64,000 nucleotides of DNA from Promethearchaeota archaeon (GTDB lineage: Archaea; Asgardarchaeota; Lokiarchaeia; Sigyniarchaeales; SOKP01). Shown here piece after piece: positions 1-64,000 of the stretch (within the stretch, counting starts at the first letter, position 1; every line of letters begins with the position of its first letter). The stretch covers positions 64,001-128,000 of the forward strand of contig JBHLOC010000004.1 of the NCBI GenBank assembly GCA_048940925.1. Reading direction: 5' to 3'. Both the position numbers and the translations under genes were made by a program. The notes under the pieces are model-generated. The model made no database searches and was not told the origin of the DNA. It saw only the letters and a list, made by a program, of their open reading frames with translations.

Positions 1-164
1 AGCAGAAATAGCAATGTGTTTATAAAATTTATTTCTTTTAGCTGAAAAATTAACCATAAAATAATTTAATCCTAAGTGTTTTAATATTTATCTCCAATAC
101 AAACTTTGTATTAGAAAAATAAAATAAAAAATAGATACTAAATTAATAAGTTATTTTGATTAAA

Positions 165-362
165 TTATTCTTCTTCGGTAGCTTCTTCAATACCTTCTTT
201 AATTCCTTTCTTAATACTGCCCTTCTTGATGGCTTTTTTAGTTCCTTTTCCTGCAGCTTCAGAGCCAGTAACTTTTTCCACTACTTTACCAAAACCTTTT
301 GCTAAACTTTTCTTTAATGACTTTCCAAAACCTTTTTTCTTTTTCTTCTCTTCGTCACCCAT
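165..362 (-). CDS. small Lys/Gly-rich protein with acidic termini
   Basis: 65-aa ORF with ATG, GATGAAG upstream, repeated KGFGK motif, T-rich stretch after stop. Confidence 0.7.
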   Translation of the reverse strand: MGDEEKKKKKGFGKSLKKSLAKGFGKVVEKVTGSEAAGKGTKKAIKKGSIKKGIKEGIEEATEEE

Positions 363-639
363 TATACTTCATCCTATAGTTTGTTTAATTATTTTACTTC
401 TATTTTTTAAATTTTAAATGAATTTTGTAGATTAATTTATATATCATTTTAATAAAATAATGAAAATTTAGGTTTTATAAATATTTTGATGAATTTTTGT
501 TAAATCCTCTAGTACATAATTTTGAAGTTAAATTTTATAGCACTTGATTATTAAATATTTAACAGATAAATAATAATACTTGTAAAGAATGTATCTCATT
601 ATCATATGAATCAATTATAATTTGGAAGAACGTTTAATA

Positions 640-1644
640 ATGGCTAAAGTTTTGTTTATTTCAAAAAATAATGTTCGAGATGCGTGGCTTTCAGCTATAG
701 GGCAAATTTTATATAATGGAGATGATATAAAAACAGAATATGATAACCCTGAAGATCCTCCTTCCAAAGATGCTTCAGTTTTAATTGAAATTAAAGATCC
801 TATGAGCAATCCAATAATGAGAAAGGATAAGGTTATGAAAATTAGATCAAAGTTCGGTAATTCCTATGAAGTATTTGGTTGCATAGCGGATACATACTTG
901 ATTGGTTCCATTCAAAGTGGATATATTGAAGAAATCATGGAGGGAATAAATGATCATTTTTTATATACATCTGCGGTGAGTTTTCCTTATTCTTATCATG
1001 ACAGACTTTTCAATTATACACCATTCTCTCTTGAAGATTCTATTCATAAAAATTATGATTTAGAAATTGTGGATAAGGATTTTGTAAAAATTCATAAGAA
1101 ATTGATAAAGGCTGAGAAAATTAGAAGTACCGTTGATTCTAATGTCTGGAAATTAAAAAATGGAGTAGAATTTGATTTAGATAAGAAAATATCAGAACAA
1201 GTCGGAATTGAAAAAATTCCTATGGCTTTATTTAATTTTCCAAGAATTAATCAAATGGAATATATTAAAAAGAAATTAAAAGAAAAACCTTATTCACGGA
1301 GAGCTCAAGCTATAACTTGGAGACCATTAGTCGATCCTTTTCATGGGGATCCTCCCTGTCTTCAGAGGATCTTTATGCGTATTAAAAATGGACAATTAAT
1401 TATGCAGACAACTTGGAGGAGTCGTGACTTATTCCGTGCATGGGAAGCCAATGTCAATGGAATGATTAGAATTCAAAAGAGTATTGCTGATGAGCTTGAT
1501 GTTGGGATGGGTCACTATTTAGATTTTAGTAATTCATTACATATATACGGGAATACAATTTCAGAAGTCAAAGATATGTTGGATCGCATGAAAACCAAGG
1601 GAGAACATTTCCCTGAAGAAATTGAAGATTTTATAAAGAAATGA
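640..1644 (+). CDS. thyA: thymidylate synthase (archaeal ThyA type, with insertions)
   Basis: SRRAQA, DPPCLQ (catalytic Cys), RSRD...WEAN, SLHIY motifs; ATG at 640 preferred over TTG at 622. Confidence 0.85.
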   Translation: MAKVLFISKNNVRDAWLSAIGQILYNGDDIKTEYDNPEDPPSKDASVLIEIKDPMSNPIMRKDKVMKIRSKFGNSYEVFGCIADTYLIGSIQSGYIEEIMEGINDHFLYTSAVSFPYSYHDRLFNYTPFSLEDSIHKNYDLEIVDKDFVKIHKKLIKAEKIRSTVDSNVWKLKNGVEFDLDKKISEQVGIEKIPMALFNFPRINQMEYIKKKLKEKPYSRRAQAITWRPLVDPFHGDPPCLQRIFMRIKNGQLIMQTTWRSRDLFRAWEANVNGMIRIQKSIADELDVGMGHYLDFSNSLHIYGNTISEVKDMLDRMKTKGEHFPEEIEDFIKK

Positions 1645-1652
1645 GTGCCTTT

Positions 1653-2408
1653 TTAAAAGATTTTTGGAAAAATCTTTATTGTATTTTTATAAATTTGTTC
1701 TTCTAATGCCCTTGATGGTAGATCTTTAAGTTTTGAAACGGTGTTTAAAACCTCTCTTATCATGGCAGGACTACCAATTTTGCCTGAATATTTCACTGGT
1801 CCATCGCTTTCTAGTAAAAGATGTTGCTCATCTACTTTTGCCACAGTTTTTTTCACTGCTGGAGAATAACTAATTGCTGGTGTGATCGAGAAGTAATAAC
1901 CTCTATCAATCCCTAAATCTAAAAATTCTTCTGGTCCTGAATACCAATGGATATTGACATTAGGGATTTCATATGAAGGAAGCAGATCAAACACAAATTT
2001 TTCTGCTCCTTTAGTGTGTAAGTTTACAGGTAATTCTAACTCCTGGGCTAATAAGAGCATTTTTTCAAAAATTTTTTTTTGAATTGGATATAGTTCTTTA
2101 TCTTTCACAAAATGATGATCTAAACCAATTTCCCCTATAGCACAAATTTTTTCCTTATTCATTCTAATTTTTTCAATTACACTATCTATTTGGATTTCTA
2201 TATCCTTATTCATACTTACTTCTTCAGGGTGGATACCCAAAGCAGGATAAATTTCATTATATTGATCTGATATTTCTAATATCCTATCTATACTAATAAC
2301 ACTCATTCCAACTGCTATTATCTTTTCTACTCTTGTATGTTTAGCTTCCTCAATTATTTTATCTAAAGATAAGTAGAGATTAGCATGACAATGAATATCA
2401 ATTAACAT
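1653..2408 (-). CDS. tatD: TatD-family deoxyribonuclease
   Basis: IDIHCH, GIHP, IGEIGLD, LLLESDGP motifs. Confidence 0.93.
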   Translation of the reverse strand: MLIDIHCHANLYLSLDKIIEEAKHTRVEKIIAVGMSVISIDRILEISDQYNEIYPALGIHPEEVSMNKDIEIQIDSVIEKIRMNKEKICAIGEIGLDHHFVKDKELYPIQKKIFEKMLLLAQELELPVNLHTKGAEKFVFDLLPSYEIPNVNIHWYSGPEEFLDLGIDRGYYFSITPAISYSPAVKKTVAKVDEQHLLLESDGPVKYSGKIGSPAMIREVLNTVSKLKDLPSRALEEQIYKNTIKIFPKIF

Positions 2409-2435
2409 AATAATTACCTCTTAAAAAAAGTCAAT

Positions 2436-2774
2436 TTATAACGAATTTATCTGTTCTCTTAAATGAGCAATTTTTTTAACTAAATCAAATTTTCTACGCC
2501 AATTGTAATCGGTAGAATCCAAATGTTCTTGTAGAAACTCTAGTTCTTTTAATAAGTAATTTTTTAAGTCTTCCTTAGTGAAATGTCCTATATGTTTAGG
2601 TAGAGGTTCAACTTTAGCCGCTTTTTTTATTCTTAAATCTGAAATAGCTTTTGCTAGTTGTGCTTGAAAACCTTTCGCCTTATTTGGATCTACATTTTCT
2701 AAGGTATCAATAGAAACCTTTAAACCGTCGATAAACGCTTCTAAATCATCTATTTCAACTCTATCGTTTGGCAT
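2436..2774 (-). CDS. hypothetical helical protein
   Basis: 112-aa ORF with ATG, co-oriented just upstream of tatD. Confidence 0.7.
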   Translation of the reverse strand: MPNDRVEIDDLEAFIDGLKVSIDTLENVDPNKAKGFQAQLAKAISDLRIKKAAKVEPLPKHIGHFTKEDLKNYLLKELEFLQEHLDSTDYNWRRKFDLVKKIAHLREQINSL

Positions 2775-2864
2775 ATATAGACTTTGAAAATCATTGTTTA
2801 TAATTTTATAAATCTTAGAAGCATATTAAATATTTATTATTATATATTAAGGAAGTTATTCATT

Positions 2865-2945
2865 TTATTTTCCAGATTCTTTAATCTTTAATCCTGGAAC
2901 TAATATTGGAACATTTTGTTTATAATCTTCGTATTCTTTACCAAA
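2865..2945 (-). pseudogene. C-terminal remnant of an ICMT/PEMT-family methyltransferase
   Basis: minus strand reads FGKEYEDYKQNVPILVPGLKIKESGK*, the typical FG.EY..YK..VP..+P terminus; preceded by an in-frame stop. Confidence 0.55.
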
Positions 2946-3303
2946 TTAATCTGAAAATTTTGGTAATTTTTAATCCTTTATCCGCATCAAATCTCTCCTG
3001 AAGCTTTTGATGCGCAACGGATAAGAAGTAGAGCGGTATTATCAAAATTCTAGCTCTTAAAAATAGGAAAAAAAGAATTATTCATAAAATTATTTATATA
3101 GATTAAAAATTTAAAATTTGTTGAAATTTAGATTTAATTCCTAAATGCTCATTAATTTTTGGAAAGAAAAGGGAGATTTAATAAACCCCCCAGACATTAG
3201 AATGGTTTAGGATTTGCAATTTTTACTATAATAATTAATCTCATGAATCTAATTCAACCTTATAAAAAAATTAAGGGAATAAAGCTCCTTTTTTGGGAGT
3301 TAT

Positions 3304-4131
3304 TTATTCATGAGAAATTAAAGAATTTTTTAGTTCTTCTGCTAAATTCCCTAATTTATTAGCGGTTGCAGTAATTTCCTCCATAGAAGCGGTTTGTTGT
3401 TCAGAGGATGCACTAATTCCTTCCATAGCACTGGATGTAGCATGAATTTTAGAAATTATTTCTTCAATTTCTCTGCTACTATTTGTGACAGCAGTTCTAG
3501 ATTCTTCTGCTAACTTCCTGACTTCATCAGCTACAACAGCAAATCCTCTTCCTTGTTCGCCTGCTCTACCAGCTTCTATACTAGCATTTAGAGCTAATAA
3601 ATTTGTTTGTTCAGAAATGTTAGTAATAATACTCATTATTCTTTTAATTTCTTTTGAAGATACCACGACAGATTGGCTATCTCTTGACATTTCTTGTGTC
3701 GCTGATGCAATTTCTTCAGCAGAAGCATTTACTTCAGAAGCGCTTGCTGCTAATTCAGTTGCCATATTTGCTACATTAACACTAGCCTCAGATGCAGATT
3801 GTAAAACTCTTTCTAAATTCTCTTTTGAATTTAGAACTCTGTTTTCTACTATTGTCACTAGACCTATAAATCCAATTATGGTAGCCATAAACGCTGCAAA
3901 AGTTTCTCCAAAAGGATCTCCGTCTGCCCATAAACCAAATTTATCTAGAAAATTTCCAATTGTATATAACATTCCCCCAACCATGGCGAGTAATAGAAAA
4001 ATATGAGATAATGTTTTCTTCCTCATGTAAACACCAATAGATAGAATAATCCCTATTAGAAAGAATATCATTCCTATTGTATTCACTGTCCCATCATATA
4101 AATCCGTCGGACTTATTACTTGAAAAATCAT
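3304..4131 (-). CDS. methyl-accepting chemotaxis-like protein (3 TM helices plus short signalling hairpin)
   Basis: [40 protein letters not shown] hairpin-tip motif. Confidence 0.92.
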
Positions 4132-4454
4132 TTTTTTAATCCCTCCTTCTTTCTTATTTTAAAAACGGACTTTGTTGGTACCTTTTTATTTAGTACATAT
4201 CGATAAAATTCTATCACAGAAGCTCCACACATAAATACACCTGCAAGAAGCGCGAATGTGTGTTCCATAAAATTAAATGTATCAGGCATAGTGAAAGCTT
4301 CCATATTTGTTGACAAAAAAGTAATCCAGATTGCTATGAACCCAGGTAACCACTTTAATAAAGATTTGTATTTTAATGCTGGACTGATATACATGAGCAA
4401 ACCCATCGAAATAATTATTAACACCAAAAATTCATTTATTTCAAAACTTGGCAT
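4128..4454 (-). CDS. small 3-TM membrane protein coupled to the MCP gene
   Basis: three hydrophobic segments; ATGA 4-bp overlap with the MCP start; GAGGT upstream. Confidence 0.8.
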
Positions 4455-4642
4455 CTCTTAAAATACCTCATTGCTTTTTTTATTATATACCTCATTTTAC
4501 TAATTTTTTATAATTCAATTCAATTTAGATATGAATAAATTTGTGATATTTTTATTCAAATCAAGATTTTTTGTTAAGATTCTTTATATAATAATTTATT
4601 TTTATTCAGAAACTTAAATTTATTATCAAAGATTTTATATTT

Positions 4643-4687
4643 AAACTTTTTTTTTACAACTTTGTTGCGCTGTTGTAAAAAAAGTTT
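4643..4687. promoter_or_regulatory. inverted repeat, candidate operator between divergent genes
   Basis: TTTTTTTACAAC-N11-GTTGTAAAAAAA next to a TTTAAATA-like box on the minus strand. Confidence 0.4.
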
Positions 4688-4874
4688 TAGAATTTCATTA
4701 TTTGTGTACAAAAATTATAAATTTTTTAATAATTATTTCAAAATGTACGAAACTTTTAGTGAAGTAATTAAAATGGAATATAATATAGTGTGTTTAGATA
4801 TTTATAAAAATCATATTTAAAATCATTTAACACTTAATCACCATGTATAATTAATTATTATTTGAGTGATTTGT

Positions 4875-6785
4875 TTGCTAGGAAATTTACATGAAGATTT
4901 TTCTTCTTTGTTAAATAAATATAACAATAAAAGGGTTTCAATAGAGAAAGCTATCAAGAATTATATTAGTCCAGGTGATCGAATATTTATCGATTCTGGA
5001 TGTGCAGAACCAATCGAATTAACTGCAAAGTTAATAGAATTCGGTCGACAACTCCCAGATGTAGAGATATTACATTTTCTAAGCTTAAGTGATCTTGATT
5101 ATTATGAGACTGCTGGTGGGATAGAAGATTTATTTAGACACAATGCTTTTTTTATTGGAAAATCACTTCGTAAATATGTCTTACAAGGGCAAGCTGATTA
5201 CACACCAATGCTTCTATCGGAAATTCCGCAATTATTTAAGCTTGGACGTATACATTTAGATACAGCACTTATTCAAGTTAGTCCTCCAGATAAATATGGT
5301 TTTTGTAGTTATGGTATAAATGTTGATATTGTAAAACCTATATGTGAAGCAGCGGAATATGTCGTTGCAGAAATAAATCCTAAGATGCCACGAACATTAG
5401 GAAATTCTTTTATTCATATGGATGATATTGATGCCTTCATAGTGTCTGATCATGATATAATAGAATTTAATTATAAAAAATCAGGAGAGGTTGAGAAAAA
5501 AATTGCTCAATTTGTAGCATCTCTCATAGAAGATGAATCTACTATCCAAATGGGAATTGGAACTATTCCTAATGCAGTAACTTTAGAACTAGAAAAAAAA
5601 AGAGATTTAGGAGTGCATAGTGAAGTTTTTTCAGATGGGATAGTAGATCTCGTTGAGAAGGGAGTAGTTACATGTAAAAAAAAATCTATTCACAAAGATA
5701 AAATAATTTGTTCATTTGTTATGGGTTCTAGAAGGCTTTATGATTTTGTAGATGATAATCCTATGGTTGAGTTCCATCCCTGCGAATATACAAATGATCC
5801 CTATGTTATCAGTCAAAATAAGAAACAAGTAGCAATTAATGCAGCAATAACAGTCGATCTAACAGGTCAAGTAAACGCTGATTCTCTTGGTCATCAATTT
5901 TATAGTGGTATCGGAGGACAAGTCGATTTCGTGAGAGGTGCTGGAAGAGCTAAAGAAGGAAAACCAATAATGGTTCTTCCTTCTACTGTTATGTTACAGG
6001 ATGGAACTGTAGTTTCGAGGATTGTACCTTTTCTTGAACCCGGTTCAGGAGTAGTGATAACGAGAGGAGATATTCATTATGTGGTTACTGAATGGGGAAT
6101 TGCATATCTATATGGAAAAAGTATAAGAGAAAGAGTACTTGAGATGATTAATATTGCTCACCCTGACTTTCGAGAAGAATTATTAGAACATGCTAAAAAA
6201 TGGAAATATGTCTATACAGACCAAAAGTTACCTATTTCTATTGATGGAAGAATAAGCATCTATCCAGAAAAATATGAGACTTCTATAAGACTTCAAAATA
6301 ATAAAACTTTAAAAATTCGTCCAGTTAAAACGACTGATGAGAGGATGATACAAGAACTCCATTATTCTTTGGATGAGAAAGATAGATATCTAAGATTCTT
6401 TGCACCTATGAAAGATTTTAGACATAAAAAAATACAACCAATGGTAAACATCGATTATTCGACAGATATGATTATCGTAGCTGTATATGGCGAAAAAGAG
6501 GAGGAAAAGATTGTTGCAATGGGTGCTTTCTTTAAAACACCACAACCTTCTATAGCAGAATTAGCCTTCGTAGTTCATAAAGAGTGGAGGGGCTTAGGAA
6601 TTACAAAATTTTTACTGGAATATTTAGTTAAAATAGGAAAAGAACTTAATTATAGAACATTTAAAGGCTCAATTTTACTTGAAAATAAACCAATGCTTCA
6701 TATAATTAATAATTCAGGGTATTCTCTTAAGTTAAAGAAAATCGAGGGAGGCGTAACTGACTTTGCTTTTGATTTATCCTCATAA
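4875..6785 (+). CDS. acetyl-CoA hydrolase/transferase fused to a C-terminal GNAT domain
   Basis: QMGIG, HSEVFSDG, DLTGQ...SGIGGQVDF, VVTEWGIA; C-terminal IRP...YLRFF...AELAFVV..WRGLGI; the GTG at 4866 lies inside the GAGTGA SD so TTG 4875 preferred. Confidence 0.9.
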   Translation: MLGNLHEDFSSLLNKYNNKRVSIEKAIKNYISPGDRIFIDSGCAEPIELTAKLIEFGRQLPDVEILHFLSLSDLDYYETAGGIEDLFRHNAFFIGKSLRKYVLQGQADYTPMLLSEIPQLFKLGRIHLDTALIQVSPPDKYGFCSYGINVDIVKPICEAAEYVVAEINPKMPRTLGNSFIHMDDIDAFIVSDHDIIEFNYKKSGEVEKKIAQFVASLIEDESTIQMGIGTIPNAVTLELEKKRDLGVHSEVFSDGIVDLVEKGVVTCKKKSIHKDKIICSFVMGSRRLYDFVDDNPMVEFHPCEYTNDPYVISQNKKQVAINAAITVDLTGQVNADSLGHQFYSGIGGQVDFVRGAGRAKEGKPIMVLPSTVMLQDGTVVSRIVPFLEPGSGVVITRGDIHYVVTEWGIAYLYGKSIRERVLEMINIAHPDFREELLEHAKKWKYVYTDQKLPISIDGRISIYPEKYETSIRLQNNKTLKIRPVKTTDERMIQELHYSLDEKDRYLRFFAPMKDFRHKKIQPMVNIDYSTDMIIVAVYGEKEEEKIVAMGAFFKTPQPSIAELAFVVHKEWRGLGITKFLLEYLVKIGKELNYRTFKGSILLENKPMLHIINNSGYSLKLKKIEGGVTDFAFDLSS

Positions 6786-6857
6786 TTAAGTTTCAAATGT
6801 TTCTATAATTAAAAATAGATAAATTCATTTTGTTTACAGAGTTAACTTCAATAATTA

Positions 6858-7757
6858 TTGAGAAAAAGTTATTTTAAACTCTTTATTAATGAAGAAATGC
6901 TTATTACTGATTTCCATAATCTTTATAAAACATCTGGATTAGCATCTGAAATAATTCAATCATTTCATAAAATTATATACTCTTATTACAAAAATTTCAA
7001 AAGGGATTTTCCTTTTAGAGAGGATATCACCCCTTATAAAGTTTTGATTTCAGAAATTATGTTACAACAAACTCAAACAACGAGAGTATCAGAAAAGTTT
7101 TTAGAATTTATAGAACAATTCCCTGATTTTTTAGCCCTCTCAAAAGCCCCACTAGATAAGGTTCTTAAGGTATGGAAAGGATTAGGATATAATCGTAGAG
7201 CAGTTGCATTAAAAAAAATAGCTAATATAATAATAACCGATTATCATGGTGAGGTGCCTGATTCTATAGAAATTCTAAAATCATTTCCTCAAATAGGGCA
7301 TAATACAGCATCCTCAATTGTAACTTTTGCCTTTAACAAACCCACAATCTTTATTGAAACCAATATCAGAAATGTATACCTCTACTTCTTTTTTCCTAAT
7401 AAAACCCATGTTCAAGATAAAGAAATTTTACCTATTGTTGAAAGAACTATTGATAAGAAAAGCCCTCGAGAATGGTATTATGCTCTCATGGATTATGGAG
7501 TAATGCTTAAAAAAACTCATCCTGAATTGAATAGAAAGAGCGCTCATTATCGAGTGCAAACTCCTTTTAAAGGATCAAATAGGGAACTTAGAGGTAAAAT
7601 ATTAAAATCTTTAATAAAGACTAATACTCTTCATAAGTCAGATTTTGAGAAAAAATTCATAAAATTTGATCAAAAAAACGTTAAAATAGTGCTTAATCAA
7701 TTAGAAAAAGAAGGTTTTATCAAGAAAGAAAAAAATAAAATTACTCTTGTTAAATGA
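6858..7757 (+). CDS. mutY: A/G-specific adenine glycosylase-like HhH-GPD protein lacking the Fe-S motif
   Basis: PYKVLISEIMLQQTQ, WKGLGYNRRA, ALMDYG; start uncertain (TTG 6858 or ATG 6897). Confidence 0.82.
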   Translation: MRKSYFKLFINEEMLITDFHNLYKTSGLASEIIQSFHKIIYSYYKNFKRDFPFREDITPYKVLISEIMLQQTQTTRVSEKFLEFIEQFPDFLALSKAPLDKVLKVWKGLGYNRRAVALKKIANIIITDYHGEVPDSIEILKSFPQIGHNTASSIVTFAFNKPTIFIETNIRNVYLYFFFPNKTHVQDKEILPIVERTIDKKSPREWYYALMDYGVMLKKTHPELNRKSAHYRVQTPFKGSNRELRGKILKSLIKTNTLHKSDFEKKFIKFDQKNVKIVLNQLEKEGFIKKEKNKITLVK

Positions 7758-7769
7758 ATTTTAGAATAA

Positions 7770-9053
7770 TTACGAGTGATTCTTTAAATAGTGAGCAATT
7801 TTAATGGCCATTCTTTCTTGTTTTTTCCAATCCCCAAACGCATTTCCTTTTGATATTAAATTTTTCATTGCTTTTTTATATGCGTCATTTAAAATTTTAA
7901 CAGGTTGTTTTGCAAAGGGGGTTTGTGGTAAGGGGATAAATGAATGAGCATGAATTCTTGCTCCCAATTCTGATAAATCTTTCATCATTTTAATTGTCAG
8001 TTCAATATCCTCTTCACTTTCACCAGGTAAGCCAAAAATAAAATCTACATTAACTTTAAGGTTTGAGTTTAGTATCAATTTAACCGCCTTATACACATCT
8101 TCTAAAGTATGATCTCTATGGCACAAATCCAATATCTTTTGACTACCAGATTGAGCACCTATTGTAATATTATCGTTATCAGCATATTTTAGAATTAAAT
8201 CTAAAGAATCTCGATTTACATGCTCAGGTCTTACTTCTGATGGAAAAGTACCAAAAAAAATTTTAGCTTTCAGACCAATCGTTTCTCTAATTTTAAATAA
8301 TAAATCCTCAAGCGTAGCTAAATTGACTTTTTTTCCATCTTTAGAACCATAAGCAAAAGCATTTGGAGTTACAAATCTAATATCTGTAAGATCACCATAA
8401 TAATTATACAAAATCTTTACATATTTTAAGATAGATTCTACACTTCTATGTCTTGGCATTGGTCCGGATATATAAGGTGTCTGACAAAAGTAACATACAT
8501 ATGGGCAACCTCTTGTTATTTCGATCGCTCCAAATCTAGTGTTTTTTATTGGAAAAGGAGGATATTCATCTAAGTTAATTGTGGTTCTTTTTCCTGTATA
8601 AATGTAATCATTTTCTTCGTTCAAATAAGCTATTCCTTTAATATTACCAAATTTAATATTAAGAAATAGATTCTTTACAAGATCTTTAATTGTTTCTTCT
8701 CCCTCGCCAACAACTACTACATCAAATCCCATTTTAAGAGTTCTTAATGGATCTCCAGTAGGATGAGGACCTCCAGCAACAAAAAAACATTTATCTCCAT
8801 ATTTAGATCTAAGTTCCCCTATTAAATCGTAAATATCAAATAGTTGGGTCGTAAAAAAAGATATCCCAACCAATACAATATCATGATCATCAATAATTTT
8901 TTTAAGATTTTGTATAAGATCATTTCTTTTTAGGATAAAATAGAATTCTATATCTTCAAAATATTCTCCATTCTCAAGAGCTGCAACTATCGCGTTCAAG
9001 CTATAAATATTTTCTTTTTTATAGTAAATGACAAAACCAATTTTCTTCTGCAT
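7770..9053 (-). CDS. B12-binding-domain radical SAM protein (TIGR04013-like)
   Basis: VAGGPHPTG, VVVGEGE, RGCPYVCYFCQT, FPSEVRPE, HSFIPLPQTP. Confidence 0.88.
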   Translation of the reverse strand: MQKKIGFVIYYKKENIYSLNAIVAALENGEYFEDIEFYFILKRNDLIQNLKKIIDDHDIVLVGISFFTTQLFDIYDLIGELRSKYGDKCFFVAGGPHPTGDPLRTLKMGFDVVVVGEGEETIKDLVKNLFLNIKFGNIKGIAYLNEENDYIYTGKRTTINLDEYPPFPIKNTRFGAIEITRGCPYVCYFCQTPYISGPMPRHRSVESILKYVKILYNYYGDLTDIRFVTPNAFAYGSKDGKKVNLATLEDLLFKIRETIGLKAKIFFGTFPSEVRPEHVNRDSLDLILKYADNDNITIGAQSGSQKILDLCHRDHTLEDVYKAVKLILNSNLKVNVDFIFGLPGESEEDIELTIKMMKDLSELGARIHAHSFIPLPQTPFAKQPVKILNDAYKKAMKNLISKGNAFGDWKKQERMAIKIAHYLKNHS

Positions 9054-9177
9054 AGCCTGACAAAAAATATAAGATTGTATTATTATCCAGATTATATATA
9101 ATTACATTACTTTCAAAAATTTGCTTATAATAATAAATAATATTAACAAGAACAAAATATCATAAAAGGAGATAGAT

Positions 9178-9642
9178 ATGTTGTTGAATGAATTAATCGC
9201 TACTGAAATTGATGAAGTGGGAATATCTTGGTTTGATTTTTATTCTATAGGACATATCTGTCTTGGTGTGGGTCTATTCTTGTTTTTCTCATTGTTTTAC
9301 ACTATTCCAAAGAAGAAAGGAGCTATACCTATTTTTTCATTGTTATTTGTTTTTATCCTTACATTAACATTCTCAATAATTTGGGAGATTCTTGAAAATA
9401 TATTATTTCTCAACTTAGGTTGGAAGTTTGAAGATCGAGCGGATAGTTGGCGAAATATTACCACTGATATATTATTATACGCTATTGGTGGATTGGGTAC
9501 GTGGTTTTTTGCATATTTAACTTTCGAAAAAGAGAAAAGTGCCTTTGCCTATTATACTTTTGGATTCATCGGATTTGGGCTATGGCTTGGCATATTTATT
9601 ATAGTTCGTTATTTTACTTTCCATAATTCTCCAGTTATTTAA
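9178..9642 (+). CDS. membrane protein with D.YS.GH / WE..EN / DS..N...D motifs
   Basis: four hydrophobic helices; GGAGA SD. Confidence 0.75.
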   Translation: MLLNELIATEIDEVGISWFDFYSIGHICLGVGLFLFFSLFYTIPKKKGAIPIFSLLFVFILTLTFSIIWEILENILFLNLGWKFEDRADSWRNITTDILLYAIGGLGTWFFAYLTFEKEKSAFAYYTFGFIGFGLWLGIFIIVRYFTFHNSPVI

Positions 9643-9685
9643 CATTTTTTCATTACAAAAGCATAACCAATCAAATTGTAACATA

Positions 9686-10435
9686 ATGACTAAGTTAAAA
9701 GAATATATAGAGTTTAACCAAGGTAAACTCCCCTTAATTATATCTGTACCACATGGTGGAACTTTAATAGTTGATTCGATCCCTAAGAGATCTGACGGAG
9801 TCTTAGGAATAGATAAAGGAACAATTGAATTTGCGCTAGATTTAATTAATAAAATTGAAAATTTGAAATGTAAAACCTCCTCTTATATTATTTCAAATGT
9901 ACATCGAAGCAAAATCGATTTAAATAGAAGTGAAAACCAAGCATACAACCATAAATCTTTACTCGCTAGAGAAATCTATACATTTTACCATAATAAAATA
10001 AGAGATCTAATTTTGAATAATATAAGAATTCATACTTACTCCTTATTAATTGATATTCATGGATTTGAATCAGATAACCGTCCACCAGGATTTAGGGATG
10101 TTGATATAATTTTAGGTACAAATAATCTCGCATCATTTTTCTCTCATCCTATCCCTCTGAAAGATTGGGACAAAAATCTTCGAGGAGATATCGTAAAAAA
10201 GTTTATAAAATTAAATATACCGATTGCGCCAGGGCACCCAAGAAGAAAGGAATATGTCTTATCTGGAGGTTTTACAACAAAGCAATATGGTGCATCTCAA
10301 ATAAACAATTCTCAATCAATGCAAATAGAACTCTCAGACAGAATTCGAGTGATTAATAAAGAATTGAGAACTTTAGTATTGGATAATCTAGCTAAAGCTC
10401 TAATTGATTATATTGTGCAAAATGGAGATATTTAG
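9686..10435 (+). CDS. N-formylglutamate amidohydrolase-family protein
   Basis: ISVPHGG, IDLNR, LLIDIHG, GGFTT..YG, MQIE. Confidence 0.8.
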   Translation: MTKLKEYIEFNQGKLPLIISVPHGGTLIVDSIPKRSDGVLGIDKGTIEFALDLINKIENLKCKTSSYIISNVHRSKIDLNRSENQAYNHKSLLAREIYTFYHNKIRDLILNNIRIHTYSLLIDIHGFESDNRPPGFRDVDIILGTNNLASFFSHPIPLKDWDKNLRGDIVKKFIKLNIPIAPGHPRRKEYVLSGGFTTKQYGASQINNSQSMQIELSDRIRVINKELRTLVLDNLAKALIDYIVQNGDI

Positions 10436-10448
10436 AAAATTTGTATTT

Positions 10449-11078
10449 CTAATTATTAGAAGAAATAATTATCTTAACAATACGATTTATATATTTTCCT
10501 TTTTGTATCTTACAAACTCTCGCGACTTTTTTATAGTGAAATGATTCTGCTAATGTATCAAGATATGAAATATTATATAAAATTGAGATATTATCATCAT
10601 TTCTCATAAATAGTAAATCTAATTTATCTTGAATATTTCTCTCACTTATAGTAGTCTTATAGTTCACACGTTGCTTAATTTCTCTAAGAGTCCTTGCAAA
10701 GTTAAGATCTCTTATTGTTGAGATTATAGAGTTTAATACCATAGCATATAGAATAATTACATTAATATTTTCTGTTTCTTTTAAATTTTCTAATTTTAGT
10801 TGCAGATCCTGATAAATCTCTCTAATATAATTATCGTCTACTCCCTTAATTTTCTTAAAAAGATTTAAAAACTTGAAATATTTGCCTTCTATAAATAAAT
10901 CTAAATTTTCATTAAATAAATCCTTAAATCTTCTTATTATTTGCCCTGAATTGCTAATCTTTATTGAAACTTCAGGTGTTCTCCCTATAATAATATCACG
11001 GCCTTCTTTGTAAAACTGCTGGTTAATTAAATTATTAGTAGCATCGTATAATTGTTCTAACATCATTTTTCTTGACAA
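10449..11078 (-). CDS. hypothetical protein
   Basis: 209-aa ORF in AT-rich DNA; no recognised motif. Confidence 0.7.
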   Translation of the reverse strand: MSRKMMLEQLYDATNNLINQQFYKEGRDIIIGRTPEVSIKISNSGQIIRRFKDLFNENLDLFIEGKYFKFLNLFKKIKGVDDNYIREIYQDLQLKLENLKETENINVIILYAMVLNSIISTIRDLNFARTLREIKQRVNYKTTISERNIQDKLDLLFMRNDDNISILYNISYLDTLAESFHYKKVARVCKIQKGKYINRIVKIIISSNN

Positions 11079-11481
11079 AATTATTAATATTAACTTTTAG
11101 TCGTTTATCTCTTACAAATTAATAAAAATTCACTGATTTAATTTTTTGCATTATCAAGAAAAAGTTAATAAAATTGGATAATAAGGCTCAATAATATAAG
11201 AGTATTATTTTATGAGGAAGAAATAATAGCTAAAATCGTTTTAAGAATTATATAAAATCCTTAAAGCTTATTATGTCATATTTCTTTATACTAAACCTCT
11301 TAAAAAAACAAAAAGTCGGTATTGCTACTTTTTCATTTGTTTTAAAACTTTACACCGTTAAAAAGAAATAAAACCTTTTTATAATATTAAGGTTTAATAC
11401 TTATTGCAATTTTATACATTTAATTAATCAATTAATTTTGAAAATATGGTATATAACTAAAAAAGAAGGTTGAAAATTAAA

Positions 11482-11916
11482 ATGGTTGACGAATCATTAT
11501 TAAAGGAAATAAAATCAGCCCAAGATAAGGGAGCAGCAAGTGCATCAGTAGAAGATATGATGAAAGTTTTTGAATTCATCAAACAGATCTCAACTGAGAA
11601 TGAAGATCTAAAAGAAGAACTTGAGGATATGGATATAGCAATTCAAATGGTAATTTCGGATGCAGACAAGAAATTTTGGCTCACTGTGAAAGAGGGTGAT
11701 TTAGATTTTGGTGATGGAGATGTAGATAATCCTTCATTCACAATGTCTTCAAATTTAGAAGTCGGAGCTGGTATTCTAATGGGCGAAGTTGATGCAACAA
11801 GTGCATATATGGCAGGAGATATTACTGTTGAAGGAAATCTTCAAGATGCAATGGCGTTCCAGGAAATTATAGAATTAGCATTAGAAGCATATGAAGATTT
11901 AGTTGAAGATATGTAA
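11482..11916 (+). CDS. SCP2 sterol/lipid-carrier domain protein (acidic)
   Basis: GEVDATSAYMAGDITVEGNLQDAM SCP2 signature; ATG 11482 downstream of AGGTTGA. Confidence 0.88.
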   Translation: MVDESLLKEIKSAQDKGAASASVEDMMKVFEFIKQISTENEDLKEELEDMDIAIQMVISDADKKFWLTVKEGDLDFGDGDVDNPSFTMSSNLEVGAGILMGEVDATSAYMAGDITVEGNLQDAMAFQEIIELALEAYEDLVEDM

Positions 11917-11989
11917 AAGATTCTCATTTAAATCAACCAATTCTATATAATCATTTCTTTTTTTTCTTTAAATTCTTAATAAATTCAAT

Positions 11990-13249
11990 TTAATTAATTT
12001 TATTCATAATTTCTAATTTAAATATTCTATCATTCTTCTTAACAGGATCATCCACTAAAATACCGACAGTTATTGTTTTATTTTTTGAAGCCTGTGGTGT
12101 TTCAGTTAGATTCTTTTTTTGTTTAATTTGAATTGAATGAATTTTTTGATGCACGTAGGTATCTGTATGAGTCCCAATAATAAATACTTCATCTCCCAGC
12201 TTTAATTTTCCTTTGGATAAAATAATTTTTGCTGCGGACTTTTCGGGGAAATAAGATATAACTTTCCCAATTTCAATTTTTCTAAAATCTGAAATATTTC
12301 CTTCCTGTTCTCTTTCAATTTCGTTACCTTTAGGTAATCCAAAATAAAATCCAGTAGAAAAACCGCGATTATAAACTTTTTTCAAACGTGGAATCCAATC
12401 TTGAACTTTTTCAATTGTAAATGTGTTGTCATAATATGCATCTATAGCTTCACGATAACATTTAGTAACTTCTTCAATATAAATAGGATCTCTCATCCTC
12501 CCTTCTATTTTAAAAGCATCAATATTTGCTTGAATTAATAGAGGAATATGTTCAATCATACATAGATCTTTTGTGTTTATAAAAAAAACGCCATCATAAA
12601 TGAATTCATTACTTTCATCGTCATAAACCTTCCATCTCCTCCTACATGGTTGGGTACACTTCCCTCGATTCGCTGAATAATCCTGTGACTCACAAATTTC
12701 CGCTGAAAAATAGCATCTGCCCGAGATAGAAGTGCATTGAGCTCCATGAATAAAGGTCTCAATTTCACATCTTTCTACTTTCTTTCTAATCTCTTTAATT
12801 TGTTCAAGTGATAATTCCCTTGCTAGAATTATTCTTTCTGCCCCTAAGTTTTCATAAAATTTTGCTGACAGGGCATTAGACACGCTAGCTTGAGTAGAAA
12901 TATGGAATTTTAAACCATTATTTTTTGCTAATTCTATTGCACCAATATCATGAATAATAACAGCATCAATTTCTGCTTCAGAAGCTTTATTTAATATTTT
13001 CTCAGTTAATTCAATTTCATTTTCGTAAATAATTATGTTGGTAGTTAAATACGCTTTCACATTATTTTCATGGCATATTGAAACAATTTTATTCAGATCC
13101 TCTAATTTAAAATTATCACTAAACATTCGCATATTTAGTGATTCAACACCAAAATAAACAGCATCAGCGTATTTTAAAGCAGCCTTTAAAGATTTAAAAT
13201 TCTTTAAAGGAGCCATTAATTCAACTTTGTTATCTGAATGATTACTCAT
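11990..13249 (-). CDS. U32-family Fe-S hydroxylase (TrhP/RlhA/UbiU superfamily)
   Basis: ELMAP, ADAVYFG, HISTQAS, ILARELS, HGAQCTSISGRC...NRGKCTQPCR, KIEGR; C-terminal beta-barrel. Confidence 0.9.
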   Translation of the reverse strand: MSNHSDNKVELMAPLKNFKSLKAALKYADAVYFGVESLNMRMFSDNFKLEDLNKIVSICHENNVKAYLTTNIIIYENEIELTEKILNKASEAEIDAVIIHDIGAIELAKNNGLKFHISTQASVSNALSAKFYENLGAERIILARELSLEQIKEIRKKVERCEIETFIHGAQCTSISGRCYFSAEICESQDYSANRGKCTQPCRRRWKVYDDESNEFIYDGVFFINTKDLCMIEHIPLLIQANIDAFKIEGRMRDPIYIEEVTKCYREAIDAYYDNTFTIEKVQDWIPRLKKVYNRGFSTGFYFGLPKGNEIEREQEGNISDFRKIEIGKVISYFPEKSAAKIILSKGKLKLGDEVFIIGTHTDTYVHQKIHSIQIKQKKNLTETPQASKNKTITVGILVDDPVKKNDRIFKLEIMNKIN

Positions 13250-13378
13250 GTTAAATTCAGATCTTAGGAATTTAAAATGTAAGTTAATACTATTAGTATA
13301 GCAGATACTAAAAATTTGATACTTTTTTTATATTAATAATAAGAAATTCAAGGAAAATGAGGAAATCTAAATTTATAA

Positions 13379-13486
13379 TGGCGCCCACAGCGGGATATTC
13401 CAAAACACGGAAAAGCCATATTTTTTTTGAACCCGCGTCGCAGGAGTGACAGTCCCGAATGCTAGACCGGGCTACACTATGTGGGC
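13379..13486 (-). tRNA. tRNA-Asp(GUC) with a 30-nt T-loop intron (59/60, 13396-13425); CCA encoded
   Basis: acceptor GCCCACA/TGTGGGC-G-CCA; anticodon loop CTGTCAC; removing the insert restores GCGGG-TTCAAAT-CCCGC; intron hairpin AAAATATGG/CCGTGTTTT. Confidence 0.9.
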
Positions 13487-13638
13487 TTTAGAAAAATAAG
13501 TACATAATCAAAGAAACAAAGGAAAATATAAAAATTTTTTTCTGAATAGAGTGTTAATACAGCTCATAGAAAGATTTATATTCTTTAAAGATGATGTAGA
13601 TAATAAGGAGTATTTAGGTATAATAATATCTTTTAAAG

Positions 13639-14094
13639 TTGAATATTACCCAAATTAATATGCTTGATTCTAAAAGTTTCAATTCGGTAATTAGCAATTT
13701 AGAAGATAAAGATCAAGAGTTTATTGCTAATTTGGATAAGATTATAAATTTGGGAATAGATACAGTTATGAATACAGAGGAACTCTTAGAAGAAATTACT
13801 GATTATGATTATATTTACCAGATTTTTATAACAGATATAAATTTTAATTTTTGGATAAAGGTTTCTAGGGGATCAATAACTTATAAAAAAGGAGTTAATA
13901 GAAATGCGTCTTTTCAGGTGAAATTTACAAAGGATATATTAATCAAGGTTCTTAAGCGAAAGATGTATGGAGCTGAGGCGTATATGAGAGGTATAATTAA
14001 AGTTGACGGGGATCTTACTCAGGGTTTAAGATTCATTAAACTGTTCAGATTAATTATAAAATATATAAATAACGGCTTTAAAAAAATAAAATAA
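13639..14094 (+). CDS. SCP2-domain protein (basic)
   Basis: AEAYMRGIIKVDGDLTQGL signature; start TTG 13639 or ATG 13660. Confidence 0.82.
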   Translation: MNITQINMLDSKSFNSVISNLEDKDQEFIANLDKIINLGIDTVMNTEELLEEITDYDYIYQIFITDINFNFWIKVSRGSITYKKGVNRNASFQVKFTKDILIKVLKRKMYGAEAYMRGIIKVDGDLTQGLRFIKLFRLIIKYINNGFKKIK

Positions 14095-14208
14095 ACTAGT
14101 ACTGAAGCTTTAATTTAGCTTGAAATTAAAAATTTATTTAAATAAAATAGTTAAAATTTAATTTGCTTATTCTATTATAGTTATTATAATAATATCTCAC
14201 TTTTTATA

Positions 14209-14312
14209 GGGCCTGTAATCTAGTCTGGATTTTTATTTCCAATAAGGGAATAAACAGAAAGGGTACCCGGCTTCGGACTGGGATGTCGCAGGTTCGAATC
14301 CTGCCAGGCCCG
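14209..14312 (+). tRNA. tRNA-Arg(UCG) with a 29-nt D-loop intron (about 20a/21, 14231-14259)
   Basis: acceptor GGGCCTG/CAGGCCC-G; anticodon loop CTTCGGA; T arm GCAGG-TTCGAAT-CCTGC; intron hairpin TTTATTTCC/GGGAATAAA. Confidence 0.9.
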
Positions 14313-14561
14313 TTATTTTTTATTCGAACATTTTATATATCATCAGATTAGTCTCCTTGACTAGGAATAAATAACAATGAATATTCGATTTATTTCATGC
14401 AAATGGAATACACTACAGTATTAAAGAGCATTTTTCATGGTTGTTTGTTATCAAAAAGAAACAATCGTTATCAAAAAGTATATTTAAATATTTGTTTTTT
14501 GATCAGTTTATTAACACAAATTAAAGATAAACACAAAAATCTCTTCAAGGTTATAGTAATA

Positions 14562-15020
14562 ATGGGGTTAGATACTGCAAATACAGATATTAATACTATT
14601 TCTAATCGAGTTGTCGATATTCCTCGAGCTAAAGGGTTAATTGGAATTTTAATTTTGAATAAAACAGGATCTTTATTTTACTCAAAAGTAAATAAAAAGA
14701 GAGTAAATATCATTAAAAATATTTTTCAAATAGCTGGATTTTTATCAGCAATGATGATTTATTCGAAAGATTTTATTGGAAGTAGAGAATTAGAATTAAA
14801 ATTAGAAGATGTTGATCTACATATTGATACTAAAAATGGCGTTATTTTTGCTTATTTAATTGAAAAAGAAAATCATACAGAGGATTCAAATAAATATATC
14901 CATATCATTTTTAACGATTTTTTAGAAAGGTATTATGATTCTCATATAAAAGACTTTAAGGGAGATTTAACACCCTTCTATAGTTTTGAAGAGGTTATTG
15001 ACCAGTATTTTGATATGTAG
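14562..15020 (+). CDS. longin/roadblock-like protein
   Basis: GILILNKTGSLFYS...IAGFLSAM...FLERY..F.GD...F..F pattern; ATG 14562 likely real start. Confidence 0.65.
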   Translation: MGLDTANTDINTISNRVVDIPRAKGLIGILILNKTGSLFYSKVNKKRVNIIKNIFQIAGFLSAMMIYSKDFIGSRELELKLEDVDLHIDTKNGVIFAYLIEKENHTEDSNKYIHIIFNDFLERYYDSHIKDFKGDLTPFYSFEEVIDQYFDM

Positions 15021-15133
15021 TTTATATTTAGATTAATTATAAATTATACTTATATTCTTAATCCCGGATTTTGAATAAAGAGAAAAATTTACACCATAAA
15101 TTCTTAAATAGAGTGATGTTTAATTATAACATA

Positions 15134-15490
15134 ATGACTGCGACTTTAGAAGTTGACTTAGTCTTAGAAAATTTAATTAAAGAATTTGGAGATTCAGGGT
15201 TATATTTTGTATTAATTACCTCCGAAAACGGGGTTGTGATTAAATCATATATTAATCAGGAGTTCAATAAATCATCTATAGGATTAAATGTATCGCAGTT
15301 ATATGAGTTAGCTGAAGAAATTACCTCAGAAATAGGAGTTCATAAGCCTGATTTTACCTTAATCCATACGGATAATTTCTATGTTCTCTCGGTTAAGATT
15401 TTAGGGAAAATAATAATAGTTTTAATGGAAGATCAAGTCAATTTTTCATCTGTTTTTGGAATAATAAATAATTGTATAATTACAAATTGA
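15134..15490 (+). CDS. roadblock/LC7-like protein
   Basis: helix-VLITSENGVVIKS-helix-three-strand pattern; start uncertain. Confidence 0.65.
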   Translation: MTATLEVDLVLENLIKEFGDSGLYFVLITSENGVVIKSYINQEFNKSSIGLNVSQLYELAEEITSEIGVHKPDFTLIHTDNFYVLSVKILGKIIIVLMEDQVNFSSVFGIINNCIITN

Positions 15491-15613
15491 TAATTTTAGG
15501 CTCATCCTTCCTTATTTGTATTTTTACTTAATCAATTAAAAATTGGACCCATGAAAACATTTAAATAGTGATTTTATATTCCAATTAAATATCACTTAAT
15601 ATGAGTAATTGAG

Positions 15614-16096
15614 ATGAAATATCAAAAAAATCAATATTCAAATAGCTTTTCTATTTGTACATTTATAATAGCTGGTGCATTTTTTTGGTGGGGTATATCA
15701 AGTTTTATACCATGGGATAGATGGTCATGGTGGGGATTCATATCAATAGGGATTGGTGCCGCGATCTTATCCAGTCAAATCGTTGCATTAGCTAATAGGA
15801 GTAAATTACGGAATGTTGTGTTGCAAGAGTTTCAAACAAATCCTGATGCTTCAATAGCGGATGTGAGTAGGAATACAGGAATTACAGAAAAAGACATCCA
15901 AGCAATTGTGTTAGATTTGAAAGCTTCTGGTCAACTGGTGGGTAAGTTTTCGACAAAAACAGGTCAAATTAAACACTTAACTATCCCAGAAGAATCTGTA
16001 AGTACCGAAGAGCGTGGTAAATATTGTTATAATTGTGGAACACCAATAAGTAAAGAATCTGCTCAATATTGTGCCTATTGTGGTGCCAAAATATAA
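15614..16096 (+). CDS. membrane protein with wHTH/PCI-like domain and C-terminal zinc ribbon
   Basis: two N-terminal TM helices, ASIADVSRNTGI, CYNCG...CAYCG. Confidence 0.75.
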   Translation: MKYQKNQYSNSFSICTFIIAGAFFWWGISSFIPWDRWSWWGFISIGIGAAILSSQIVALANRSKLRNVVLQEFQTNPDASIADVSRNTGITEKDIQAIVLDLKASGQLVGKFSTKTGQIKHLTIPEESVSTEERGKYCYNCGTPISKESAQYCAYCGAKI

Positions 16097-16177
16097 CTTT
16101 TTTTTCTTTTTCTTTTTTCAATTTTAAAGTAAATTTAATTCAATTTAAAGAACTCTCAAAAAAAATTAAAAAGAAGT

Positions 16178-17146
16178 TTAAGGGGGGTATCTTAATTCGT
16201 AAATGCTCTTACCGCCATTAAGTGCTCCTTTAATATACTTTTCAACTTCATTGGGATCTCGTTGAGTAATTCCTTCAACTGGGGGAAGTTTTCCAGGAGG
16301 GAAAGTTTTTAATATGTCATTCACTAATTTTTCCAAATAATCTAACAAAGATTCTATACCCGGTAATCCCTTTTCTAAAGTTGCTTTACTTGGGCATCCA
16401 ACATTTCCTTCTGGATACGCAGCAACCTCTATTGGACCAAATCCAACCTGACCATACCATTTGATTGGTCTTTGGTATATATTTCCTGCTTTATCAACAT
16501 GTCCTTCTGGCATCCATCCAACAGGCTCATTATCACATGCATTTTCTAATTTTATCATTTCAGGAAATAACACCATTGAAAAGGAAGTTTCTGCCTCATC
16601 CGCATGAATGAAAGGTGTTTCAAATGGTCCTCCATGTTCCCTATCCATACACTGATTTGGAATAGCATGATACCAATTAACATTACACAGAACTGCAGGA
16701 AGTTGGTAATTTTTCGCCCACTCATGAATTGCTGAGGGAATTACATATTCTTGTCCATGTCCATTTAGTAGTATTTGCTTTCTGAAACCCATATTCCACA
16801 ATCCGGTAATAACTGCTCTTACCATGCCTTTAAAAATTTCTTCAGGAACGATTATTGAACCTGGCATTCCTAGATGATGATAAGGATGACTCCCATACCA
16901 AATAGGTTCTGCAATTGTGCACCCTGTTTTTTGAGCGATTAATTCTGCCATTCGTGTTACTAAAAAAGTGTCTTCTCCTATACATGCCGCCGATCCATGA
17001 TTCTCAGTAGAACCTATTGGGATTATAATTACATCATTCTTTTTTAGACGTTCATTAATCTCAAGGATTGACATAGTTTGAAGATATATTCCATTTGGTT
17101 TATCCATATGTCCTACATCTTTAGGGGGTAGATTCCATTTGCTCAT
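16178..17146 (-). CDS. iolN: 3-dehydro-scyllo-inosose hydrolase (creatininase family)
   Basis: IPIGSTENHG, GEDTFLVTRMAE, NGHGQE, PFIHADE; closely resembles Thermotoga IolN as recalled. Confidence 0.88.
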   Translation of the reverse strand: MSKWNLPPKDVGHMDKPNGIYLQTMSILEINERLKKNDVIIIPIGSTENHGSAACIGEDTFLVTRMAELIAQKTGCTIAEPIWYGSHPYHHLGMPGSIIVPEEIFKGMVRAVITGLWNMGFRKQILLNGHGQEYVIPSAIHEWAKNYQLPAVLCNVNWYHAIPNQCMDREHGGPFETPFIHADEAETSFSMVLFPEMIKLENACDNEPVGWMPEGHVDKAGNIYQRPIKWYGQVGFGPIEVAAYPEGNVGCPSKATLEKGLPGIESLLDYLEKLVNDILKTFPPGKLPPVEGITQRDPNEVEKYIKGALNGGKSIYELRYPP

Positions 17147-17240
17147 TTTTTCATTCTAACCTCTAAAATTGAATTTTATTAATTATAAAAGGTGTTCATA
17201 TATGTTAAACTTTTTAATAATCCAAAATAATTAGAATTAT

Positions 17241-18053
17241 ATGAAATTGAGTATTGTATCTGCTCTTAATGAATCCAAGTGCAATCAAGAAGACGTATTG
17301 AAAAAGTTCACTTCTTTATGTGTTTTTTTAAAACCCTTAAATTATAATGGAATTGAATTAAGTTTAGTAGAGCCTGAAATAATTAACGCTAAAAAGATTG
17401 AAGAAATTCAAGAGTCTTATGAAATGGAAATCCCAGCGTTGGGAACAGGAAATACTTTTGTTCGTTTTGGTTATTCACTAGGTCACGCTGATGAAACTAT
17501 ACGGAGAAAAGCGATTGGGAGAATTGAAAAATATTTAGAATTTGCTGATAAAATTAGATCTAAAGTAATTATAGGATTAATTAGAGGACGATATAATTTT
17601 GAGAGTAGTCAGAAAAAAGAGAAGATGCATATCAAATCATCATTAAAAGAATGTTGTAGATTAGCAGAAAATTATGGTATTGAATTGCTTTTTGAACCTA
17701 TTAATCGATTTGAGATTGATTCATATAACACTATTTCAGAATCCTTAGAATTAATTGACGAGATAAATTCAGATAACTTAAAACTAGTAGTTGATTCTTA
17801 CCATATTTATCTAGAAGAAGATCCTGGATTTATATGGGAATATTTAGAAGAAATTGCGCATTATGTATCTCATATTCATTTAGCTGATTGTACACGTAGA
17901 GCTCCAGGTTCAGGACATTTTGATTTTAGATCATTTTTAAGTATTTTTAAAAATGCTGGGTATAATGGTTTTGCATCAATTGAAACTATTATGAAACCTT
18001 CATTTGAGGAAGTTGCTAAAGAATCGTCAGAATATCTTAGAATTATATTATAA
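17241..18053 (+). CDS. iolO: 5-keto-L-gluconate epimerase-like TIM-barrel enzyme
   Basis: VIIGLIRG, EPINRFE, DSYH, HIHLAD..RRAPGSGHFDF. Confidence 0.78.
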   Translation: MKLSIVSALNESKCNQEDVLKKFTSLCVFLKPLNYNGIELSLVEPEIINAKKIEEIQESYEMEIPALGTGNTFVRFGYSLGHADETIRRKAIGRIEKYLEFADKIRSKVIIGLIRGRYNFESSQKKEKMHIKSSLKECCRLAENYGIELLFEPINRFEIDSYNTISESLELIDEINSDNLKLVVDSYHIYLEEDPGFIWEYLEEIAHYVSHIHLADCTRRAPGSGHFDFRSFLSIFKNAGYNGFASIETIMKPSFEEVAKESSEYLRIIL

Positions 18054-18170
18054 TCTCAAAAATAACAAATACTTCCGAAATAAATTCTTAGCATTTATAA
18101 TTAGAATATAAAAAGAATAATAAGAAAAAAAACAAAAGAATAATTTTTGATAATTGTATCGAATCCTAGT

Positions 18171-18722
18171 TTATTTTATTTCGATCTTTTTCATTTCCTT
18201 TTTTTCAGGTTCTTTTTTAGGAATTCTTACGCTTAAAATTCCCTTATCTAAGTTAGCGTCGATTTCATCTTCATTTATATTTTCTGGTAAGCTAAATGCT
18301 CTATAATAACTGGCTGAACTGAATTCTCTCCTGACATATCCTTTTTTATCTTCTTTAACTTCTTCTTTTTGTTCTCCTTTAATTTCTAACATTCCATCAT
18401 GAAAAGTTATCTCAATATCACCCTTGTTTAAACCAGGTAATTCAGCAGAAATTTTATAATTATTTTCATCTTCTGTAATGTTTGATAAGGGAGTTCTAAA
18501 GATTGGAACTTCTTCCCATTTTATAGGTTCATATCGTCTCCTTCGAAATGGCCAGAACGATTCATCAAAATTTCTCCATAAATTGTCAAACATTCTATCC
18601 ATTTCTTGAAATAGTGAGAAGGGACTCTCTCTTCTTATGGCAAGTTCACGTGTTTTTTTTTCATTTACTTCTTTCTTCGCAACTTTTCCTTTTTTCACAT
18701 CGATTTTTTTGTCTTCAGACAT
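18171..18722 (-). CDS. hsp20: small heat shock protein Hsp20
   Basis: AELPGLNKGDIEI, YYRAFSLPENI, ANLDKGILSVRIPK, terminal IEI. Confidence 0.93.
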   Translation of the reverse strand: MSEDKKIDVKKGKVAKKEVNEKKTRELAIRRESPFSLFQEMDRMFDNLWRNFDESFWPFRRRRYEPIKWEEVPIFRTPLSNITEDENNYKISAELPGLNKGDIEITFHDGMLEIKGEQKEEVKEDKKGYVRREFSSASYYRAFSLPENINEDEIDANLDKGILSVRIPKKEPEKKEMKKIEIK

Positions 18723-18911
18723 AATTTACACCTCTTTCATTTTATTGATATTTATTTTGATAACAATTTAATTTGTAATGTTCGATTGTCAATTTATGGT
18801 TGACAAATCTAATTTATCATAGTTGAAATGGGTATTTAAATTTTTCGTCTAGGATAATTTAATTAACTTATTGAAATTGAGAAAAATAAAAATGAAAGAG
18901 TTAGTTTGTTT

Positions 18912-19493
18912 TTATTTAATCTCTATTACGTGCTTTTCACTAATTTTTGCTGTTTTTTTAGGAATTATTAATTGTAAAATGCCATTTTTAAAACTTGCAT
19001 CAATATCTTCGGTAGATATATCTTCAGGTAAATGGAAACATCTATAGAAGTTAGCTGGTTGAAATTCTCTCCTTAGATAGTCTCCCTTTATTTCCTTAAT
19101 TTTATCTTTTTTTTTATCTTTATCTTTCTTTTCTTTTTTATCTTTATCCTTTTTTTCTTCTTTTTTTTCTTTTTCTATTATCTTTTTTTCTCCTACTATC
19201 TCCAAAATACCTTCGTCTAATGTAATTTTAACATTTTTCTTATTTAATCCTGGTAATTCAATAGAAATATAATATACATCTTCACCTTCTATTATATTAG
19301 TTGGTGCAATCCTATAAAAAGACTCACTCTCACTAATTTCAAGAGATTCTGGGTGCTCAGTTTTAAAACCACTTATCTCTTTTCTTTTTGTAGCAATTTC
19401 CTCTTGTTTTTTCTTATTCTCAAGAATTTGTTTATCACGTTCAACTTTTTCCTCTAACTCAATATCTTCTTCCTCTTCATGATTTTCATTCAT
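18912..19493 (-). CDS. hsp20: small heat shock protein Hsp20 with Lys/Asp-rich loop insertion
   Basis: IELPGLNKKNV, FYRCFHLPEDI, ASFKNGILQLIIPK. Confidence 0.9.
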   Translation of the reverse strand: MNENHEEEEDIELEEKVERDKQILENKKKQEEIATKRKEISGFKTEHPESLEISESESFYRIAPTNIIEGEDVYYISIELPGLNKKNVKITLDEGILEIVGEKKIIEKEKKEEKKDKDKKEKKDKDKKKDKIKEIKGDYLRREFQPANFYRCFHLPEDISTEDIDASFKNGILQLIIPKKTAKISEKHVIEIK

Positions 19494-19612
19494 ATTATTA
19501 GATCTCTTTCTAATTTATTATAATTGAATAACAAAAATAGATGAAAATGATATAAAAAAGTTATGATAGTGAAATGTAATTTGATTCTTAATAATTAAAA
19601 ATTCCTTGTTTT

Positions 19613-20791
19613 TTAACTGAAATTGGTTGAAATTTTACATTGGGTCTTATCCGTTTGTAAAAGTCTCAGATTTTCAGGAACTTCATCAAGTGAGATTTCT
19701 TTTGTTATCATTGGAGTAACATCCATTCCTGCAGCCATACAACTAATAACATTTGGAAAATTACCATGCCCAGAATGACCTTGAGAACCAACGATCCGAG
19801 CTCTTTTAACTTGGAAAAATTCTCCACAAACTGGCATTCTTTGTTCTGCTCTTGCTACAATAACAACTGTACTATTGACTGCTTTACATTCCCATATTGA
19901 ATTTTGTATATCATCAGTTACAATATCTGGTAATCCAGTAGCTTCAAGATAAAGAGTAGCACCTTCATTATCTGTGTATTCTTTTACTTTTTCAACAAAA
20001 TTTTCTTTAATAGGGTTAATGACGTAGTCTGCACCTAATTTTTTAGCTATTTTAGCTCTCGTCTCCTCTGGTTCTGAAACAATACATACAGCTGCTCCCG
20101 CAGTTTTCAAAATTTTTGTTGCTGCTAAACCAATAGGGCCTCCACCTAATATAACTACATTCTCACCAGGTCGAACTCCACCACCTCGTTCTATAACTGC
20201 GTTATAGGCTACTGAAGTTGGTTCCACTAAACTCCCAATTTTAAAAACATCTTCATATTTCTGTTCTAATTTTTTCAAACTCCAGCATAACTTTGCAGGA
20301 ACTGCTATAAATTCAGCATATGCACCATCAATAGAAAAACCAATTTCTTGTAATCTTTCACAGTGATTTGGAAATCCATCACAGCAAGGTTTACATTCAC
20401 CACACCAGACCATTTCTTCTACGGTAACTGGTTCTCCTATTTCATAAAATCTTCCGGTCCTTTTATTAATTGCTTTTTTACCAACCTCTACAATTTCCCC
20501 TGAAAATTCATGTCCCAGTGTGACAGGAAAAGCAGTCAATCCAGGATAATAGATATAGCCATCTTCATATGTTTGGGCCATATGGACATCTGAACCACAA
20601 ATTCCGCACCATTTTACCTCAACCAATACTTCATTTGCTTGTATTTGGGGTTTATCTTTTTCTACTACCTCAACCACAGGATTACGCCATACTTGAGAAC
20701 CTAAATAAGTTAATTTACCTTCTATATCTTTTAATCCAAGTTTAACTGATGGTTTTGGATCCCATTTTGCTGATAGAACTATCGCTTTCAT
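19613..20791 (-). CDS. iolM: scyllo-inosose 3-dehydrogenase (Zn-dependent MDR)
   Basis: AKWDPKP..KLG.KDIEGKLTYLGS N-terminus, CGICGSDVH, GHEFSG, GSQGHSGHG. Confidence 0.88.
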   Translation of the reverse strand: MKAIVLSAKWDPKPSVKLGLKDIEGKLTYLGSQVWRNPVVEVVEKDKPQIQANEVLVEVKWCGICGSDVHMAQTYEDGYIYYPGLTAFPVTLGHEFSGEIVEVGKKAINKRTGRFYEIGEPVTVEEMVWCGECKPCCDGFPNHCERLQEIGFSIDGAYAEFIAVPAKLCWSLKKLEQKYEDVFKIGSLVEPTSVAYNAVIERGGGVRPGENVVILGGGPIGLAATKILKTAGAAVCIVSEPEETRAKIAKKLGADYVINPIKENFVEKVKEYTDNEGATLYLEATGLPDIVTDDIQNSIWECKAVNSTVVIVARAEQRMPVCGEFFQVKRARIVGSQGHSGHGNFPNVISCMAAGMDVTPMITKEISLDEVPENLRLLQTDKTQCKISTNFS

Positions 20792-21199
20792 CCTATTTAT
20801 TATCATCTCTACAACAATATATTAAATTTCTCCTTTTATATCAAATATAGTATTATTGGCAATACTTAAAAGAATATAATAGATTATGAAGAAACTGAAA
20901 GTAATAAAGGCTAGTATTTTAGATATTCTAGCAATTATAAGTTTTAGTAGTTCTTCAAATTTAAATTACATACATCTAAGAAATAAAAAATCGATGATGT
21001 TAAATATTATGCTTATACTTCAAGAATGTAAATGTTGAAAGTGGATCCTTTGCAATATTATTAAAATATTACTTATTCTATACATTTCCCAAAAAGTACT
21101 TTAACATTAGATTGAAAAATAAAATCGTTCTAGGTATCTTATTTTAATGCAAAAGTATAAAGTTAAAAAAAATTAAAATTTAGATGCTAAAGCCCTATT

Positions 21200-22405
21200 T
21201 TATTTATTTTTAGATTCTTTTAAAAAGAATGCTAAAATAAATATGATAAAACTTAGCACTGCTAGTAGAATCAATGATGGAAAATAATCTCCGTTAGGTA
21301 ACGTAAAATCTTGAAATCCAAATATAAATAGAATTCCTCCAATCTGACCAATCATCATCAGCATTCCATTTGAAGAAACCTCAGGGACTGGTTGGGTTAT
21401 TTCGGCAGCATATTCTAATGCAACAGGTCCAGCTGATAAGATTCCAAATCCTACGAGAAAACAAAATAATTCTAACATTAACAAATCTTGTGTGAAAGAC
21501 AAAATAGATAAAGATACTATTATAATAACGATAGAAATTATTAAAAGGAGTTTTCTCTTTTTAAATTTATCTGATAAGGTTGACATTACAATTGCACCGA
21601 CTATTCCTCCTAAAAGCAAAATCCCTCCTAAAATTCCTGCTTCAGATTCATATCCTCTCGGCGCAGCAATCAATTGTATATATGTTGCTATCATATTAAA
21701 GGCACCTAAACCAACAAAAAACAAGATAATTAATATTAAAAAATATTTATTTGCGAATAATTTTTTAATACCAGCCCACATAAATACTTTCTCTGTCGAT
21801 TTAGTTAATGATGGAGGCGTAGGTGGTCTGGATTTCGCAAAAATTACGAATAATAATCCTGATATTAGTGATATAATCCCATAGACTAATAACATGGGTG
21901 TTAGATTATCACCTATTACTAAAAATGGAGTAATTAATTCTCCTAACAAAATTCCTATAAATTGGGCGATTAAACAGAGCCCAGTTGCAGTAGTTCTTTC
22001 AGACTCAGGAAACCAATCAGCAGATAATTTTGTAATACTATTCAAAAGGAAAGGTTGCCCAATTGCTATCATAATTACAAAAATCAACAATAAGGAATAG
22101 TCTTTACCTGCAATAAATCTTAAAAAGCCAAAAATACCTCCTAATAACGCACCAATTCCTGCACCCCATCGAAAACCTATCTTTTCGACTAACCAAGATG
22201 ATACAAAGGTTACAGGAATATATACAATCATGAAGATCATTGACAATAACAAGATTAGAAATTCTTCAACACCATAAAATACTGATGCTTCTAAAGTAAC
22301 CGCAGCATAACTTATCCATAACATTTGCATGGTTATATTAGTAAACATAAATAATAATAATACAACCCAGCGAAAACTGTAAATTTGAATATTTTCTTCA
22401 CTCAT
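21200..22405 (-). CDS. MFS transporter, FLVCR/SLC49-like
   Basis: Y..RW..L...N...Q..WISY start, GQPFLLN...K....WFPESERTTATG, EYAAEITQPVPE; about 12 TM. Confidence 0.85.
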   Translation of the reverse strand: MSEENIQIYSFRWVVLLLFMFTNITMQMLWISYAAVTLEASVFYGVEEFLILLLSMIFMIVYIPVTFVSSWLVEKIGFRWGAGIGALLGGIFGFLRFIAGKDYSLLLIFVIMIAIGQPFLLNSITKLSADWFPESERTTATGLCLIAQFIGILLGELITPFLVIGDNLTPMLLVYGIISLISGLLFVIFAKSRPPTPPSLTKSTEKVFMWAGIKKLFANKYFLILIILFFVGLGAFNMIATYIQLIAAPRGYESEAGILGGILLLGGIVGAIVMSTLSDKFKKRKLLLIISIVIIIVSLSILSFTQDLLMLELFCFLVGFGILSAGPVALEYAAEITQPVPEVSSNGMLMMIGQIGGILFIFGFQDFTLPNGDYFPSLILLAVLSFIIFILAFFLKESKNK

Positions 22406-22573
22406 AAAACTAACACTTTTATTTTTTTGATAATAAATTTTTAATTAATTAAATCAATTTAGACTTAAATAAATTTAAATCTATAATTTTTAATTTACAA
22501 ATTTTACGATTGTTTTGTTAATTTTTTCTTATGATTTGAAATTCAAATTTAAAAAGAAAGTAGGTGATTATGC

Positions 22574-23596
22574 ATAGTAAAAACCTTTACTGTTGGTGTA
22601 ATTGGGGCTGGTAGAATTGGAAAAATCCATATTGAAAATCTATTACGGCAAATATATAATGTGAATTTAAAGATTGTAGCTGATATTAAACTAAGTAATG
22701 AAATCAAACAATGGGCGGGTGAAATTGGTGTCCAGCAACTTACTTCGGATGCAGATAAAATTTTTAATGATCCAGAAATTGAAGTAGTATTGATTTGCTC
22801 TTCAACAGATACACATGTGAAATTTATTAAAAAAGCTGCTGAGGCTGGAAAACATGTCTTTTGTGAGAAACCAATTGATACAGACATAAGACGAATTAAA
22901 CAGACACTCTCAATTGTTGATGAAGCGGGAATAAAACTGATGGTTGGATTTAACCGACGTTTCGATCGTAATTTTATAAGATGTCATGAATCAGTTGTCT
23001 CTGGTCAAATAGGTGAACCTTACATTGTTAAAATTACTTCTCGAGATCCTGTTCCGCCCCCAATTGAATATATAGAAACTTCAGGTGGATTGTTTATGGA
23101 TATGACGATTCATGACTGGGATATGGCCCGATTTCAAATAGGGAGTGAGGTTGAAGAAGTCTATGCAACTGGAGGAGTACTTATTGATCCCAAAATTGGA
23201 AAGGCAGGTGATATAGATACTGCAGTCGCAATTTTAAAATTTAAAAATGGCGCTATGGGAATAATTGATAATACTCGTCAAGCAGTTTATGGTTACGATC
23301 AAAGAGTTGAGGTGTTTGGGTCCAAGGGATGTGTAGTAGCAGATAATGAAGCGACTAATACCGTTCGAATTTATACTGCAGAATGTACCAATATAGACAA
23401 GATACCCTACTTTTTCTTAGAACGATATATGGAATCTTATGCAACTGAAATAAAGAATTTCTTTGAATGTTTGAGTAATAATATACAACCTACACCAAAC
23501 GGTGAAGATGGTTTACAAAATGTTCTTATAGCTGAAGCGGCTCTAATATCATATGAAGAGAATCGCCCTGTAAGAATTTCTGAAGTAGATATTTAA
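22574..23596 (+). CDS. iolG: inositol 2-dehydrogenase (Gfo/Idh/MocA)
   Basis: VGVIGAGRIGKIH lies in frame upstream of the listed GTG 22661; CEKP, GFNRRFD, SRDP, DMTIHD, YGYDQRVEVFG. Confidence 0.9.
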   Translation: MVKTFTVGVIGAGRIGKIHIENLLRQIYNVNLKIVADIKLSNEIKQWAGEIGVQQLTSDADKIFNDPEIEVVLICSSTDTHVKFIKKAAEAGKHVFCEKPIDTDIRRIKQTLSIVDEAGIKLMVGFNRRFDRNFIRCHESVVSGQIGEPYIVKITSRDPVPPPIEYIETSGGLFMDMTIHDWDMARFQIGSEVEEVYATGGVLIDPKIGKAGDIDTAVAILKFKNGAMGIIDNTRQAVYGYDQRVEVFGSKGCVVADNEATNTVRIYTAECTNIDKIPYFFLERYMESYATEIKNFFECLSNNIQPTPNGEDGLQNVLIAEAALISYEENRPVRISEVDI

Positions 23597-23622
23597 GAAA
23601 CAAAAATTCATTAGCGAGATGA

Positions 23623-24171
23623 TTGCTTATACCATATGATTTATCTTCTTTTAAAGTACTGATCAAAAAGCTTTTCCCACCTAAAAAGTGTGTATTTACA
23701 GTTGACACATCTGGTGATGGAAAAGCGGATTCTATACAAATAAAGATGATTAATTTATTAGTTCCTTTTGTAGTCCCTGAAAACATTGAAATTGGAGAAA
23801 TTGATTTAAAAAATTTTGATATCGATAATTTTAATTTATCTAACTACGTTAATTTATTTTTAGATGACATCAAGATTGAAATTTCTAAAGATGCTATAAA
23901 TTTAGATACGATCAAAGATCAAATCACAATTCATCATAAGGGAGAATCATTTAAATTGGATGAAATTATTGAGGGTAAATTCAGTGGGAGAACTATCGCA
24001 TTAGGAGATAGTATTAGTGTTTTAATAAAATTAGATGATGAAAATCTTAATTTATTATCTAAAGGTGAACATTCTTTCAAGATTGAAAGTGATTTAATAT
24101 CTAATCTTATTATTAATTTTGAGTTGGATAAATCCAACATGAATATAAAGTTTGATCCCAAAAACACATAG
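23623..24171 (+). CDS. hypothetical acidic beta-rich protein
   Basis: 182-aa ORF; DTSGDGKAD resembles a DxDxDG loop. Confidence 0.65.
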   Translation: MLIPYDLSSFKVLIKKLFPPKKCVFTVDTSGDGKADSIQIKMINLLVPFVVPENIEIGEIDLKNFDIDNFNLSNYVNLFLDDIKIEISKDAINLDTIKDQITIHHKGESFKLDEIIEGKFSGRTIALGDSISVLIKLDDENLNLLSKGEHSFKIESDLISNLIINFELDKSNMNIKFDPKNT

Positions 24172-24277
24172 TTTCTAAATTTTCTCCATATCAGCTTTTT
24201 ACTTATCGTTTCAGTCTCTCCATATTTATAAAGGGGTTTTTATTTGTATTTTCTGAATATTAGAAGAAGGTGTCATT

Positions 24278-24868
24278 ATGGAATCTACTAAACTCACTCA
24301 AAACGCGGATACAACTTCTTTAGATGATTCTACTCAAATTCAGTTTATTTGTCCAGTTTGTAAAGCTAAGAAAATACTTCTTTTTCCAAAGTCAGTTATT
24401 ACTCAAGCAAAAGGTTTAACTACAATGTCAATAGCGAAAGGTTTGGTTTGTAAGCATCATTTTCAAGCTTTTGTCGATAAAAATTGCGCAGTTCGTGGCT
24501 ATCAACGAGTAGATTTCGAATTTGAGAATGATTCAGTAAGAAAAAACAAACTAAACTCCGAAAATTTCAAAAATAATGAGAAAGATCTATTTGAGAATTT
24601 AATTTTAGAGGGAAATTATCTGGAATATAGACCTCAACGAGATAATTCTTATAATATTAATCGTCAAAATAATTACATATTAGATAATAAATCCAAACAA
24701 GAAAATCAACATCAAAATAAAGAATATGATCCAAAAAATAAGAAAATGACCCTTCAAGACATATATAATGAGTTTTGGGAGTTTATCGATGATGACAACG
24801 AAATTTTTCGCGATTTTATAATAAGAGATCAAAGAAGAATGGAAAAGAGAAATAATTTAGAGCTCTAA
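24278..24868 (+). CDS. Zn-binding hypothetical protein
   Basis: CPVC...CKHHFQAFVDKN..VRGYQ; AGGTG SD. Confidence 0.75.
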   Translation: MESTKLTQNADTTSLDDSTQIQFICPVCKAKKILLFPKSVITQAKGLTTMSIAKGLVCKHHFQAFVDKNCAVRGYQRVDFEFENDSVRKNKLNSENFKNNEKDLFENLILEGNYLEYRPQRDNSYNINRQNNYILDNKSKQENQHQNKEYDPKNKKMTLQDIYNEFWEFIDDDNEIFRDFIIRDQRRMEKRNNLEL

Positions 24869-24897
24869 TCATTGTTAAATATAAAAAAAAGTAGTTT

Positions 24898-27800
24898 TTA
24901 TTTTAAATTCTTATAGCGCTTCATAAACAGAATTATTGAAACTACAAAAACGCTTATTAAGATATAAAAGTTATACCCTGGAATACCTTCTGGCGCTCCT
25001 TTTGAAGGTTGTCCCACTAATTTTACTAGAATTGTATTTTCTGCTTCAATATTACCTACCAAATCAATAGAATAATACGTGATAAGATAATAAGCAGGTT
25101 CATAGCTAGATAAGTCAAAGGGATCACTATAATCTATCCAAGCAGAATCATTTATTTTATATCTAATTAAAGAAATCCCTGATCCAAATCCATCATCAGC
25201 TTCTATTGTAAAAAGTGTTGATTTATTTACGTTAATTGTTTCGCTATGAGGTATAAAAGATATTAGCGAAATTGGTTTAGTAGTATCCTTAAAAATATTT
25301 CTTTCTGCATATCCTTTAAATCCAAGAGAATCATTAGCATAGAATCTTATTGTAACTGGTCCATCTACTTTACCATCCCATTCCTCTTGATTGATTTTTC
25401 CTGTTAATCCATTGAAAGTAATGTTTGTTATACCGTTGTCTAATGTATACCATGTCTTGTTTAGATTCAATTCTGTAATTGACAGATTAAAAGTAGGTGG
25501 TACGCTCCCAAAAAATTCACTGATTTCTGGTGAAATAATAGTAATTATAGGGATACTAGTGTCTTTATTAACTATAACCTCTGAAGAATTTTCTTTCCCA
25601 TATGTATTATTTGCGTAAAATTCAATAGTAACAGGTCCATCTGTCCTTTTACTCCACTCTGTTTGGTTGATTGGTCCTGCTAACTCTTTAAATGTAATAT
25701 TTGTGATGCCATTATCTAGTGTATACCATGTTGTATTAATGTATAACCCCTCTATAGATAAGTCAAAATTAGGAGGTGCATTACTGAATAAAGCATTATC
25801 ATAGGGGAGATTAATAGATATCTTAGGAGGATTAATATCAACTGTGAAATATGTTATGATTGAATCATGTATATTTCCTATTGAATCATTCCCGAAAACT
25901 TGAAGTGAATGGATTCCATCTTGAGGTAACGGAATGGTAACATTTCCTAAAATTGTCTTATTAGCTTGCCCGTCCAATGAATATCCCATCCAATCTAAAG
26001 CAGTTAAATTTTTAAAATTAAGTAATAACCCTTCGATTAAATTATCTCCAATATTATATCTAGGATCCCATGAATAACCAATCGCATCAATATAAGAATA
26101 AGAATTGCTTTCACCGTCGGTTGTACCAAAATAGATAGTATCCATTGCGATTGGATTTCCATATAAACCATATCCCTTTCCACTTATATAAATTCCATCT
26201 AGCCATAAATACCATTTTCCAGCTGTGCAATTCCATTCAATCATTAGATGATACCATTGATTGCTTTTGTAAGTCATTATATTTTGCCAACCTGAGTTAT
26301 TATAATATCGAATCCACCCAGTAGAATCAAAGTAAAGATACACCGCGTCGTTTATAGTTAGATCCGTGTCATAAATAAAACACTTAGTCCTAGTTGTATT
26401 ATCTGCTTTCCTTATATAATATTCAATTGTTCCTGTATCTTTATCAACAAATGTTTGGGTAATTTCCATCTTTAAGGAATCAGAAGTGTCATGAAGTTCA
26501 ATTATTTTATTATGACCATCAAGCTCAGAAATTATTTTAGCCGTTCCCCCTGTTTCTAATACACTCCACCCTGTTGGAAAACTCCCACTTATATCATTTT
26601 CGAAACCATAGGTTGCAGGATAATAACCGTTCATCGGTCCAGTATAAGTCTTATTTTCTGGTGTGACAATATAAATTGAAGGAGTGTATATTTTGATTTC
26701 ATCGATAATCAAGTTCTTTGTCTCATCAAACAATCCACTAAATTCAAATTGATCAATAGTCATATCTTCATCAAGCTTTAACCCAACTGTTCTAGTAGTA
26801 AAATCCATATTTCCTATTTCTGAAATTTTAAAACATTTTTGCTCTATACCTGCGTATCTTAGATTAAAATCTATTTCATTTGAAGAAGTCGTGTTAAATA
26901 TAATTTCTATACTGTCTCCTGTTTTTAAATCAAAATTATAACTATTTGGACTTCTTAAAGTTAAGACCTCTGATTCATTTGTTTGACAATATAATATTCC
27001 TCCTCCTTGGTAATGCTTACTAAGAAAGTGATTTATCGTGGGTTGATTACTGGATGCTTCTGAAGAACTAAACTCTATAGAGTTTGAATGAGTTTTAAGC
27101 AGATAATAATAAAAGGGGCGACTTAGATTTATTGTAGTCCAATCAGTTCCTATAACCACTGAACTTGCTAAAGAATCTACTTCAGATGGTTGATAATCCC
27201 ACGTGATAAATGCTTCGTTAAAATTAGTTGTTGTATAAGAATCTACAATTGAGGGAAAAATACCATCATTTACATAACATCGCAAGTTAGAATTTTGTGT
27301 ATAATTCGCATATAAATAAGGAAATTCCTTCTTAATAAAACTATACTCTTCTCCCTTTGGTTCCAAATAACTATAGACCTTACCTTGTTCTTCACCAAGC
27401 ATCCACCAATTACTATACCAATCATCCCAAAATATACTCATTGGATTGGCATCTTGAGAGCTAAGAGAAAAAGATATTCCAGTATAATCCCAAGAAGATG
27501 TGTATTTATAAACTATTCCATTACCGCCAAGCATCCACCAATCGAATCCATCCCAAAAAATATCTCTTGGATTGAAATTTTGAACACCTATATAATACGA
27601 AACTCCAGTATACATCCAATGATCATAATAATCTGTATATTGATAAACCCTCTTATTTTCACTTCCTAACATCCACCAATGAGTTCCATCCCAACATATA
27701 CTTTCTGGGTTTCCATCTTCGTAAATTTCAAAAGAAATATCATATACCTCCCAGTCGGAAGAAAATCTGGTAATTGCAGGAGTGGGTGAATTATTATATC

Positions 27801-29034
27801 CAATAACATAATACAAACCAACTTCATGAAAAAAAAAATCTATTGGCTCTTCAACAATAGGGGAAAGATTGATTTGTTCTCCTGTAAATTCCCATGAAGA
27901 AGAATATTTATATGCGTCCCAATGATTACTTTGGTAATCATATCCAAGTATCCAACGATATCCATATGTATCCTCCGCATCCCAAGTAAAATCAATTGCT
28001 AAATCAAATAAAGGGTAAAACTCAGATGAAGTTCCTGTATAAACCCAATTAAAATCATACTTATAGACCATAATATTACCAATTCCAGCCATCCACCAAT
28101 TAATCCCATCCCAAAAGATGGTTTGTGCGTAATCATCTTGCGAAGTGAGATCATGAGATATTCCAGTATATGCCCAATTAACATCGAACATATATACATA
28201 TGATGTAGCCTCATCAAGTACCCACCAATAATATCCGTCCCAAAAAATATCTTTTGGGAGTAAACCTATACTTTCAAAGTCAGTAATAAAATCTCCAATA
28301 TAATACCAAGAAGAATCATAAAGATGAGCCCTAAGCTTTTCAGCACCAACCATCCACCAATTAGTTCCATCCCAAAATATACTTGTAGGATAATAATCCT
28401 CAGAACCAACATCATAAGAAATTCCCGTATAACTCCACGAAGCATCATACTTATAAACAATATGATTATTTCCTACCATCCACCAATTAGTTCCGTCCCA
28501 CACTATGCTTCTTGGATATGCATCCTGAGAACTAAGATTGTAACAAATTCCAGTATTAAGCCAAGAAGAAGTATACTTTTGTACTATACAATAGTAACTA
28601 TTCATCACCCACCAGTTAATTCCATCCCAATAAATATCAAAGGGGTAGGTCCAATGAGAGTCTATAAACCAAGATTCTCCTGAATAAGTCCATTCCGATT
28701 CATTAGTCACTCTACACTGGTAAAGTGATCCGTACCACTCATAAGGATCTGCTGAACGTGTATAGGCATCGTCGCTTGGAACATAAGATAAGGTCATTGT
28801 TCTCTTTGGTACACCATAAAGATCCCAAAAATTCGACGTATCGTTAAAATCTTCTTGATATATAAGACTTTTTGAACTCTCACTTAATTTAGATATATCA
28901 TTATTAAGATTTGTAGACGATTCGTTATTGTTATTATCAATGTAAGGGTGTAAATTAATATAGATTGTTGAAGATAAAGTTAAAACAAATGTTATAACTA
29001 TTAAAACAGCAATATCTTTTATTTTGGATTTCAT
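24898..29034 (-). CDS. large cell-surface glycoprotein (Trp-rich propeller repeats, lectin-like and Ig-like domains, IPGY-TM-basic anchor)
   Basis: signal peptide; about 10 WDGxxWW repeats; duplicated TWYTLDNGITNITF Ig-like repeats; many N-x-S/T sequons; C-terminal IPGY plus TM plus KRYKNLK. Confidence 0.88.
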   Translation of the reverse strand: MKSKIKDIAVLIVITFVLTLSSTIYINLHPYIDNNNNESSTNLNNDISKLSESSKSLIYQEDFNDTSNFWDLYGVPKRTMTLSYVPSDDAYTRSADPYEWYGSLYQCRVTNESEWTYSGESWFIDSHWTYPFDIYWDGINWWVMNSYYCIVQKYTSSWLNTGICYNLSSQDAYPRSIVWDGTNWWMVGNNHIVYKYDASWSYTGISYDVGSEDYYPTSIFWDGTNWWMVGAEKLRAHLYDSSWYYIGDFITDFESIGLLPKDIFWDGYYWWVLDEATSYVYMFDVNWAYTGISHDLTSQDDYAQTIFWDGINWWMAGIGNIMVYKYDFNWVYTGTSSEFYPLFDLAIDFTWDAEDTYGYRWILGYDYQSNHWDAYKYSSSWEFTGEQINLSPIVEEPIDFFFHEVGLYYVIGYNNSPTPAITRFSSDWEVYDISFEIYEDGNPESICWDGTHWWMLGSENKRVYQYTDYYDHWMYTGVSYYIGVQNFNPRDIFWDGFDWWMLGGNGIVYKYTSSWDYTGISFSLSSQDANPMSIFWDDWYSNWWMLGEEQGKVYSYLEPKGEEYSFIKKEFPYLYANYTQNSNLRCYVNDGIFPSIVDSYTTTNFNEAFITWDYQPSEVDSLASSVVIGTDWTTINLSRPFYYYLLKTHSNSIEFSSSEASSNQPTINHFLSKHYQGGGILYCQTNESEVLTLRSPNSYNFDLKTGDSIEIIFNTTSSNEIDFNLRYAGIEQKCFKISEIGNMDFTTRTVGLKLDEDMTIDQFEFSGLFDETKNLIIDEIKIYTPSIYIVTPENKTYTGPMNGYYPATYGFENDISGSFPTGWSVLETGGTAKIISELDGHNKIIELHDTSDSLKMEITQTFVDKDTGTIEYYIRKADNTTRTKCFIYDTDLTINDAVYLYFDSTGWIRYYNNSGWQNIMTYKSNQWYHLMIEWNCTAGKWYLWLDGIYISGKGYGLYGNPIAMDTIYFGTTDGESNSYSYIDAIGYSWDPRYNIGDNLIEGLLLNFKNLTALDWMGYSLDGQANKTILGNVTIPLPQDGIHSLQVFGNDSIGNIHDSIITYFTVDINPPKISINLPYDNALFSNAPPNFDLSIEGLYINTTWYTLDNGITNITFKELAGPINQTEWSKRTDGPVTIEFYANNTYGKENSSEVIVNKDTSIPIITIISPEISEFFGSVPPTFNLSITELNLNKTWYTLDNGITNITFNGLTGKINQEEWDGKVDGPVTIRFYANDSLGFKGYAERNIFKDTTKPISLISFIPHSETINVNKSTLFTIEADDGFGSGISLIRYKINDSAWIDYSDPFDLSSYEPAYYLITYYSIDLVGNIEAENTILVKLVGQPSKGAPEGIPGYNFYILISVFVVSIILFMKRYKNLK

Positions 29035-29085
29035 TTAATTTTCGCTTAAAAAATTTATTGGATTAATATTCAAAGTATTCTTAAT

Positions 29086-29137
29086 TATTTAACATCTTTG
29101 TGTAAAATCCATCTTTATTTTCAATACTCTCAATCTT
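29086..29137. repeat. duplicated promoter segment, copy A
   Basis: 46/52 identical to 29709-29760; minus strand carries CAAA-GA-TGTTAAATA (BRE/TATA-like). Confidence 0.8.
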
Positions 29138-29149
29138 AACAATAAAGCT

Positions 29150-29659
29150 TTAATGTTTAATTATTCCAGGAGAACTGTATTTACCTTTTATGAAAAGATT
29201 AAAATGCTTAAGGATATTATCGAAATGAACTCTTGAATCAAAAAGGAAGATTTTTTTTGTTTCTCCGTTCGTAAATTTCAGATTGAACCTCCCGTAATGA
29301 TATCCATCAGGATCAGGAAGTTCATCGATATCTAACTCGGCTTTTTCTACTGTATTTAAATCCCATACGTTTGGGATCCTATTTATTAATCCAAGAAGTC
29401 TCACTTTATGTGTAATTTTTCCACCTTGTCGATCAATGTATAACGCCTTCTTATGAAATGTTGCTATTAATCCAAGTAGAATTGTTATAATTCCAAAAAT
29501 AAAGACTATAATTTCTCCTCCCCATTTCATAACAATAACTACAAATCCCAAGACTTCGAGAAAAATTCCAAAAAGTATAGTGAAGATACCAACATATTTA
29601 GCAGCTGGTTTTTTTAAATCAAGGATTGCTAGATTTTCATTTAGAATTTGTAATCTCAT
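29150..29659 (-). CDS. 2-TM membrane protein with PH-like cytoplasmic domain
   Basis: two TM helices followed by a beta-rich domain; GGTGA SD. Confidence 0.7.
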   Translation of the reverse strand: MRLQILNENLAILDLKKPAAKYVGIFTILFGIFLEVLGFVVIVMKWGGEIIVFIFGIITILLGLIATFHKKALYIDRQGGKITHKVRLLGLINRIPNVWDLNTVEKAELDIDELPDPDGYHYGRFNLKFTNGETKKIFLFDSRVHFDNILKHFNLFIKGKYSSPGIIKH

Positions 29660-29692
29660 TATTTTTCACCCAAAATTTTTTAGATTAAGTAC

Positions 29693-29760
29693 AAAATTGA
29701 CAAATAACTATTTAACAGTTTTGTGTAATATCCTTCTTTATTTTCAATAGTATCAATCTT
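29693..29760. repeat. duplicated promoter segment, copy B
   Basis: matches 29086-29137 (46/52) and 32706-32736 (28/31). Confidence 0.8.
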
Positions 29761-30101
29761 TACACCTACAAAAATAATGCAATCTTGAAAATTTCTACAT
29801 CCTCTGTTATTTTATTACCTTGCATGTGTCAAGTAAAAATAGAAAAAGAATTAAATAAGTTCTACACTATTAAAAGGTCTAATTACTCGCCTGAATAAAG
29901 AGAGTTTTTAAAGAAATTGTGCATCAAACATGTTTATGATATAATTAATGAATCTCTTATTAAAGAAATTGAAAATATGTCGACTTATGATGATAATTAT
30001 ACAGGATTAAGACAAATAAGGAATATCCAATTAACTTTTTATTGGGAAAAAAATAGTAGAGGGTTTAAAACAGAGATGCAAATAAATAAATAAATTAAGT
30101 T

Positions 30102-30264
30102 TGGCAAGGGTGGGATTTGAACCCACGATACCCAGATAACTGAGGTCGGTTTGAATGAAACCTTACACTTCAGTCTGGTGCGTTCGGGGGCATTAATCCG
30201 TAATTAATCCCTTCCCGGGTTTCGCGGACCTTCATAAAGCGAAGAACCACTACGCCACCTTGCC
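30102..30264 (-). tRNA. tRNA-Phe(GAA) with three introns: 15/16 (30220-30249), 22/23 (30183-30211), 37/38 (30138-30167)
   Basis: acceptor GGCAAGG/CCTTGCC-A; splicing gives a 74-nt cloverleaf with D arm GCGT-AGCCCGGGA-ACGC, anticodon arm CCAGA-CTGAAGA-TCTGG, T arm GTGGG-TTCAAAT-CCCAC; each intron has a BHB-like motif. Confidence 0.87.
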
Positions 30265-30322
30265 TATGATGTTTTATCTTAATTCATAATTAAAAATTAA
30301 ATTTAATGCCGAATAAGATAGA

Positions 30323-30359
30323 AATTAAAGTATAGAATCTCATAAAAATATTTTTAGTC
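30323..30359. repeat. 37-bp direct repeat flanking the HAD gene, copy 1
   Basis: 34/37 identical to 31086-31122. Confidence 0.8.
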
Positions 30360-30360
30360 G

Positions 30361-31041
30361 TTAAATCAGATCCATTATCTCCATGAAAGATTCAATTTTT
30401 CGACCATTCCAATTTACTTCAACTAGATGATAGGGATCCATCTCATTTGGATCACGGATCATAACAGCATCCATACCTAACTGAGAAGCTCCCGCGAGTT
30501 CATTACTATCACCATCTCCAATATAGAGGCATTCGTTTGGTTTGACTCCCAAATGTTCACATGCTAAATTGTATATTTGAGCGTCGGGTTTTTTCAAACC
30601 TACTGAAGCGGAGAATATAGTAGCATCAAAGAGATGAGAGAAGTCTGTATTTTTCCATAAGAGAGGTACCTCGGCAGAGCAATTAGTTATTAATCCAATC
30701 TTATATCCTAATCCTCTTAGAGCTTTTAAAATATCTACAGCTCCATTTTTGGGAGTTAAAGCTTTGCGAGTGTTTTCCAGTCTGATTTGTTCACATTTCC
30801 TAATGTTTTCATCACTTACAGAAACTTTAAGTATATTACAAATATACCTTATACTTTGTTCGGTGGTTTTAAAAATCCCAATTGCGCGCTTATAAGTTGT
30901 ATCACGCCAAAATTTTGAAAAATCCTCATTAGGTAAATCGAGAGCTAAAGCCATATCTGTTAATAATCTGTTATATCCTTGAACTGAATAATTATCGACA
31001 AGAGTACCGAATAGATCGAAAATAATAGCCTTATATTTCAT
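30361..31041 (-). CDS. HAD-superfamily hydrolase
   Basis: IIFDLFGTL, GLITN, KKPD, YIGDGDSNEL. Confidence 0.92.
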   Translation of the reverse strand: MKYKAIIFDLFGTLVDNYSVQGYNRLLTDMALALDLPNEDFSKFWRDTTYKRAIGIFKTTEQSIRYICNILKVSVSDENIRKCEQIRLENTRKALTPKNGAVDILKALRGLGYKIGLITNCSAEVPLLWKNTDFSHLFDATIFSASVGLKKPDAQIYNLACEHLGVKPNECLYIGDGDSNELAGASQLGMDAVMIRDPNEMDPYHLVEVNWNGRKIESFMEIMDLI

Positions 31042-31085
31042 AGGATTCTACTAGTATGTCTGTCATTTTAGTTAATCGAATTTTG

Positions 31086-31122
31086 AATTAAAGTATAGAA
31101 TTTCATAAAAATCTTATTAGTC
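31086..31122. repeat. 37-bp direct repeat flanking the HAD gene, copy 2
   Basis: 34/37 identical to 30323-30359. Confidence 0.8.
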
Positions 31123-31205
31123 TGACTACATTAACTATGCGATATAAAAGATATTAGGAAAAAAAGTAATTAAAAATGAAAAATTTGTAATAGAAATTAT
31201 ATAAT

Positions 31206-32672
31206 TTAACTAGCTCGTTTTCTTTTACGCAATAGGAAAATTGCTGTTGTCGCTACTGCTATTCCAGCTATAGTTGACGTGATTGCTATGATGATTAGTA
31301 CGAGAGGAACTTTATCAGCAGGTTTCCCATCATTATCCGGTGGTGTTGGAGTTCGATTGTCTACCTTCGCCGTTAGAAACCAATTTGCTCCGTTGCCTGC
31401 ATCGAACACAATGACGTCTCTATAGCCGTTGATTGCTGGTGCCGAGGAATCAACTAGTTTTTCAGTACTTCCGTTAAAAGCTCTAATGTCGGACCAGTTA
31501 GTAGGAATCTTGAATATCATCGAATTATAATCGTCAATTCTTGCATCATAACAAGTAATATTTTCGTTAATAGAGGCGTTCCATATAAATAAGTCTTTTT
31601 CTAGAATGGTATAGGTCGAATCTGCCTTTAAACCCGTTTTAGTATAATTGATTTGAACCTTAGTGATATTACAGGAAAGGTTCCACCAATCATAATCGGC
31701 AGAAATTATGAATTCTAATTCACCCTTACTATTCGTATACTCTTGATTTGAAGTCATCCAATATCCAGAGTTGTTCACATTGTCGCTTACAGCAGTGTTG
31801 TTTATTTTAAGCCCTATATCTGAAGGTTTAGGAGTAAGTTTTAAAGGAGAAAAATCACATTTGAGGGTTAAATCAACGGTATCCGGAGGTACACCAGATG
31901 TTATTAAAACCCAATCCTCCGGACCAGGATCCTCTTTCCAGCAATCAAGATCATCACTATTATCTCCAGCACCAATATAATCTGAATCAAAATACCAATA
32001 AGTATTGTCATTTGTATCTTTTAAACTAATAAAGAATGTATTATTTTCTGTATCTGATATATTTAATAATTCATGTAGGTTTGTAAACGTATACCAACCG
32101 GGATCGAAGTTATTGAAATTATAACCTGTTTTTATGGCATGATATAATCCATTTGGCTCATATTGATTGTTAGCCCATTTAGATTTAAAAATTTCAAGAT
32201 TTAAAGAACCACTAGTTGTATCATCTTCATTATATAATCGAAAAGAGGCATTTTCTAAATATCCCGTTCCTTTAATTGTAAAGGATACAGCCTTTCGTTT
32301 TCCATATAATGAAATTGCATCTATTCGAAAGTCATCTTCATAAATAATAGTTTTATTTGGAACATAGATATCATTGATCATAAACTCGGTAAAGCTGGAG
32401 TTGAATGTGGGTTCAGAAGGGCATAGAACGGTTAACACATTCGAATTACTTAAATTGGAAAATTCAATAGTTGATATATTCAGGTAGGTTTGATGCAGCG
32501 AAACATTTATCTGTTCTCCTTCTCCAGCAGTCTGAAGCACACTGTTCAAAAATTTGAATACATTATCTTTATTCTGTCGATTATCGATAATACTGTATTT
32601 GCTAATGGGCGATACCGCGAAAAAAATCCCTATAATTAATATAATTATTTTCATTTTGCGTTTATTTTTCAT
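31206..32672 (-). CDS. secreted surface glycoprotein with C-terminal TM anchor
   Basis: signal peptide, many sequons, Pro/Thr linker, TM plus RKRKRAS. Confidence 0.85.
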   Translation of the reverse strand: MKNKRKMKIIILIIGIFFAVSPISKYSIIDNRQNKDNVFKFLNSVLQTAGEGEQINVSLHQTYLNISTIEFSNLSNSNVLTVLCPSEPTFNSSFTEFMINDIYVPNKTIIYEDDFRIDAISLYGKRKAVSFTIKGTGYLENASFRLYNEDDTTSGSLNLEIFKSKWANNQYEPNGLYHAIKTGYNFNNFDPGWYTFTNLHELLNISDTENNTFFISLKDTNDNTYWYFDSDYIGAGDNSDDLDCWKEDPGPEDWVLITSGVPPDTVDLTLKCDFSPLKLTPKPSDIGLKINNTAVSDNVNNSGYWMTSNQEYTNSKGELEFIISADYDWWNLSCNITKVQINYTKTGLKADSTYTILEKDLFIWNASINENITCYDARIDDYNSMIFKIPTNWSDIRAFNGSTEKLVDSSAPAINGYRDVIVFDAGNGANWFLTAKVDNRTPTPPDNDGKPADKVPLVLIIIAITSTIAGIAVATTAIFLLRKRKRAS

Positions 32673-32705
32673 TAAATTTCACTTGAAAATCATTGGATTA
32701 TATAA

Positions 32706-32736
32706 AAAATTGACAAAAAAGTATTTAACACTTTTG
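32706..32736. repeat. duplicated promoter segment, copy C
   Basis: 28/31 identical to 29693-29723. Confidence 0.7.
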
Positions 32737-32825
32737 AATCACTATTAATTCTGAGATTCAATTTTCACAAAATTAATTGATTCTTGGAAAAAAAATACTT
32801 AAAAAAGAAAGATTTGAAATAGTAA

Positions 32826-32924
32826 TTAAATAACTTCACTTACTCGTTTTCTTTTACGCGATAGGAAAATTGCGATTACTGCTACTGCTATTCCATTTAC
32901 AGTAGATATGATTGCTATTTTAGT
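32826..32924 (-). pseudogene. orphan C-terminal TM anchor of a paralogue of the 31206-32672 surface protein
   Basis: reads TKIAIISTVNGIAVAVIAIFLSRKRKRVSEVI*, compared with IIIAITSTIAGIAVATTAIFLLRKRKRAS*. Confidence 0.75.
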
Positions 32925-33950
32925 TTATTTCGCGACATTAATAACAGCTCTTCCCGCAAATTTACCTTTGCTCATTTCTTCAAATACTTCACTAATTTCT
33001 GAAAGATCAGCAGTTCTGCCGACATGAGTTTTAACCTTGCCTTCTACTGCTAGTTCAACTAGTTCTCTCATATCTTCAACTGTACCTGTTAAGGATCCGG
33101 TTATGTGTAAATTTCTCATTATTACATCAAATGGGGTTAATGACATCGGTCCCTCACTAAATGGGGGCAGACCTACTGCAATTAATGTTCCCCCCACTTT
33201 GAGTAAATTAATTCCAAGATTATAAGCTGAAATATTTGCAGCAAATACCATGCATGCCTGAACACCGCCTAACTTTTCTTGAACAAACTTCCTAACTTCA
33301 TTAGCATCTATTGCATGATCAGCACCGAGTTGTTTAACGATCTCTAATTTTTCAAGGCCTTTATCGACTCCAATGACTTTATAACCAAAGGCTTTTGCGA
33401 TCTGTACAGCATAATGACCAAGTCCACCAGCAGCCCCAATGATGGCAATATTTGCCCCAGGAGATATTTTAAGATTCTTAAGTTTTTTGATTGCCCTATA
33501 CGCTGTTAAACCCCCACATGCTAATGAAACTTCATTATCACTTAATTCATTTGGGATTTTTACCAGAGATTTAGCCCATACGGAAATGTATTCACTAAAT
33601 ATCCCGAACAAGGGTTTTCTTTCAGGACAATACATAGATTCTCCAGAAGTACAATACTCACAGGTTCCACACCAGTATCCCCCTGTTCCACCAAGACCCA
33701 ATATAACTCGATCACCTACTTTTATATCAGATTCCACGTCAGGGCCCAATTCCTCGACTATACCAATTCCTTCATGCCCTAGAGGCCGTGGAGTTGGTAA
33801 TTCCATCCATTCTGCCATTACAACATGTAAATCTGTGTGGCAAACACCTGCAGTTGTAATTTTTACTAGGGCTTCTTCACGTTCGGGAGAGGGTTTAGGA
33901 ACATCTATGATACTTACTTTACCAATTTCTTGAAGTATTGCGGCTCGCAT
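32925..33950 (-). CDS. Zn-dependent alcohol dehydrogenase (AdhP-like)
   Basis: GVCHTD, GHEG, CGTCEYC...C, GAAGGLG, GRAVI. Confidence 0.92.
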   Translation of the reverse strand: MRAAILQEIGKVSIIDVPKPSPEREEALVKITTAGVCHTDLHVVMAEWMELPTPRPLGHEGIGIVEELGPDVESDIKVGDRVILGLGGTGGYWCGTCEYCTSGESMYCPERKPLFGIFSEYISVWAKSLVKIPNELSDNEVSLACGGLTAYRAIKKLKNLKISPGANIAIIGAAGGLGHYAVQIAKAFGYKVIGVDKGLEKLEIVKQLGADHAIDANEVRKFVQEKLGGVQACMVFAANISAYNLGINLLKVGGTLIAVGLPPFSEGPMSLTPFDVIMRNLHITGSLTGTVEDMRELVELAVEGKVKTHVGRTADLSEISEVFEEMSKGKFAGRAVINVAK

Positions 33951-34064
33951 TTTACTTATTTCATCTTTAAAGTTTTTTGTATTAAATATTTATTTATACT
34001 TTAGATTTTAAATAGCTTTGTTAAAATATTTCGAAAGTAATGCAGTTGTAATGGCATTAAAAAA

Positions 34065-34260
34065 TTATTTTGTAGTATCAATGCTTTCAATGATAAGTTT
34101 CTTTCTAAATATAACGATAACTATTTCTAAACGGGGAATTACAAAAATGAATCTCCCATAAAAACCAGAGGATATAAACATATCTTCAGGAGCGTTAGGA
34201 CCCATTCTCTCTGTATCATCTTTAAATGGTTAATCCCAATTCCTCAATTTCTACCATAAG
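34065..34260 (-). pseudogene. C-terminal remnant of a beta-lactamase/serine hydrolase-family gene
   Basis: APEDMFISSGFYGRFIFVIPRLEIVIV motif; upstream portion interrupted by stops. Confidence 0.55.
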
Positions 34261-34275
34261 TTCTCTCAATGGATT

Positions 34276-35025
34276 TTACTTCTTTAAAATCTCTATTCTT
34301 TTTTCTTTTGGTAACTTTTCACTAGCATATCTGAGAATCAAGCGCGAGAATTTTTCCTTATTACTCATTAAATAATTAAAAATTGAACTGGGATCATAGT
34401 TTGAACATGTTTTTAGAAGCCAACCAATTGCTTTTTCAATGTAATTTTTATTTATAAATTTAAGCATGTCTTCTACCTTTTGGAACACATAATGTTCATT
34501 AAATTCTTTATGGACCATAATAATTTTCAGAAGAATTACCATAGAAGCTCGTTTTATCCATAGTGATTTATTATGAGCCCATTTATCAATAGTGATTTTT
34601 GCTAATTGTTCATTATCTTTTTTTGCGAGGAATGGCCCTAATACTCTGATACAACAACTATCACATGTACTCCAAGTATGACAATAAGGGAAATATTCAA
34701 TTTTAAAAAATTGGGGGATGTGATTAGTAAAGAGTTTTTTATATCTATTAAGAAAGAAAAATGACGCGAATTTGTATTCTTCTACTTGAATTCTAGCTAA
34801 ATTCTTAAAAATTTCCTTTGCATCACCAAATAAAGGTTGATATTTATTGTGAATGTTCCTTACGATTTTTTCTATTTCAGCAGTTCTTATACCTAAAATA
34901 ACATAATCTTCAATATCTGGATTTATAATTTTATACATTCTATTCCTTTGATCTTCAGATAATATAGGTTTTTGTTTATCTATTGATGTTTTAAAATCTA
35001 AAATGATATTATTGATTTCTTGCAT
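34276..35025 (-). CDS. alkD: AlkD-like DNA alkylation repair protein
   Basis: LGIRT, TWSTCD, W..RAS, KAIGWLLK, LRYASEK. Confidence 0.82.
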   Translation of the reverse strand: MQEINNIILDFKTSIDKQKPILSEDQRNRMYKIINPDIEDYVILGIRTAEIEKIVRNIHNKYQPLFGDAKEIFKNLARIQVEEYKFASFFFLNRYKKLFTNHIPQFFKIEYFPYCHTWSTCDSCCIRVLGPFLAKKDNEQLAKITIDKWAHNKSLWIKRASMVILLKIIMVHKEFNEHYVFQKVEDMLKFINKNYIEKAIGWLLKTCSNYDPSSIFNYLMSNKEKFSRLILRYASEKLPKEKRIEILKK

Positions 35026-35066
35026 TTTATTTAAATCTAATTTGAATGTTTTTTTTTTATAAAATT

Positions 35067-36200
35067 CTACAAAAACTTATCTAAATTTGTTTTTTCATCT
35101 ATTCTTTCTACATATGGTTTAATAATATCAATTTCTTTTTTATAAAAGCCTTCTAATTGGTTAAGTTTATCATTTTTATATATATTATGCACTGACTCTT
35201 TCAGATTATTCAACTTTAAACCAGCCCATTTCATAGTTGTATTAGATTTCCCTGTTTTTACGAGATCAAGGTATTCTTTATTCAAAAGAAGTTCAGATAT
35301 TTTATAATTCCATTTTCTATAGTCTTTTGGAATCCATCTTTTGATACGGATAGGCAAATTGTTTTTTTGAGATAATTTGAATAATTTCGAATGCATCTTT
35401 TGGACATAATCAGCAGGAGGATGTATTTGACCTTTGTATAAGTTTAAAAGTGGTTTAACAACATGCTGATATTTACTATTTTTTAGTTTTTTAATGAAAT
35501 ATTCAGCTTGTAAGTCTCTTAGAGTCAACCCTGGACTGATTAAAATAAAATCTGCTCCTGCTTCTTTTGTTTTTTTGATAACATCTTTTAGATTTTTTTC
35601 ATTATCTTCTAAAAAGGGAATAATTGGAATAAAATAAGTACCCACCTGGATTTGAGGTGCTTTATTTTTTATAATTTTTAATGCTTCAAGTCGCTCCGCA
35701 GGTGAAGACGAATAAGGTTCTAAAAATTTTGCTAATTCTTCATTTGTAGTAGAGATAGAGAAACCTATAGTACACCAAGTATCATCTGCAATTTTTTTAA
35801 GAATATCACCATCTCGAGTAATTAATTTAGACTTAGTAGCGACATTAATTGGAGACTTATGTTTTGCTATAACTTGCAAGACTTTTCTTGTTTGTTCAAC
35901 TTTACTTTCAATTGGTTGATATGCATCATTTACACCACCGGGAGCTATTACATCTGGTAATAGTGTCCGAGCTCTTTTAAGTCTGAGATCTAATTTTTTA
36001 TCAAAATCAGTTTTGATAATGATTTCATTTTCAAAATCTTCTAAATAATAACGTTGACTTCGGGCATCACAATATATACATGCATGGGCACATCCAGAAT
36101 ATGCATTTAAGGTGTAACGTGCCCAAAACCAGGAATCTGGATATTTTAATTTGTTTATTACACTTTTAAATTCTTTATAAATATATTTAACCATATTCAT
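35067..36200 (-). CDS. spore-photoproduct-lyase-like radical SAM protein
   Basis: LNAYSGCAHACIYCDAR, DAYQPIE, TKSKLI.RD, LEP.SS...RL. Confidence 0.85.
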   Translation of the reverse strand: MNMVKYIYKEFKSVINKLKYPDSWFWARYTLNAYSGCAHACIYCDARSQRYYLEDFENEIIIKTDFDKKLDLRLKRARTLLPDVIAPGGVNDAYQPIESKVEQTRKVLQVIAKHKSPINVATKSKLITRDGDILKKIADDTWCTIGFSISTTNEELAKFLEPYSSSPAERLEALKIIKNKAPQIQVGTYFIPIIPFLEDNEKNLKDVIKKTKEAGADFILISPGLTLRDLQAEYFIKKLKNSKYQHVVKPLLNLYKGQIHPPADYVQKMHSKLFKLSQKNNLPIRIKRWIPKDYRKWNYKISELLLNKEYLDLVKTGKSNTTMKWAGLKLNNLKESVHNIYKNDKLNQLEGFYKKEIDIIKPYVERIDEKTNLDKFL

Positions 36201-36468
36201 GAGAATTGAATTTGTAAGCTCAATAATTATGATAAAAATAAAAGATTATTGAAATAGCGTACAAAAAGATGAAAAGGATGAAAAAACGCCATTTTTAATA
36301 AATAATAAAGTGATCTAATATTCAATATGGAAATGGAAAATATTCGTATGGCGTTTTTTCGATATTAATACACAAGTTTGTAAATTTAACTTTATGCTTT
36401 TTGAATTATAAACAGTCTATTTCTTTATTAAAAAAGCATATAATATTTAATAAAAATTAGAAAATGAA

Positions 36469-36540
36469 TGCGTCGCCCGGGAATCGAACCCGGGTTACCG
36501 GCTTGGAAGGCCGGAATCCTGACCCCTAGACTAGCGACGC
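36469..36540 (-). tRNA. tRNA-Gly(UCC), intronless
   Basis: GCGTCGC/GCGACGC-A; anticodon loop CTTCCAA; CCGGG-TTCGATT-CCCGG. Confidence 0.95.
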
Positions 36541-36582
36541 TTATAAATAAAAAAAGCATCATTTCATTTAACTTTAGCGATT

Positions 36583-37257
36583 TTATTGAATTTTATAATT
36601 TAATTCATAAAGAGTTATTATTTTATTAACAGCTACCCACGCATCTAAGGGGAATTTTGAAAGTGAGATAATATTTTTAGAGAGTTTAAAGATATCGTCT
36701 GAAAAGTGACCTTTTTGGAATCCACCTATAATAACTATGAGATTTTCTGAAAGATTTTTCAAAAATAATTCTTGATAATTTAGCACTAATTTACCTTTAC
36801 TTGAAAATAAAAAGATTTCTGGCGTTTTAAATGTATGAATTAGATCCTTTATAGTTCCATTGAAATGAGATATTAATTCTGTATTAATGATAGTTATATT
36901 TTCGTCAATCAGTAATTTTCCCATTAATCCTTTAAATCGATTATAATTTCTTGCAATTCTAATTTTCGGATCAAATTTGAAAATTTTATTATTTACTGTA
37001 TGAATGTATAATTTTAAATTCCCAGTTTTATTTAGAGGAGAACCTAAAGCATTTAGTAAGCATAAATGAACTATATCTGGACGACCCCTTTTTTCTAAAT
37101 TTTTTAAATTTTTCATAGCAGTATGATGTAGTGCATTGTCTAAAAGTTGGGAAGAGAAAATACGTGAAGAGAGATTTCTTTTAATAGCAGGATGATTTCT
37201 AATCTCTTTAGGTATTAATTCTATTCCACATTCTACAAGAATAATAATCAATGGCAT
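36583..37257 (-). CDS. nep1: 16S rRNA pseudouridine N1-methyltransferase Nep1/Emg1
   Basis: LLD..LH, RGRPDIVH..LL, RNYNRFKGLM, IGGFQKGHF. Confidence 0.92.
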   Translation of the reverse strand: MPLIIILVECGIELIPKEIRNHPAIKRNLSSRIFSSQLLDNALHHTAMKNLKNLEKRGRPDIVHLCLLNALGSPLNKTGNLKLYIHTVNNKIFKFDPKIRIARNYNRFKGLMGKLLIDENITIINTELISHFNGTIKDLIHTFKTPEIFLFSSKGKLVLNYQELFLKNLSENLIVIIGGFQKGHFSDDIFKLSKNIISLSKFPLDAWVAVNKIITLYELNYKIQ

Positions 37258-37286
37258 GTAGAAATTTAATCTCTTTTTTATTTATT

Positions 37287-37634
37287 TTAATTTTTTTGCA
37301 TATTTTTTAATTTAATAAAGTATCGAGTTGTTTTATTACAATCGAAACAAGTTAAAGAAACATGAGAGCCTTTTCCTTTATGAGAATGCATTCTGACTCT
37401 ACAATTCAATCCGGGGTATAAGAAATTTTTACATTTATTGCATATGTGTTTTTTCCACTCAGCAGGGATTTTAATTTTTGCTCTTTGTGCATAACGTCTA
37501 GCTAAATAAACATATTTATTTGCTAATTCCTTTTTCTCAGGAAATATTTCATGAGCTCTTTGGAATAAATATAACATACGATTGTTTGCTATACTTTTTA
37601 TAATATATTTAGATTTTGGGTTTCTTTTCGGCAT
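37287..37634 (-). CDS. rnp4: RNase P protein subunit Rpp21
   Basis: IA..RM..LF, YV.LAR, CNKC..L.PG, CFDC..TRY. Confidence 0.92.
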   Translation of the reverse strand: MPKRNPKSKYIIKSIANNRMLYLFQRAHEIFPEKKELANKYVYLARRYAQRAKIKIPAEWKKHICNKCKNFLYPGLNCRVRMHSHKGKGSHVSLTCFDCNKTTRYFIKLKNMQKN

Positions 37635-37660
37635 TTAGTAACTCAATAGGTCGAAATGAC

Positions 37661-37948
37661 TTAATTTAATTTTCTAATCTGTTCTAAAGAGAGAATAAAT
37701 ATTTTTCCTCTAACATCTACCAAATAGGATTGAGTTAATTGAGAAGTTTGGTTTGCCAATTCTTTTATATTTGATTTTGTTGCTATTGACTTTAATGCTT
37801 TGATTTTAATAATTTTATATCTTTTTAATAAATTAGTTACATGAGTGAGAAAGTCATCAGTAATTCCTTTCTTACCTAAAATGCAATGTGGTGGTGATAA
37901 TGCCACTTTTTTAAATTCTTTTTGATAATCCATCGTCCTAGAACTCAT
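37661..37948 (-). CDS. yhbY: YhbY/CRM RNA-binding protein
   Basis: LGKKGITD, IIKIK, VDVRGK.FIL. Confidence 0.85.
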   Translation of the reverse strand: MSSRTMDYQKEFKKVALSPPHCILGKKGITDDFLTHVTNLLKRYKIIKIKALKSIATKSNIKELANQTSQLTQSYLVDVRGKIFILSLEQIRKLN

Positions 37949-38038
37949 AAAATACAAAAATTTTTAATTTATTCTAACTTTTAAAACGTATCAAATATAA
38001 TAAAGAATGATTGAATTAAAGATTAATATCTTAGAAAA

Positions 38039-38464
38039 ATGTCAATATATGTCGTCCAACCACAAAAACTAATAAAAGAAATAGCAGAGAAATTAAAAGA
38101 GTTTCCTGAAATTAACCCTCCTAAAGGTTCTGAATTTTGGAAGACAGCTTTTTTTAAAGAATTAGCTCCTACTGATTCAGAGAATTTTTGGTATATTCGA
38201 TGTGCCTCATTACTTAGAAAGATTAAAAAATTTCAACCTATTGGAGTAAACAAACTCAGAAAACACTATGGGGGAAAAAATAGAAAAGGAAGTGGACTGA
38301 AGCATTCTGCAAAAGGAAGTGGAAAAATAATACGCCTTGCTCTGCAGCAGTTAGAAAAAGCAAATTTGATCGAAAATAAGGAAAAACTGGGAAGAGTTCT
38401 ATCACCTGAAGGCATAAGTTTGTTAGAAAGGACGGCATATTCAATTTTAAGGAATAAAAGTTAA
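38039..38464 (+). CDS. rps19e: ribosomal protein eS19
   Basis: KELAP, WYIRCASLLRK, YGG, GSGKIIR.ALQQLE. Confidence 0.95.
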   Translation: MSIYVVQPQKLIKEIAEKLKEFPEINPPKGSEFWKTAFFKELAPTDSENFWYIRCASLLRKIKKFQPIGVNKLRKHYGGKNRKGSGLKHSAKGSGKIIRLALQQLEKANLIENKEKLGRVLSPEGISLLERTAYSILRNKS

Positions 38465-38498
38465 ATTTCGTAATATTCATGATTCTTAGTGAACCCCA

Positions 38499-38840
38499 AT
38501 GAGTGATAATGAAGAATTAGAAAATATCAGAAAAAAAAAATTAGAAGAACTAAAACACCAAGCAATTCAACAACAAATAGCTGAAGCTCAGCAACAGGAA
38601 TTTGAAATAAAGAAATATCAGATTATGAGAAAGATATTAAGCCAAGAAGGACGGCAGAGATTAGAAAATATTCGAATGATTAAACCACAATTTGCTGAAC
38701 AGATAGAACTACAACTGATCCAACTTTTTCAATCAGGAAGGTTAAGTGGTTCTATTCCATTGTCAGATAAGGCATTTAAAAAACTGCTTGAGCAAATATC
38801 CTCTATGGGAAGAAAAAAAGAGTATAAAATAAAAAAATAA
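38499..38840 (+). CDS. PDCD5-family DNA-binding protein
   Basis: ELENIRKKKLEEL, IL..E.R.RL.NI.M.KP.FA..IE.QLIQL. Confidence 0.92.
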   Translation: MSDNEELENIRKKKLEELKHQAIQQQIAEAQQQEFEIKKYQIMRKILSQEGRQRLENIRMIKPQFAEQIELQLIQLFQSGRLSGSIPLSDKAFKKLLEQISSMGRKKEYKIKK

Positions 38841-38851
38841 GAGAAAAAAAA

Positions 38852-39013
38852 ATGGCTCGTAATAAAGATTTGCCCTCTAAATTAAGAAGAGCAAAATGTA
38901 AGAAAAAAAGTCAATCGATACCGAGTTGGGTGACCATGAGGACAGGCGGAAAGCTTAGAACTAGTCCAAATACTCAAAGATCATGGAGGAATACAAGGTT
39001 AAAAAGAGATTAA
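38852..39013 (+). CDS. rpl39e: ribosomal protein eL39 (absent from the ORF track)
   Basis: MARNKDLPSKLRRAKCKKKSQSIPSWVTMRTGGKLRTSPNTQRSWRNTRLKRD*, in the expected position. Confidence 0.92.
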   Translation: MARNKDLPSKLRRAKCKKKSQSIPSWVTMRTGGKLRTSPNTQRSWRNTRLKRD

Positions 39014-39048
39014 AGATAAGTTATAAATTTGAGTTATATTGAGTAAAG

Positions 39049-39495
39049 ATGGCAAAGAAAGAAAAGGAAATTGATTTAGATGATTTAGAAGAAGAACTGC
39101 AAGAATCCGAACCTGAAGAAGAAATAGAGGAAATTGAAGAATTTAGTTTAGATGAGATTACTGAAGAGGAAGAAATTAGTGAAGTTTTTGAAGAAGAAGC
39201 TGAATTATTGGAAGAAGTAGAAGAAGAAGAGGTTCCTAAAGAAGAAATAATTGATGAAAGAATATATATAATCCCTCTTGCTAAAGCTAGAAAAGGTCCA
39301 AGAAATAAATGGGCTAAAAAATCAATTAGATACCTTCGAGAATTTATAACACGTCACTTTAAACCAGAATCCTTGGTTATATCTCAAGAAGTTAATGAAC
39401 GAGTCTGGCAACAAGGAATTCAAAAACCTCCACGAAAGTTAAAAGTGAGAGTCACTAAGAATATTGATGGACTATGTGTGGTATATTTAGCTTAG
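39049..39495 (+). CDS. rpl31e: ribosomal protein eL31 with acidic N-terminal extension
   Basis: ERIYIIPL, A..SI..LREF..RH, NE.VW..GI.KPPRK.KVRV. Confidence 0.93.
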   Translation: MAKKEKEIDLDDLEEELQESEPEEEIEEIEEFSLDEITEEEEISEVFEEEAELLEEVEEEEVPKEEIIDERIYIIPLAKARKGPRNKWAKKSIRYLREFITRHFKPESLVISQEVNERVWQQGIQKPPRKLKVRVTKNIDGLCVVYLA

Positions 39496-39504
39496 GAACT
39501 GAAA

Positions 39505-40185
39505 ATGGCAATTTTAAGAACTCAAATCTTTGGTAAAAGTCTAATTGGGGTTTATTTAACTGCTAATAATTCATATATTCTTTATCCTCCCACATTACTT
39601 ATACAACAGTTAAAAAAATTTAAGACTATTTTTCAGGAATCTTTTTATCCTCTTACGATTAACGATTCCATTTTATTGGGTGTGTATACGGCATCAAATA
39701 AGTACGGTATAATTGTCCCACACATTATTAAAGATGATGAATTAAATAAATTAAAAGAAATTTTAAAAGAGGAAGATGATTCATCGCAAATTGCTATACT
39801 TAAATCTATCGATAATGCTTTTGGGAATTTAATACTCTGCAACGATAAAGGCGCAATTATTAGTTCATTTTTAGAAGATTATAAAAAACAAATCGAAGAT
39901 GTCTTAAATGTAGAGACAATTGTTTATGAATTTGCTGATAATTATCTTCCAGGTTCAATTTCATTAGCTAATAATAATGGATGTTTAGTTCATCCATTTA
40001 CTACTGATGAGGAGATTGAATATATTTGTTCAATTTTAAAAGTTAAAGAGGTTGATGTCTCAACAATAAATCGCGGGATACCGTATCTAAGTTCAGGAGC
40101 AATTGTTAATGATAAAAACGGAATATTTGGTAGTGATTCAACCGGTCCTGAGCTTATGAGACTTACTTCCATTCTTGATTTATAA
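39505..40185 (+). CDS. eif6: translation factor aIF6/eIF6
   Basis: IGVY, GNLILCNDKGA, ANNNGCLVHP, TINRG, STGPEL. Confidence 0.93.
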   Translation: MAILRTQIFGKSLIGVYLTANNSYILYPPTLLIQQLKKFKTIFQESFYPLTINDSILLGVYTASNKYGIIVPHIIKDDELNKLKEILKEEDDSSQIAILKSIDNAFGNLILCNDKGAIISSFLEDYKKQIEDVLNVETIVYEFADNYLPGSISLANNNGCLVHPFTTDEEIEYICSILKVKEVDVSTINRGIPYLSSGAIVNDKNGIFGSDSTGPELMRLTSILDL

Positions 40186-40285
40186 AACGATTGACTTATT
40201 TTAGCAAGAGATAAAAAGAAAAATTTATTATTTTTAAAAGTATTATCTTTTTCTATAAACTGCGATACAAAGATTTATATTAGCC

Positions 40286-40513
40286 ATGTCAGAGATAAAA
40301 ATATATAGAATTATTGGGAGTTACAAAAAGAATTATAAGAAATATTTATTCCGCAAAGAAGTGCGTGCTTTAAGAGAAGAAGATGCTATTGAAAAGGTGT
40401 TATCTCAAATTACATCGATAGGTATTTATAGACGCCAGATTGCAATAGAAGAAATTAAAGAAATTACTTTAGATGAATCTCAAGATTATCTTATAAGAGA
40501 ATTATCAGAATAA
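40286..40513 (+). CDS. rplX: ribosomal protein LX/eL20 (L18Ae family)
   Basis: KIYRIIG, F.KEVRAL.EE.A.EK, I.IEEI.EI; synteny. Confidence 0.88.
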   Translation: MSEIKIYRIIGSYKKNYKKYLFRKEVRALREEDAIEKVLSQITSIGIYRRQIAIEEIKEITLDESQDYLIRELSE

Positions 40514-40525
40514 ATAATTATTTAA

Positions 40526-40957
40526 ATGGATTTGATAAAAGTGGAGTCTTCTAAAAATTATCAAGAACAATTATTAAGATTCAGATATTTAAAAGAACAA
40601 CGAGACATGTACCAAGGTCAGTTAGAGATTATTAATGCTTCTCTTGCGAATATATTAAATACTAAAAATACAATAGAAAATTTAAAGGAGGGAGTAAAAG
40701 ATGGAGATGAGATACTGGTCCCAATCGGTGGATTAGCCAGCATCAAAGCTTCTATTAAAGATCCCACAAATATTCTGCTTTCTGTAACTCAAGATGTTGT
40801 AATTGAAAAAGATTTAAATGGTAGTATTGAATTTCTTGATAAATTAATTGAACAACATAATAAGCAGGTCCAATTCTTAAGAACTCAATTACAAAATTTA
40901 GATATAAATTTACAAGAGACTTCGAATCTTATTCAAAGGGACATTGGTCAAAGGTAA
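40526..40957 (+). CDS. pfdA: prefoldin alpha subunit
   Basis: coiled coil, EILVPIGG hairpin, EKD...I.FL; synteny. Confidence 0.9.
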   Translation: MDLIKVESSKNYQEQLLRFRYLKEQRDMYQGQLEIINASLANILNTKNTIENLKEGVKDGDEILVPIGGLASIKASIKDPTNILLSVTQDVVIEKDLNGSIEFLDKLIEQHNKQVQFLRTQLQNLDINLQETSNLIQRDIGQR

Positions 40958-41019
40958 ATCTTTTAATCTTGTTTATTGTTATAACCATCATATCATTTCT
41001 AATTCTTGTGAAAAAGTAA

Positions 41020-41919
41020 ATGCTTGAAAAATTAAGGAATGTTTTTTCGACTTTTGTTAAAAAAGGTTTAACCGAGGAAAAGTTGGAAAATTCTATTAAC
41101 GAATTAAAGCTGTTACTCATTAGCAACGATGTTGCTATTGATACAGCTGATGAAATATGTAACCAAATTATCGACTTGTATAAAGGACAGCAAATTAGTA
41201 GATTAACCTCTACAAAGAATTTATTATTTGAGACTTTAAGACAGGTTATTTCAAATATATTAACTCCTGATAAAGAAATAAACCTATTAGAAGAAATACA
41301 TAAAAAAGTATCTCAAAATTCACCATATATTATCGTTTTTCTCGGTGTAAATGGAACAGGTAAAACAACCACAATGGCAAAGATTGCACATTATTTAAAG
41401 AAAAATCAATTATCAATTGTAGCTGCAGCTGCAGACACATTTCGAGCTGCAGCTATAGAGCAATTGACATATCACATGAATAATGTTGGAATAAAAACTA
41501 TTAAGCATGAATATAAGTCCGATCCAGCCTCTGTCGCCTATGATGCTATTGAACATGCTAAAGCTAAAAAGATAGATGTTGTCTTAATAGACACCGCTGG
41601 TCGTCAAGTATCAGATAAAAATCTAATGAAAGAAATACAAAAAATTTGCAGAATTACTCAACCTGATTTAGTTTTGTTTATAGGAGACAGTTTAGCAGGA
41701 AATGATGCATTATATCAAGCAAGAGAATTTAACAAGCATGTTGGAATTGATGCTAATATACTAACTAAACTTGATGCCGATGCAAAAGGTGGTGCTGCGT
41801 TATCAATCTCCTATGAAACTAAAAAGCCAATTCTATTTGTAGGAATAGGACAGTCATATCAAGACCTTGAAACCTTCGATAGAGATTTATTTATATCAAA
41901 TATACTTGATATTTTTTAA
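41020..41919 (+). CDS. ftsY: SRP receptor FtsY (NG domain only)
   Basis: GVNGTGKTTT, DTFRAAA, DTAGR, TKLDADAKGG, GIGQ. Confidence 0.95.
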   Translation: MLEKLRNVFSTFVKKGLTEEKLENSINELKLLLISNDVAIDTADEICNQIIDLYKGQQISRLTSTKNLLFETLRQVISNILTPDKEINLLEEIHKKVSQNSPYIIVFLGVNGTGKTTTMAKIAHYLKKNQLSIVAAAADTFRAAAIEQLTYHMNNVGIKTIKHEYKSDPASVAYDAIEHAKAKKIDVVLIDTAGRQVSDKNLMKEIQKICRITQPDLVLFIGDSLAGNDALYQAREFNKHVGIDANILTKLDADAKGGAALSISYETKKPILFVGIGQSYQDLETFDRDLFISNILDIF

Positions 41920-41981
41920 TTTTAATTTTGACGATCGGGTATAACGATAATTTAAAAAAAGTCCCTTAATTTTAAATAATT

Positions 41982-42218
41982 GTGTCCTACCCAAAATATG
42001 AAAAATATCAAAAAAAGGGAAGAAGTAAGAAATTAACACTTTATGAAAGATTAAGTTTATTTTACCAGAATTCAAAAAGAATTCTAAAAATTGCGAATAA
42101 GCCCGATAAAAAAGAATACTTTTTAGTTTTTAAGATCTGTGGAATTGGAATCTTACTTTTAGGTGCTCTTTCTTATGTAATACAACTTATCTTTTCTGTT
42201 ATTAAATTGGCTGGTTAA
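41982..42218 (+). CDS. secE: translocon subunit SecE/Sec61-gamma
   Basis: RILKIANKPDKKEY followed by one C-terminal TM. Confidence 0.88.
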   Translation: MSYPKYEKYQKKGRSKKLTLYERLSLFYQNSKRILKIANKPDKKEYFLVFKICGIGILLLGALSYVIQLIFSVIKLAG

Positions 42219-42266
42219 CATTAGCTAATATTAATTATTAAGTACAACAATAGAGAGTATTCAAAC

Positions 42267-43490
42267 TTAGAAAAAGTAGACACTTATGTTATCAGGCGCA
42301 ATTAACTCATCTTCTTTGTTTTTACATGCTATAAACTTTATTTTTAGAGTTGTAGAAACTGTAAGAAGACGTTTAGTCAATATCCCATCAATTATAAGAA
42401 ACTGTGTTTCTTTATAATTTTGTATTTTTTCGTAAATTTCACCAACGGGTATATCAAACAATTTCTCTAGATTTTTGTTTAATCCAATACCATGCCCCGT
42501 TTCAATATTGTTAATTATTTCAATTATTACAGATTCATCCTTTATTTTAAACTTCTTTAAAGCTTTTTGTAGTTTATCCTCTTTTTTATCCTGACTTTTT
42601 TCTTCTAAATATTCTCCTTCCAACTCTTTGTATGCTTTAGCAGATCTTTTATTTTGTAAAGCTTTAATCATTTGTTTTCTTGTTAATTCTTCTACTTCAT
42701 ATCCATTGGGAGCTCTAGCCACATAGTCAATTTTTGCAACCTGCATGAGTTCTTTTAGAATAATTGTACCTCCTCTATCACCATCTAAAAAAGCAGTGAC
42801 CGTGTCTTTATTCTTAGTTAATTTAATAACCGACTTAGGAATTTGAGTTCCTTGAACGGCTATAGTATTTTTAATACCTATACGTAATAAGTTTAATACA
42901 TCTGCACGTCCCTCAACAATGATTAGATCTTTATCACTTTCTACTTCAGGACCTGCAGGGAGTTTTTCCGAGCTCCATGAAATTATTTCACCTAGTTTAA
43001 TATCTGTATCTATTTTTTCTTCTATCTCACTTTGCTCTAAAGATTTTTGATCCCATTCTTTTAACAGTTCAGCTGCTCTTTCTATTATTTTCTTTCTTTT
43101 TCTTTCACGAACATCACGAATTTCTATAAGAGTAAGCTCTGCTTCACACGGGCCGACTCGAGACACTGTTTCTACAGTTGCAGCCAATAATGCTGTTTCA
43201 CGTCGTGTAAGGCTAGAGGGGATTTTAATAATTCCTGTAGAGACACCTTCCTCTGCTTCATTTTCTACTTCTATTCTTCCTATTCGTCCAGACTTCTGTA
43301 GGTCTCTTAGATCAAGGTCTAAGAGCAATCCTTCAGTTTGCCCAAAAATAGCCCCAACTATATCTGATTTCTCGACAACACCTTTAATGTTGAATTTAAC
43401 TTCAATAATATATTTTGTAGTAAAATCTGATTGATCTGTAATCTTTACCACTTCCTTTTTAATTATATTATACCTTTTTGATTTATTCAA
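42267..43490 (-). CDS. dnaG: archaeal DnaG (TOPRIM, exosome-associated)
   Basis: DIVGAIFGQTEGL, GRIGRIEV, RVGPC, IVEGRADV, FLDGDRGG; true start uncertain. Confidence 0.93.
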   Translation of the reverse strand: MNKSKRYNIIKKEVVKITDQSDFTTKYIIEVKFNIKGVVEKSDIVGAIFGQTEGLLLDLDLRDLQKSGRIGRIEVENEAEEGVSTGIIKIPSSLTRRETALLAATVETVSRVGPCEAELTLIEIRDVRERKRKKIIERAAELLKEWDQKSLEQSEIEEKIDTDIKLGEIISWSSEKLPAGPEVESDKDLIIVEGRADVLNLLRIGIKNTIAVQGTQIPKSVIKLTKNKDTVTAFLDGDRGGTIILKELMQVAKIDYVARAPNGYEVEELTRKQMIKALQNKRSAKAYKELEGEYLEEKSQDKKEDKLQKALKKFKIKDESVIIEIINNIETGHGIGLNKNLEKLFDIPVGEIYEKIQNYKETQFLIIDGILTKRLLTVSTTLKIKFIACKNKEDELIAPDNISVYFF

Positions 43491-44052
43491 TAATTCAAAA
43501 TCTAAGGAAGACCTATATCATAGAAGTAGTAAATAACCATTTAAAGTAGAAACAATGATAAATTAATTATTTCTAATTAAATTATTTGATTTTTAATCTA
43601 TTGAGATAAATTTATGAATTTTTTATAACCTTGAATTAGGAACCTACTTCTTATTTTTTTTATAAGTCTAAATAATGATTTTGATTTATTGAATTGATTA
43701 AAATTTTGATTATTTGTTTGCTTAATTTACGACATTATTTAATTTATTTGATTAATAAACTAATTTAATAAGTTTATTTGTAAATTTAATATCTTTAATG
43801 TGTTAATATGATTGATTAATTTAATTAATAATTTAATGAATGATATCAATAATTTTTATTATAATATATTCAAAAAATTGTTTAAAAATATTTATTAATT
43901 AATTTAATAAATTTTACAATTTATTTTTTGCTAATTTTCGGATTTCAAAACAAAAAGACAAATGCATACGAAAGAATATTAAATATTTGATTAGTTTTTT
44001 ATTTCATATTTATTTTTGATATTTAGATTTTAATTTTATATTTTGATTAATT

Positions 44053-45075
44053 GTGTTAGAAGCTATACTAGTCCTTGGTGGCAAAGGAGGTGTTGGAAAG
44101 AGCACGATAAGTGCAGCAACAGCCGTAAGATTATCAGATCTCCTTCCAGATAAAAAATTTCTTCTTATTTCATTTGATATGGCGCATAATCTTAGTGATC
44201 TATTCGAACAGCAAATTGGAAGCAAATTAACACCTCTCACACATAATCTTTGGGGTATTGAACCAGATGCTAATATCTATGCTGAACAGTATACTGCTGA
44301 TTTAATATACAAAATGAAATCTTTAATGAAAAAAATGCCAATTGTAGGTTTAATTCCTCAAGTTGAGAAATTTATTGATACGACTTTTACAGCAGATTCT
44401 ATACCATTAGCACTTAAGAACGCTATGTTTTTTCAGAAAATTTTAGATGCCGAAGATAAGAGTAGTCAAAATGTTCAATTTGATATTGTCATAGCTGATT
44501 TTCCTCCTACAGCTAATATGATTACACTTTTTGAAATTCCAGAAGATCAAGTTAAAGTTGTATTAAAATATTCCTTGAATTTTTATAACTCAATTAAAGG
44601 AGCAATTAGACATGTTTCAAAAATGTGGAGAAATATTACGAATCCTTTTGAGGATAATAAAGAAAGGAAGGAATTAGGAAAAGAAATCTTCAATATGATT
44701 GTAGATCTTGAAAAACGAGGAGAACGAATTTCTGAACTAATTCATAAAGTGGGGTCACTTAGACTAGTAACTATTGCTGAAAAACCTAGTTTTGAAGAAA
44801 TTAAAAGAGCTAGAGATTTAACTAAAAAATATATATCTCTGCATGCAGTTCATATAAATATGGTTACCCCCATAGCAAAACGATGTGAATTTTGTAATAG
44901 CTTACGAGAAAATCAACTAAAATTTATCACAGAGATTAAAGAAGAGTTTAAACATTTAAAAATTTGGGAATCAAATCGTCTTATTGAGGAGCCGATTGGA
45001 ATAGAAGGAATTAAAAAATTAGCTAGAGAGATTTATGGATCCGCAACAGCCAAAGAGATTTTAAACCCCAATTAA
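44053..45075 (+). CDS. ArsA/GET3-family ATPase (single domain)
   Basis: GKGGVGKST, SFDMAHNLSD, DFPPTA, RCEFC, EPIGIEG. Confidence 0.88.
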   Translation: MLEAILVLGGKGGVGKSTISAATAVRLSDLLPDKKFLLISFDMAHNLSDLFEQQIGSKLTPLTHNLWGIEPDANIYAEQYTADLIYKMKSLMKKMPIVGLIPQVEKFIDTTFTADSIPLALKNAMFFQKILDAEDKSSQNVQFDIVIADFPPTANMITLFEIPEDQVKVVLKYSLNFYNSIKGAIRHVSKMWRNITNPFEDNKERKELGKEIFNMIVDLEKRGERISELIHKVGSLRLVTIAEKPSFEEIKRARDLTKKYISLHAVHINMVTPIAKRCEFCNSLRENQLKFITEIKEEFKHLKIWESNRLIEEPIGIEGIKKLAREIYGSATAKEILNPN

Positions 45076-45129
45076 AGTTTTGCTTTAGTATTGAACTGCA
45101 ACTTTTAGAGAAAAACCATGTCAGAAAAA

Positions 45130-46230
45130 TTATATAATGGATTTCTTTTTTCTAGTAAATTTGTATTTGATTATTGAGGGAATAATTTTGCCAATTAGCT
45201 GTAACCTATCTTTAAATGAAACCTGTTTAAGGAGTCCAAATATCCATTGACGTGTTGTTATAGAGGTTCCCCTTGGTAAAAAGGGATTATTTAGTTTTAA
45301 TTGCTTCTCTAAACGATAACGGCTATTTCCGATTTCAGTAATTGGAGTAATACTAGTATTGGAAGGAATAAGTCCCTTTTGAGCTAAATTAGTGAAGAAT
45401 TCTATTTCTTGTGATTTAAATCCCATTAGTTCAGCTGTTACCGCATCCGAAATTCCAATGCTAGTAGAAACAATTAGCGCATTCCAATCAATTGGTTCCA
45501 CTTTTACTTGATCAATCAAAGAGCCTGCAAAGCGTCCTCCATTAATTCCAACACAAACAACACCTGCTTTATGAATTCTTTCTAATGCATCCACTATATA
45601 ATCCTTTAATCCTAATCCTATATCTGAGAACGCAAGATGCAATAAATTTTTCTTAGGAAATAATGTTGATCCTATAATAAGTGATTTTCCACTTAAGGAA
45701 AAAGGAAGTCCTTTAAATCCTGCGACAAATTCTGAAAATGGTGCTTTAGGATTACTAAAACTTATAATCAAATTTTTATTATTGAAGAGAAATCTTGGAA
45801 GTCTAACTGGTGGATAATCAAAACCATAATTCAAACTAACAATATCTTCAGGCTTTAATGATTTTTCTTTTAAACATAATATCCGGACCTGTGAGTATTT
45901 GCTAGCAAGTTGCGTATAGCCAAACTTTTCAAAAAGGTTTTCAATATTCCGATTACTTGTTGCTGGGGTTTCATAAAAAGTGATTGGTTTACCAGCACTG
46001 GCTATAATTATAGCTTCAGCAAACTCGACATCAAGATAAGTTCCCTCTACAGGTTGTTCATCTCGAAAAAAACTTGCTCCTATTGGTACGTGTACATATA
46101 TTTCATGAGCTTTATCAATAAGAGGGAGAATCTCTGCTTGTAAAAAAGCCTCATATAAACCTTTTACTATCTCACGATTTTCAAGATCAATTATTATCGC
46201 TTTATCTTGTACTACATTTCCAGAATTCAT
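45130..46230 (-). CDS. DUF362-like protein
   Basis: overall pattern including D.V.A.LMGF near the C-terminus; divergent. Confidence 0.55.
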   Translation of the reverse strand: MNSGNVVQDKAIIIDLENREIVKGLYEAFLQAEILPLIDKAHEIYVHVPIGASFFRDEQPVEGTYLDVEFAEAIIIASAGKPITFYETPATSNRNIENLFEKFGYTQLASKYSQVRILCLKEKSLKPEDIVSLNYGFDYPPVRLPRFLFNNKNLIISFSNPKAPFSEFVAGFKGLPFSLSGKSLIIGSTLFPKKNLLHLAFSDIGLGLKDYIVDALERIHKAGVVCVGINGGRFAGSLIDQVKVEPIDWNALIVSTSIGISDAVTAELMGFKSQEIEFFTNLAQKGLIPSNTSITPITEIGNSRYRLEKQLKLNNPFLPRGTSITTRQWIFGLLKQVSFKDRLQLIGKIIPSIIKYKFTRKKKSII

Positions 46231-46327
46231 GTAATTCTCATGTCCTTATAAGGTAAAAATTATTGGCAAAAAATATTCTATTTAGAGTATTTACTTTACA
46301 AATTCTAAGTTAATGATAATGTTCTCT

Positions 46328-46675
46328 TTATTTTAAGGTAATTTCAATAAAAATTGATTTTTTTTCTCCTTCCCGATCTACTTTAAACATCAATTTAAAC
46401 ATGCGATATTTTTTCTTAAATAATTCAATGATAAGTTTAGACTCATCATCTGAGAGAATGCGAGCAATGCCATCAAAATATTCACCTTTAGGTTTACCTC
46501 GCATACTGGAAGAGGCAATTTTGATACTTGGATTATTCTTAATACGTTTAAATTTATATCTTCCTTGTAATGTTACAAAATATATTTTTTCATTCTGTTC
46601 TACGAACCATACTGGTGTAACTATGGGATCCCCATTTTTTTTATATGTTATAAGGCTTACATATTTACCTTCCAC
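46328..46675 (-). CDS. PPOX-class F420-dependent protein
   Basis: YVSLITYKKNG....TPVWF, K.KRIKNNP. Confidence 0.88.
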   Translation of the reverse strand: MEGKYVSLITYKKNGDPIVTPVWFVEQNEKIYFVTLQGRYKFKRIKNNPSIKIASSSMRGKPKGEYFDGIARILSDDESKLIIELFKKKYRMFKLMFKVDREGEKKSIFIEITLK

Positions 46676-46951
46676 AATGCTTAAACTAATTTTTTATTGT
46701 TATTAAATATTTGATCACTTTTTTAGAGAAAATTATTTAATTTTTTTTTTTATATTAAATGTCTTGGTTCTTCGAATTCTTTAGTTAAATTGTTTAATTT
46801 GCTTGTTCTTCAAATTCTACATTGTTAATTATTATAATAAAAGCAGAAAGGATGTTGAAAAACAAAAGTTTTTTATTAAAAAAATTTAAATTTTATCTAC
46901 GATTAAAGAGATTAATAATTCAGAAAATTTATACATTTTTACTTATAAAAA

Positions 46952-47530
46952 ATGATAAAGGCATTATTGTTTAATGGATATTCCAATTATGACTCTGATG
47001 CTGAAACTATTTGTTCCCTAATAATTGCAGAACTTAAAAGAAATAGATTTGAGGTAGAACAAATCTTAATAAAAGATATCTCTATCGCAGCTTGTCAAGG
47101 TTGCTTTGATTGTTGGTTAAATACACCTGGAGAGTGCAGAATAGATGATTACGGGCGAGAGACAACTAATAAAATGGTTCATAGTAATTTAATCATTTAC
47201 ATTACACCAATCACATTTGGAGGATATTCCTCTGAGTTGAAAAAAGTACTAGACAGGTTTATACCCATTTTATTACCATTTTTAACAAAAAGAAAAGGAG
47301 AAACTCATCATAAATTCCGTTATAAAAATAGAGCCTCCATTATTGTTATAGGTATTTTAGGTAAGCCAAATAATGAAAAAGAATCTATATTTAAAGAATT
47401 AGTTCATCGTAATTCGCTTAATATGGGAGCACCTGTTCATGAAGTGATTATATATATTAAAAGCCAAAGTAAAACCGAGTTTGTAAATAAATTAGCTAAA
47501 ATTTTAAAGGAGGTGAAGGTAAAAACTTGA
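46952..47530 (+). CDS. flavodoxin-like (iron-sulfur flavoprotein-type) protein
   Basis: CQGCFDCW..TPGEC.IDD, TPITFGGYSSELKKVLDR. Confidence 0.85.
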   Translation: MIKALLFNGYSNYDSDAETICSLIIAELKRNRFEVEQILIKDISIAACQGCFDCWLNTPGECRIDDYGRETTNKMVHSNLIIYITPITFGGYSSELKKVLDRFIPILLPFLTKRKGETHHKFRYKNRASIIVIGILGKPNNEKESIFKELVHRNSLNMGAPVHEVIIYIKSQSKTEFVNKLAKILKEVKVKT

Positions 47531-48354
47531 ATAACAATAAAAAAGCACTTCTTTTAATCGGTAGCCCAAAAGTTGAAAAGAGTACTTCAGCTTCTCTTGG
47601 AAATTATTTAATCTCAAAATTAGAGAAATCTGGGATGTCAATTGAGAAAGGATTTATCTATAAAATTATTAATCGAGAAGAAAAAATAAAAGAGCTCTTT
47701 AAGATGATTGATAATACAGATCTAATCATCCTTTCTTTCCCTCTCTATATAGATTGCTTACCAGCTCCCGTGATTAAAGCGATGGAGTTAATTAAAGAAG
47801 GAAGAGATAATTTAGAAATAAAAAATACTCCAAGTTTAATGGCAATTTGCAATAATGGCTTTCCTGAATCATCCCAAAATATGATAGCACTTCAAATTTG
47901 TAGAGTTTTTTCAAAAGATTGTGGATTTGCATGGAAAGGTGGAATCCCCGTTGGTGGAGGAGGTGCTATTAACGGTGCTCCACTTAAAAAAAGAAAAGGG
48001 ATGGTAAGAAATATTATTAAGGGATTAGATATAGCAGCTAAAGACTTAGCGAATGGAAGAGAAATTCCTCAAAAAGCTATCAACATAATATCAAAAAAAG
48101 TTGCATCCTATAATCTTTATAGAATTTTTGCTAACTTAGAATTTAGATTTCAGCTAAATCCCATCTTACTCACAGGTTTAATCACTCTTGGTTTGATTTT
48201 ATTAATTAGTGGAACACCCCTTACGATTTATGGAATAATAATTAAAGATATGGTGGATTTAAACATCGGCATAGCATGTTTAATTATTGGAGGAGACTTT
48301 TTCATTTATGGAATGATATTTAGAATTAATATAAAAAAAAAAAAATCTATTTAA
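47527..48354 (+). CDS. flavodoxin-like NAD(P)H-dependent oxidoreductase with C-terminal TM pair
   Basis: GSPK...S, FPLYIDCLP, NNGFPE, GGGG; overlaps the previous stop. Confidence 0.82.
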   Translation: MNNNKKALLLIGSPKVEKSTSASLGNYLISKLEKSGMSIEKGFIYKIINREEKIKELFKMIDNTDLIILSFPLYIDCLPAPVIKAMELIKEGRDNLEIKNTPSLMAICNNGFPESSQNMIALQICRVFSKDCGFAWKGGIPVGGGGAINGAPLKKRKGMVRNIIKGLDIAAKDLANGREIPQKAINIISKKVASYNLYRIFANLEFRFQLNPILLTGLITLGLILLISGTPLTIYGIIIKDMVDLNIGIACLIIGGDFFIYGMIFRINIKKKKSI

Positions 48355-48452
48355 GCTAGCAGAGAATAAGTTTTTTAGGCTGATACATTACTTAGATATG
48401 TTAATCTTAGACGGATACATTTTCCAAAATCAATCTTTAGAACCTCTTTTAC

Positions 48453-48571
48453 TTTCAAGATCAGCTATTACCGCTTTATCTTGGACTACATTTCCAGAAT
48501 TCATCTATAATCATAACCTTATATATTTACCTTCCATTATGCTTAAATTAATTTTTTATTGCTATTAAATA
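48453..48571 (-). pseudogene. deleted duplicate: 5' ends of the PPOX and DUF362-like genes joined
   Basis: 48453-48504 is 48/52 identical to 46179-46230; 48518-48571 is 49/54 identical to 46656-46709. Confidence 0.8.
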
Positions 48572-48944
48572 CTTAATTAAATTTTTATAGATTCTCTTAA
48601 ATGTCTGTAATAATTATTAACAATTTACCAAGTAAATTCAACTTTTCATTGAAATAGACTCTTAATTTACATTTCTAGAGGCAAGAAAAAGAGCTAGATA
48701 TTTCAAAAAGCGATAAATCAAATTTGAGGGAATATAAATGAATATAAGTATTCCTGAACCTAAAAAATATGATTTCTGAGATAAAATTAGATCACTACAA
48801 CCTTTATTCTTGACGATATATTTAGACATTAGCAGTTAAATATTACAAAATAAATTGGATTTTTGAATATTAGTAATTTATTAATTATTTATATATTAAA
48901 CTTGAAAAATTATAAATAATTAACTAAATGTGAGGTTATGTTTA

Positions 48945-49883
48945 ATGAATAATGATATATGGTTTGGTTATCACGTTCCTTCTGAGGGTCTTAATTTCGA
49001 AAACATGAGAAAAATCTGCTTAACAGCTGAAGATGCCGGCCTTGATCTTTTTACAACGACAGATCATTTTATGAATATGAGGAATCCAATGGGTAAGGAA
49101 AATCATCCTCTTGAATGTTGGACCTTGCTTGCTGGTCTTGCAGCAGTTACTAAAAAGATTCGTTTAGGACCATTAGTAACTTGTTATGGCTATAGAGCAC
49201 CAACTCTTCTTGCAAAAATTGCTACAAGTGTCGATATTATAAGTAATGGACGACTCGTAATGGGACTTGGAGCAGGATGGCATCAAGCTGAATTTAAAGG
49301 ATTTTATGGAAAATTCCCCCTAGCAAAGGAACGAATACAAGGTTTTGAAGACACATTAGCTATTGTCCATTCTATGTTCCGTAATGAGCACACTTCATAT
49401 AATGGAATAGTTTTTTCAGTCGAAAATACTTTAAACAGCCCGCTCCCAATTCAGAAGGAAATTCCGATGATGGCGGGAGTTTTTGGGAATTTAACAATCA
49501 AGATTGCTACTCGTTATGCTGATATTATTCATTGTCTCTTTGACTCTACACCAGAGGTCGTAGAAAAACGGAAAATTCAAATAGCTGAAAACTGTAAAGA
49601 GATTGGGAGAAATCCGGATGAAATACGAATTGCCGCAGGATATTCAATCTGGCTAAATCCAACAAAGGAAGATATTTCTAGACGTATTACGAGATTAAAA
49701 AGCAGGGAACAAATATCCACAAAAGAAGCAAAAGAGATGGTTAATAGTGCTCCATCAACGCCAGATGAACACATTGAAGTAATGCAAGAGTTAATCAACC
49801 GTGGATTGAAAGTTTTTACTTTTATGGGATCTACTGACCACTTAAAAATATTCGCAGATAAAGTTATTTCTAAATTGAAATAA
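48945..49883 (+). CDS. LLM-class (probably F420-dependent) oxidoreductase
   Basis: TDHF, LECWTLLAGLA, YRAP.LLAK...D.IS.GR..GLGAGW..E. Confidence 0.9.
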   Translation: MNNDIWFGYHVPSEGLNFENMRKICLTAEDAGLDLFTTTDHFMNMRNPMGKENHPLECWTLLAGLAAVTKKIRLGPLVTCYGYRAPTLLAKIATSVDIISNGRLVMGLGAGWHQAEFKGFYGKFPLAKERIQGFEDTLAIVHSMFRNEHTSYNGIVFSVENTLNSPLPIQKEIPMMAGVFGNLTIKIATRYADIIHCLFDSTPEVVEKRKIQIAENCKEIGRNPDEIRIAAGYSIWLNPTKEDISRRITRLKSREQISTKEAKEMVNSAPSTPDEHIEVMQELINRGLKVFTFMGSTDHLKIFADKVISKLK

Positions 49884-49922
49884 TAATAATAATAAAAATA
49901 AAAGGCAAATAATATTGAAGAC

Positions 49923-51191
49923 TTAAGTGCCTTCTTCGTAACCGTGGATGTAATTATATTGTTCTTCCGTTAGTTTGTCAATCTCGACACCCATCGCCTG
50001 CAACTTAAGAAATCCAACTTCGTCGTCAATATGAGCAGGTATTTCAATCATTCCAGGCTTAAGTGAATCTTTATTTTTAACTATGAACTCAGACATTAAC
50101 GATTGGAGCGCAAAAGACATATCCATCACTTCACTTGGATGTCCTTCTGACAACACAAGATTAGCTAATCGTCCTTTAGCCAATAAATAGACTTTCTTTC
50201 CTGAGGGAAATGTTAGTTCTTCCACATCTTTCCTTATGGGCTTTATTTCTTTAGAATATTCATATAACTCCTTTGTGGGTATCTCGATATCAAAGTGCCC
50301 AAGATTACCCAGAATGACATCATCTTTAAGTTTATCGAACATTTCCTTTGTTGGAGCAATTACATGTTTGCAACCTGTTGCCGTAAGAATGATATCTGCT
50401 TCAGGAATTGCCTTTGCGATAGGTTTTACTTGATATCCAGCAAATTTCGCTTGAAGAGCTTTAATTGGATCAACTTCTGTTACAATTACATTTGCACCTA
50501 ACCCACGAGCTCTCAACGCCATCCCGCTACTGCAATGACCGTATCCGCATATCAGACAAGCCTTACCTGCAAACAAAACATGCATCCCATAAATAGCCGA
50601 AACTATCCCTTGTCCTGTTCCTAATTCGTTGTCAAATTGATTTTTACATCGAGCATCATTTACAGGAAATAAGGGTACTTTTAAAACACTCTTTTTTTCC
50701 ATCGCTCTGAACCTTTTAACCCCAGTTGTCGTTTCTTCTTGACATGCTATTATTGTTCCGGATGAGATAAGATCCTGATACTCCTGATGTGCCGTGACAA
50801 TCATATCGCCACCATCATCAATTAAGATATTTGGTTTACCATCTAAACACTGTCTTATACACCAATAGAATTCCTCATCTGTATTACCACGCCACGCGAA
50901 TACATTTATTCCTTCCTGAACCAGAGCTGCTGCAACATCATCTTGAGTAGACAGAGGATTACTTCCACATAAATATACATCAGCACCTCCAATTTTTAAA
51001 GTACGTGCTAAATTGCCTGTTTCTTTTGTAATATGGAGACAACCTGCAATTGTGATACCTTTTAGTGGTTTTTCTTCAGCAAAACGATCTCTCAGGATTT
51101 TCGCAGTTACAGGCATTTTATTTTCTGCAATATATAGGGCTTCCTTTCCTTTTTCTACTAAACTTTCGTCAGCAACTTTATAATTTACCAT
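49923..51191 (-). CDS. ahcY: S-adenosylhomocysteine hydrolase
   Basis: CLHIT, SNPLSTQD, DDGGD, EETTTGV, K..FDN, GHFD.EI, GHPSEVMDMSF. Confidence 0.96.
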   Translation of the reverse strand: MVNYKVADESLVEKGKEALYIAENKMPVTAKILRDRFAEEKPLKGITIAGCLHITKETGNLARTLKIGGADVYLCGSNPLSTQDDVAAALVQEGINVFAWRGNTDEEFYWCIRQCLDGKPNILIDDGGDMIVTAHQEYQDLISSGTIIACQEETTTGVKRFRAMEKKSVLKVPLFPVNDARCKNQFDNELGTGQGIVSAIYGMHVLFAGKACLICGYGHCSSGMALRARGLGANVIVTEVDPIKALQAKFAGYQVKPIAKAIPEADIILTATGCKHVIAPTKEMFDKLKDDVILGNLGHFDIEIPTKELYEYSKEIKPIRKDVEELTFPSGKKVYLLAKGRLANLVLSEGHPSEVMDMSFALQSLMSEFIVKNKDSLKPGMIEIPAHIDDEVGFLKLQAMGVEIDKLTEEQYNYIHGYEEGT

Positions 51192-51304
51192 TTAAATTCA
51201 CTTATATGATTTTATAATTTATAATTTTAATTAATTAATAAAGCTATTTTTGGTGAAATGCAAATATTTTTATAATAAATTATACATATAATTAATATTT
51301 CCAA

Positions 51305-52633
51305 ATGAAAATGCAAAATTGTAATATTATGAATGATAAAAAAGATAGGCTAGAAATCCGACATTTTATAAAAAATTTAAGTGGAAAATCCAAATTCGTT
51401 ATTTCAAAAAAGTCCCGTGCGATAGGTATTTCTAGACAAACCTATCAAAACAAACTTGATAATTTAAGGAATCGAAAAATAATTACTAATTTCACAATTA
51501 ATATCAATCCTAATCTTAAACCAAATAATCTAAAATATGTCATGCTTGAAATAAAAACTAACCCAAAAGAACCTGAACTTGTTGAACAATTGCTGAAAAT
51601 CCCTCAAATAACAATGTTAAATGGTATTTTTGGAGAGTTTTCTCTATTTGCCTTATTTATCTTTAAATCCCCCGAGGAATATTATCAGATATTAAATAAT
51701 ATTGATAAGATTATGGCACGATCATATTTCAAAAAATATCAGATCATTGAAACTATAAAGGTGTTTAAAACAAATGGAATTAGCTTAAGAAGCTTAAATA
51801 TGAGTTACGAAGAACAATTCGTAGAACAATTAAATTGCATAATGAAACAGAAAAAAGATTATGAAACTAATTCAGATTCTACAATTGAGAATATTGAATT
51901 AAAACTTGCAGAAAAAGTTGATTTAAATCAAATTAGTCGAAATTATATGGATATTGAGTATAATCCTAAGAAATTTCCGGGTATCCTTATTAAGATTGAA
52001 AAATTTAACATAACTATTTTAATTTTTTCAAGTGGAAAAATAGTTGTAACAGGTTTAAGAGAAACACAGGACACAGAGAAGGTAATAAATGAGATAATAA
52101 AAACTATGAGGAAGTTTGGGATAAATTTAGATAAGAAAACAATCGATCTAAATCTTAAAATAGATAATATTGATTATGAAATATTACAAATTTTACGTGA
52201 TCAGCAAGGAGATAAACCAATATCTACATATGAAATAAAATCAATCTTTAAGGAACAATTTAGTAATGATATTTCACAATCAACAATCCATAATAGAATT
52301 AAGAACCTTGAAAGCCAAAATATAATTCTTAATTACACGATTAATTTCTCTCCAAAAGAATTAGGGTATAAAGGTAAATTTATACTCCGAATAAAACCAA
52401 AAAATCCATCTAAATACAATGAACTTGCCTTCAAATTAGAAAATAACAAAAACATCACTGATCTTTTTCGAATAGGCGAACAGTATGGCTTATTAGCTAT
52501 TGTTCGTGTAAAGAAAATAGAGGATTATGGAAATTTTTTAAGAGAACTTTATCTAACAGAGGAAATTGAAGATACTTTTACTCATTTCGTTTTAGATGAA
52601 TTAATCAAATATACTAATTTTTTAATTTTTTAA
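51305..52633 (+). CDS. tandem Lrp/AsnC regulator with a central single TBP repeat
   Basis: two HTH+RAM units (about aa 10-160 and 285-440) flank aa 193-272 IENI..L..KVDL...EYNPKKFPG......LIFSSGKIVVTG. Confidence 0.85.
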   Translation: MKMQNCNIMNDKKDRLEIRHFIKNLSGKSKFVISKKSRAIGISRQTYQNKLDNLRNRKIITNFTININPNLKPNNLKYVMLEIKTNPKEPELVEQLLKIPQITMLNGIFGEFSLFALFIFKSPEEYYQILNNIDKIMARSYFKKYQIIETIKVFKTNGISLRSLNMSYEEQFVEQLNCIMKQKKDYETNSDSTIENIELKLAEKVDLNQISRNYMDIEYNPKKFPGILIKIEKFNITILIFSSGKIVVTGLRETQDTEKVINEIIKTMRKFGINLDKKTIDLNLKIDNIDYEILQILRDQQGDKPISTYEIKSIFKEQFSNDISQSTIHNRIKNLESQNIILNYTINFSPKELGYKGKFILRIKPKNPSKYNELAFKLENNKNITDLFRIGEQYGLLAIVRVKKIEDYGNFLRELYLTEEIEDTFTHFVLDELIKYTNFLIF

Positions 52634-52755
52634 GAAAACAAGCTTTCAATGATAAAATAATTTCTGAGGAGTAAATTCTTAATAATCTTAGAAAATTTCA
52701 ATAAATTAGAAATAAAAAAAAATCTTCACCAAAAATATCGTATATATTGAAAGGT

Positions 52756-54837
52756 ATGAATTTTTTCTTTGAATTAAAAGCCAGTAGAATAGGTTATTCA
52801 AGAATAGGGCGGATATCATTATCGAAAGATCGGAAGCTTTATATAAATACTCCGAATTTAATGATTCCTATAAAGAATTCGTTAATGAAACAGTTTAGTT
52901 TTATACAAGAATTCGAAAGTCATAAACTCTTTATCATTTCAAAAGAGATATTTTTAAGAATTGGATTTCTTCGTGAAAAGTTTAAAGACACAGGATTTAT
53001 TTTTTCTTATAATGGGACTTTTGAGAAATTTGAAGATATTTTAATACGAAATTTAGATATCTTCACTGAAGACAATATCATTTCAATATTACCATTTAAT
53101 GTTCCTACAACTTCTATTAATAAAGATTTTGCAGAAGTAGAAATAACTGCATATCTTAAAAAGGCTAAAAAGATCTTAAAACAATATCCAAATCTTAATT
53201 TTGGTATAACCATTAGAATTTTTGATTATACTGAATTGTTTGATCTCTATATTCCGATTATAAAAAAGAATGAAAATATTAAAATTCTAAACCTATCTGA
53301 CATTTTTGATAATTTCAACAATTTTAGAGGTATTGCAAAAATTATATCTGAAGTTAAAGCTGAATTGGATAATAATCTTGTTGTAATGGCTTCAGGTAGG
53401 ATAATTCCTAAATTATATCCTATTTTAGTATATTTAGGAATTGATTTAATTGATAGCTCCTTTTTATTATATTTATCAGCTGAAAATTTCTACGACACAA
53501 TAGAGTATCTTCTGCCAATATATAAAGTTAGGTATTTTCCCTGTGCCTGTGTGGCATGTAAAGGAAAATTGAAGAATCTTTTTGACATTAAACATTCTTC
53601 TGAAAAAATAGATTTATTATGTCTTCATAATCTCATATCAGCAACTAATTACATTAATAAAATTAGCCAATATTTAAACTATGAAGATTACAGAACATTT
53701 GTTGAAAAATCTACCTTTGATGATACCAATTTAATCTCAATTCTAAAAATTTTAGATAAAGACTATTTTCATTTAATGAGATATGAAACACCGATAACTA
53801 TTAAAAACAGAACTATTAGATGCCTTGGACCAACTTCATATAACCGCCCAGATTTTCGAGAATACAGAGAAAGAACTTTAACTAATTTTGGACCTGAACC
53901 ATGGACTACTTTAATTATCTTACTTCCATGCTCAGCTAAAAAACCTTATTCTGAATCTAAATCTCATAAGTTATTTTATAAAAAAATAAGAAAATTTTCA
54001 GAATTTCCAAATTTCCAAGAATTTATTCTAACTTCTCCTTTAGGGGTGATTCCAAGACAACTTGAAAACATTTATCCTGTTAATTCGTATGATATTTCAG
54101 TTACAGGTGATTGGAATAATGAAGAAATAAATATCACAGCTAATATGCTTATAAAAATATTAGAAAAATACAATAATGATATTCCGATAATTTGTCATCT
54201 TAAAGATGAATATTATGAGATTGTTAAAAGAGTTAAATCTAAATTAGCTCATAAATTCTTTTTTACCACAGTTTCAGATAAATTAACCTCAAAAGAATCT
54301 CTTCAATCATTAGAAGATTTAATTAATGAATATAAAGATATCTTTAAATCCAAACAGCAATTAAAGAAAGGAAATTGCTTAACTAAATCGTGGATTAGAA
54401 AATTTAATAAAATTTTAGATTATCAATTTGGTATTGGTTCAGGAATGAGAGTGATTTCACAAGAATTAACACAAATCAAACTTAAGTCTAATGGAAATGT
54501 TAATTTAATAGATAAAAAAAGCAAGGTATTATTGGGTATTTTCAGATCATCTACGGGTCAAATTGATTTAACACTTAAGGGAATTAATCGATTAGTAAAA
54601 ACACCTTATTCTATAGATTCAAATACAATTGTATTTGATGCAAATTTTATCAGAGGTAATACACTATTTCGAAAGGGCATAATAGCTTTCAGTCGAAATT
54701 TAATTCCAAATAATTTTACATATGTATTAAATAAAGATAAGAACGATATAATTGGAACTGGAAATTTATTAGTAGGGTCGAATTTTATAAAAAATTCTAA
54801 GACTGGGAGAGTAGTAAAAATCAATGATAAAAAATAG
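52756..54837 (+). CDS. arcS: archaeosine synthase subunit (TGT-like, DUF5591 and PUA-like domains)
   Basis: SRIGRI...TPN, LVYLGIDLID, LLPCSAKKPYSESKSH, TSPLGVIPR.LE..YP...YDI.VTGDW, DYQFG. Confidence 0.88.
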   Translation: MNFFFELKASRIGYSRIGRISLSKDRKLYINTPNLMIPIKNSLMKQFSFIQEFESHKLFIISKEIFLRIGFLREKFKDTGFIFSYNGTFEKFEDILIRNLDIFTEDNIISILPFNVPTTSINKDFAEVEITAYLKKAKKILKQYPNLNFGITIRIFDYTELFDLYIPIIKKNENIKILNLSDIFDNFNNFRGIAKIISEVKAELDNNLVVMASGRIIPKLYPILVYLGIDLIDSSFLLYLSAENFYDTIEYLLPIYKVRYFPCACVACKGKLKNLFDIKHSSEKIDLLCLHNLISATNYINKISQYLNYEDYRTFVEKSTFDDTNLISILKILDKDYFHLMRYETPITIKNRTIRCLGPTSYNRPDFREYRERTLTNFGPEPWTTLIILLPCSAKKPYSESKSHKLFYKKIRKFSEFPNFQEFILTSPLGVIPRQLENIYPVNSYDISVTGDWNNEEINITANMLIKILEKYNNDIPIICHLKDEYYEIVKRVKSKLAHKFFFTTVSDKLTSKESLQSLEDLINEYKDIFKSKQQLKKGNCLTKSWIRKFNKILDYQFGIGSGMRVISQELTQIKLKSNGNVNLIDKKSKVLLGIFRSSTGQIDLTLKGINRLVKTPYSIDSNTIVFDANFIRGNTLFRKGIIAFSRNLIPNNFTYVLNKDKNDIIGTGNLLVGSNFIKNSKTGRVVKINDKK

Positions 54838-55924
54838 GAATTTAAAAGAATATAATGAAATTGTTGCAGAAAAAGTTAAATTTTTCAGAGAAAAAGCTCT
54901 AAAAAATAAAAAAAAATATGAGAAAGAGCAACTGAGTCAACCTGTTGCATTTTGGATAAAAAAGGACAGATTAATTAACGAAATAGGAAAGCAATTTACA
55001 ATTATACTAAGAACCAAAGGATGTAGTTGGTCACTAAGTAAAACTGGAGGGTGTACGATGTGTGGATATATAAATGATGCAAATATTGATGACATTGAGC
55101 AATCTCAAGTTATAAATCAATTCATTTATGCAATTAACTCTAAAATGAGCGAAATAGAAGAAGATCATGATAAATTTATTTTAAAAATATTTAATTCGGG
55201 AAGCTTTTTCGATGAAAAAGAGATCTCTGAAGTAGTTAGGAGAACTATTTATGAAAAAATCGCAGGAATCAAAAGCATTAAAGAAGTTGTCTTAGAAAGT
55301 AGATTAGAATATATTACTACAGAAATCCTTTCTGAGATAAGAGAATTTCTAAAAGATAAATATGTTGAGATTGCAATTGGACTTGAAACTGTGAATGATT
55401 ATATTAGAAATAATTATATTAATAAGGGATTTCTCTATGAAAATTTTAAAGAAGTATGTAATGAATGTAAAGGGTTTGATATAGGTATAAAAGCTTATTT
55501 ATTATTTAAACCACCATTTCTTAATGAACAAGCTGCTATAGATGATTGTGTAAATTCAATTAGAAATCTTATTGAGCAAGATATTAATACGATTTCGATT
55601 AATCCCTTAAACATTCAAAAAGGTACTCTAGTGGAATATCTATGGTATCAAAATAGATATAGACCTCCGTGGTATTATTCCTTATTTAAATGTTTAAAAA
55701 AATCACTTACCCAAAAAGATTTAGAAAAAGTCCGAATACTATCTGATCCGAGTGGAGCTGGAACGAGGAGAGGGATACATAATTGTTTGAAAAAGGAATG
55801 TGAGAATTCTGCAAAGCAAATGCTTAGTAATTTTGTTCTCTCTCAAAATTTATCTGAGTTGAAACAAAATGGATTTGAGTGTAATTGTAAAAGCAAATAT
55901 CAATTAGAGAAAAATTATTGTTGA
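54824..55924 (+). CDS. raSEA: archaeosine biosynthesis radical SAM enzyme
   Basis: ILRTKGCSW....GCTMCGY, KIFNSGSF, AYLLFKPPFL, YRPPW, RGIHNC; overlaps arcS. Confidence 0.92.
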   Translation: MIKNRNLKEYNEIVAEKVKFFREKALKNKKKYEKEQLSQPVAFWIKKDRLINEIGKQFTIILRTKGCSWSLSKTGGCTMCGYINDANIDDIEQSQVINQFIYAINSKMSEIEEDHDKFILKIFNSGSFFDEKEISEVVRRTIYEKIAGIKSIKEVVLESRLEYITTEILSEIREFLKDKYVEIAIGLETVNDYIRNNYINKGFLYENFKEVCNECKGFDIGIKAYLLFKPPFLNEQAAIDDCVNSIRNLIEQDINTISINPLNIQKGTLVEYLWYQNRYRPPWYYSLFKCLKKSLTQKDLEKVRILSDPSGAGTRRGIHNCLKKECENSAKQMLSNFVLSQNLSELKQNGFECNCKSKYQLEKNYC

Positions 55925-56043
55925 AATTTTTTTAAAAAAAAAAATTCGGTTAAATTCTCATAAGAATAATATACTGTTAATTTCCATTTTTGTAAGAGAA
56001 AATAATGAAAACCATTATATTTAAATATTAACCACCATCATTT

Positions 56044-56328
56044 ATGTTAATCTCAATGTTAAAGCAAGGGACCCTTTTGAAAAAAAACTGGGTTAAATTA
56101 AATCTTTTCTACATTGGAAAATCTAAAAAACATCAAATATTTAGAGCTAAACAGTGGAATAAGAGTTTCGAAAAAATTTTGAAACAACCAGTGTATAATG
56201 AAAGATATGAAAAAATTGGAAATATAAAGGATATATTTGGTCCTATCAATTTGCCCTTTATTTCGATCAAGACTTTGCCTAATCAACCCTTTGAACCAAA
56301 TATCAAATTATATACAAAAATAGCATAA
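56044..56328 (+). CDS. gar1: H/ACA RNP protein Gar1
   Basis: IGNIKDIFGPINLPFISIK; typical gar1-tfb synteny; start uncertain. Confidence 0.8.
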   Translation: MLISMLKQGTLLKKNWVKLNLFYIGKSKKHQIFRAKQWNKSFEKILKQPVYNERYEKIGNIKDIFGPINLPFISIKTLPNQPFEPNIKLYTKIA

Positions 56329-56372
56329 TTTTCTAAAAATTCTTTTAAAATTAAAGAATATAGTTAAAAAAG

Positions 56373-57353
56373 GTGTGTTTTATTTCAAGTTGGAGGGAAA
56401 TAAATTCTACTTCAAATGAGAACTTGGGTATAGAAAGTGGTATTTGCTCTGAATGTGGTAAAGCTATTTTTTTTGATGAAAATAGAGGGTTAATTGTATG
56501 TGAAGAATGTGGTTTAGTTCATTCCGAAAAACATATTGATCGTGGACCAGAATGGAGAGCGTTTGATGCAGATCAGAAAAAAAAGAGAACTAGAACTGGC
56601 GCACCTATGACCTATATGATACATGACAAGGGACTTAGTACTATTATTGATTGGAAAAACCGAGACATATTTGGTAAAGAAATACCAGCTAAATTGAGGG
56701 GACAAATTTATCGTCTTCGAAAATGGCAGAGTCGAATCAGAGTATCAGATGCAACAGAAAGAAATCTTACTTTTGCTCTTAGCGAACTCGATAGAATGGC
56801 TTCCAACCTAGATCTTCAAAAAAACTTAAGAGAATGTGCTGCTAAAATCTATCGAGATGCTGTAGAAGCGCATCTAATTCGTGGTAGAAGCATTGAAGGT
56901 GTTGCTGCTGCAAGTTTATATGCTGCTTGTAGAATGTATAAAGTACCAAGGACGTTAAATGAGATTGCTGATGTAGCTCGAGTTGATAAGAAGGAAATTA
57001 GTAGATCTTTTCGATTTATTTCAAAAGAACTTGATTTAAATTTAAATCCCACTAAACCACTTGATTTTCTTACAAGATTTATTTCTGAATTGGATTTAAC
57101 TACAAAATGTCATAGAATAGCAAAAACGATTATAAGAATGGCAGAAGATCGAGGTTTAACTTCGGGACGAGGCCCTACAGGCGTATGTGCAGCTGCAATT
57201 TATGCATCATGTATTTTGTCTAATGAACGAAGGACACAGAGGAGTATAGCTCGTGTTAGTTGTGTAACAGAAGTAACTGTTCGAAATCGCTTTAGCGAAC
57301 TAGTGGAAAATTTGAAACTTAGGATTTCATTGAAAAAGAATAGCAAGATTTAA
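56373..57353 (+). CDS. tfb: transcription factor B
   Basis: CSEC...[22 protein letters not shown], two cyclin repeats, EVTVRNR. Confidence 0.96.
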
Positions 57354-57480
57354 AACCCTACTATTCTCCTAAATTTAAGAAAAAATATTAAAAAATATTT
57401 AGAATTGAAGATTCCTTTTTAAAAGCAAGACTCTTTCTGAAAAATTGTTTTTAGAAATAGTTAATTATAATTCCTATATA

Positions 57481-57711
57481 ATGAAAAAAAAAGTAAATCC
57501 AGATAAAAAATTAAGATTACCTCCTGGTCAGCATATAACTAAACGTTTCCCTGTTCTTCAAAAAGGAAGAATTGTTCATATAGAGAGGAAGAATTGTAAT
57601 TTAGAAATTAATGGAGAAATTGAACAATCATTGGTCTTAACTCTGGAAGAGTTAAAAAAATTGCAAGATATCAAAATAGTGGAAGATATCCATTGTGTAA
57701 CTTCATGGTGT
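57481..57711 (+). pseudogene. truncated sulfite-oxidase-like molybdopterin oxidoreductase
   Basis: RLPPGQ....FPVL...DIHCVTSW, after which homology stops at an inverted repeat. Confidence 0.8.
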
Positions 57712-57745
57712 AAATCATCCCTAAAAATCATTTTAGGGATGATTT
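57712..57745. repeat. perfect 15-bp inverted repeat with 4-nt loop
   Basis: AAATCATCCCTAAAA-ATCA-TTTTAGGGATGATTT. Confidence 0.9.
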
Positions 57746-58222
57746 TTCTCTCAACTTAAGCAACTGTTGATATTGCCAATCTCTTTCTTTGGCTACATCA
57801 GTGTAGGCATCAGAAGTATTGTTGGCTCTATGTATAGCTTGTAATGCATAAATGGCAGCACCAATAGAATGTGTTTTAACATGAGCTGTTGCAACGGCCT
57901 GACCAGCGGCACGAGCGGCAGAACACGCAGAGTTATCTGCACCTACTTCACGAGCTGCTGTATGAGCATCAAGAGAAGCTTTGCGTATTACCCTCATCTT
58001 AAACACACCTGTATTAATCCATGTTTGGAGTGTTTCGATAGCATTTCTAGGACGATAGTCGTTAGGATATTTTTTCTCAAAATACGATAAAACTCGCTCG
58101 GTGCAATCAATCGCCCAGACAGCTAATATCTTTTTGTCAGTTTTTTTTAAAAGCTCTACAATTCTCTCATCGTTTCTATATTGTATAAGTGAAAATTTGG
58201 ATTTTTCTTTTTTAATTCTCAT
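57728..58222 (-). CDS. Imm5-like putative immunity protein
   Basis: LA.WA.DC.ERVL..FE...P.D.RPR.A, AARAAGQAVATAHV..H..GAA.YA; ATG at 58222. Confidence 0.82.
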   Translation of the reverse strand: MRIKKEKSKFSLIQYRNDERIVELLKKTDKKILAVWAIDCTERVLSYFEKKYPNDYRPRNAIETLQTWINTGVFKMRVIRKASLDAHTAAREVGADNSACSAARAAGQAVATAHVKTHSIGAAIYALQAIHRANNTSDAYTDVAKERDWQYQQLLKLREKSSLK

Positions 58223-58399
58223 ATAATTAAATGAATTGTGTATATAGTTATTAAACTTTTGACTATTAGAACAAACTATTCTGAGGAGAGCACAAATGGC
58301 AGAAATATTTGATATGCCTTTTTTAGCACTATAATATCTTTTTATTATCAAGTATTATCTTCATATTATAACATTTAATGTTCAATTAATTTGATCTAA

Positions 58400-58786
58400 T
58401 TGATAGATCAAATTGATAATTTAGGTGTCATAGAATTGGATAAACATGAGAACAACAGCATTATTAATGAAAGCGAAGTCAAATATTTTTTATATAGGAT
58501 AGAAAAGAATTTTCCAAATTTTGTGGCAGGAGTTATTACTGATCGTCATGGTTTTCCTGTTGCATCAAAAATTTCCAAAAAATTATGGATCCTTGAAAAT
58601 ACTTTAGCCTTATCTGCGATTACTAAAAATCGGGATTTTATAGAGGATAATAAATTGGTAAAGATCAAAAAGGATTTAGATAAGGCAAAAAATTACAAAC
58701 TATTAATCTTGTTAGAAAAAACAAAAGATTACAAAAGCCGAATGAAACCATTAAAAGGTTTACTTAGATCCCAAGAACTTTTTTAG
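58400..58786 (+). CDS. roadblock-like protein
   Basis: VAGVITDRHGFPVAS; start may be TTG 58436 after AGGTG. Confidence 0.7.
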   Translation: MIDQIDNLGVIELDKHENNSIINESEVKYFLYRIEKNFPNFVAGVITDRHGFPVASKISKKLWILENTLALSAITKNRDFIEDNKLVKIKKDLDKAKNYKLLILLEKTKDYKSRMKPLKGLLRSQELF

Positions 58787-58975
58787 GTCTATTTATAAAT
58801 TTTTCTCGCAAACCGTAGAAAAATAACCTTCCTACTTAAATTTTTATAAAGAAAATTTCTTTATTATCTAAAGAAGGTTAAAGGAAATTATATCTAGTTA
58901 GGTTTTAATAAATAGTTTTATAATTATTAAAAAACCATTAAATTTGGATATTTAATTAAGTAGGTTGACACATTC

Positions 58976-59446
58976 TTGAGTTATTCTGATGATGAGCATA
59001 AATTAAAAAATATACTGAATTCAATCATCAATAGCGCGCCAGGTTTAAATAACGCTATAATAGTAGATGATACAGGTGTTACAATATTAAGTCAATCTAA
59101 GTTTAAATTTTCTGATCAGCAAAGTATTTCAATTGAGAAAATAGGGGCTATTGGAGGTGCTGTTTTTATAGCTGGAGAAGAACAAGGACATATACTAGGA
59201 TATGGAGCAATAGATTTACAAATTACTGAATACTATAAAGGTATGATTTTTGCAATAAAAGTAGGAAAAGGAGTATTATGTATCAGTACTGATCGGAATG
59301 TTCAAATTGGATTTATTAGAGCTATTATGAAGAAATATGCTCCTGCGATATCTGCTATATTGAATCGCTATTTACAAGTAGAACAAGCAGAATTTAGTAA
59401 AGAAGTTAAAGAATTATTTAGATCAGATACAATTGGATTGTTATAA
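58976..59446 (+). CDS. roadblock/LC7 (MglB-like) protein
   Basis: AIIVDDTGVTILS, IGAIGGAVF..GE, EY.KG.IF, .QIGFIR. Confidence 0.85.
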   Translation: MSYSDDEHKLKNILNSIINSAPGLNNAIIVDDTGVTILSQSKFKFSDQQSISIEKIGAIGGAVFIAGEEQGHILGYGAIDLQITEYYKGMIFAIKVGKGVLCISTDRNVQIGFIRAIMKKYAPAISAILNRYLQVEQAEFSKEVKELFRSDTIGLL

Positions 59447-59571
59447 ATTTCTGTCTATTTTTTAGACGCATAGATTTAGCCTAAAAACACTAACACTATT
59501 TTTTCATTTTAAGGGATTACCTTTAGATCAAAAATGTTCTCTCGTGCTAGGCAATAATCTCTATGCGCAAG

Positions 59572-59780
59572 TGGGACATAATCATATCTGCACGTTGGGT
59601 ACTGCCCTAATCCTCATCGCATTGGTGTTTACCGTTGCTAAGTTAAGAGCCCATGTATTTGCAGTTAAATTTTATTGATTAGTTTAACTCTGGATGTTTG
59701 CAGTTCTTTGCACACATAATCATTAGCAGAACGCTTCAATGTGCCCTCGAATATGCAATTATTCCGTCATTGATGTCCCA
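59572..59780 (-). ncRNA. candidate structured non-coding RNA of unknown class
   Basis: GC-enriched, ORF-free; terminal stem TGGGACAT/ATGTCCCA; TTTATAAT box at 59802-59809 with upstream A-run; several internal hairpins. Confidence 0.6.
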
Positions 59781-59820
59781 AGATATTTATAGTATCATTT
59801 GATTATAAAGATTTTTATTG

Positions 59821-60315
59821 TTAAGAAAAAGGAAAAGGTTCCTTTTTATTTATTCCTTTAATCCTATCCTCTATTCTTGTTATCAAGCTGGTTAGACTTC
59901 TGAAAAGTATTTTTTTTATTTGCTCATAAGTAAGATCTATTTCAATATCATTATCATCTCGAAAGTCATCAAATTTATAAAATGCTTTATAGACATTTTC
60001 TGTATTTAATATTTTGTATGAACTATCGACCAAAAATGCATAAACACTTTCACTTTCATACTCTTTTTTCATTATGAGTGAAAGCATTACAAATTCCTTA
60101 TTCCCTCGCGCCCATTCAGAGGGAATTTCGAAATGGAAGTTAATAATTTTCTTTTTTTTCGTAATGAGTACAATTTCGAAAAATGTCTCATTAATTTCAA
60201 GGTCAAAAAATTTAATTAATGATTTAATGATATCTTCTTCTAACTCGACTTCAGGATAGGATAGATATACGCTTGGACCCTTAATTTGATGGAAAAAAGT
60301 GAGTACTAAATGCAT
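59821..60315 (-). CDS. longin/uDENN-like protein
   Basis: LVLTFFHQIKGPSVYLSYP; FEIPSEWARGNKEFVMLSL. Confidence 0.65.
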   Translation of the reverse strand: MHLVLTFFHQIKGPSVYLSYPEVELEEDIIKSLIKFFDLEINETFFEIVLITKKKKIINFHFEIPSEWARGNKEFVMLSLIMKKEYESESVYAFLVDSSYKILNTENVYKAFYKFDDFRDDNDIEIDLTYEQIKKILFRSLTSLITRIEDRIKGINKKEPFPFS

Positions 60316-60401
60316 GTAAAAGAAAGCTTGAAGTTTATTAAATTATATTTTAGGTTAATTTAAAGTTATTTTATTAAGAAAAGATTTATTCTTAGTTAGA
60401 A

Positions 60402-61154
60402 TCAACTCTTATTAATTAATGATAAGACATCATTATAAGAACCAAGCAATTTATTTACATTTGAGTCTTTTAAACCTTCCTGAGGAATGCCTTCAAAAAT
60501 AATCTTTCCGTCATCCAAAACTAACATTTTTTCTGCCCAGTTTTCCACAAAAAATAAATTATGGGTGGTGAAGAGTATCGTTATTTTGTTTTCTTGTCTT
60601 AGATTTTCTAGAATTTTAAGGTGGTTATATATTGATTTAAAATCAAGATTTGCAAAGGGCTCATCTAAAATCAATAATTTAGGTTTCATTACAAGCAAGC
60701 CTGCTAGCGCAGCTCTCTTCTTTTGACCCCAAGAAAGGTTAAAAGGCGAAAAACTTTTATAATCAAATAAATTAACAGCCTTTAAAGCCCATTCAACTCT
60801 ATTTTTTACTTCAAGATCATCAAGTTTTAAATTTTTTGCGCCAAAACTAACATCTTCTTCAATCGTAGGTGCGAATAATTGGTCATCAGGGTTTTGAAAT
60901 AGAAAACCAATAGACTGTCTAATTTTCCATAATTTTTGTTTGTCTCTTGTCAATGTGTCGTTAAAAATCTTAATTATTCCAGCTTCAGGTTTCAATAATC
61001 CTACTAATAACCTTAATAATGTTGTTTTACCTGAACCATTATTTCCTGTTAATGCACATATTATATTTTCTTTCATTTTAAAAGAAATATCCTGAATTTT
61101 AAAGCCAGAATTATAGTTAAATTTCAAACCTTTAACTTCTAATGCAAAAATAAT
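60402..61154 (-). CDS. cbiO: ECF transporter ATPase
   Basis: GNNGSGKTT, FQNPDDQLF, LSWGQKKR, LDEP; frame extends to ATT 61154 (IIFALEVKGLKFNY). Confidence 0.92.
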   Translation of the reverse strand: MIFALEVKGLKFNYNSGFKIQDISFKMKENIICALTGNNGSGKTTLLRLLVGLLKPEAGIIKIFNDTLTRDKQKLWKIRQSIGFLFQNPDDQLFAPTIEEDVSFGAKNLKLDDLEVKNRVEWALKAVNLFDYKSFSPFNLSWGQKKRAALAGLLVMKPKLLILDEPFANLDFKSIYNHLKILENLRQENKITILFTTHNLFFVENWAEKMLVLDDGKIIFEGIPQEGLKDSNVNKLLGSYNDVLSLINKS

Positions 61155-61942
61155 CTAAAAACCTCTTGATAAATTGATTCTAAATTAATAATAAAAATTA
61201 AAATAACTATGATTAATGAGAAAATAGCCAATATAAGAACATCAAACAACTTCATCTTTTTTGATGCAAATGTAATTTTACCAGAAAAACCACGCATTTT
61301 TAAGCTTTCATATAATTGTTCACTTCTTTCCATATTCATTACAATACTTTTTCCCATGATATAAGCATGAGTTTTTAATTTTTGCCAATATGATGTAAAG
61401 TTCTTTCCCCTTATCTCCTGGGCTTCTAATATCTTTTTATTAGAATTTGCTAAAATTGGGATATAGTGTAACATTATAATTAAAGAGCCAACTAAGATTG
61501 AGGAGATTCTTAATTTTGTCAGGGCTTCTATAAATTCTGTATAGGTTAATGTTGAGAAAAAAGTTAAAAAAACGAATAGAGAAGTAAAAATTCTCAAAAA
61601 TATTAATAATGCTAAATATAAACCCTCTTTATATATATTAAGTTTGATACCAATATCCAATTGGTAAGAAATTGTATTTCCAACATAAAAAGGAAGGAAA
61701 ACTATTATTAAAAAAATAAAAGGAATGACAATTTTAAATCGTGAAAGAATTTCTATGATGTTTAAACGCAGAGTGAGAATAATTATTAATGTAATTAAAA
61801 GAATTGTAAATATAAGATAAGTATTCTTCAAAACCAGAAATGGGATAACAAGAATAAAAGGTAAAATTAATCGAGTTAATGGATGAATTTTACTTAAGTA
61901 AACTTTTTCATTTTCATGTCTAAAAGGTAAAGTCGTCTTCAA
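61139..61942 (-). CDS. cbiQ: ECF transporter transmembrane T component
   Basis: IHPLTRL, AQEIRG, SLKMRGF. Confidence 0.9.
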   Translation of the reverse strand: MKTTLPFRHENEKVYLSKIHPLTRLILPFILVIPFLVLKNTYLIFTILLITLIIILTLRLNIIEILSRFKIVIPFIFLIIVFLPFYVGNTISYQLDIGIKLNIYKEGLYLALLIFLRIFTSLFVFLTFFSTLTYTEFIEALTKLRISSILVGSLIIMLHYIPILANSNKKILEAQEIRGKNFTSYWQKLKTHAYIMGKSIVMNMERSEQLYESLKMRGFSGKITFASKKMKLFDVLILAIFSLIIVILIFIINLESIYQEVFRLFLH

Positions 61943-62118
61943 TCTTACATTAACAACTCCAATTTATATTTGATCGTTCTAAATGGTAATCTTTTCTAAT
62001 CGAAATTCTATACATTCTAATTTCATACTAAAATAGAATAAAGTAATATTTTTTAATAATACTAAATTAAAATTTAATAATATTTATACTAAAAAAAATT
62101 ATCTTTTATTTTTCAAAA

Positions 62119-63132
62119 ATGCATATACCAGATGGATTATTAGATCCCGCAACACTTATAGTGCTTTGGATTGTTGCTATTGGAGTAATGATTATTGGAT
62201 TTTTTAGAATAAGGAAAGACTTTAAAGAAGAGGATTCTGAGAAATTAATTCCCTATATTGGTGTACTTGCTGCTGTGATATTTGCATTTCAATTTGTTAA
62301 TTATCCTGTTCCTGGGGGCACTTCAGGTCATTTAGTCGGGGGAACACTTGTAGCTGTCATATTAGGCCCTTGGGCAGCGGTTATTGTGCTCTTCTTGGTG
62401 TTAATTGTGCAAAGTTTATTTGGGGATGGAGGAATTCTATCGCTTGGTGCAAATGCTTTCAATATGGGAATTATTGGAGGTCTAGTAGGATTCTATATAG
62501 TAGTATTTATTGTAAAAATACTAAATAAAACATCTATGAAAAAAGAAATGAAAGTTACCATTGCCACAGCTATTGGTTCCTATATTTCTATTGTTTTCGC
62601 CTCTTTTGTCTGTGCTATTGAAATAAGTATCGGAGGAGCAATTCCAATTGAAATTGCTATTCCTGCTATGGTTTATTGGCATCTATTAATAGGTATTGGA
62701 GAAGCTATCATCTCTGCTTTAATTATATTTTATATATATAGAGTAAAACCAGATCTTATTACAACCGAATCAATAATGATGCAAAAAGTAATAACTTTTA
62801 ATATTTCTAAATATAAAAGACCGATTATTTCGACAATTTTAATTATTGGAACTCTAATGTTGATGATAGCAATAGGATTTACTATTGGATTTCTGTCAGG
62901 AGCTCCAGATGGATTAGAACGGGTATTAATTGATCAAAATGGTGAATCATGGTTAGAAAATTTATTTTCTCCTTGGGTACCATTATTGAGTTGGATCACA
63001 AGTGATTATGTAGCAGGGATTATTGGGATTTTCATTTCTATTGCTTTAATGAGCTCTGTTTTTTATGTAATCATGCACTTTAGAAAAAAAGAATCTTCTA
63101 AAAAGGACATAACATCGGATTTAGGAAAATAA
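62119..63132 (+). CDS. cbiM: Co/Ni ECF substrate component CbiM/NikM fused to a PDGLE domain
   Basis: MHIPDG N-terminus, GTSGHLVG, DGG...LGAN..NM, APDGLE. Confidence 0.93.
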   Translation: MHIPDGLLDPATLIVLWIVAIGVMIIGFFRIRKDFKEEDSEKLIPYIGVLAAVIFAFQFVNYPVPGGTSGHLVGGTLVAVILGPWAAVIVLFLVLIVQSLFGDGGILSLGANAFNMGIIGGLVGFYIVVFIVKILNKTSMKKEMKVTIATAIGSYISIVFASFVCAIEISIGGAIPIEIAIPAMVYWHLLIGIGEAIISALIIFYIYRVKPDLITTESIMMQKVITFNISKYKRPIISTILIIGTLMLMIAIGFTIGFLSGAPDGLERVLIDQNGESWLENLFSPWVPLLSWITSDYVAGIIGIFISIALMSSVFYVIMHFRKKESSKKDITSDLGK

Positions 63133-63222
63133 AAATACAAATAAACAAAAGGAAAGGAGAGAGAAAAAATTCTATTATTTATTTCCATATTTTTTGAATA
63201 ATTTTATTCCAATTATCACAAT

Positions 63223-63330
63223 TTATTGAATTGAATTAACGCTCATTTTAAAAACTTCAGCAAGCTCCCGATATGGCATCCGAGAGATTACCATTAATAA
63301 CATTGAAATAGAAAAGTCAATTTCATCCAT
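63223..63330 (-). pseudogene. truncated Lrp/AsnC HTH
   Basis: MDEIDFSISMLLMVISRMPYRELAEVFKMSVNSIQ*. Confidence 0.65.
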
Positions 63331-63453
63331 TTATCTGCAAGGTATTTATCTAAGTATTTAAAATATATCAATTTCTTAATTTTAAAATTATTTTAAATAT
63401 AAGATTATAAATCTTATAAATTTAAAAACAAATGAAATTAAGCTTAAAAAATT

Positions 63454-64000
63454 ATGAATATTAAGTTTTTCGTTAAATCAACTACAGTTAATATTGATAG
63501 CTACACAATTAAGGATATACCAGGTTCTTCTGGTCGGTTAGATGTAATTTCTAGATGTATTCTCTCCGCAATCTTAGATCAGAATGCGTTCGAAAAAAAC
63601 ATACAGATATGGATATTTTTAAAGGCCTATGGGACATTTGTATTTAAACCTGAGTTGTTTAATTATGAGAATTTTCCTAAGAATGAAATACTTCTAACAG
63701 ATTATTTTGTAAAATTCCTCCAAAAAAACTCTTCAAATAATATTCTAGAATCTAATCCTTTGAGATTACTAAAAAAATCTGAAATGAGTATAATAGATGC
63801 TATAAAATACTTTAGAAGTTTGAAATACGCTATATATATTTTAGATGAAAATGGAAAAAATTTTTTCAAATTAAGAAGTAGTATTCAAGAAAAAGAAAAT
63901 ATCCTCTTCATAGTTGGAAGTCAAGGGGGTGATTTTATTGATTCAAAGGAATTATTAGCCTTAAAGTTACCCCGTATCAGCTTAGGAGCCCAAAAATATC
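63454..64000 (+). CDS. trmY: tRNA pseudouridine-54 N1-methyltransferase (SPOUT), runs off the window end
   Basis: KDIPGSSGRLDVISRC, LDENG, FIVGSQ, RISLG. Confidence 0.8.
   Translation, partial: MNIKFFVKSTTVNIDSYTIKDIPGSSGRLDVISRCILSAILDQNAFEKNIQIWIFLKAYGTFVFKPELFNYENFPKNEILLTDYFVKFLQKNSSNNILESNPLRLLKKSEMSIIDAIKYFRSLKYAIYILDENGKNFFKLRSSIQEKENILFIVGSQGGDFIDSKELLALKLPRISLGAQKY

What the first reader, a model, noticed from the sequence alone, without database searches (positions are those of the whole stretch)
30102..30264. tRNA-Phe with three introns and an 8-nt micro-exon
Seen: the gene folds into a 74-nt cloverleaf only after removing three inserts, each with BHB-like geometry: 15/16 (GCGU AG|U ... 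GCGA AA|C), 22/23 (CGGG AA|G ... CCCG AA|C) and 37/38 (CUGA AG|U ... UCAG UU|A). Exon 2 is only CCCGGGAA. Known: multi-intron tRNAs are mainly described from Thermoproteales. Inference: the BHB helices compete with the D stem, so splicing must precede D-arm folding and may be ordered. Position 15/16 is immediately 3' of G15, the archaeosine site, and arcS/raSEA are in this window, so splicing may gate that modification.
Basis: partly seen in the sequence, partly recalled or inferred. Interest (0 to 1): 0.72.

Follow-up and report, generated by a model that had tools for sequence, protein, structure and literature searches.

The report
Three-intron phenylalanine tRNA gene, Asgard archaeon
This is a real phenylalanine tRNA gene, the only one found in an Asgard archaeon's genome, cut into four pieces by three short introns. 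It is a clear but ordinary example of the heavily interrupted tRNA genes reported for Asgard archaea since 2024.

Summary
On the minus strand (30264 to 30102), removing inserts of 30, 29 and 30 nt after positions 15, 22 and 37 gives a perfect 74-nt tRNA-Phe(GAA).

A species of the same genus has an intronless copy whose D-arm matches the predicted splice product exactly, so the junctions and the 8-nt exon CCCGGGAA are fixed without using the splicing motif. No other tRNA-Phe was found in this genome, which is rated 100% complete.

- **Motifs:** the 37/38 and 22/23 introns have full 4-bp bulge-helix-bulge (BHB) centres. The 15/16 intron is relaxed (3 of 4 pairs).
- **Enzymes:** the genome encodes a two-subunit splicing endonuclease with the loop lysine linked to broad specificity, and the ligase RtcB.
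- **Genus context:** 42 tRNA-Phe genes in the genus carry 0 to 4 introns at 11 positions, so this gene is typical there.
- **Prior work:** multi-intron Asgard tRNAs are published (2024 paper, 2026 preprint), and this scan has reported similar cases on other DNA.
- **Splicing order:** it has only modelling support. Folding energies favour removing 15/16 before 22/23.
- **Archaeosine idea:** no evidence. arcS and raSEA are in the window but about 22.5 kb away.
- **RNA data:** none were available.

The parts
30102..30264 (-). Whole tRNA-Phe(GAA) gene, 163 nt from G1 to discriminator A73. No CCA is encoded.
   Evidence: ARAGORN in intron mode gives the same ends but miscalls it tRNA-Glu.
30250..30264 (-). 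Exon 1, positions 1-15: acceptor 5' strand, U8, G9, D-stem 5' strand GCGU, A14, G15.
30220..30249 (-). Intron 1 at 15/16, 30 nt. Relaxed BHB: 5' bulge A14 G15|U; an 8-position inner hairpin helix with one U.U mismatch; an invariant GCG pairing with C11 G12 U13; 3' bulge AA|C16.
   Evidence: Eight orthologs keep the design: 89.6% of cells are paired against at most 52% when slid, and 3 pairs change on both sides.
30212..30219 (-). Exon 2, the 8-nt micro-exon CCCGGGAA, positions 16-22 including 17a. It holds G18, G19 and G20. Every nucleotide is used by one of the two flanking motifs.
   Evidence: It is identical to the uninterrupted stretch in the intronless orthologs L006 and L048.
30183..30211 (-). 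Intron 2 at 22/23, 29 nt. HBh' class: central helix CGGG/CCCG (4/4), bulges AA|G and AA|C, inner helix GG/CC plus a 6-bp AUUAAU hairpin. The outer helix is only 1 bp.
   Evidence: (pair probabilities 0.82-0.92).
30168..30182 (-). Exon 3, positions 23-37: D-stem 3' strand CGC, A26, anticodon stem 5' strand, C32 U33 G34 A35 A36 G37.
30138..30167 (-). Intron 3 at the canonical 37/38 site, 30 nt. Central helix CUGA/UCAG (4/4), bulges AG|U and UU|A, and the 5-bp anticodon stem as outer helix. The inner helix has 1 adjacent pair and then a 5-bp hairpin.
   Evidence: (pair probabilities 0.57-0.98).
30102..30137 (-). Exon 4, positions 38-73: A38, anticodon stem 3' strand, variable loop GUAUC, T arm, acceptor 3' strand, A73.

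Best explanation
This is the functional tRNA-Phe(GAA) gene of an AT-rich Asgard archaeon (NCBI phylum Promethearchaeota, the Loki-type lineage), and apparently its only one. The gene is transcribed as a precursor of about 163 nt. [quoted passage not shown] The genome's two-subunit (alpha-beta)2 splicing endonuclease EndA cuts after the second base of each 3-nt bulge, and RtcB joins the four exons into a 74-nt tRNA. The introns are lineage-specific passengers. Within this genus the same tRNA gene carries 0 to 4 introns at 11 positions. Shown here: the sequence anatomy, the junctions, the motifs, the enzyme genes and the comparative pattern. Inferred: transcription, cleavage and ligation.
For: 1. 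The joined exons form a perfect cloverleaf with GAA, G18, G19, G20 and A73.
2. Intronless orthologs in G001, G050 and G051 read straight across the predicted junctions. G010 has only the 22/23 intron, and G002 and G012 share the 15/16 plus 22/23 pair.
3. BHB geometry sits at junctions that were set without using the motif. Slid controls rarely match it. Across the genus the central helix has 4/4 pairs in 67 introns, 3/4 in 37 and 2/4 in 1.
4. The hairpin of the 15/16 intron is kept through changes on both sides, and its GCG is invariant.
5. No second tRNA-Phe was found by ARAGORN, the Rfam tRNA model, a 12-mer scan or BLAST of the mature sequence, in a genome rated 100% complete.
6. EndA alpha has the Tyr/His/Lys triad and the lysine that aligns with Aeropyrum pernix K44. 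A second paralog has no His at the aligned catalytic position (my reading of the sequence; not aligned formally). RtcB is present.
7. A contig from another sample spans the gene with no insertions or deletions.
Against: There is no RNA evidence, because no RNA run holds this DNA. The 15/16 motif has only 3 of 4 central pairs plus a G.A mismatch. It is absent from the unconstrained minimum-energy fold (pair probability about 0) and needs enzyme capture or an alternative fold. Its slid-control rank is modest (15 of 440). The genome is a 90-contig draft with 8.4% contamination, so a second tRNA-Phe hidden by other introns or left unassembled cannot be fully excluded. The class-level taxonomy rests on one named relative.
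Confidence: 0.93

Rival explanations
1. Splicing follows a required order, with 15/16 removed before 22/23, and it controls when G15 is converted to archaeosine.
For: With the 15/16 motif forced, the ensemble cost is 4.8 kcal/mol in the full precursor but 9.0 kcal/mol once intron 2 is removed. The costs for introns 2 and 3 stay at 3.6-3.8. G15 is the base whose 3' bond is cut. Ordered removal is documented in Cyanidioschyzon merolae (PMC3728597). arcS and raSEA are present.
Against: All three motifs can form at once, so no order is forced. The energy model penalises even the canonical motif by 3.8 kcal/mol. There is no link between the tRNA gene and arcS-raSEA, which lie about 22.5 kb away, or ArcTGT, which is on another contig. 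Only 8 of 42 tRNA-Phe genes in the genus have the 15/16 intron, so any coupling is not conserved.
Confidence: 0.12
2. A two-intron parse. The D arm is built from exon 1 plus the start of 'intron 1' (GCG UAGUGGUUCUU CGC), followed by one long insert of about 60 nt and then the 37/38 intron.
For: The sequence allows a 3-bp D stem with a GG in the loop, and CGC recurs at both candidate junctions.
Against: The intronless orthologs have the D arm GCGU-AGCCCGGGA-ACGC, not this one. CCCGGGAA is invariant while both flanks diverge. No BHB fits the long insert. This parse would also lose A21, G20 and the U13-A22 pair.
Confidence: 0.02
3. A decaying or unspliced pseudogene, an assembly artefact, or ARAGORN's own call of tRNA-Glu(UUC) with a 70-nt intron.
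For: Standard detectors do not call it as tRNA-Phe. ARAGORN without intron mode and Rfam miss it. ARAGORN in intron mode gives tRNA-Glu.
Against: It is the only tRNA-Phe candidate in the genome, its exons are flawless, and motifs sit at all three junctions. G002 and G012 have the same architecture. An independent contig spans the gene. The Glu parse takes its anticodon from inside intron 1, whose sequence varies between species.
Confidence: 0.03

Closest known systems
[quoted passage not shown] 2024, PMC11291895; Goswami et al. 2026 preprint, 10.64898/2026.10.13.758758)
   Same: Asgard host. Several short introns per tRNA gene, mostly non-canonical. D-arm introns that standard annotators miss. 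Junctions at BHB or relaxed BHB motifs. Repeated gain and loss between relatives. A two-paralog EndA. The preprint's own worked example is a tRNA-Phe(GAA) with three inserts, one of them a missed D-arm insert.
   Different: Those studies centre on Freyarchaeia/Jordiarchaeia and Atabeyarchaeia. The word Lokiarch does not occur in the preprint's main text. This host appears to be of the Loki-type lineage, with 29.6% GC and 4.8 Mb. Here the junctions were fixed against intronless orthologs from the same genus, and the pattern was mapped across 42 genes in that genus.
Multi-intron tRNA genes of Thermoproteales (Sugahara 2007, 2008; Marck and Grosjean 2003; reviewed in PMC4090602)
   Same: Several BHB or relaxed BHB introns per gene at non-canonical sites. 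An (alpha-beta)2 EndA carrying the Crenarchaea-specific loop (my recollection for the intron counts).
   Different: A different phylum and thermophilic, GC-rich hosts. There, related intron sequences recur across different tRNA genes. Here the three introns have no other copy in the genome.
Aeropyrum pernix (alpha-beta)2 EndA (PDB 3P1Z; PMC3241643, PMC5829648)
   Same: It is the best structural match of the alpha subunit (E 4e-33). The catalytic Tyr/His/Lys and the loop lysine K44 all align. PMC5829648 reports that Asgard EndAs are (alpha-beta)2 with this L1 loop.
   Different: The activity of the Asgard enzyme has not been measured. Heterotetramer formation is inferred from the presence of two paralogs only.
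Multi-intron nuclear tRNAs of Cyanidioschyzon merolae (PMC3728597)
   Same: Two and three BHB introns per gene, including a tRNA-Phe(GAA) with a D-stem intron plus a 37/38 intron. Removal order follows motif stability.
   Different: A eukaryotic host and enzyme, with RT-PCR evidence that is missing here.

Membership tests
Archaeal EndA-spliced (BHB) tRNA introns | Removing the insert restores a canonical cloverleaf tRNA. | tested here: met
   ARAGORN folds the 74-nt product as tRNA-Phe(GAA) with all stems intact. Intronless orthologs are identical across the D-arm junctions.
Archaeal EndA-spliced (BHB) tRNA introns | Two 3-nt bulges separated by a 4-bp helix, with the cut sites in the bulges and a flanking helix of at least 2 bp. 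| tested here: met
   The 37/38 intron has 4/4 central pairs and a 5-bp outer helix. The 22/23 intron has 4/4 central pairs and a 2-bp inner helix.
Archaeal EndA-spliced (BHB) tRNA introns | The same strict motif for the 15/16 intron. | tested here: inconclusive
   Only 3 of 4 central pairs plus a G.A mismatch, which is the relaxed class. It is not in the minimum-energy fold. Its architecture is nevertheless conserved in 8 orthologs.
Archaeal EndA-spliced (BHB) tRNA introns | The host encodes a splicing endonuclease able to cut relaxed motifs, plus an RNA ligase. | tested here: met
   Two EndA paralogs. The alpha subunit has the catalytic triad and the K44-equivalent lysine. RtcB scores 556 bits. 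Enzyme activity itself was not tested.
Archaeal EndA-spliced (BHB) tRNA introns | Spliced RNA or excised intron observed. | not testable with these tools
   No RNA run holds this DNA.
Heavily interrupted Asgard tRNA genes | The host is an Asgard archaeon. | tested here: inconclusive
   The only named relative is a 'Promethearchaeota archaeon' MAG, at 35% protein identity. The EndA type fits Asgard or TACK. No marker-gene phylogeny was made.
Heavily interrupted Asgard tRNA genes | Two or more inserts of at least 10 nt relative to compact relatives, including D-arm inserts missed by annotators. | tested here: met
   Three inserts relative to the G001 ortholog. The gene is missed by ARAGORN and Rfam and miscalled in ARAGORN's intron mode.

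The most novel reading that the evidence does not exclude
In this Loki-type genus the tRNA-Phe gene turns over its introns very fast: 0 to 4 introns at 11 sites, with different sets even among genes that have identical exons. Which introns can coexist may be set by whether their BHB motifs overlap. 15/16 never occurs with 19/20, 19/20 never with 22/23, 30/31 never with 37/38, and 58/59 never with 59/60. The 15/16 and 22/23 motifs abut exactly, which leaves the 8-nt exon. Where motifs compete with the D stem, as here, a preferred order of removal (15/16 first) would follow.
Probability: 0.3. Interest if true: 0.5.

Novelty: new member of a known kind. Interest (0 to 1): 0.33.

Why it matters
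The gene is needed to annotate this genome correctly. Without it the genome appears to lack tRNA-Phe, and one detector misnames the locus as tRNA-Glu. It adds a case fixed by orthologs, from a Loki-type lineage, to the recently described Asgard phenomenon. The genus-wide series gives a compact natural experiment: one essential gene with 0 to 4 introns at 11 positions, including intronless copies. That series could be used to study how BHB introns are gained and lost, and what substrate rules the Asgard endonuclease follows. It does not reveal a new kind of system.

Tried and rejected
- **RNA evidence:** no RNA holder was listed for this DNA, so splicing could not be observed. The single read-laying run only showed DNA contigs.
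- **Intron copies elsewhere in the genome:** BLAST of the three introns found only chance matches. The best, 16 nt on C41, lies at the start of a protein gene. There is no sign of a repeated intron family at the sequence level.
- **Second 12-mer hit:** AAGGTGGCGTAG on G000:C85 falls inside a P-loop ATPase gene, so it is chance.
- **Regex search for other GAA anticodon arms:** it gave 335 unspecific hits and was uninformative.
- **Alignment of the 22/23 introns (A2):** too gappy for column-wise covariation counts, so I used per-sequence motif scores instead.
- **Taxon names from protein clusters:** none were returned.
- **Sugahara 2007 (PMC1852824):** not held, so statements about Thermoproteales intron counts rest on reviews and on my own knowledge.
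- **Strict-motif constraints in ViennaRNA:** they cost 3.8 kcal/mol even for the canonical intron, so only differences between precursors were interpreted.
- **Whole-genome tRNA census of G000:** not attempted, because tRNAscan-SE and Infernal are not in the script box.

Full report
**1. What is in the sequence**

The gene lies on the minus strand, from G1 at 30264 to the discriminator A73 at 30102.

| Part | Length | Position |
|---|---|---|
| Exon 1 | 15 nt | 1-15 |
| Intron 1 | 30 nt | after 15 |
| Exon 2 (CCCGGGAA) | 8 nt | 16-22 |
| Intron 2 | 29 nt | after 22 |
| Exon 3 | 15 nt | 23-37 |
| Intron 3 | 30 nt | after 37 |
| Exon 4 | 36 nt | 38-73 |

- The joined 74-nt product folds in ARAGORN as a flawless tRNA-Phe(GAA). 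It has a 7-bp acceptor stem, a 4-bp D stem (GCGU/ACGC), the D loop AGCCCGGGA, a 5-bp anticodon stem, a 5-nt variable loop and a standard T arm.
- Standard detectors miss the gene. ARAGORN without intron mode and Rfam report only a tRNA-Gly in the window.
- ARAGORN in intron mode finds exactly these ends but calls the locus tRNA-Glu(UUC) with a 70-nt intron.
- The window has 29.4% GC and the 4.8-Mb, 90-contig genome 29.6%.

**2. The junctions are fixed without using the motif**

I searched 41 related genomes with the gene and 54 genomes of the genus with the exon-1 word AAGGTGGCGTAG. These searches found the orthologous gene widely.

- G001 has an intronless tRNA-Phe that reads GCGTAGCCCGGGAACGC across both D-arm junctions and CTGAAGATCTGG across the third. 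G050 and G051 are intronless as well.
- G010 has only the 22/23 intron. G002 has 15/16, 22/23 and 30/31. G012 has 15/16, 22/23 and 37/38, plus a fourth insert at 5/6.
- This rules out the one serious alternative parse, in which the start of intron 1 supplies a different D arm. That D arm occurs in no ortholog. CCCGGGAA is invariant while both of its flanks diverge.

**3. The splicing motifs**

I used the published geometry: 4 exon bases pair with the 4 intron bases that lie upstream of the 3' bulge, and each cut falls after the second base of a 3-nt bulge.

| Intron | Central pairs | Flanking helices | Class | Slid controls scoring as well |
|---|---|---|---|---|
| 37/38 | 4/4 | 5-bp anticodon stem as outer helix | canonical | 2 of 440 |
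| 22/23 | 4/4 (CGGG/CCCG) | inner helix GG/CC plus a 6-bp hairpin | HBh' | 1 of 440 |
| 15/16 | 3/4 (C11-G, G12-C, U13.G, with G10.A unpaired) | an 8-position hairpin helix abuts it | relaxed | 15 of 440 |

- In the unconstrained fold of the 163-nt precursor (-60.1 kcal/mol, z = -3.1), the acceptor and T arms form. The central helices of introns 2 and 3 also form, with pair probabilities of 0.57-0.98. The helix of intron 1 does not form. Its hairpin extends by two pairs, and the D stem forms instead.
- Comparison still supports the intron 1 design. In eight orthologs the first intron base varies, the hairpin starts right after it, and GCG is invariant just before the final three bases.
- In that alignment 89.6% of cells pair, against at most 52% when the partner is slid. 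Three hairpin pairs change on both sides.
- Across the genus, the central helix has 4/4 pairs in 67 introns, 3/4 in 37 and 2/4 in one. At junctions with no positional ambiguity the split is 28 and 20, with none lower. Slid controls reach 4/4 in 6.5% of cases. The orthologs are related, so these counts overstate the independent evidence.

**4. The machinery**

- The genome has two EndA paralogs of about 200 aa, on C58 and C18, each with the N- and C-terminal domains.
- The C58 protein matches the Aeropyrum pernix alpha subunit best (3P1Z, E 4e-33). The catalytic Tyr, His and Lys align, and so does the lysine of the Crenarchaea-specific loop (K44 in A. pernix).
- The C18 protein has no His at the position I take to be the catalytic one. 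I read this from the sequence and did not align it formally. It matches the structural half of the fused enzymes.
- This is the (alpha-beta)2 layout that PMC5829648 reports for Asgard archaea and links to cutting of relaxed motifs.
- RtcB is present.
- Activity and complex formation are inferred, not shown.

**5. Is it the working gene?**

- No other tRNA-Phe turned up with ARAGORN, the Rfam tRNA model, the 12-mer scan or BLAST of the mature sequence. The only other 12-mer hit lies inside an ATPase gene.
- The genome is rated 100% complete with 8.4% contamination.
- A contig from a different sample spans 30047-30500 with no insertions or deletions, so this is not an assembly artefact.
- No RNA run holds the DNA, so splicing is inferred.

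**6. Context in the genus**

| Introns per gene | 0 | 1 | 2 | 3 | 4 |
|---|---|---|---|---|---|
| tRNA-Phe genes (42 in all, from about 40 genomes) | 3 | 3 | 14 | 11 | 11 |

- The introns sit at eleven positions: 5/6, 15/16, 19/20, 22/23, 30/31, 37/38, 47/48, 51/52, 52/53, 58/59 and 59/60.
- Three introns and an 8-nt exon are therefore typical here. Seven-nt exons occur where 51/52 and 58/59 coincide, and G012 has a 5-nt first exon.
- Genes with exons identical to this one differ in their intron sets. G064 has 30/31 only. G002 has 15/16, 22/23 and 30/31. G015 has 15/16, 30/31 and 59/60.
- Positions whose motifs would overlap never co-occur: 15/16 with 19/20, 19/20 with 22/23, 30/31 with 37/38, and 58/59 with 59/60.
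- The 15/16 and 22/23 motifs abut without overlap. C16 is in the 3' bulge of intron 1, C17a-G20 form the helix of intron 2, and A21-A22 are its 5' bulge. This explains the 8-nt exon.
- The three introns have no other copy in this genome.

**7.

- *Competition with the D stem.* This is real. Intron 1's helix uses C11-U13. Intron 2's 3' bulge uses the bases that pair with G12 and U13 in the predicted fold.
- *Splicing order.* All three motifs can be imposed at once, so no order is forced. In the ensemble model the intron 1 motif costs 4.8 kcal/mol in the full precursor and 9.0 kcal/mol after intron 2 is removed. The costs for introns 2 and 3 do not change. This is a testable hint that 15/16 goes first, nothing more. 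Ordered removal is already documented elsewhere (PMC3728597).
- *Archaeosine gating.* arcS (52747-54837) and raSEA (54824-55924) are in the window, about 22.5 kb from the tRNA gene. The transglycosylase is on another contig. Most genes in the genus lack the 15/16 intron. I found no paper that links archaeosine to an intron. The idea has no support here.

**8. Comparison with what is known, and verdict**

- Heavily interrupted Asgard tRNA genes were reported in 2024 (PMC11291895). A 2026 preprint (10.64898/2026.10.13.758758) analysed them further. It found up to five inserts per gene, D-arm inserts missed by the annotator, enrichment at BHB motifs and repeated gains.
- This scan has also reported multi-intron Asgard tRNAs on other DNA, and short BHB inserts in protein genes of this same genome. 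I did not test those notes.
- The host is of the Loki-type lineage, as far as one named relative shows. The published work does not emphasise that group.
- The finding is a well-supported new member of a known kind, and it is useful for annotation. The genus series of intron states is the part most worth following up.

Noticed in passing
window 14209-14312 (+): A second hidden tRNA, probably tRNA-Arg(UCG), with an insert of about 30 nt in the D arm. Rfam scores it below threshold (24.2 bits) and ARAGORN misses it. ARAGORN calls Arg(tcg) after trial deletions, but the exact junction is not resolved.
   Followed up: partly
L002:1470-1659 (G012): This congener's tRNA-Phe has a fourth insert of 28 nt at 5/6 in the acceptor stem, leaving a 5-nt first exon. 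The central helix is 4/4 and includes leader base -1, so splicing would have to come before 5' end trimming.
   Followed up: partly
Loci L034, L036, L039, L040, L042, L046, L052, L060, L071, L079 (congeners): Ten of the eleven four-intron tRNA-Phe genes in the genus; the eleventh is G012 (L002), listed above. They have 7- or 8-nt exons between 51/52 and 58/59 or 59/60. The 51/52 intron occurs only together with a T-loop intron (14 of 14). Its outer helix pairs the micro-exon with positions 41-45, which hints at dependent introns.
   Followed up: partly
Genus-wide table: Intron positions whose BHB motifs would overlap never co-occur. The canonical 37/38 site is rare (3 of 42 genes), while 30/31 is the commonest (25 of 42). 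The genomes are related, so this is a pattern and not a test.
   Followed up: no
L013, L041, L078 (G004): One MAG holds three different tRNA-Phe genes with different intron sets. This probably reflects a mix of strains or contamination (rated 9%).
   Followed up: no
window 30323-30359 and 31086-31122: A 37-nt direct repeat (92% identical) flanks the HAD-hydrolase gene (30361-31041) next to the tRNA. Contigs from four runs branch at its ends.
   Followed up: partly
window 52747-55924 (+): An arcS-like gene (DUF5591 plus a TGT C-terminal part, below the NCBIfam cut-off) overlaps a clear raSEA gene (TIGR01210, 338 bits), forming an archaeosine synthase pair.
   Followed up: yes
G000 genome: ARAGORN in intron mode finds only 34 tRNAs, 22 of them with an intron and some implausible, such as Tyr(ata) and Stop(tta). 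It finds no Phe, Asn, Asp, His, Ile or Trp, so many tRNA genes in this genome are probably hidden by non-canonical introns.
   Followed up: no
window 24898-29034 (-) and 31206-32672 (-): Two large ORFs near the tRNA, of 1378 aa and 488 aa, have no Pfam match. The 488-aa protein has a 35%-identical relative in another Promethearchaeota MAG.
   Followed up: no

What the first reader, a model, noticed from the sequence alone, without database searches (positions are those of the whole stretch)
51305..52633. Lrp-TBP-Lrp fusion: a gene-specific regulator carrying half of a TATA-binding protein
Seen: two Lrp/AsnC units (HTH+RAM) are separated by one clear TBP repeat (aa 193-272, nt 51881-52120). It retains the ENI Asn, both TATA-intercalating Phe positions (FPG and IFSSGK) and VVTG. 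Known: TBP is a pseudo-dimer of two such repeats; Lrp proteins oligomerise; archaeal Lrp activators such as Ptr2 act by recruiting TBP. Inference: oligomerisation could join two half-TBPs into a full saddle, giving a ligand-controlled, promoter-specific TBP substitute. The acidic stirrup that contacts TFB (YEPEQFPG consensus) is charge-reversed here (YNPKKFPG), so the protein might instead occlude TATA boxes as a repressor. The gene is divergent from ahcY across about 113 bp containing the palindrome AATTATA-CA-TATAATT (51278-51293), and it heads a co-oriented run ending in tfb. I do not know of a description of this architecture, but could not search.
Basis: partly seen in the sequence, partly recalled or inferred. 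Interest (0 to 1): 0.88.

Follow-up and report, generated by a model that had tools for sequence, protein, structure and literature searches.

The report
Lrp regulator carrying one TBP lobe
In one family of Asgard (Loki-type) archaea, an old double Lrp/AsnC gene regulator next to the SAH-hydrolase gene has captured one half of the cell's own TATA-binding protein. The fusion is real and apparently undescribed, but the half is optional and fast-evolving, so it is more likely an accessory DNA or protein contact than a private replacement for TBP.

Summary
ORF 51305-52633 (true start probably ATG 51329) encodes HTH+RAM, a linker helix, one TBP repeat (Pfam PF00352, E 6.6e-20) and a second HTH+RAM.

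It is not an assembly chimera: 36 species genomes and over 100 database proteins share the architecture, and a contig from other studies spans the gene.

- The family sits in one GTDB family (124/134 genomes; 0/266 elsewhere in the phylum), not Asgard-wide.
- The gene is single-copy, and only about 37 of 125 genomes carry the lobe.
- Rooted on distant tandem-Lrp proteins, the lobe was gained once and lost at least three times.
- The lobe derives from the N-terminal lobe of the lineage's own TBP, so it never had the TFB-contacting glutamates.
- The "charge-reversed stirrup" is a minority state (K in 15/103).
- The central strand S1 with the ENI Asn is degraded or missing.
- The lobe evolves at dN/dS about 0.41, against 0.09-0.12 for the Lrp units.
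- The palindrome is specific to this window.
- The ahcY and tfb synteny exists with or without the lobe.

Best reading: a ligand-responsive tandem Lrp regulator of the ahcY / arcS-raSEA locus, with an optional accessory half-saddle. This scan found the same family earlier on other genomes.

The parts
51329..52633 (+). Lrp-TBP lobe-Lrp gene with its probable true start (434 aa).
   Evidence: The start was chosen because six orthologues have an in-frame TAA upstream of the M9 equivalent and the database gene call is 434 aa.
51338..51790 (+). Lrp/AsnC unit 1 (aa 12-162): wHTH plus RAM.
   Evidence: NCBIfam NF053758 matches aa 12-132 at E 8e-15. PDB 7fby and 9w4v match aa 19-133. PF01037 has a second stretch here. 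The unit is near-invariant across 103 orthologues, with dN/dS 0.09.
51800..51880 (+). Linker helix (aa 166-192). It is part of the inserted cassette and is absent from about a quarter of lobe-bearing orthologues.
   Evidence: AF2 predicts helix 168-186. Alignments A1 and A3.
51884..52126 (+). A single TBP repeat (aa 194-274), derived from the N-terminal lobe.
   Evidence: Pfam PF00352 E 6.6e-20. PDB 1mp9 aa 194-279. 46% identical to the first repeat of the genome's own TBP1, against 29% to the second. Lobe tree. dN/dS 0.41.
52154..52612 (+). Lrp/AsnC unit 2 (aa 284-436): wHTH plus RAM.
   Evidence: PDB PH1519 matches aa 282-431 at E 1e-11. VIA Z 10-11 with rmsd 3.4-4.3. dN/dS 0.12.
51192..51328 (.). 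137-bp divergent regulatory spacer between ahcY and the regulator gene, strongly conserved across the family.
   Evidence: Alignment of 63 orthologous spacers.
51223..51243 (.). Box 1, AATTTTAATTAATTAATAAAG. Probably the ahcY core promoter read on the minus strand.
   Evidence: Conserved in the spacer alignment. The promoter role is inferred from its distance to the ahcY ATG.
51259..51276 (+). TGCAAA (-70) followed by a TATA-like octamer (-62).
   Evidence: The TATA-like octamer sits at a fixed -62 in 30/36 lobe-bearing loci, 7/11 secondary lobe-less loci and 0/16 basal lobe-less loci.
51280..51296 (+). Box 2, the window's version (TTATACATATAATTAAT) of the family-wide TTAACATTTAATTAAT.
   Evidence: The palindromic form is unique to this window.
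51312..51317 (+). Second TGCAAA (-17), 53 bp from the first.
   Evidence: It lies in the conserved non-coding leader TTTGCAAAATTGTAAT.
49923..51191 (-). ahcY (S-adenosylhomocysteine hydrolase), divergent neighbour.
   Evidence: Pfam PF05221 and PF00670. Upstream of the regulator in every locus that reaches the regulator's 5' side: 28 of 29 lobe-bearing loci and all 62 such loci. L041 starts inside the gene.
52747..55924 (+). Downstream arcS-like gene (696 aa) and raSEA (366 aa), for archaeosine tRNA modification.
   Evidence: NF040592 ArcS scores 294 bits, below its cut-off of 440. TIGR01210 RaSEA scores 338 bits, above its cut-off of 212. The genes are syntenic in all 8 loci checked.

Best explanation
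The protein is a single-chain 'pseudo-dimer' of two different Lrp/AsnC units (wHTH+RAM, twice).

It most likely binds the conserved, asymmetric 137-bp spacer it shares with ahcY. There it would control ahcY and its own arcS-raSEA-containing gene run in response to a small ligand.

Into the short loop joining RAM1 to HTH2, one ancestor within a single Loki-type family inserted a cassette: a linker helix plus the N-terminal lobe of the cell's own TBP.

The lobe still folds and is kept by purifying selection, but it is accessory.

My reading is that it works as a half-saddle. It would add a minor-groove, AT-rich DNA contact near the TATA-like boxes of the regulator's own promoter region. This would tune occupancy, bending or competition with TBP. 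It does not nucleate a pre-initiation complex.

Shown:
- the architecture;
- the origin of the lobe;
- one gain and repeated losses;
- relaxed but real constraint on the lobe;
- conserved synteny and a conserved spacer.

Inferred:
- DNA contact by the lobe;
- the target genes;
- ligand control.
For: Architecture and fold.

Real gene, not a chimera: 36 species genomes and 103 database orthologues have intact frames. A 3018-nt contig from other studies spans the gene with 3 differences.

Tandem Lrp scaffold:
- It is older and broader. Lobe-less tandem Lrp proteins occur in MAGs labelled Helarchaeota, Hodarchaeota and Bathyarchaeota.
- Basal members of this family also lack the lobe.

The two recognition helices differ from each other and are each near-invariant: SRQTYQNKL against SQSTIHNRIK. 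This fits the asymmetric conserved spacer.

Synteny:
- ahcY is upstream in every locus that reaches the regulator's 5' side (62 loci).
- arcS-raSEA is downstream in 8/8 loci checked.
- tfb follows in 7/8.

The spacer is conserved although the proteins are only about 65% identical.

Origin of the lobe:
- It is 46% identical to the first repeat of the genome's own TBP1.
- It clusters with the family's own N-lobes (SH-aLRT 91).

Selection on the lobe:
- dN/dS is 0.41 overall.
- It is below 1 in all 10 non-overlapping sister pairs that I picked from the table.
- No stops or frameshifts are seen in the lobe.

Residues on the concave face. The equivalents of the yeast TBP DNA-contact residues listed in PMC12529657 are largely kept on strands S2-S4:
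- F224: 103/103
- G226: 98/103
- L239: L or I in 87/103
- F241 (L5.1 Phe of PMC7221094): 88/103
- V247: V or I in 88/103
- T249: T or S in 64/103

The basic residues K223 (K/R 100/103) and K230 (K/R 85/103) are also kept.

A TATA-like octamer at -62 and paired TGCAAA boxes appear in the same clade that gained the lobe.
Against: No DNA binding by the lobe has been shown.

The two central DNA-contact positions on S1 are not kept:
- The N69 equivalent is Asn in 38/103 and is deleted in 27.
- The V71 equivalent is Glu in 49. Together with E/D at position 200 (68/103), this would put acidic side chains on the DNA face.

Non-synonymous change in the lobe is 7-10 times that of the canonical N-lobe in the same genome pairs.

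The lobe has been lost at least three times without loss of the gene, its synteny or the spacer motifs.

The link between the lobe and the -62 TATA box is a single phylogenetic event, so it carries little weight.

AF2 does not place the lobe confidently relative to the Lrp units: pTM is 0.56 with the 32-sequence alignment and 0.36 with the 103-sequence one.
Confidence: 0.5

Rival explanations
1. Oligomerisation pairs two lobes into a full TBP-like saddle. That saddle binds a TATA box and replaces TBP at specific promoters under ligand control.
For: - Lrp proteins oligomerise (established knowledge).
- Both intercalating Phe positions are mostly kept.
- TATA-like boxes lie in the gene's own spacer.
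- Stand-alone single-lobe TBP-domain proteins exist in some archaea (PMC3597702).
Against: - The lobe is N-lobe derived and lacks the C-lobe glutamates that contact TFB. L3.2 is N/D in 97/103 (PMC7221094). A homodimeric saddle would therefore have no known way to recruit TFB.
- Strand S1, which in TBP lies at the seam between the lobes (topology recalled from memory), is the most degraded part of the lobe.
- The lobe is optional in close relatives that have the same promoter region.
- Constraint on the lobe is relaxed.
Confidence: 0.07
2. The lobe is a protein-protein module. It could dock onto TBP, TFB or another factor, or onto the Lrp units themselves. The fusion would then be a 'Rosetta stone' for the known Lrp-TBP contact of Ptr2-type activators. 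Alternatively, it could drive higher-order assembly.
For: - Ptr2-type Lrp activators work by recruiting TBP (established knowledge, not tested here).
- Acidic S1 residues on the concave face fit a protein or DNA-mimic surface better than a DNA-binding one.
- The exposed Phe residues are conserved.
- The same type of lobe is fused to another regulator-like protein in this genome, TBP-Ras-wHTH.
Against: - No partner has been identified.
- The helices on the convex face, which carry many TBP partner contacts, are the most variable part of the lobe.
- The lobe is optional.
Confidence: 0.2
3. The lobe is a tolerated passenger in a permissive loop. It acts as a spacer with no specific binding function and is being lost by drift.
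For: - At least three independent losses, plus the partial-deletion alleles P0034 (372 aa) and P0093 (343 aa).
- The lobe has the highest dN/dS in the protein.
- S1 and the linker helix vary in length.
- The insertion point is a loop of 8-14 residues in lobe-less forms.
Against: - dN/dS is 0.41, clearly below 1, in every independent pair examined.
- Fold-defining and exposed residues are kept: F224 and G244 in 103/103, F241 in 88/103.
- No stops or frameshifts occur across 36 species and 103 database sequences.
- The lobe has persisted through divergence to about 60% protein identity.
Confidence: 0.18

Closest known systems
Archaeal Lrp/AsnC (feast/famine) regulators: PH1519/FL11 (PDB 2cyy, 2e1c), P. 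furiosus LrpA (1i1g), LysM, Ptr2
   Same: Each half has the wHTH plus RAM fold. The gene lies divergent from a metabolic gene across a conserved spacer, which is the usual layout for Lrp autoregulation.
   Different: Two non-identical units are fused in one chain, and a TBP lobe is inserted between them. No solved or described Lrp has this. The ligand and the oligomeric state are unknown.
Fused tandem AsnC-like protein NirDL (PDB 4ch7/4czc) and the AhbA/B siroheme decarboxylases
   Same: A single chain (or heterodimer) of two Lrp/AsnC-like units. VIA aligns both halves of the model: Z 9.6-10.1 over 243-254 residues.
   Different: The rmsd is 9.3-9.5 A, so the arrangement is only loosely alike. 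NirDL is an enzyme, not a regulator, and it has no inserted domain.
TATA-binding protein (S. acidocaldarius 1mp9, P. woesei 1pcz/1ais, yeast 1ytb; this genome's own TBP1 on contig C8)
   Same: The lobe is a true TBP repeat by HMM and by fold. It is 46% identical to the first repeat of the genome's own TBP1 and keeps the FPG and L5.1 phenylalanines.
   Different: It has one lobe, not two. It has no C-lobe TFB-contact glutamates. Its S1 strand is degraded. It is embedded in another protein, is optional, and evolves 7-10 times faster than the canonical N-lobe.
Monopartite TBP-domain proteins of Euryarchaeota (halobacterial TbpA and the Thermococcales group; Brindefalk et al. 2013, PMC3597702)
   Same: A single TBP-type lobe used outside the canonical two-lobe TBP.
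   Different: Those are stand-alone proteins. That paper lists fusions with glycosylases, RNase HIII, adaptins and COPG, and does not contain the words Lrp, AsnC or helix-turn-helix.

Membership tests
Lrp/AsnC (FFRP) transcription regulators | N-terminal winged HTH followed by a RAM (beta-alpha-beta-beta-alpha-beta) domain | tested here: met
   Unit 2: PH1519 E 1e-11 over aa 282-431, VIA Z 10-11. Unit 1: NF053758 aa 12-132 E 8e-15, PDB 7fby aa 19-133 E 1e-3. PF01037 matches twice.
Lrp/AsnC (FFRP) transcription regulators | Dimer through the RAM domains, and higher oligomers that wrap DNA | not testable with these tools
   AF2 inter-domain confidence is low (pTM 0.56 and 0.36). The only hint is a loose match to the fused tandem NirDL.
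Lrp/AsnC (FFRP) transcription regulators | Small-molecule (amino-acid) binding at the RAM interface | not tested
   No ligand-site analysis was done. Candidate ligands (SAH, SAM, homocysteine, Met, Lys) come from gene context only.
TATA-binding protein (general transcription factor) | Two tandem TBP lobes forming one saddle | tested here: not met
   There is one PF00352 stretch only. The genome's canonical TBPs have two.
TATA-binding protein (general transcription factor) | C-lobe glutamates L3.2 and L3.4 that contact TFB/TFIIB (PMC7221094) | tested here: not met
   L3.2 is N220 here, and N81/D16 of 103 in the family. L3.4 is K222 here, and E57/K15/Q15 in the family. The lobe is of N-lobe ancestry.
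TATA-binding protein (general transcription factor) | N-lobe DNA-contact residues N69, V71, F99, A101, L114, F116, V122, T124 (yeast numbering; list from PMC12529657) | tested here: inconclusive
   The S2-S4 equivalents are mostly kept: F224 100%, F241 85%, L/I239 84%, V/I247 85%, T/S249 62%. The S1 equivalents are not: Asn in 37%, and Glu in place of V71 in 48%.
TBP-domain superfamily (Pfam PF00352 lobe) | A match to the TBP repeat HMM above the gathering score, and a helix-grip fold | tested here: met
   71 bits against a cut-off of 22.9. Foldseek 1mp9_A with 88 columns and rmsd 3.4. Lobe pLDDT is about 73-86.

The most novel reading that the evidence does not exclude
The lobe is a working half-saddle. 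In the assembled oligomer it either pairs with a second lobe or sits on the TATA-like -62 box beside the Lrp operators. A gene-specific regulator would then directly occupy, or hand over, a TATA box. This would be a natural intermediate between general and gene-specific transcription factors, in a close relative of eukaryotes.
Probability: 0.1. Interest if true: 0.85.

Novelty: new variant of a known kind. Interest (0 to 1): 0.55.

Why it matters
TBP is among the most constrained proteins in archaea and eukaryotes. Its evolution from a single lobe is a standing question.

Here one lobe of a living TBP was copied into a gene-specific regulator, and in the same genome onto a Ras-like/wHTH protein as well. 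It then evolved under much weaker constraint and was lost several times among close relatives.

This gives a natural series for asking what a lone TBP lobe can do on DNA or on partner proteins:
- the ancestral lobe-less form;
- the lobe-bearing form;
- the secondarily lobe-less form;
- partial deletions.

All of these keep the same promoter region.

It also identifies a likely regulator of the SAH hydrolase / archaeosine gene cluster in an uncultured Loki-type family.

The finding is limited by the narrow distribution, by the optional nature of the lobe and by the lack of any functional data.

Tried and rejected
- **Complex prediction, two copies of the lobe (aa 190-284, alignment A3).** No answer, score 0.01. 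This is not evidence for or against pairing.
- **AF2 on the whole protein.** The 32-sequence alignment gave pLDDT 70.9 and pTM 0.56. The 103-sequence alignment gave a worse result, 63.3 and 0.36. The position of the lobe relative to the Lrp units therefore cannot be read. No coordinates were available to me.
- **RNA evidence.** No RNA holder was listed for the stretch, so neither the transcription start site nor expression could be examined.
- **Regulon search.** I searched the genome for the central spacer motif TGGTNRRNKGCAAAT. The only AT-rich exact hit was the locus itself. One-mismatch hits (51 against 18 for the reversed control) were too unspecific to call targets.
- **The palindrome as an operator.** The exact form occurs once, and 4 matches at up to 2 mismatches compare with 1.0 expected. 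It is not conserved in orthologues.
- **Other long proteins with TBP hits from the representative search** (P0149, P0184, P0226 and others). Nine of the ten checked are TBPs with two to four TBP repeats plus extensions, and none shows another Pfam domain that would mark a fusion; P0266 has a single C-terminal TBP repeat after about 225 residues with no Pfam match, and I did not follow it up.
- **Literature searches** for Asgard/TBP/Lrp/AsnC fusion terms found no description. The library does not hold most subscription journals.
- **Assembly chimera.** Considered and rejected on the evidence.
- **Lobe-less forms as paralogues.** Considered and rejected. There is one copy per genome, with the same synteny.
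Full report
**1. The observation**

The + strand ORF 51305-52633 gives 442 aa.
- Pfam finds one TBP repeat (PF00352) at aa 199-271, E 6.6e-20, 71 bits against a gathering score of 22.9. It also finds the Lrp/AsnC RAM domain twice.
- NCBIfam TBP models match aa 190-289. Lrp, LysM and AsnC models match both flanks.
- Against PDB sequences, the best hit is S. acidocaldarius TBP 1mp9 (E 2.8e-25, aa 194-279).
- PH1519/FL11 matches aa 282-431 (E 1e-11). Weaker Lrp hits cover aa 19-133.
- An AF2 model has pLDDT 70.9 overall and about 73-86 in the lobe.
- Foldseek matches that model to 1mp9_A (88 columns, rmsd 3.4, 42% identity) and to Lrp structures.
- VIA gives TBP Z 8.1-8.6 and Lrp Z 10-11.

The start is probably M9 (ATG 51329), for two reasons:
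- Six orthologues have an in-frame TAA just upstream of the equivalent ATG.
- The database gene call is 434 aa.

**2. Not a chimera, but not Asgard-wide either**
- More than 100 database proteins of 400-443 aa share the architecture at 57-82% identity. They are named only 'Lrp/AsnC ligand binding domain-containing protein' or 'hypothetical'.
- A contig of 3018 nt in runs from other studies spans the whole gene with 3 differences. It is near-identical, so it may be related to this DNA's source.
- I scanned 400 genomes of the phylum. The protein family, with or without the lobe, is present in 124 of 134 genomes of one GTDB family and in 0 of 266 genomes of 32 other families (E <= 1e-40). The genomes without it include two single-contig genomes in the same order.
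- There is one copy per genome.
- By the open-frame lengths, at least 37 of the 125 genomes carry the lobe: 24 in the window's genus, 10 in genus g12 and 3 elsewhere.
- The rest have a 309-351-aa tandem Lrp-Lrp orthologue, in which RAM1 and HTH2 are joined by 8-14 residues.

**3. Evolution of the insert**

I built a tree on the Lrp columns only:
- 36 lobe-bearing and 27 lobe-less species representatives were included.
- The root was set on distant tandem Lrp-Lrp proteins, whose sources label them Helarchaeota, Hodarchaeota and Bathyarchaeota.
- The basal lineages are lobe-less.
- All lobe-bearing proteins fall in one clade (SH-aLRT 96) that also holds three nested lobe-less clades.

That is one gain and at least three losses.

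A first tree from the database sample gave the same nesting, but it over-represented lobe-bearing forms.

Alleles with remnants also exist. P0034 (372 aa) keeps the linker helix and S1. P0093 (343 aa) keeps the linker helix only.

The gene tree does not follow the genus labels closely. I did not resolve whether this reflects transfer or the rooting.

**4. Where the lobe came from**
- The genome has two canonical two-lobe TBPs.
- The insert is 46% identical (94.8 bits) to the first repeat of TBP1 and 29% (25.5 bits) to the second.
- In a tree of lobes, three groups cluster together inside the N-lobe group (SH-aLRT 91; only 85 columns, so weakly resolved): the inserts, the family's own canonical N-lobes and the lobe of a second fusion protein.
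- The family consensus (EKIDLNQIA..N.DIEYNPEKFPGLV.KIE) closely tracks the TBP1 N-lobe.

**5.
- The TFB-contacting glutamates are a signature of the C-lobe (C.L3.2 and C.L3.4; PMC7221094). The host N-lobe itself reads YNPERFPG, and its C-lobe reads YEPEVFPG.
- In the insert, L3.2 is N or D in 97/103. L3.4 is E in 57, K in 15 and Q in 15. 'Charge reversal' is therefore a minority state, and the right comparator is not the C-lobe.
- The ENI Asn (yeast N69) is kept in 38/103. S1 is four residues shorter than in the host TBP and lacks its N-terminal half in 27/103.
- The V71 equivalent is Glu in 49.
- In TBP, S1 lies at the centre of the saddle next to the other lobe. I recall this topology from memory and did not test it. 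The seam needed for a rebuilt saddle is thus the least conserved part.
- By contrast, the S2-S4 equivalents of the DNA-contact residues listed in PMC12529657 are mostly kept:
  - F224: 103/103
  - G226: 98
  - L/I239: 87
  - F241: 88
  - V/I247: 88
  - T/S249: 64
- Two basic residues are also kept: K/R223 in 100 and K/R230 in 85.

**6. Selection**

Over 315 pairs with dS 0.05-1.2, summed dN/dS by region is:

| Region | dN/dS |
|---|---|
| Lrp unit 1 | 0.09 |
| Lrp unit 2 | 0.12 |
| Linker | 0.28 |
| TBP lobe | 0.41 |

- The pairs are not independent.
- In ten non-overlapping sister pairs that I picked from the table, the lobe's ratio is 0.15-0.71, always below 1.
- In the same genome pairs, the canonical TBP1 N-lobe has dN 0.01-0.06 and the insert has dN 0.08-0.42.
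- The lobe is therefore under purifying selection, but it has lost most of TBP's constraint.

**7. Context**
- ahcY lies divergently upstream in every locus that reaches the regulator's 5' side: 28 of the 29 lobe-bearing loci, and all 62 such loci, with and without the lobe. L041 starts inside the gene.
- Downstream are an ArcS-like gene (below the NCBIfam cut-off), RaSEA (above its cut-off), a Gar1-like ORF and tfb.
- arcS-raSEA follow the regulator in 8 of 8 loci checked, whatever the lobe state, and tfb follows them in 7. In the eighth locus the fetched region ends too early to show tfb.
- The tfb neighbourhood is therefore ancestral and is not linked to the lobe.

**8. The spacer**

The 137-bp spacer is strikingly conserved although the proteins are about 65% identical.
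- A box TTAACATTTAATTAAT (-49 to -34 from the ATG) is shared by the whole family. The window's palindrome is a local variant of it and is not palindromic elsewhere.
- The clade that gained the lobe has a TATA-like octamer fixed at -62: 30/36 lobe-bearing loci, 7/11 secondary lobe-less and 0/16 basal lobe-less.
- The same clade has TGCAAA at -70 and -17, 53 bp apart.
- This is one phylogenetic event, so it is a lead, not a test.
- The two recognition helices of the protein differ from each other and are each near-invariant. This suits an asymmetric operator.

**9. Verdict**

The finding is a real and, as far as I could search, undescribed domain architecture.

It is best described as a tandem Lrp/AsnC regulator of the ahcY / arcS-raSEA locus that has captured the N-lobe of the lineage's TBP as an optional accessory.

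My estimates:
- An accessory half-saddle contact, most likely with AT-rich DNA in its own promoter region: about 0.5.
- A protein-contact role: 0.2.
- A tolerated passenger: 0.18.
- The rebuilt-saddle TBP substitute: 0.07.

Earlier follow-ups of this scan on other genomes reached the same general reading. I read them only after my own tests.

Noticed in passing
L006:1486-3012 (+) = G000 contig C40, about 184.4 kb: A second single-lobe TBP fusion in the same genome. It is 508 aa: an N-terminal TBP repeat (PF00352, E 1.6e-18), then a Ras-family GTPase domain (PF00071, E 1.4e-35), then an ArsR/MarR-type wHTH. Its lobe clusters with the family's N-lobes. A PF00352 scan found no third kind of TBP-lobe frame in five related genomes (G225, G182, G195, G191, G237).
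   Followed up: partly
L001:378-905 and L001:1144-1806 (G000 contig C8): A 175-aa Ras-like small GTPase gene lies directly upstream of canonical TBP1 on the same strand. This neighbour pair could be the raw material for the TBP-Ras fusion, although the domain order there is reversed.
   Followed up: no
window 52747-55924: The ArcS-like protein is 696 aa with an N-terminal TGT-like part. It scores 294 bits on NF040592, below the cut-off of 440. Its partner RaSEA scores above its own cut-off. The two genes overlap by 14 nt (54824-54837).
   Followed up: partly
window 51784-51790: In sediment run X9, several contigs of related organisms match up to the end of Lrp unit 1 and then run on unlike the window. 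This suggests co-occurring relatives with a different linker/lobe region in the same habitat.
   Followed up: no
P0034 (372 aa) and P0093 (343 aa), database orthologues: Partial-deletion alleles. P0034 keeps the linker helix, S1 and the start of H1 but lacks the lobe core. P0093 keeps only the linker helix. They look like snapshots of lobe loss.
   Followed up: partly
window 51305-51328: The stretch between the first ATG and M9 (ATGAAAATGCAAAATTGTAATATT) is conserved at the DNA level as TTTGCAAAATTGTAAT. This holds even in orthologues where it contains an in-frame stop, so it is a non-coding leader or operator element, not coding sequence.
   Followed up: partly

Follow-up and report, generated by a model that had tools for sequence, protein, structure and literature searches.

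The minus strand of the 64,000-nt stretch of Asgard archaeal DNA analysed here (the window) carries an unannotated RNA gene that we identify, with good confidence, as the Asgard equivalent of Pf7/Pab40/Afu-4 (Rfam HgcG), an archaeal box H/ACA guide sRNA with three stem-loops. We infer the homology to Pf7/Pab40 from architecture and targets, not from sequence. Transcribed from what appears to be its own TATA promoter, the ∼310-nt RNA folds into three hairpins (SL1 to SL3), each consisting of a lower stem, an internal-loop pocket and an upper stem that ends in sheared G:A pairs. The K-turn or K-loop of each hairpin would bind L7Ae, the single-stranded ANA box 3' of each lower stem would anchor Cbf5-Nop10-Gar1, and the pocket would pair with 23S rRNA in such a way that one uridine is left unpaired, to become a pseudouridine. 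In E. coli numbering, the predicted targets are U2496 for SL1, U2586 for SL2, and U1917 and/or U1915 in helix 69 for SL3, and the proposed role is pseudouridine formation in the catalytic centre of the ribosome. The features of the locus are compiled in Table 1.

Table 1. Positions in the window of the RNA gene, its structural elements and the linked protein genes.
Feature	Position	Strand	Details
Promoter	59802..59816	-	TATA box TTTATAAT 59809-59802; BRE-like A-run 59816-59812 before the box
RNA gene	59472..59780	-	∼310 nt; unannotated
P1, 5' strand	59776..59780	-	UGGGA; pairs with UCCCA 59572-59576
Kt-1, bulged strand	59763..59775	-	C-stem CAUC, box C-like AAU-GA-C, NC stem GGA
SL1	59695..59756	-	canonical H/ACA motif
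SL1 lower stem	59756-59752 with 59704-59700
SL1 pocket	59751-59745 and 59711-59705		UUCGAGG and GCAAAGA
SL1 K-turn	59738-59720		UGA-AGC-GUUCU-GCU-AAU-GA
SL1 GA stem			10 layers
SL1 ANA box	59697-59695		ACA; 14 nt from pocket top
Kt-1, non-bulged strand	59685..59694	-	NC stem UCC, box D-like AGA, C-stem GUUA
P5, 5' strand	59676..59681	-	UAAUCA; pairs with UGAUUA 59579-59584; frames SL2
SL2	59585..59665	-	lower stem 59665-59660 with 59593-59588
SL2 5' pocket strand	59659-59652		AAUACAUG(GGC)
SL2 helix P7	59651-59647 with 59608-59604		GGCUC with AGGGC
SL2 K-turn Kt-3	59618-59614 opposite 59640-59639		GAUGA opposite UA
SL2 apical hairpin	59638-59619
SL2 3' pocket strand	59603-59594		AGUACCCAAC
SL2 ANA box	59587-59585		AUA
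Linker	59553..59571	-	optional small hairpin GCAUAGAGAUUAUUGC
SL3	59475..59552	-	lower stem GCCUAG 59552-59547 with UUAGGC 59484-59479
SL3 lower stem, continued	59546-59544 with 59490-59488		CAC with GUG
SL3 invariant GAGAG-AAC	59543-59536
SL3 upper stem			UUUUU with AAAAA
SL3 K-turn Kt-4	59529-59528 opposite 59508-59504		GA opposite AAUGA
SL3 invariant GUGUUAGUG	59496-59488
SL3 ANA box	59477-59475		AAA; ACA in most relatives
gar1	56044..56328	+	H/ACA RNP protein gene; 3.1 kb from the RNA gene
tfb	56373-57353		next after gar1

The gene occupies an island (59480-59780) with a GC content of 36–45%, against 17–32% in its flanks, in which only short mechanical ORFs of 34–44 aa are found, between two convergent protein genes (59821-60315 on the minus strand and 58976-59446 on the plus strand). 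A prior inspection of the letters alone (hereafter the sequence-only reading) had described this GC-enriched, ORF-free island and proposed that it encodes a structured, promoter-bearing RNA absent from the annotation; the GC contrast and the ORF lengths agree with the description, and a conserved TATA box together with covariation supports the proposal. The A-run and TATA-like box that it had placed upstream of the RNA start are likewise real: the box lies ∼22–30 nt upstream of UGGGAC on the minus strand and is kept in a 30-genome alignment, in which its flanks vary. The 5' end was derived from the promoter, whose spacing alone gives a predicted transcription start at ∼59780, and the 3' end was placed a few nucleotides beyond the last ANA box. 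Conserved sequence and covarying helices reach AGGC at 59479, with an ANA box beyond it, and the match to covariance model R1 spans 59468-59786 (262 bits). The length first proposed, ∼210 nt, was therefore too short, as the same reading had allowed in flagging a possibly longer transcript. We conclude that the GC-richer island is a genuine minus-strand RNA gene running from ∼59780 to 59472.

One could suspect here a coding region that is decayed or unusual, or a 3' UTR with a cis-regulatory role belonging to the upstream gene (59821-60315), as two short plus-strand ORFs (44 and 34 aa) are present and the upstream gene is syntenic and on the same strand. However, the substitutions show no codon periodicity but compensate each other across helices, the conserved TATA box stands between the element and the upstream stop codon, and the element is kept at the phylum level where the neighbouring genes differ, which makes such an origin highly improbable. 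Apart from gar1, the neighbouring genes (for ECF transporters, an Imm5-like protein and a roadblock-like protein) are uninformative.

An Rfam scan and a homologue search with covariation had both been suggested by the sequence-only reading. At gathering thresholds the Rfam scan of the window gave a single match, a tRNA, and a permissive scan of 59400-59900 returned chance matches only (E > 3), so that the RNA locus matches no Rfam family. The homologue search showed that the RNA is found once per genome across Asgard archaea. The gene is single-copy in the source genome and was detected by BLAST in 121 of the 135 genomes of its own family; it is present in 126 of the 151 genomes of the class and in 37 genomes from 10 further Asgard families, where every match to model R1 is full-length. 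In the source genome it is linked to gar1, called on a PF04410 match (28.7–28.9 bits, just below the 29.3-bit cut-off) that is the only one in the genome. The two genes are 1.7–6 kb apart in families f1 and f2, and the linkage was not found in families f4, f5 and f7. The RNA gene was also recovered beside gar1 in two closed genomes absent from the filtered search results. The occurrence of gar1 and its linkage to the RNA gene lend indirect support to the predicted assembly of the RNA with Cbf5, Nop10, Gar1 and L7Ae.

To establish the fold, the default alifold prediction on 30 sequences, which missed or mis-paired several helices, was replaced by one on 69 sequences that was then curated by hand. 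Within the family, 90% of the alignment cells are paired at the 75 curated pairs, against 36–43% in slid controls, and compensatory changes are observed in 48 of these pairs (25–29 in the controls). In a phylum-level alignment, which was fitted to the model, 65 of the 75 pairs show compensatory changes and the covariation score reaches 0.61, compared to at most 0.12. The folding energy of single sequences is unexceptional (z = −1.0 and −1.9); the case for structure is made by the comparison with relatives and not by folding energy. The resulting fold comprises three hairpins of lower stem, pocket and upper stem, with stems backed by compensatory changes (helices 4, 5, 7–9, 12 and 15), and each of the four K-turns retains its G:A dinucleotides. 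The true stems covary, whereas the putative guide strands CAC/GUG, AAC/GUU and CGAGG are invariant. The linker is deleted in several family members, with the flanking GCC retained.

Two helices clamp this arrangement. P1 (helix 1) is paired in 93% of cells and shows compensatory changes in 5/5 pairs at the phylum level; it forms the core, UGGGA/UCCCA, of a terminal pairing recognized in the sequence-only reading (UGGGACAU 59780-59773 with AUGUCCCA 59579-59572), and this core is kept in the family. P5 (helix 6) is paired in 99% of cells in the family, with 6/6 pairs compensatory at the phylum level. The same reading had correctly identified the K-turn UGA-AGC-GUUCU-GCU-AAU-GA, which is that of SL1, and had rightly judged the RNA to be much longer than a C/D guide and rich in K-turns (L7Ae-type motifs). 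Of its helices, AGUUAAA/UUUAACU, GGU/ACC and CUGCA/UGCAG belong to the fold, the first being specific to the source species and its closest relatives, but GAAUA/UAUUC and GGG/CCC fall outside the covariation-supported structure. Its box C-like element AAUGACGG (59771-59764) is also real, but its partner is UCCAGA (59694-59689), ∼75 nt downstream, and not the 3' AUGA proposed as box D; the 3' UGAUUA (59584-59579) pairs instead with the loop UAAUCA (59681-59676). Pairing of AAUGACGG with UCCAGA forms a C/D-type K-turn, Kt-1, that frames the first stem-loop. The ANA boxes and the pockets did not figure in that reading, and the third stem-loop lies beyond the segment it had delimited.

In Kt-1, a box C and a box D form a K-turn beside a terminal stem. 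Its bulged strand contains xAUGAx in 69/69 sequences and is flanked by covarying helices (2 and 3), and its box D-like AGA, which is CUGA in many relatives, reads NGA in 67/69. The two strands are of the AAUGAUGG type and the CUGA/CAGA type and carry the U.U and G-C pairs of C/D motifs, and the stem beside them covaries. These data bear directly on the idea, advanced from the source sequence, of a U3-like RNA whose 5' segment would pair with the 16S 5' end or with pre-rRNA and chaperone small-subunit processing. In the source genome the segment AUCAA-UGA-CGGAAU could pair 11/11 with AUUCCG-G-UUGAU (the 16S of the family starts with AUUCCGGUUGAUCC), and 9–10 of the 11 pairs, allowing G.U, are kept in 49 of the 69 family members, but the full complementarity exists in only 3 of the 69. 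The bulged strand of Kt-1 is formed by this segment: each half engages, with covariation, an internal partner, GUUG-type and UCC sequences (pair 13-119: A-U 34, C-G 17; pair 23-112: G-C 44, G-U 18, A-U 6), its central UGA forms sheared G:A pairs, and at the phylum level it varies freely. U3 snoRNA resembles the Asgard RNA as a 200–300-nt RNA with K-turns that bind an L7Ae-family protein; however, it possesses 5' single-stranded A/A' boxes and hinges and a B/C plus C'/D K-turn pair. None of these is found here, the RNA having no 5' single-stranded domain because it starts inside helix P1, and no Rfam U3 model matches it. The U3 reading, already contradicted by covariation, thus retains hardly any probability.

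The size of the RNA, its several K-turns and an AGAGA-rich invariant loop would also suit an RNase P/MRP-like paralogue that had kept the specificity-domain motifs without the catalytic core. We consider this barely credible: a full-length archaeal RNase P RNA is encoded elsewhere in the genome (C41, 132 bits), no RNase P/MRP model matches the stretch at E ≤ 10, and the fold is made up of three hairpins, each terminated by an ANA box, and lacks the P4 pseudoknot, CR-I and CR-V. The SRP RNA also maps elsewhere in the genome.

Returning to the H/ACA guide assignment, an ANA trinucleotide follows SL1 in 69/69 sequences (ACA in 56, AAA in 9, AUA in 4) and SL2 in 68/69, SL3 is followed by ACA or AAA in most sequences, and the boxes are kept at the class and phylum levels. 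The ANA-to-pocket distances in the source genome are 14 nt for SL1, 14 nt for SL2 and 15 nt for SL3, and the archaeal rule is 14–15 nt (PMC2377435, PMC4652768), with up to 16 nt accepted. Other Asgard families likewise have 14 nt in SL2, where AACCC, the 3'-strand consensus for the phylum, lies 14 nt from ACA. The source genus has UACCC, not AACCC, which produces a terminal U.U, and one subclade has a 7-nt deletion in this strand; an SL2 distance of 12 nt is seen in one subclade of the genus. The GA stem of SL1 has 10 layers in the family, the class and the phylum, which fits the published upper-stem rules ('10/x/y' folds, 9–10 bp; PMC4652768, PMC7075261); the K-turn of SL1 is a K-loop in most relatives. 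The upper stem of SL2 has 12 layers when closed, or 9 if the lower three P7 pairs open, and that of SL3 has 10, counting the invariant AAC/GUU pairs. An internal K-turn in the SL1 pocket (CGAGG/GA) was considered and rejected, as the GA of the 3' strand is not conserved.

As the 16S and the 3' half of the 23S are missing from the source assembly, targets were read from relatives, where they are identical. An unconstrained scan of rRNA over all pocket boundaries yielded many matches of 13–17 bp with G.U pairs and was uninformative; the scan was therefore limited to pocket boundaries dictated by the geometry of the ANA box and the GA stem. Under these constraints a single site in the 4.7 kb of rRNA fits the SL1 pocket, UUGC-UU-CCUCGAUG (4 + 8 bp, the 3' guide duplex being just 3–4 bp), and shuffled SL1 guides reach at least 12 bp in 0.8–1.6% of cases. 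The target uridine corresponds to E. coli U2496 and, with the +92 offset taken from Pab35 targets, to P. abyssi Psi2588, which has been shown experimentally to be guided by Pab40 motif 1 (PMC2377435, Table 1); Pf7 stem I has the same LSU target (PMC2377435, PMC2584109, PMC4652768). SL2 is complementary to 23S GGGUU-UA-GACCGUC, which designates E. coli U2586, through a duplex of 5 + 6 bp with one mismatch that can form only if the lower 3 bp of helix P7 open; GGGUU-UA-GCUGGUU is a second possible 23S site. E. coli 2586 is equivalent to Hm Psi2621 and to Haloferax volcanii Psi2605, the latter guided by SL1 of sR-h45, the homologue of Pf7 stem II (PMC2584109, PMC7075261), and position 2701, predicted for Pf7 motif 2, is again this site; Pf7 stem II is likewise an alternative fold (PMC2377435, PMC2584109, PMC4652768).

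For SL3, earlier pocket definitions gave no rRNA target, and the match was found by deliberate inspection of helix 69. SL3 is complementary to this helix in two registers, ACUA-UAA-CUCUC or UAAC-UAUAA-CUCUC, with U1917 and/or U1915 as candidates, a duplex of 4 + 5 bp and a UNN or five-base unpaired stretch; helix 69 is also the target of Pf7 stem III/Pab40 motif 3 (PMC2377435, PMC2584109, PMC4652768). The ANA distances are 14–15 nt, or 17 and 19 nt in the second register, the latter reproducing the values measured for SL2 of sR-h45, a stem-loop in which a single pocket, with UNUN left unpaired, directs both Psi1940 and Psi1942 (E. coli 1915 and 1917; PMC7075261). Bipartite pocket-rRNA complementarity that leaves UN unpaired is thus displayed by SL1 and is weaker or atypical in SL2 and SL3. 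Since matches of SL2/SL3 quality are obtained somewhere in rRNA for 24–30% of shuffled guides, the weight of these short complementarities comes from their landing on sites known for the homologous stems, and from covariation. In three genomes of family f12, helix 69 reads GGGAC...GUCUC and SL3 has GAGAC, whereas lineages with GGGAG...CUCUC carry GAGAG; this pattern represents one compensatory guide-target change in helix 69. The same three genomes combine 23S GACCGUU with SL2 AACGG; the other lineages in which the 23S was read have GACCGUC, and SL2 is GACGG in family f27, from which the 23S was not recovered. A perfect 8-nt match of SL2 CAGUACCC to 16S GGGUACUG in one relative was judged to be due to chance, as it is not conserved in the sister family and places no target U in register. 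Stem by stem, the order of the hairpins and their target set match Pf7 stems I to III.

Alternatively, the RNA might no longer guide pseudouridylation. It might instead be an L7Ae-bound scaffold or chaperone built from H/ACA-like modules, parallel to snR30/U17 or to the H/ACA domain of telomerase RNA, with loops that bind proteins or pre-rRNA for assembly. Only SL1 obeys every canonical rule, SL2 and SL3 fitting only with an alternative fold or an atypical unpaired stretch; guiding requires neither the additional K-turn nor the clamps P1 and P5; and the invariant CACGAGAGAAC and GUGUUAGUG are conserved beyond the needs of a 9-bp guide. However, the sites indicated by the three pockets are precisely those guided by the homologous Pyrococcus and Haloferax stems (PMC2377435, PMC2584109), a compensatory guide-target change is seen, and the ANA distances obey a molecular ruler that is relevant to catalysis only. 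We therefore regard the loss of guiding as unlikely and retain the three-stem guide RNA.

Compared with Pf7/Pab40/Afu-4, a three-hairpin H/ACA sRNA of Thermococcales and Archaeoglobus represented in Rfam by HgcG, RF00064 (PMC2377435, PMC2584109, PMC4652768), the Asgard RNA is alike in combining three H/ACA motifs on one transcript, every one of them provided with an ANA box and a K-turn or K-loop, and in size (276 model positions against ∼310 nt). However, there is no detectable sequence or covariance-model similarity: HgcG (gathering score 77 bits) has no match at E ≤ 10 in the whole genome or on the stretch. The Asgard lower stems are 5–6 bp long, against ∼9, and the SL2 upper stem is longer. 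sR-h45, in which two of the Pf7 stems survive, shares two of the targets predicted for the Asgard RNA but has two stems only, separated by a 56-nt spacer, and lacks both the E. coli 2496 stem and a C/D-type K-turn frame. Kt-1 around SL1, P5 around SL2 and the P1 clamp are additions relative to the euryarchaeal RNAs; their probable effect is to provide a fourth binding site for L7Ae and to keep the hairpins together as a compact particle.

A further possibility is that Kt-1 makes the RNA a true nested C/D-H/ACA composite RNP, an archaeal precursor of the composite scaRNAs of eukaryotes. Both Nop5-fibrillarin and Cbf5 would then be recruited onto one conserved Asgard particle, which would serve the peptidyl-transferase centre and helix 69 together. 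This reading is permitted by the conservation of the Kt-1 motif across the phylum and by its canonical C/D geometry (U.U, G-C beside G:A, terminal stem). In the U85-type composite scaRNAs of eukaryotes, the C and D boxes flank the H/ACA domain, as they do here. Pab21/snoR9 of Pyrococcus also unites an H/ACA motif and a C/D box motif in one transcript, but these are adjacent and not nested (PMC4652768). However, the RNA contains no C'/D' motif and no 10–12-nt single-stranded guide upstream of D/D'; the SL1 hairpin and its ANA box lie between the Kt-1 boxes, and the nucleotides before box D pair with GGA. With neither a C'/D' motif nor a free guide before box D, guiding of methylation is unlikely, and we hold the composite RNP to be doubtful.

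In eukaryotes, H/ACA snoRNAs likewise direct the modification of the same conserved LSU uridines, but they are H-ACA RNAs that have two hairpins and no K-turns, and the sites are divided among different snoRNAs. One of them, snR46, is the guide for yeast Psi2865, the counterpart of a site shared with the Asgard RNA. The helix 69 sites are served by snR191 and U19 (PMC7075261), and for P. abyssi Psi2588 conservation in eukaryotic rRNA has been reported (PMC2377435).

Taken together, these data define a phylum-wide, unannotated Asgard RNA family, missed by current Rfam models, with a covariation-backed fold and predicted targets. The locus is best read as one conserved guide-RNA family, the Asgard version of a known archaeal RNA and not a U3-like RNA; a tempting claim for Asgard archaea is thereby removed as unsupported, and the nested C/D-type K-turn constitutes a modest structural novelty. 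This reading suggests that a three-stem H/ACA guide for LSU 2496, 2586 and 1915/1917 is older than the divergence of Euryarchaeota from the Asgard-eukaryote lineage, the same LSU sites being served in eukaryotes by separate snoRNAs.

The stretch is a real, well-conserved RNA gene, whose transcription is predicted. On the minus strand, the island 59480-59780 has a GC content of 36-45%, against 17-32% around it, its longest ORF is 44 aa, and two convergent protein genes flank it with their 3' ends. A scan of the island against Rfam gave no match at gathering thresholds nor at E ≤ 10. The sequence on its own has an unremarkable folding energy, and the case for a structured RNA therefore rests on comparison with relatives. 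The 164-aa ORF upstream keeps its synteny with the RNA across the genus.

The RNA is single copy in its genome. BLAST identified one full-length copy in each of 35 of the 36 sampled genomes of the genus, and one in each of 121 of 135 family genomes, with all 13 genera represented. A covariance model (R1), built from 69 distinct homologues, gave single full-length matches in 8/14 genomes of the sister family, 126/151 genomes of the class and 37 genomes belonging to ten other families of the phylum; two closed genomes that a filtered search had missed also carry the RNA. The family member G117 has a second, partial R1 match (C17:42373-42480, 47 bits, ~108 nt) about 500 nt from its full-length copy, which may be a partial duplication. 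High identity among homologues spans the TATA box to ~59470 and collapses just beyond, indicating that the unit measures ~310 nt, not 210. A conserved AAU-N-UAUGC follows the last ANA box, past the usual 3' limit of H/ACA RNAs. It may serve as a terminator or a processing signal, or form a short hairpin at the end of the RNA, which reads GGC...GCC in some relatives.

Features of the RNA gene and its neighbourhood (window positions)
Feature	Position	Strand	Description
TATA box	59809-59802	-	TTTATAAT; A-run before the box; UGGGAC 22-30 nt downstream
P1			helix UGGGA/UCCCA
Kt-1			K-turn; bulged strand AAUGACGG; other strand UCCAGA ~75 nt downstream
SL1			stem-loop within Kt-1
P5			helix UAAUCA/UGAUUA, encloses SL2
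Linker before SL3			variable
SL3			stem-loop entirely beyond the 59572-59780 of the sequence-only reading
Hairpin	59660-59690	-	AGUUAAA/UUUAACU, 7 bp
3' motif	59468-59474	-	AAU-N-UAUGC, conserved in the family
Upstream ORF	59821-60315	-	164 aa; no Pfam match
Downstream gene	58976-59446	+	convergent; roadblock/LC7-like (MAPKK1_Int, weak)
Imm5-like gene	57728-58351	-	immunity protein
gar1	56044-56328	+	sole Gar1-like gene in the genome; 3.1 kb from the RNA; followed by tfb
gar1-tfb pair	56044-57353	+	

The fold was obtained with RNAalifold on the 69 sequences and then curated by hand, which gave 16 helices with 75 pairs in total. Of these, 90% are formed, a share that drops to 36-43% after sliding of the 3' partners, and both-sided changes occur at 48 pairs versus 25-29 in controls. 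Across the phylum, 65 of the 75 pairs are compensatory in an alignment of 21 sequences, which is model-fitted and hence leans towards structure. The sequence-only reading had anticipated much of this architecture: its promoter, its terminal stem (P1), its internal K-turn (in SL1) and several of its proposed helices are real, as is the longer transcript that it suspected. Its box C-like motif also stands, as the bulged strand of Kt-1, with a partner other than the one proposed; this second strand has CUGA in many relatives. A U3-like RNA had been suggested from a segment able to pair with the 5' end of 16S rRNA, but this segment is a K-turn core whose pairing partners lie within the RNA and covary with it. 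Its complementarity to the 16S 5' end is complete in only 3 of 69 relatives, and across the phylum it is not conserved. A reading of the stretch as RNase P S-domain-like was rejected: the RNase P RNA lies elsewhere in the genome and the stretch has no similarity to the model. A small insertion, present in this species and the two relatives nearest to it but absent from other family members, creates the AGUUAAA/UUUAACU hairpin. With this hairpin formed, the conserved UAAUCA (P5 5' strand) lies in a loop; the hairpin is also in competition with the Kt-1 C-stem.

In each of SL1, SL2 and SL3 an internal loop separates a lower from an upper stem, and the upper stem ends in tandem G:A pairs, which belong to Kt-3 in SL2 and Kt-4 in SL3, and in SL1 to a K-turn in this species and a K-loop in most relatives. 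The ANA box, among the published archaeal H/ACA rules, is found 3' of SL1 in 69/69 and of SL2 in 68/69 sequences, and 3' of SL3 as ACA or AAA in most; the boxes are also kept at class and phylum level. SL1 satisfies all the published rules (ANA distance 14 nt, 10 layers), and SL3 does so if its invariant AAC/GUU pairs count as upper stem (14-15 nt, 10 layers). In SL2 the ANA distance is right (14 nt) but the upper stem is longer than the rule, reaching canonical length only with its lowest three pairs opened.

The species' own assembly has no 16S and is missing the 3' half of 23S (G000, contig C31:40107-41595: 23S at model positions 16-1422 only), so the rRNAs of relatives served as targets. 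In the same assembly, an SRP RNA candidate (C37:14256-14371) aligns to the archaeal Rfam model over its S-domain part alone, at 43 bits, under the 96.5-bit cut-off. With its boundaries fixed by geometry, the SL1 pocket (UCGAGG / GCAA) has a single match within 4.7 kb of rRNA, 23S UUGC-UU-CCUCGAUG (4+8 bp); a match of this length occurs in 0.8-1.6% of shuffles. The E. coli landmarks A2503 and U2504 fall in the CCUCGAUG block, making the unpaired U E. coli 2496. The E. coli RluE, RluC and RluB sites are 2457, 2580 and 2605. The P. abyssi Pab35 targets 2549, 2672 and 2697 correspond to these three sites (PMC2377435), a constant offset of +92, so that E. coli 2496 equals P. abyssi 2588. A pseudouridine has been mapped at this position; it is said to be conserved in eukaryotic rRNA and is formed in vitro by motif 1 of Pab40 (PMC2377435), the three-hairpin sRNA called Pf7 in P. 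furiosus.

The SL2 3' pocket strand, AACCC across the phylum and 14 nt from ACA, pairs with GGGUU of 23S GAGCUGGGUU-UA-GACCGUC, leaving E. coli U2586 unpaired, and the 5' strand (G/A)ACGG(G/A)C is complementary to G-A-CCGU(C/U) except for one mismatch; SL2 also matches a second 23S site. By an offset of 35 nt, U2586 is equivalent to Haloarcula Ψ2621 and Haloferax Ψ2605. The m3U 2619/2603 equivalence stated in PMC7075261 is consistent with this offset. The Haloferax Ψ2605 site is guided by SL1 of sR-h45, the homologue of Pf7 stem II according to Grosjean et al. (PMC2584109), and P. furiosus 2701, the predicted target of Pf7 motif 2, coincides with U2586. For SL3 we examined helix 69 on purpose (GGGAG-UAACUAUAA-CUCUC in these archaea), which is also the target of Pab40 motif 3 and Pf7 stem III. 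Two registers are possible: UAGU-ACUA plus GAGAG-CUCUC, with U1917-A-A unpaired and canonical geometry, or GUUA-UAAC, with UAUAA unpaired and U1915 and U1917 at 17 and 19 nt from ANA, the distances measured for sR-h45 SL2 (PMC7075261). Stem by stem, SL1, SL2 and SL3 thus have the same predicted targets as Pf7 stems I, II and III.

Taken alone, the SL2 and SL3 matches are weak: 24-30% of shuffled guides give matches of similar quality somewhere in rRNA. They gain weight because they coincide with known sites of homologous stems, and because guide and target change together in three genomes of another Asgard family, where helix 69 GGGAC...GUCUC accompanies SL3 GAGAC instead of GAGAG, and 23S GACCGUU accompanies SL2 AACGG. 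In the remaining lineages with a 23S reading the sequence is GACCGUC; SL2 is GACGG in family f27, whose 23S was not recovered. They also gain weight because the putative guide helices (CAC/GUG and AAC/GUU) are invariant, as is the SL1 pocket, whereas every structural stem covaries. In the 23S of relatives L101, L183 and L184, helix 69 varies between Asgard lineages in its stem (GGGAG/CUCUC versus GGGAC/GUCUC) and loop (UAACUAUAA versus UAACUAUGA), differences that would help in testing guide-target covariation more widely.

The gar1 product scores just under the Pfam cut-off (28.7-28.9 versus 29.3 bits). Gar1 proteins of the Asgard family f1 are short (83-100 aa) and match the C-terminal half of the model only; those of family f2 match it in full (38-47 bits). 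By position, gar1 lies 1.7-6 kb from the RNA in most f1 and f2 genomes, and on a different contig in families f4, f5 and f7. This linkage supports the H/ACA reading but may be just retained synteny.

The Rfam HgcG model does not detect the Asgard RNA, and homology with Pf7/Pab40, as opposed to convergence, is thus not proven. The RNA is best explained, from its sequence and those of its relatives, as the Asgard representative of a known group, the H/ACA guide RNAs of archaea with several hairpins. It is predicted to bind protein and to direct pseudouridylation at the three LSU sites that Pf7/Pab40/Afu-4 and sR-h45 also target. Features of its own are the nested C/D-type K-turn that surrounds SL1 and two framing helices, P5 and P1.
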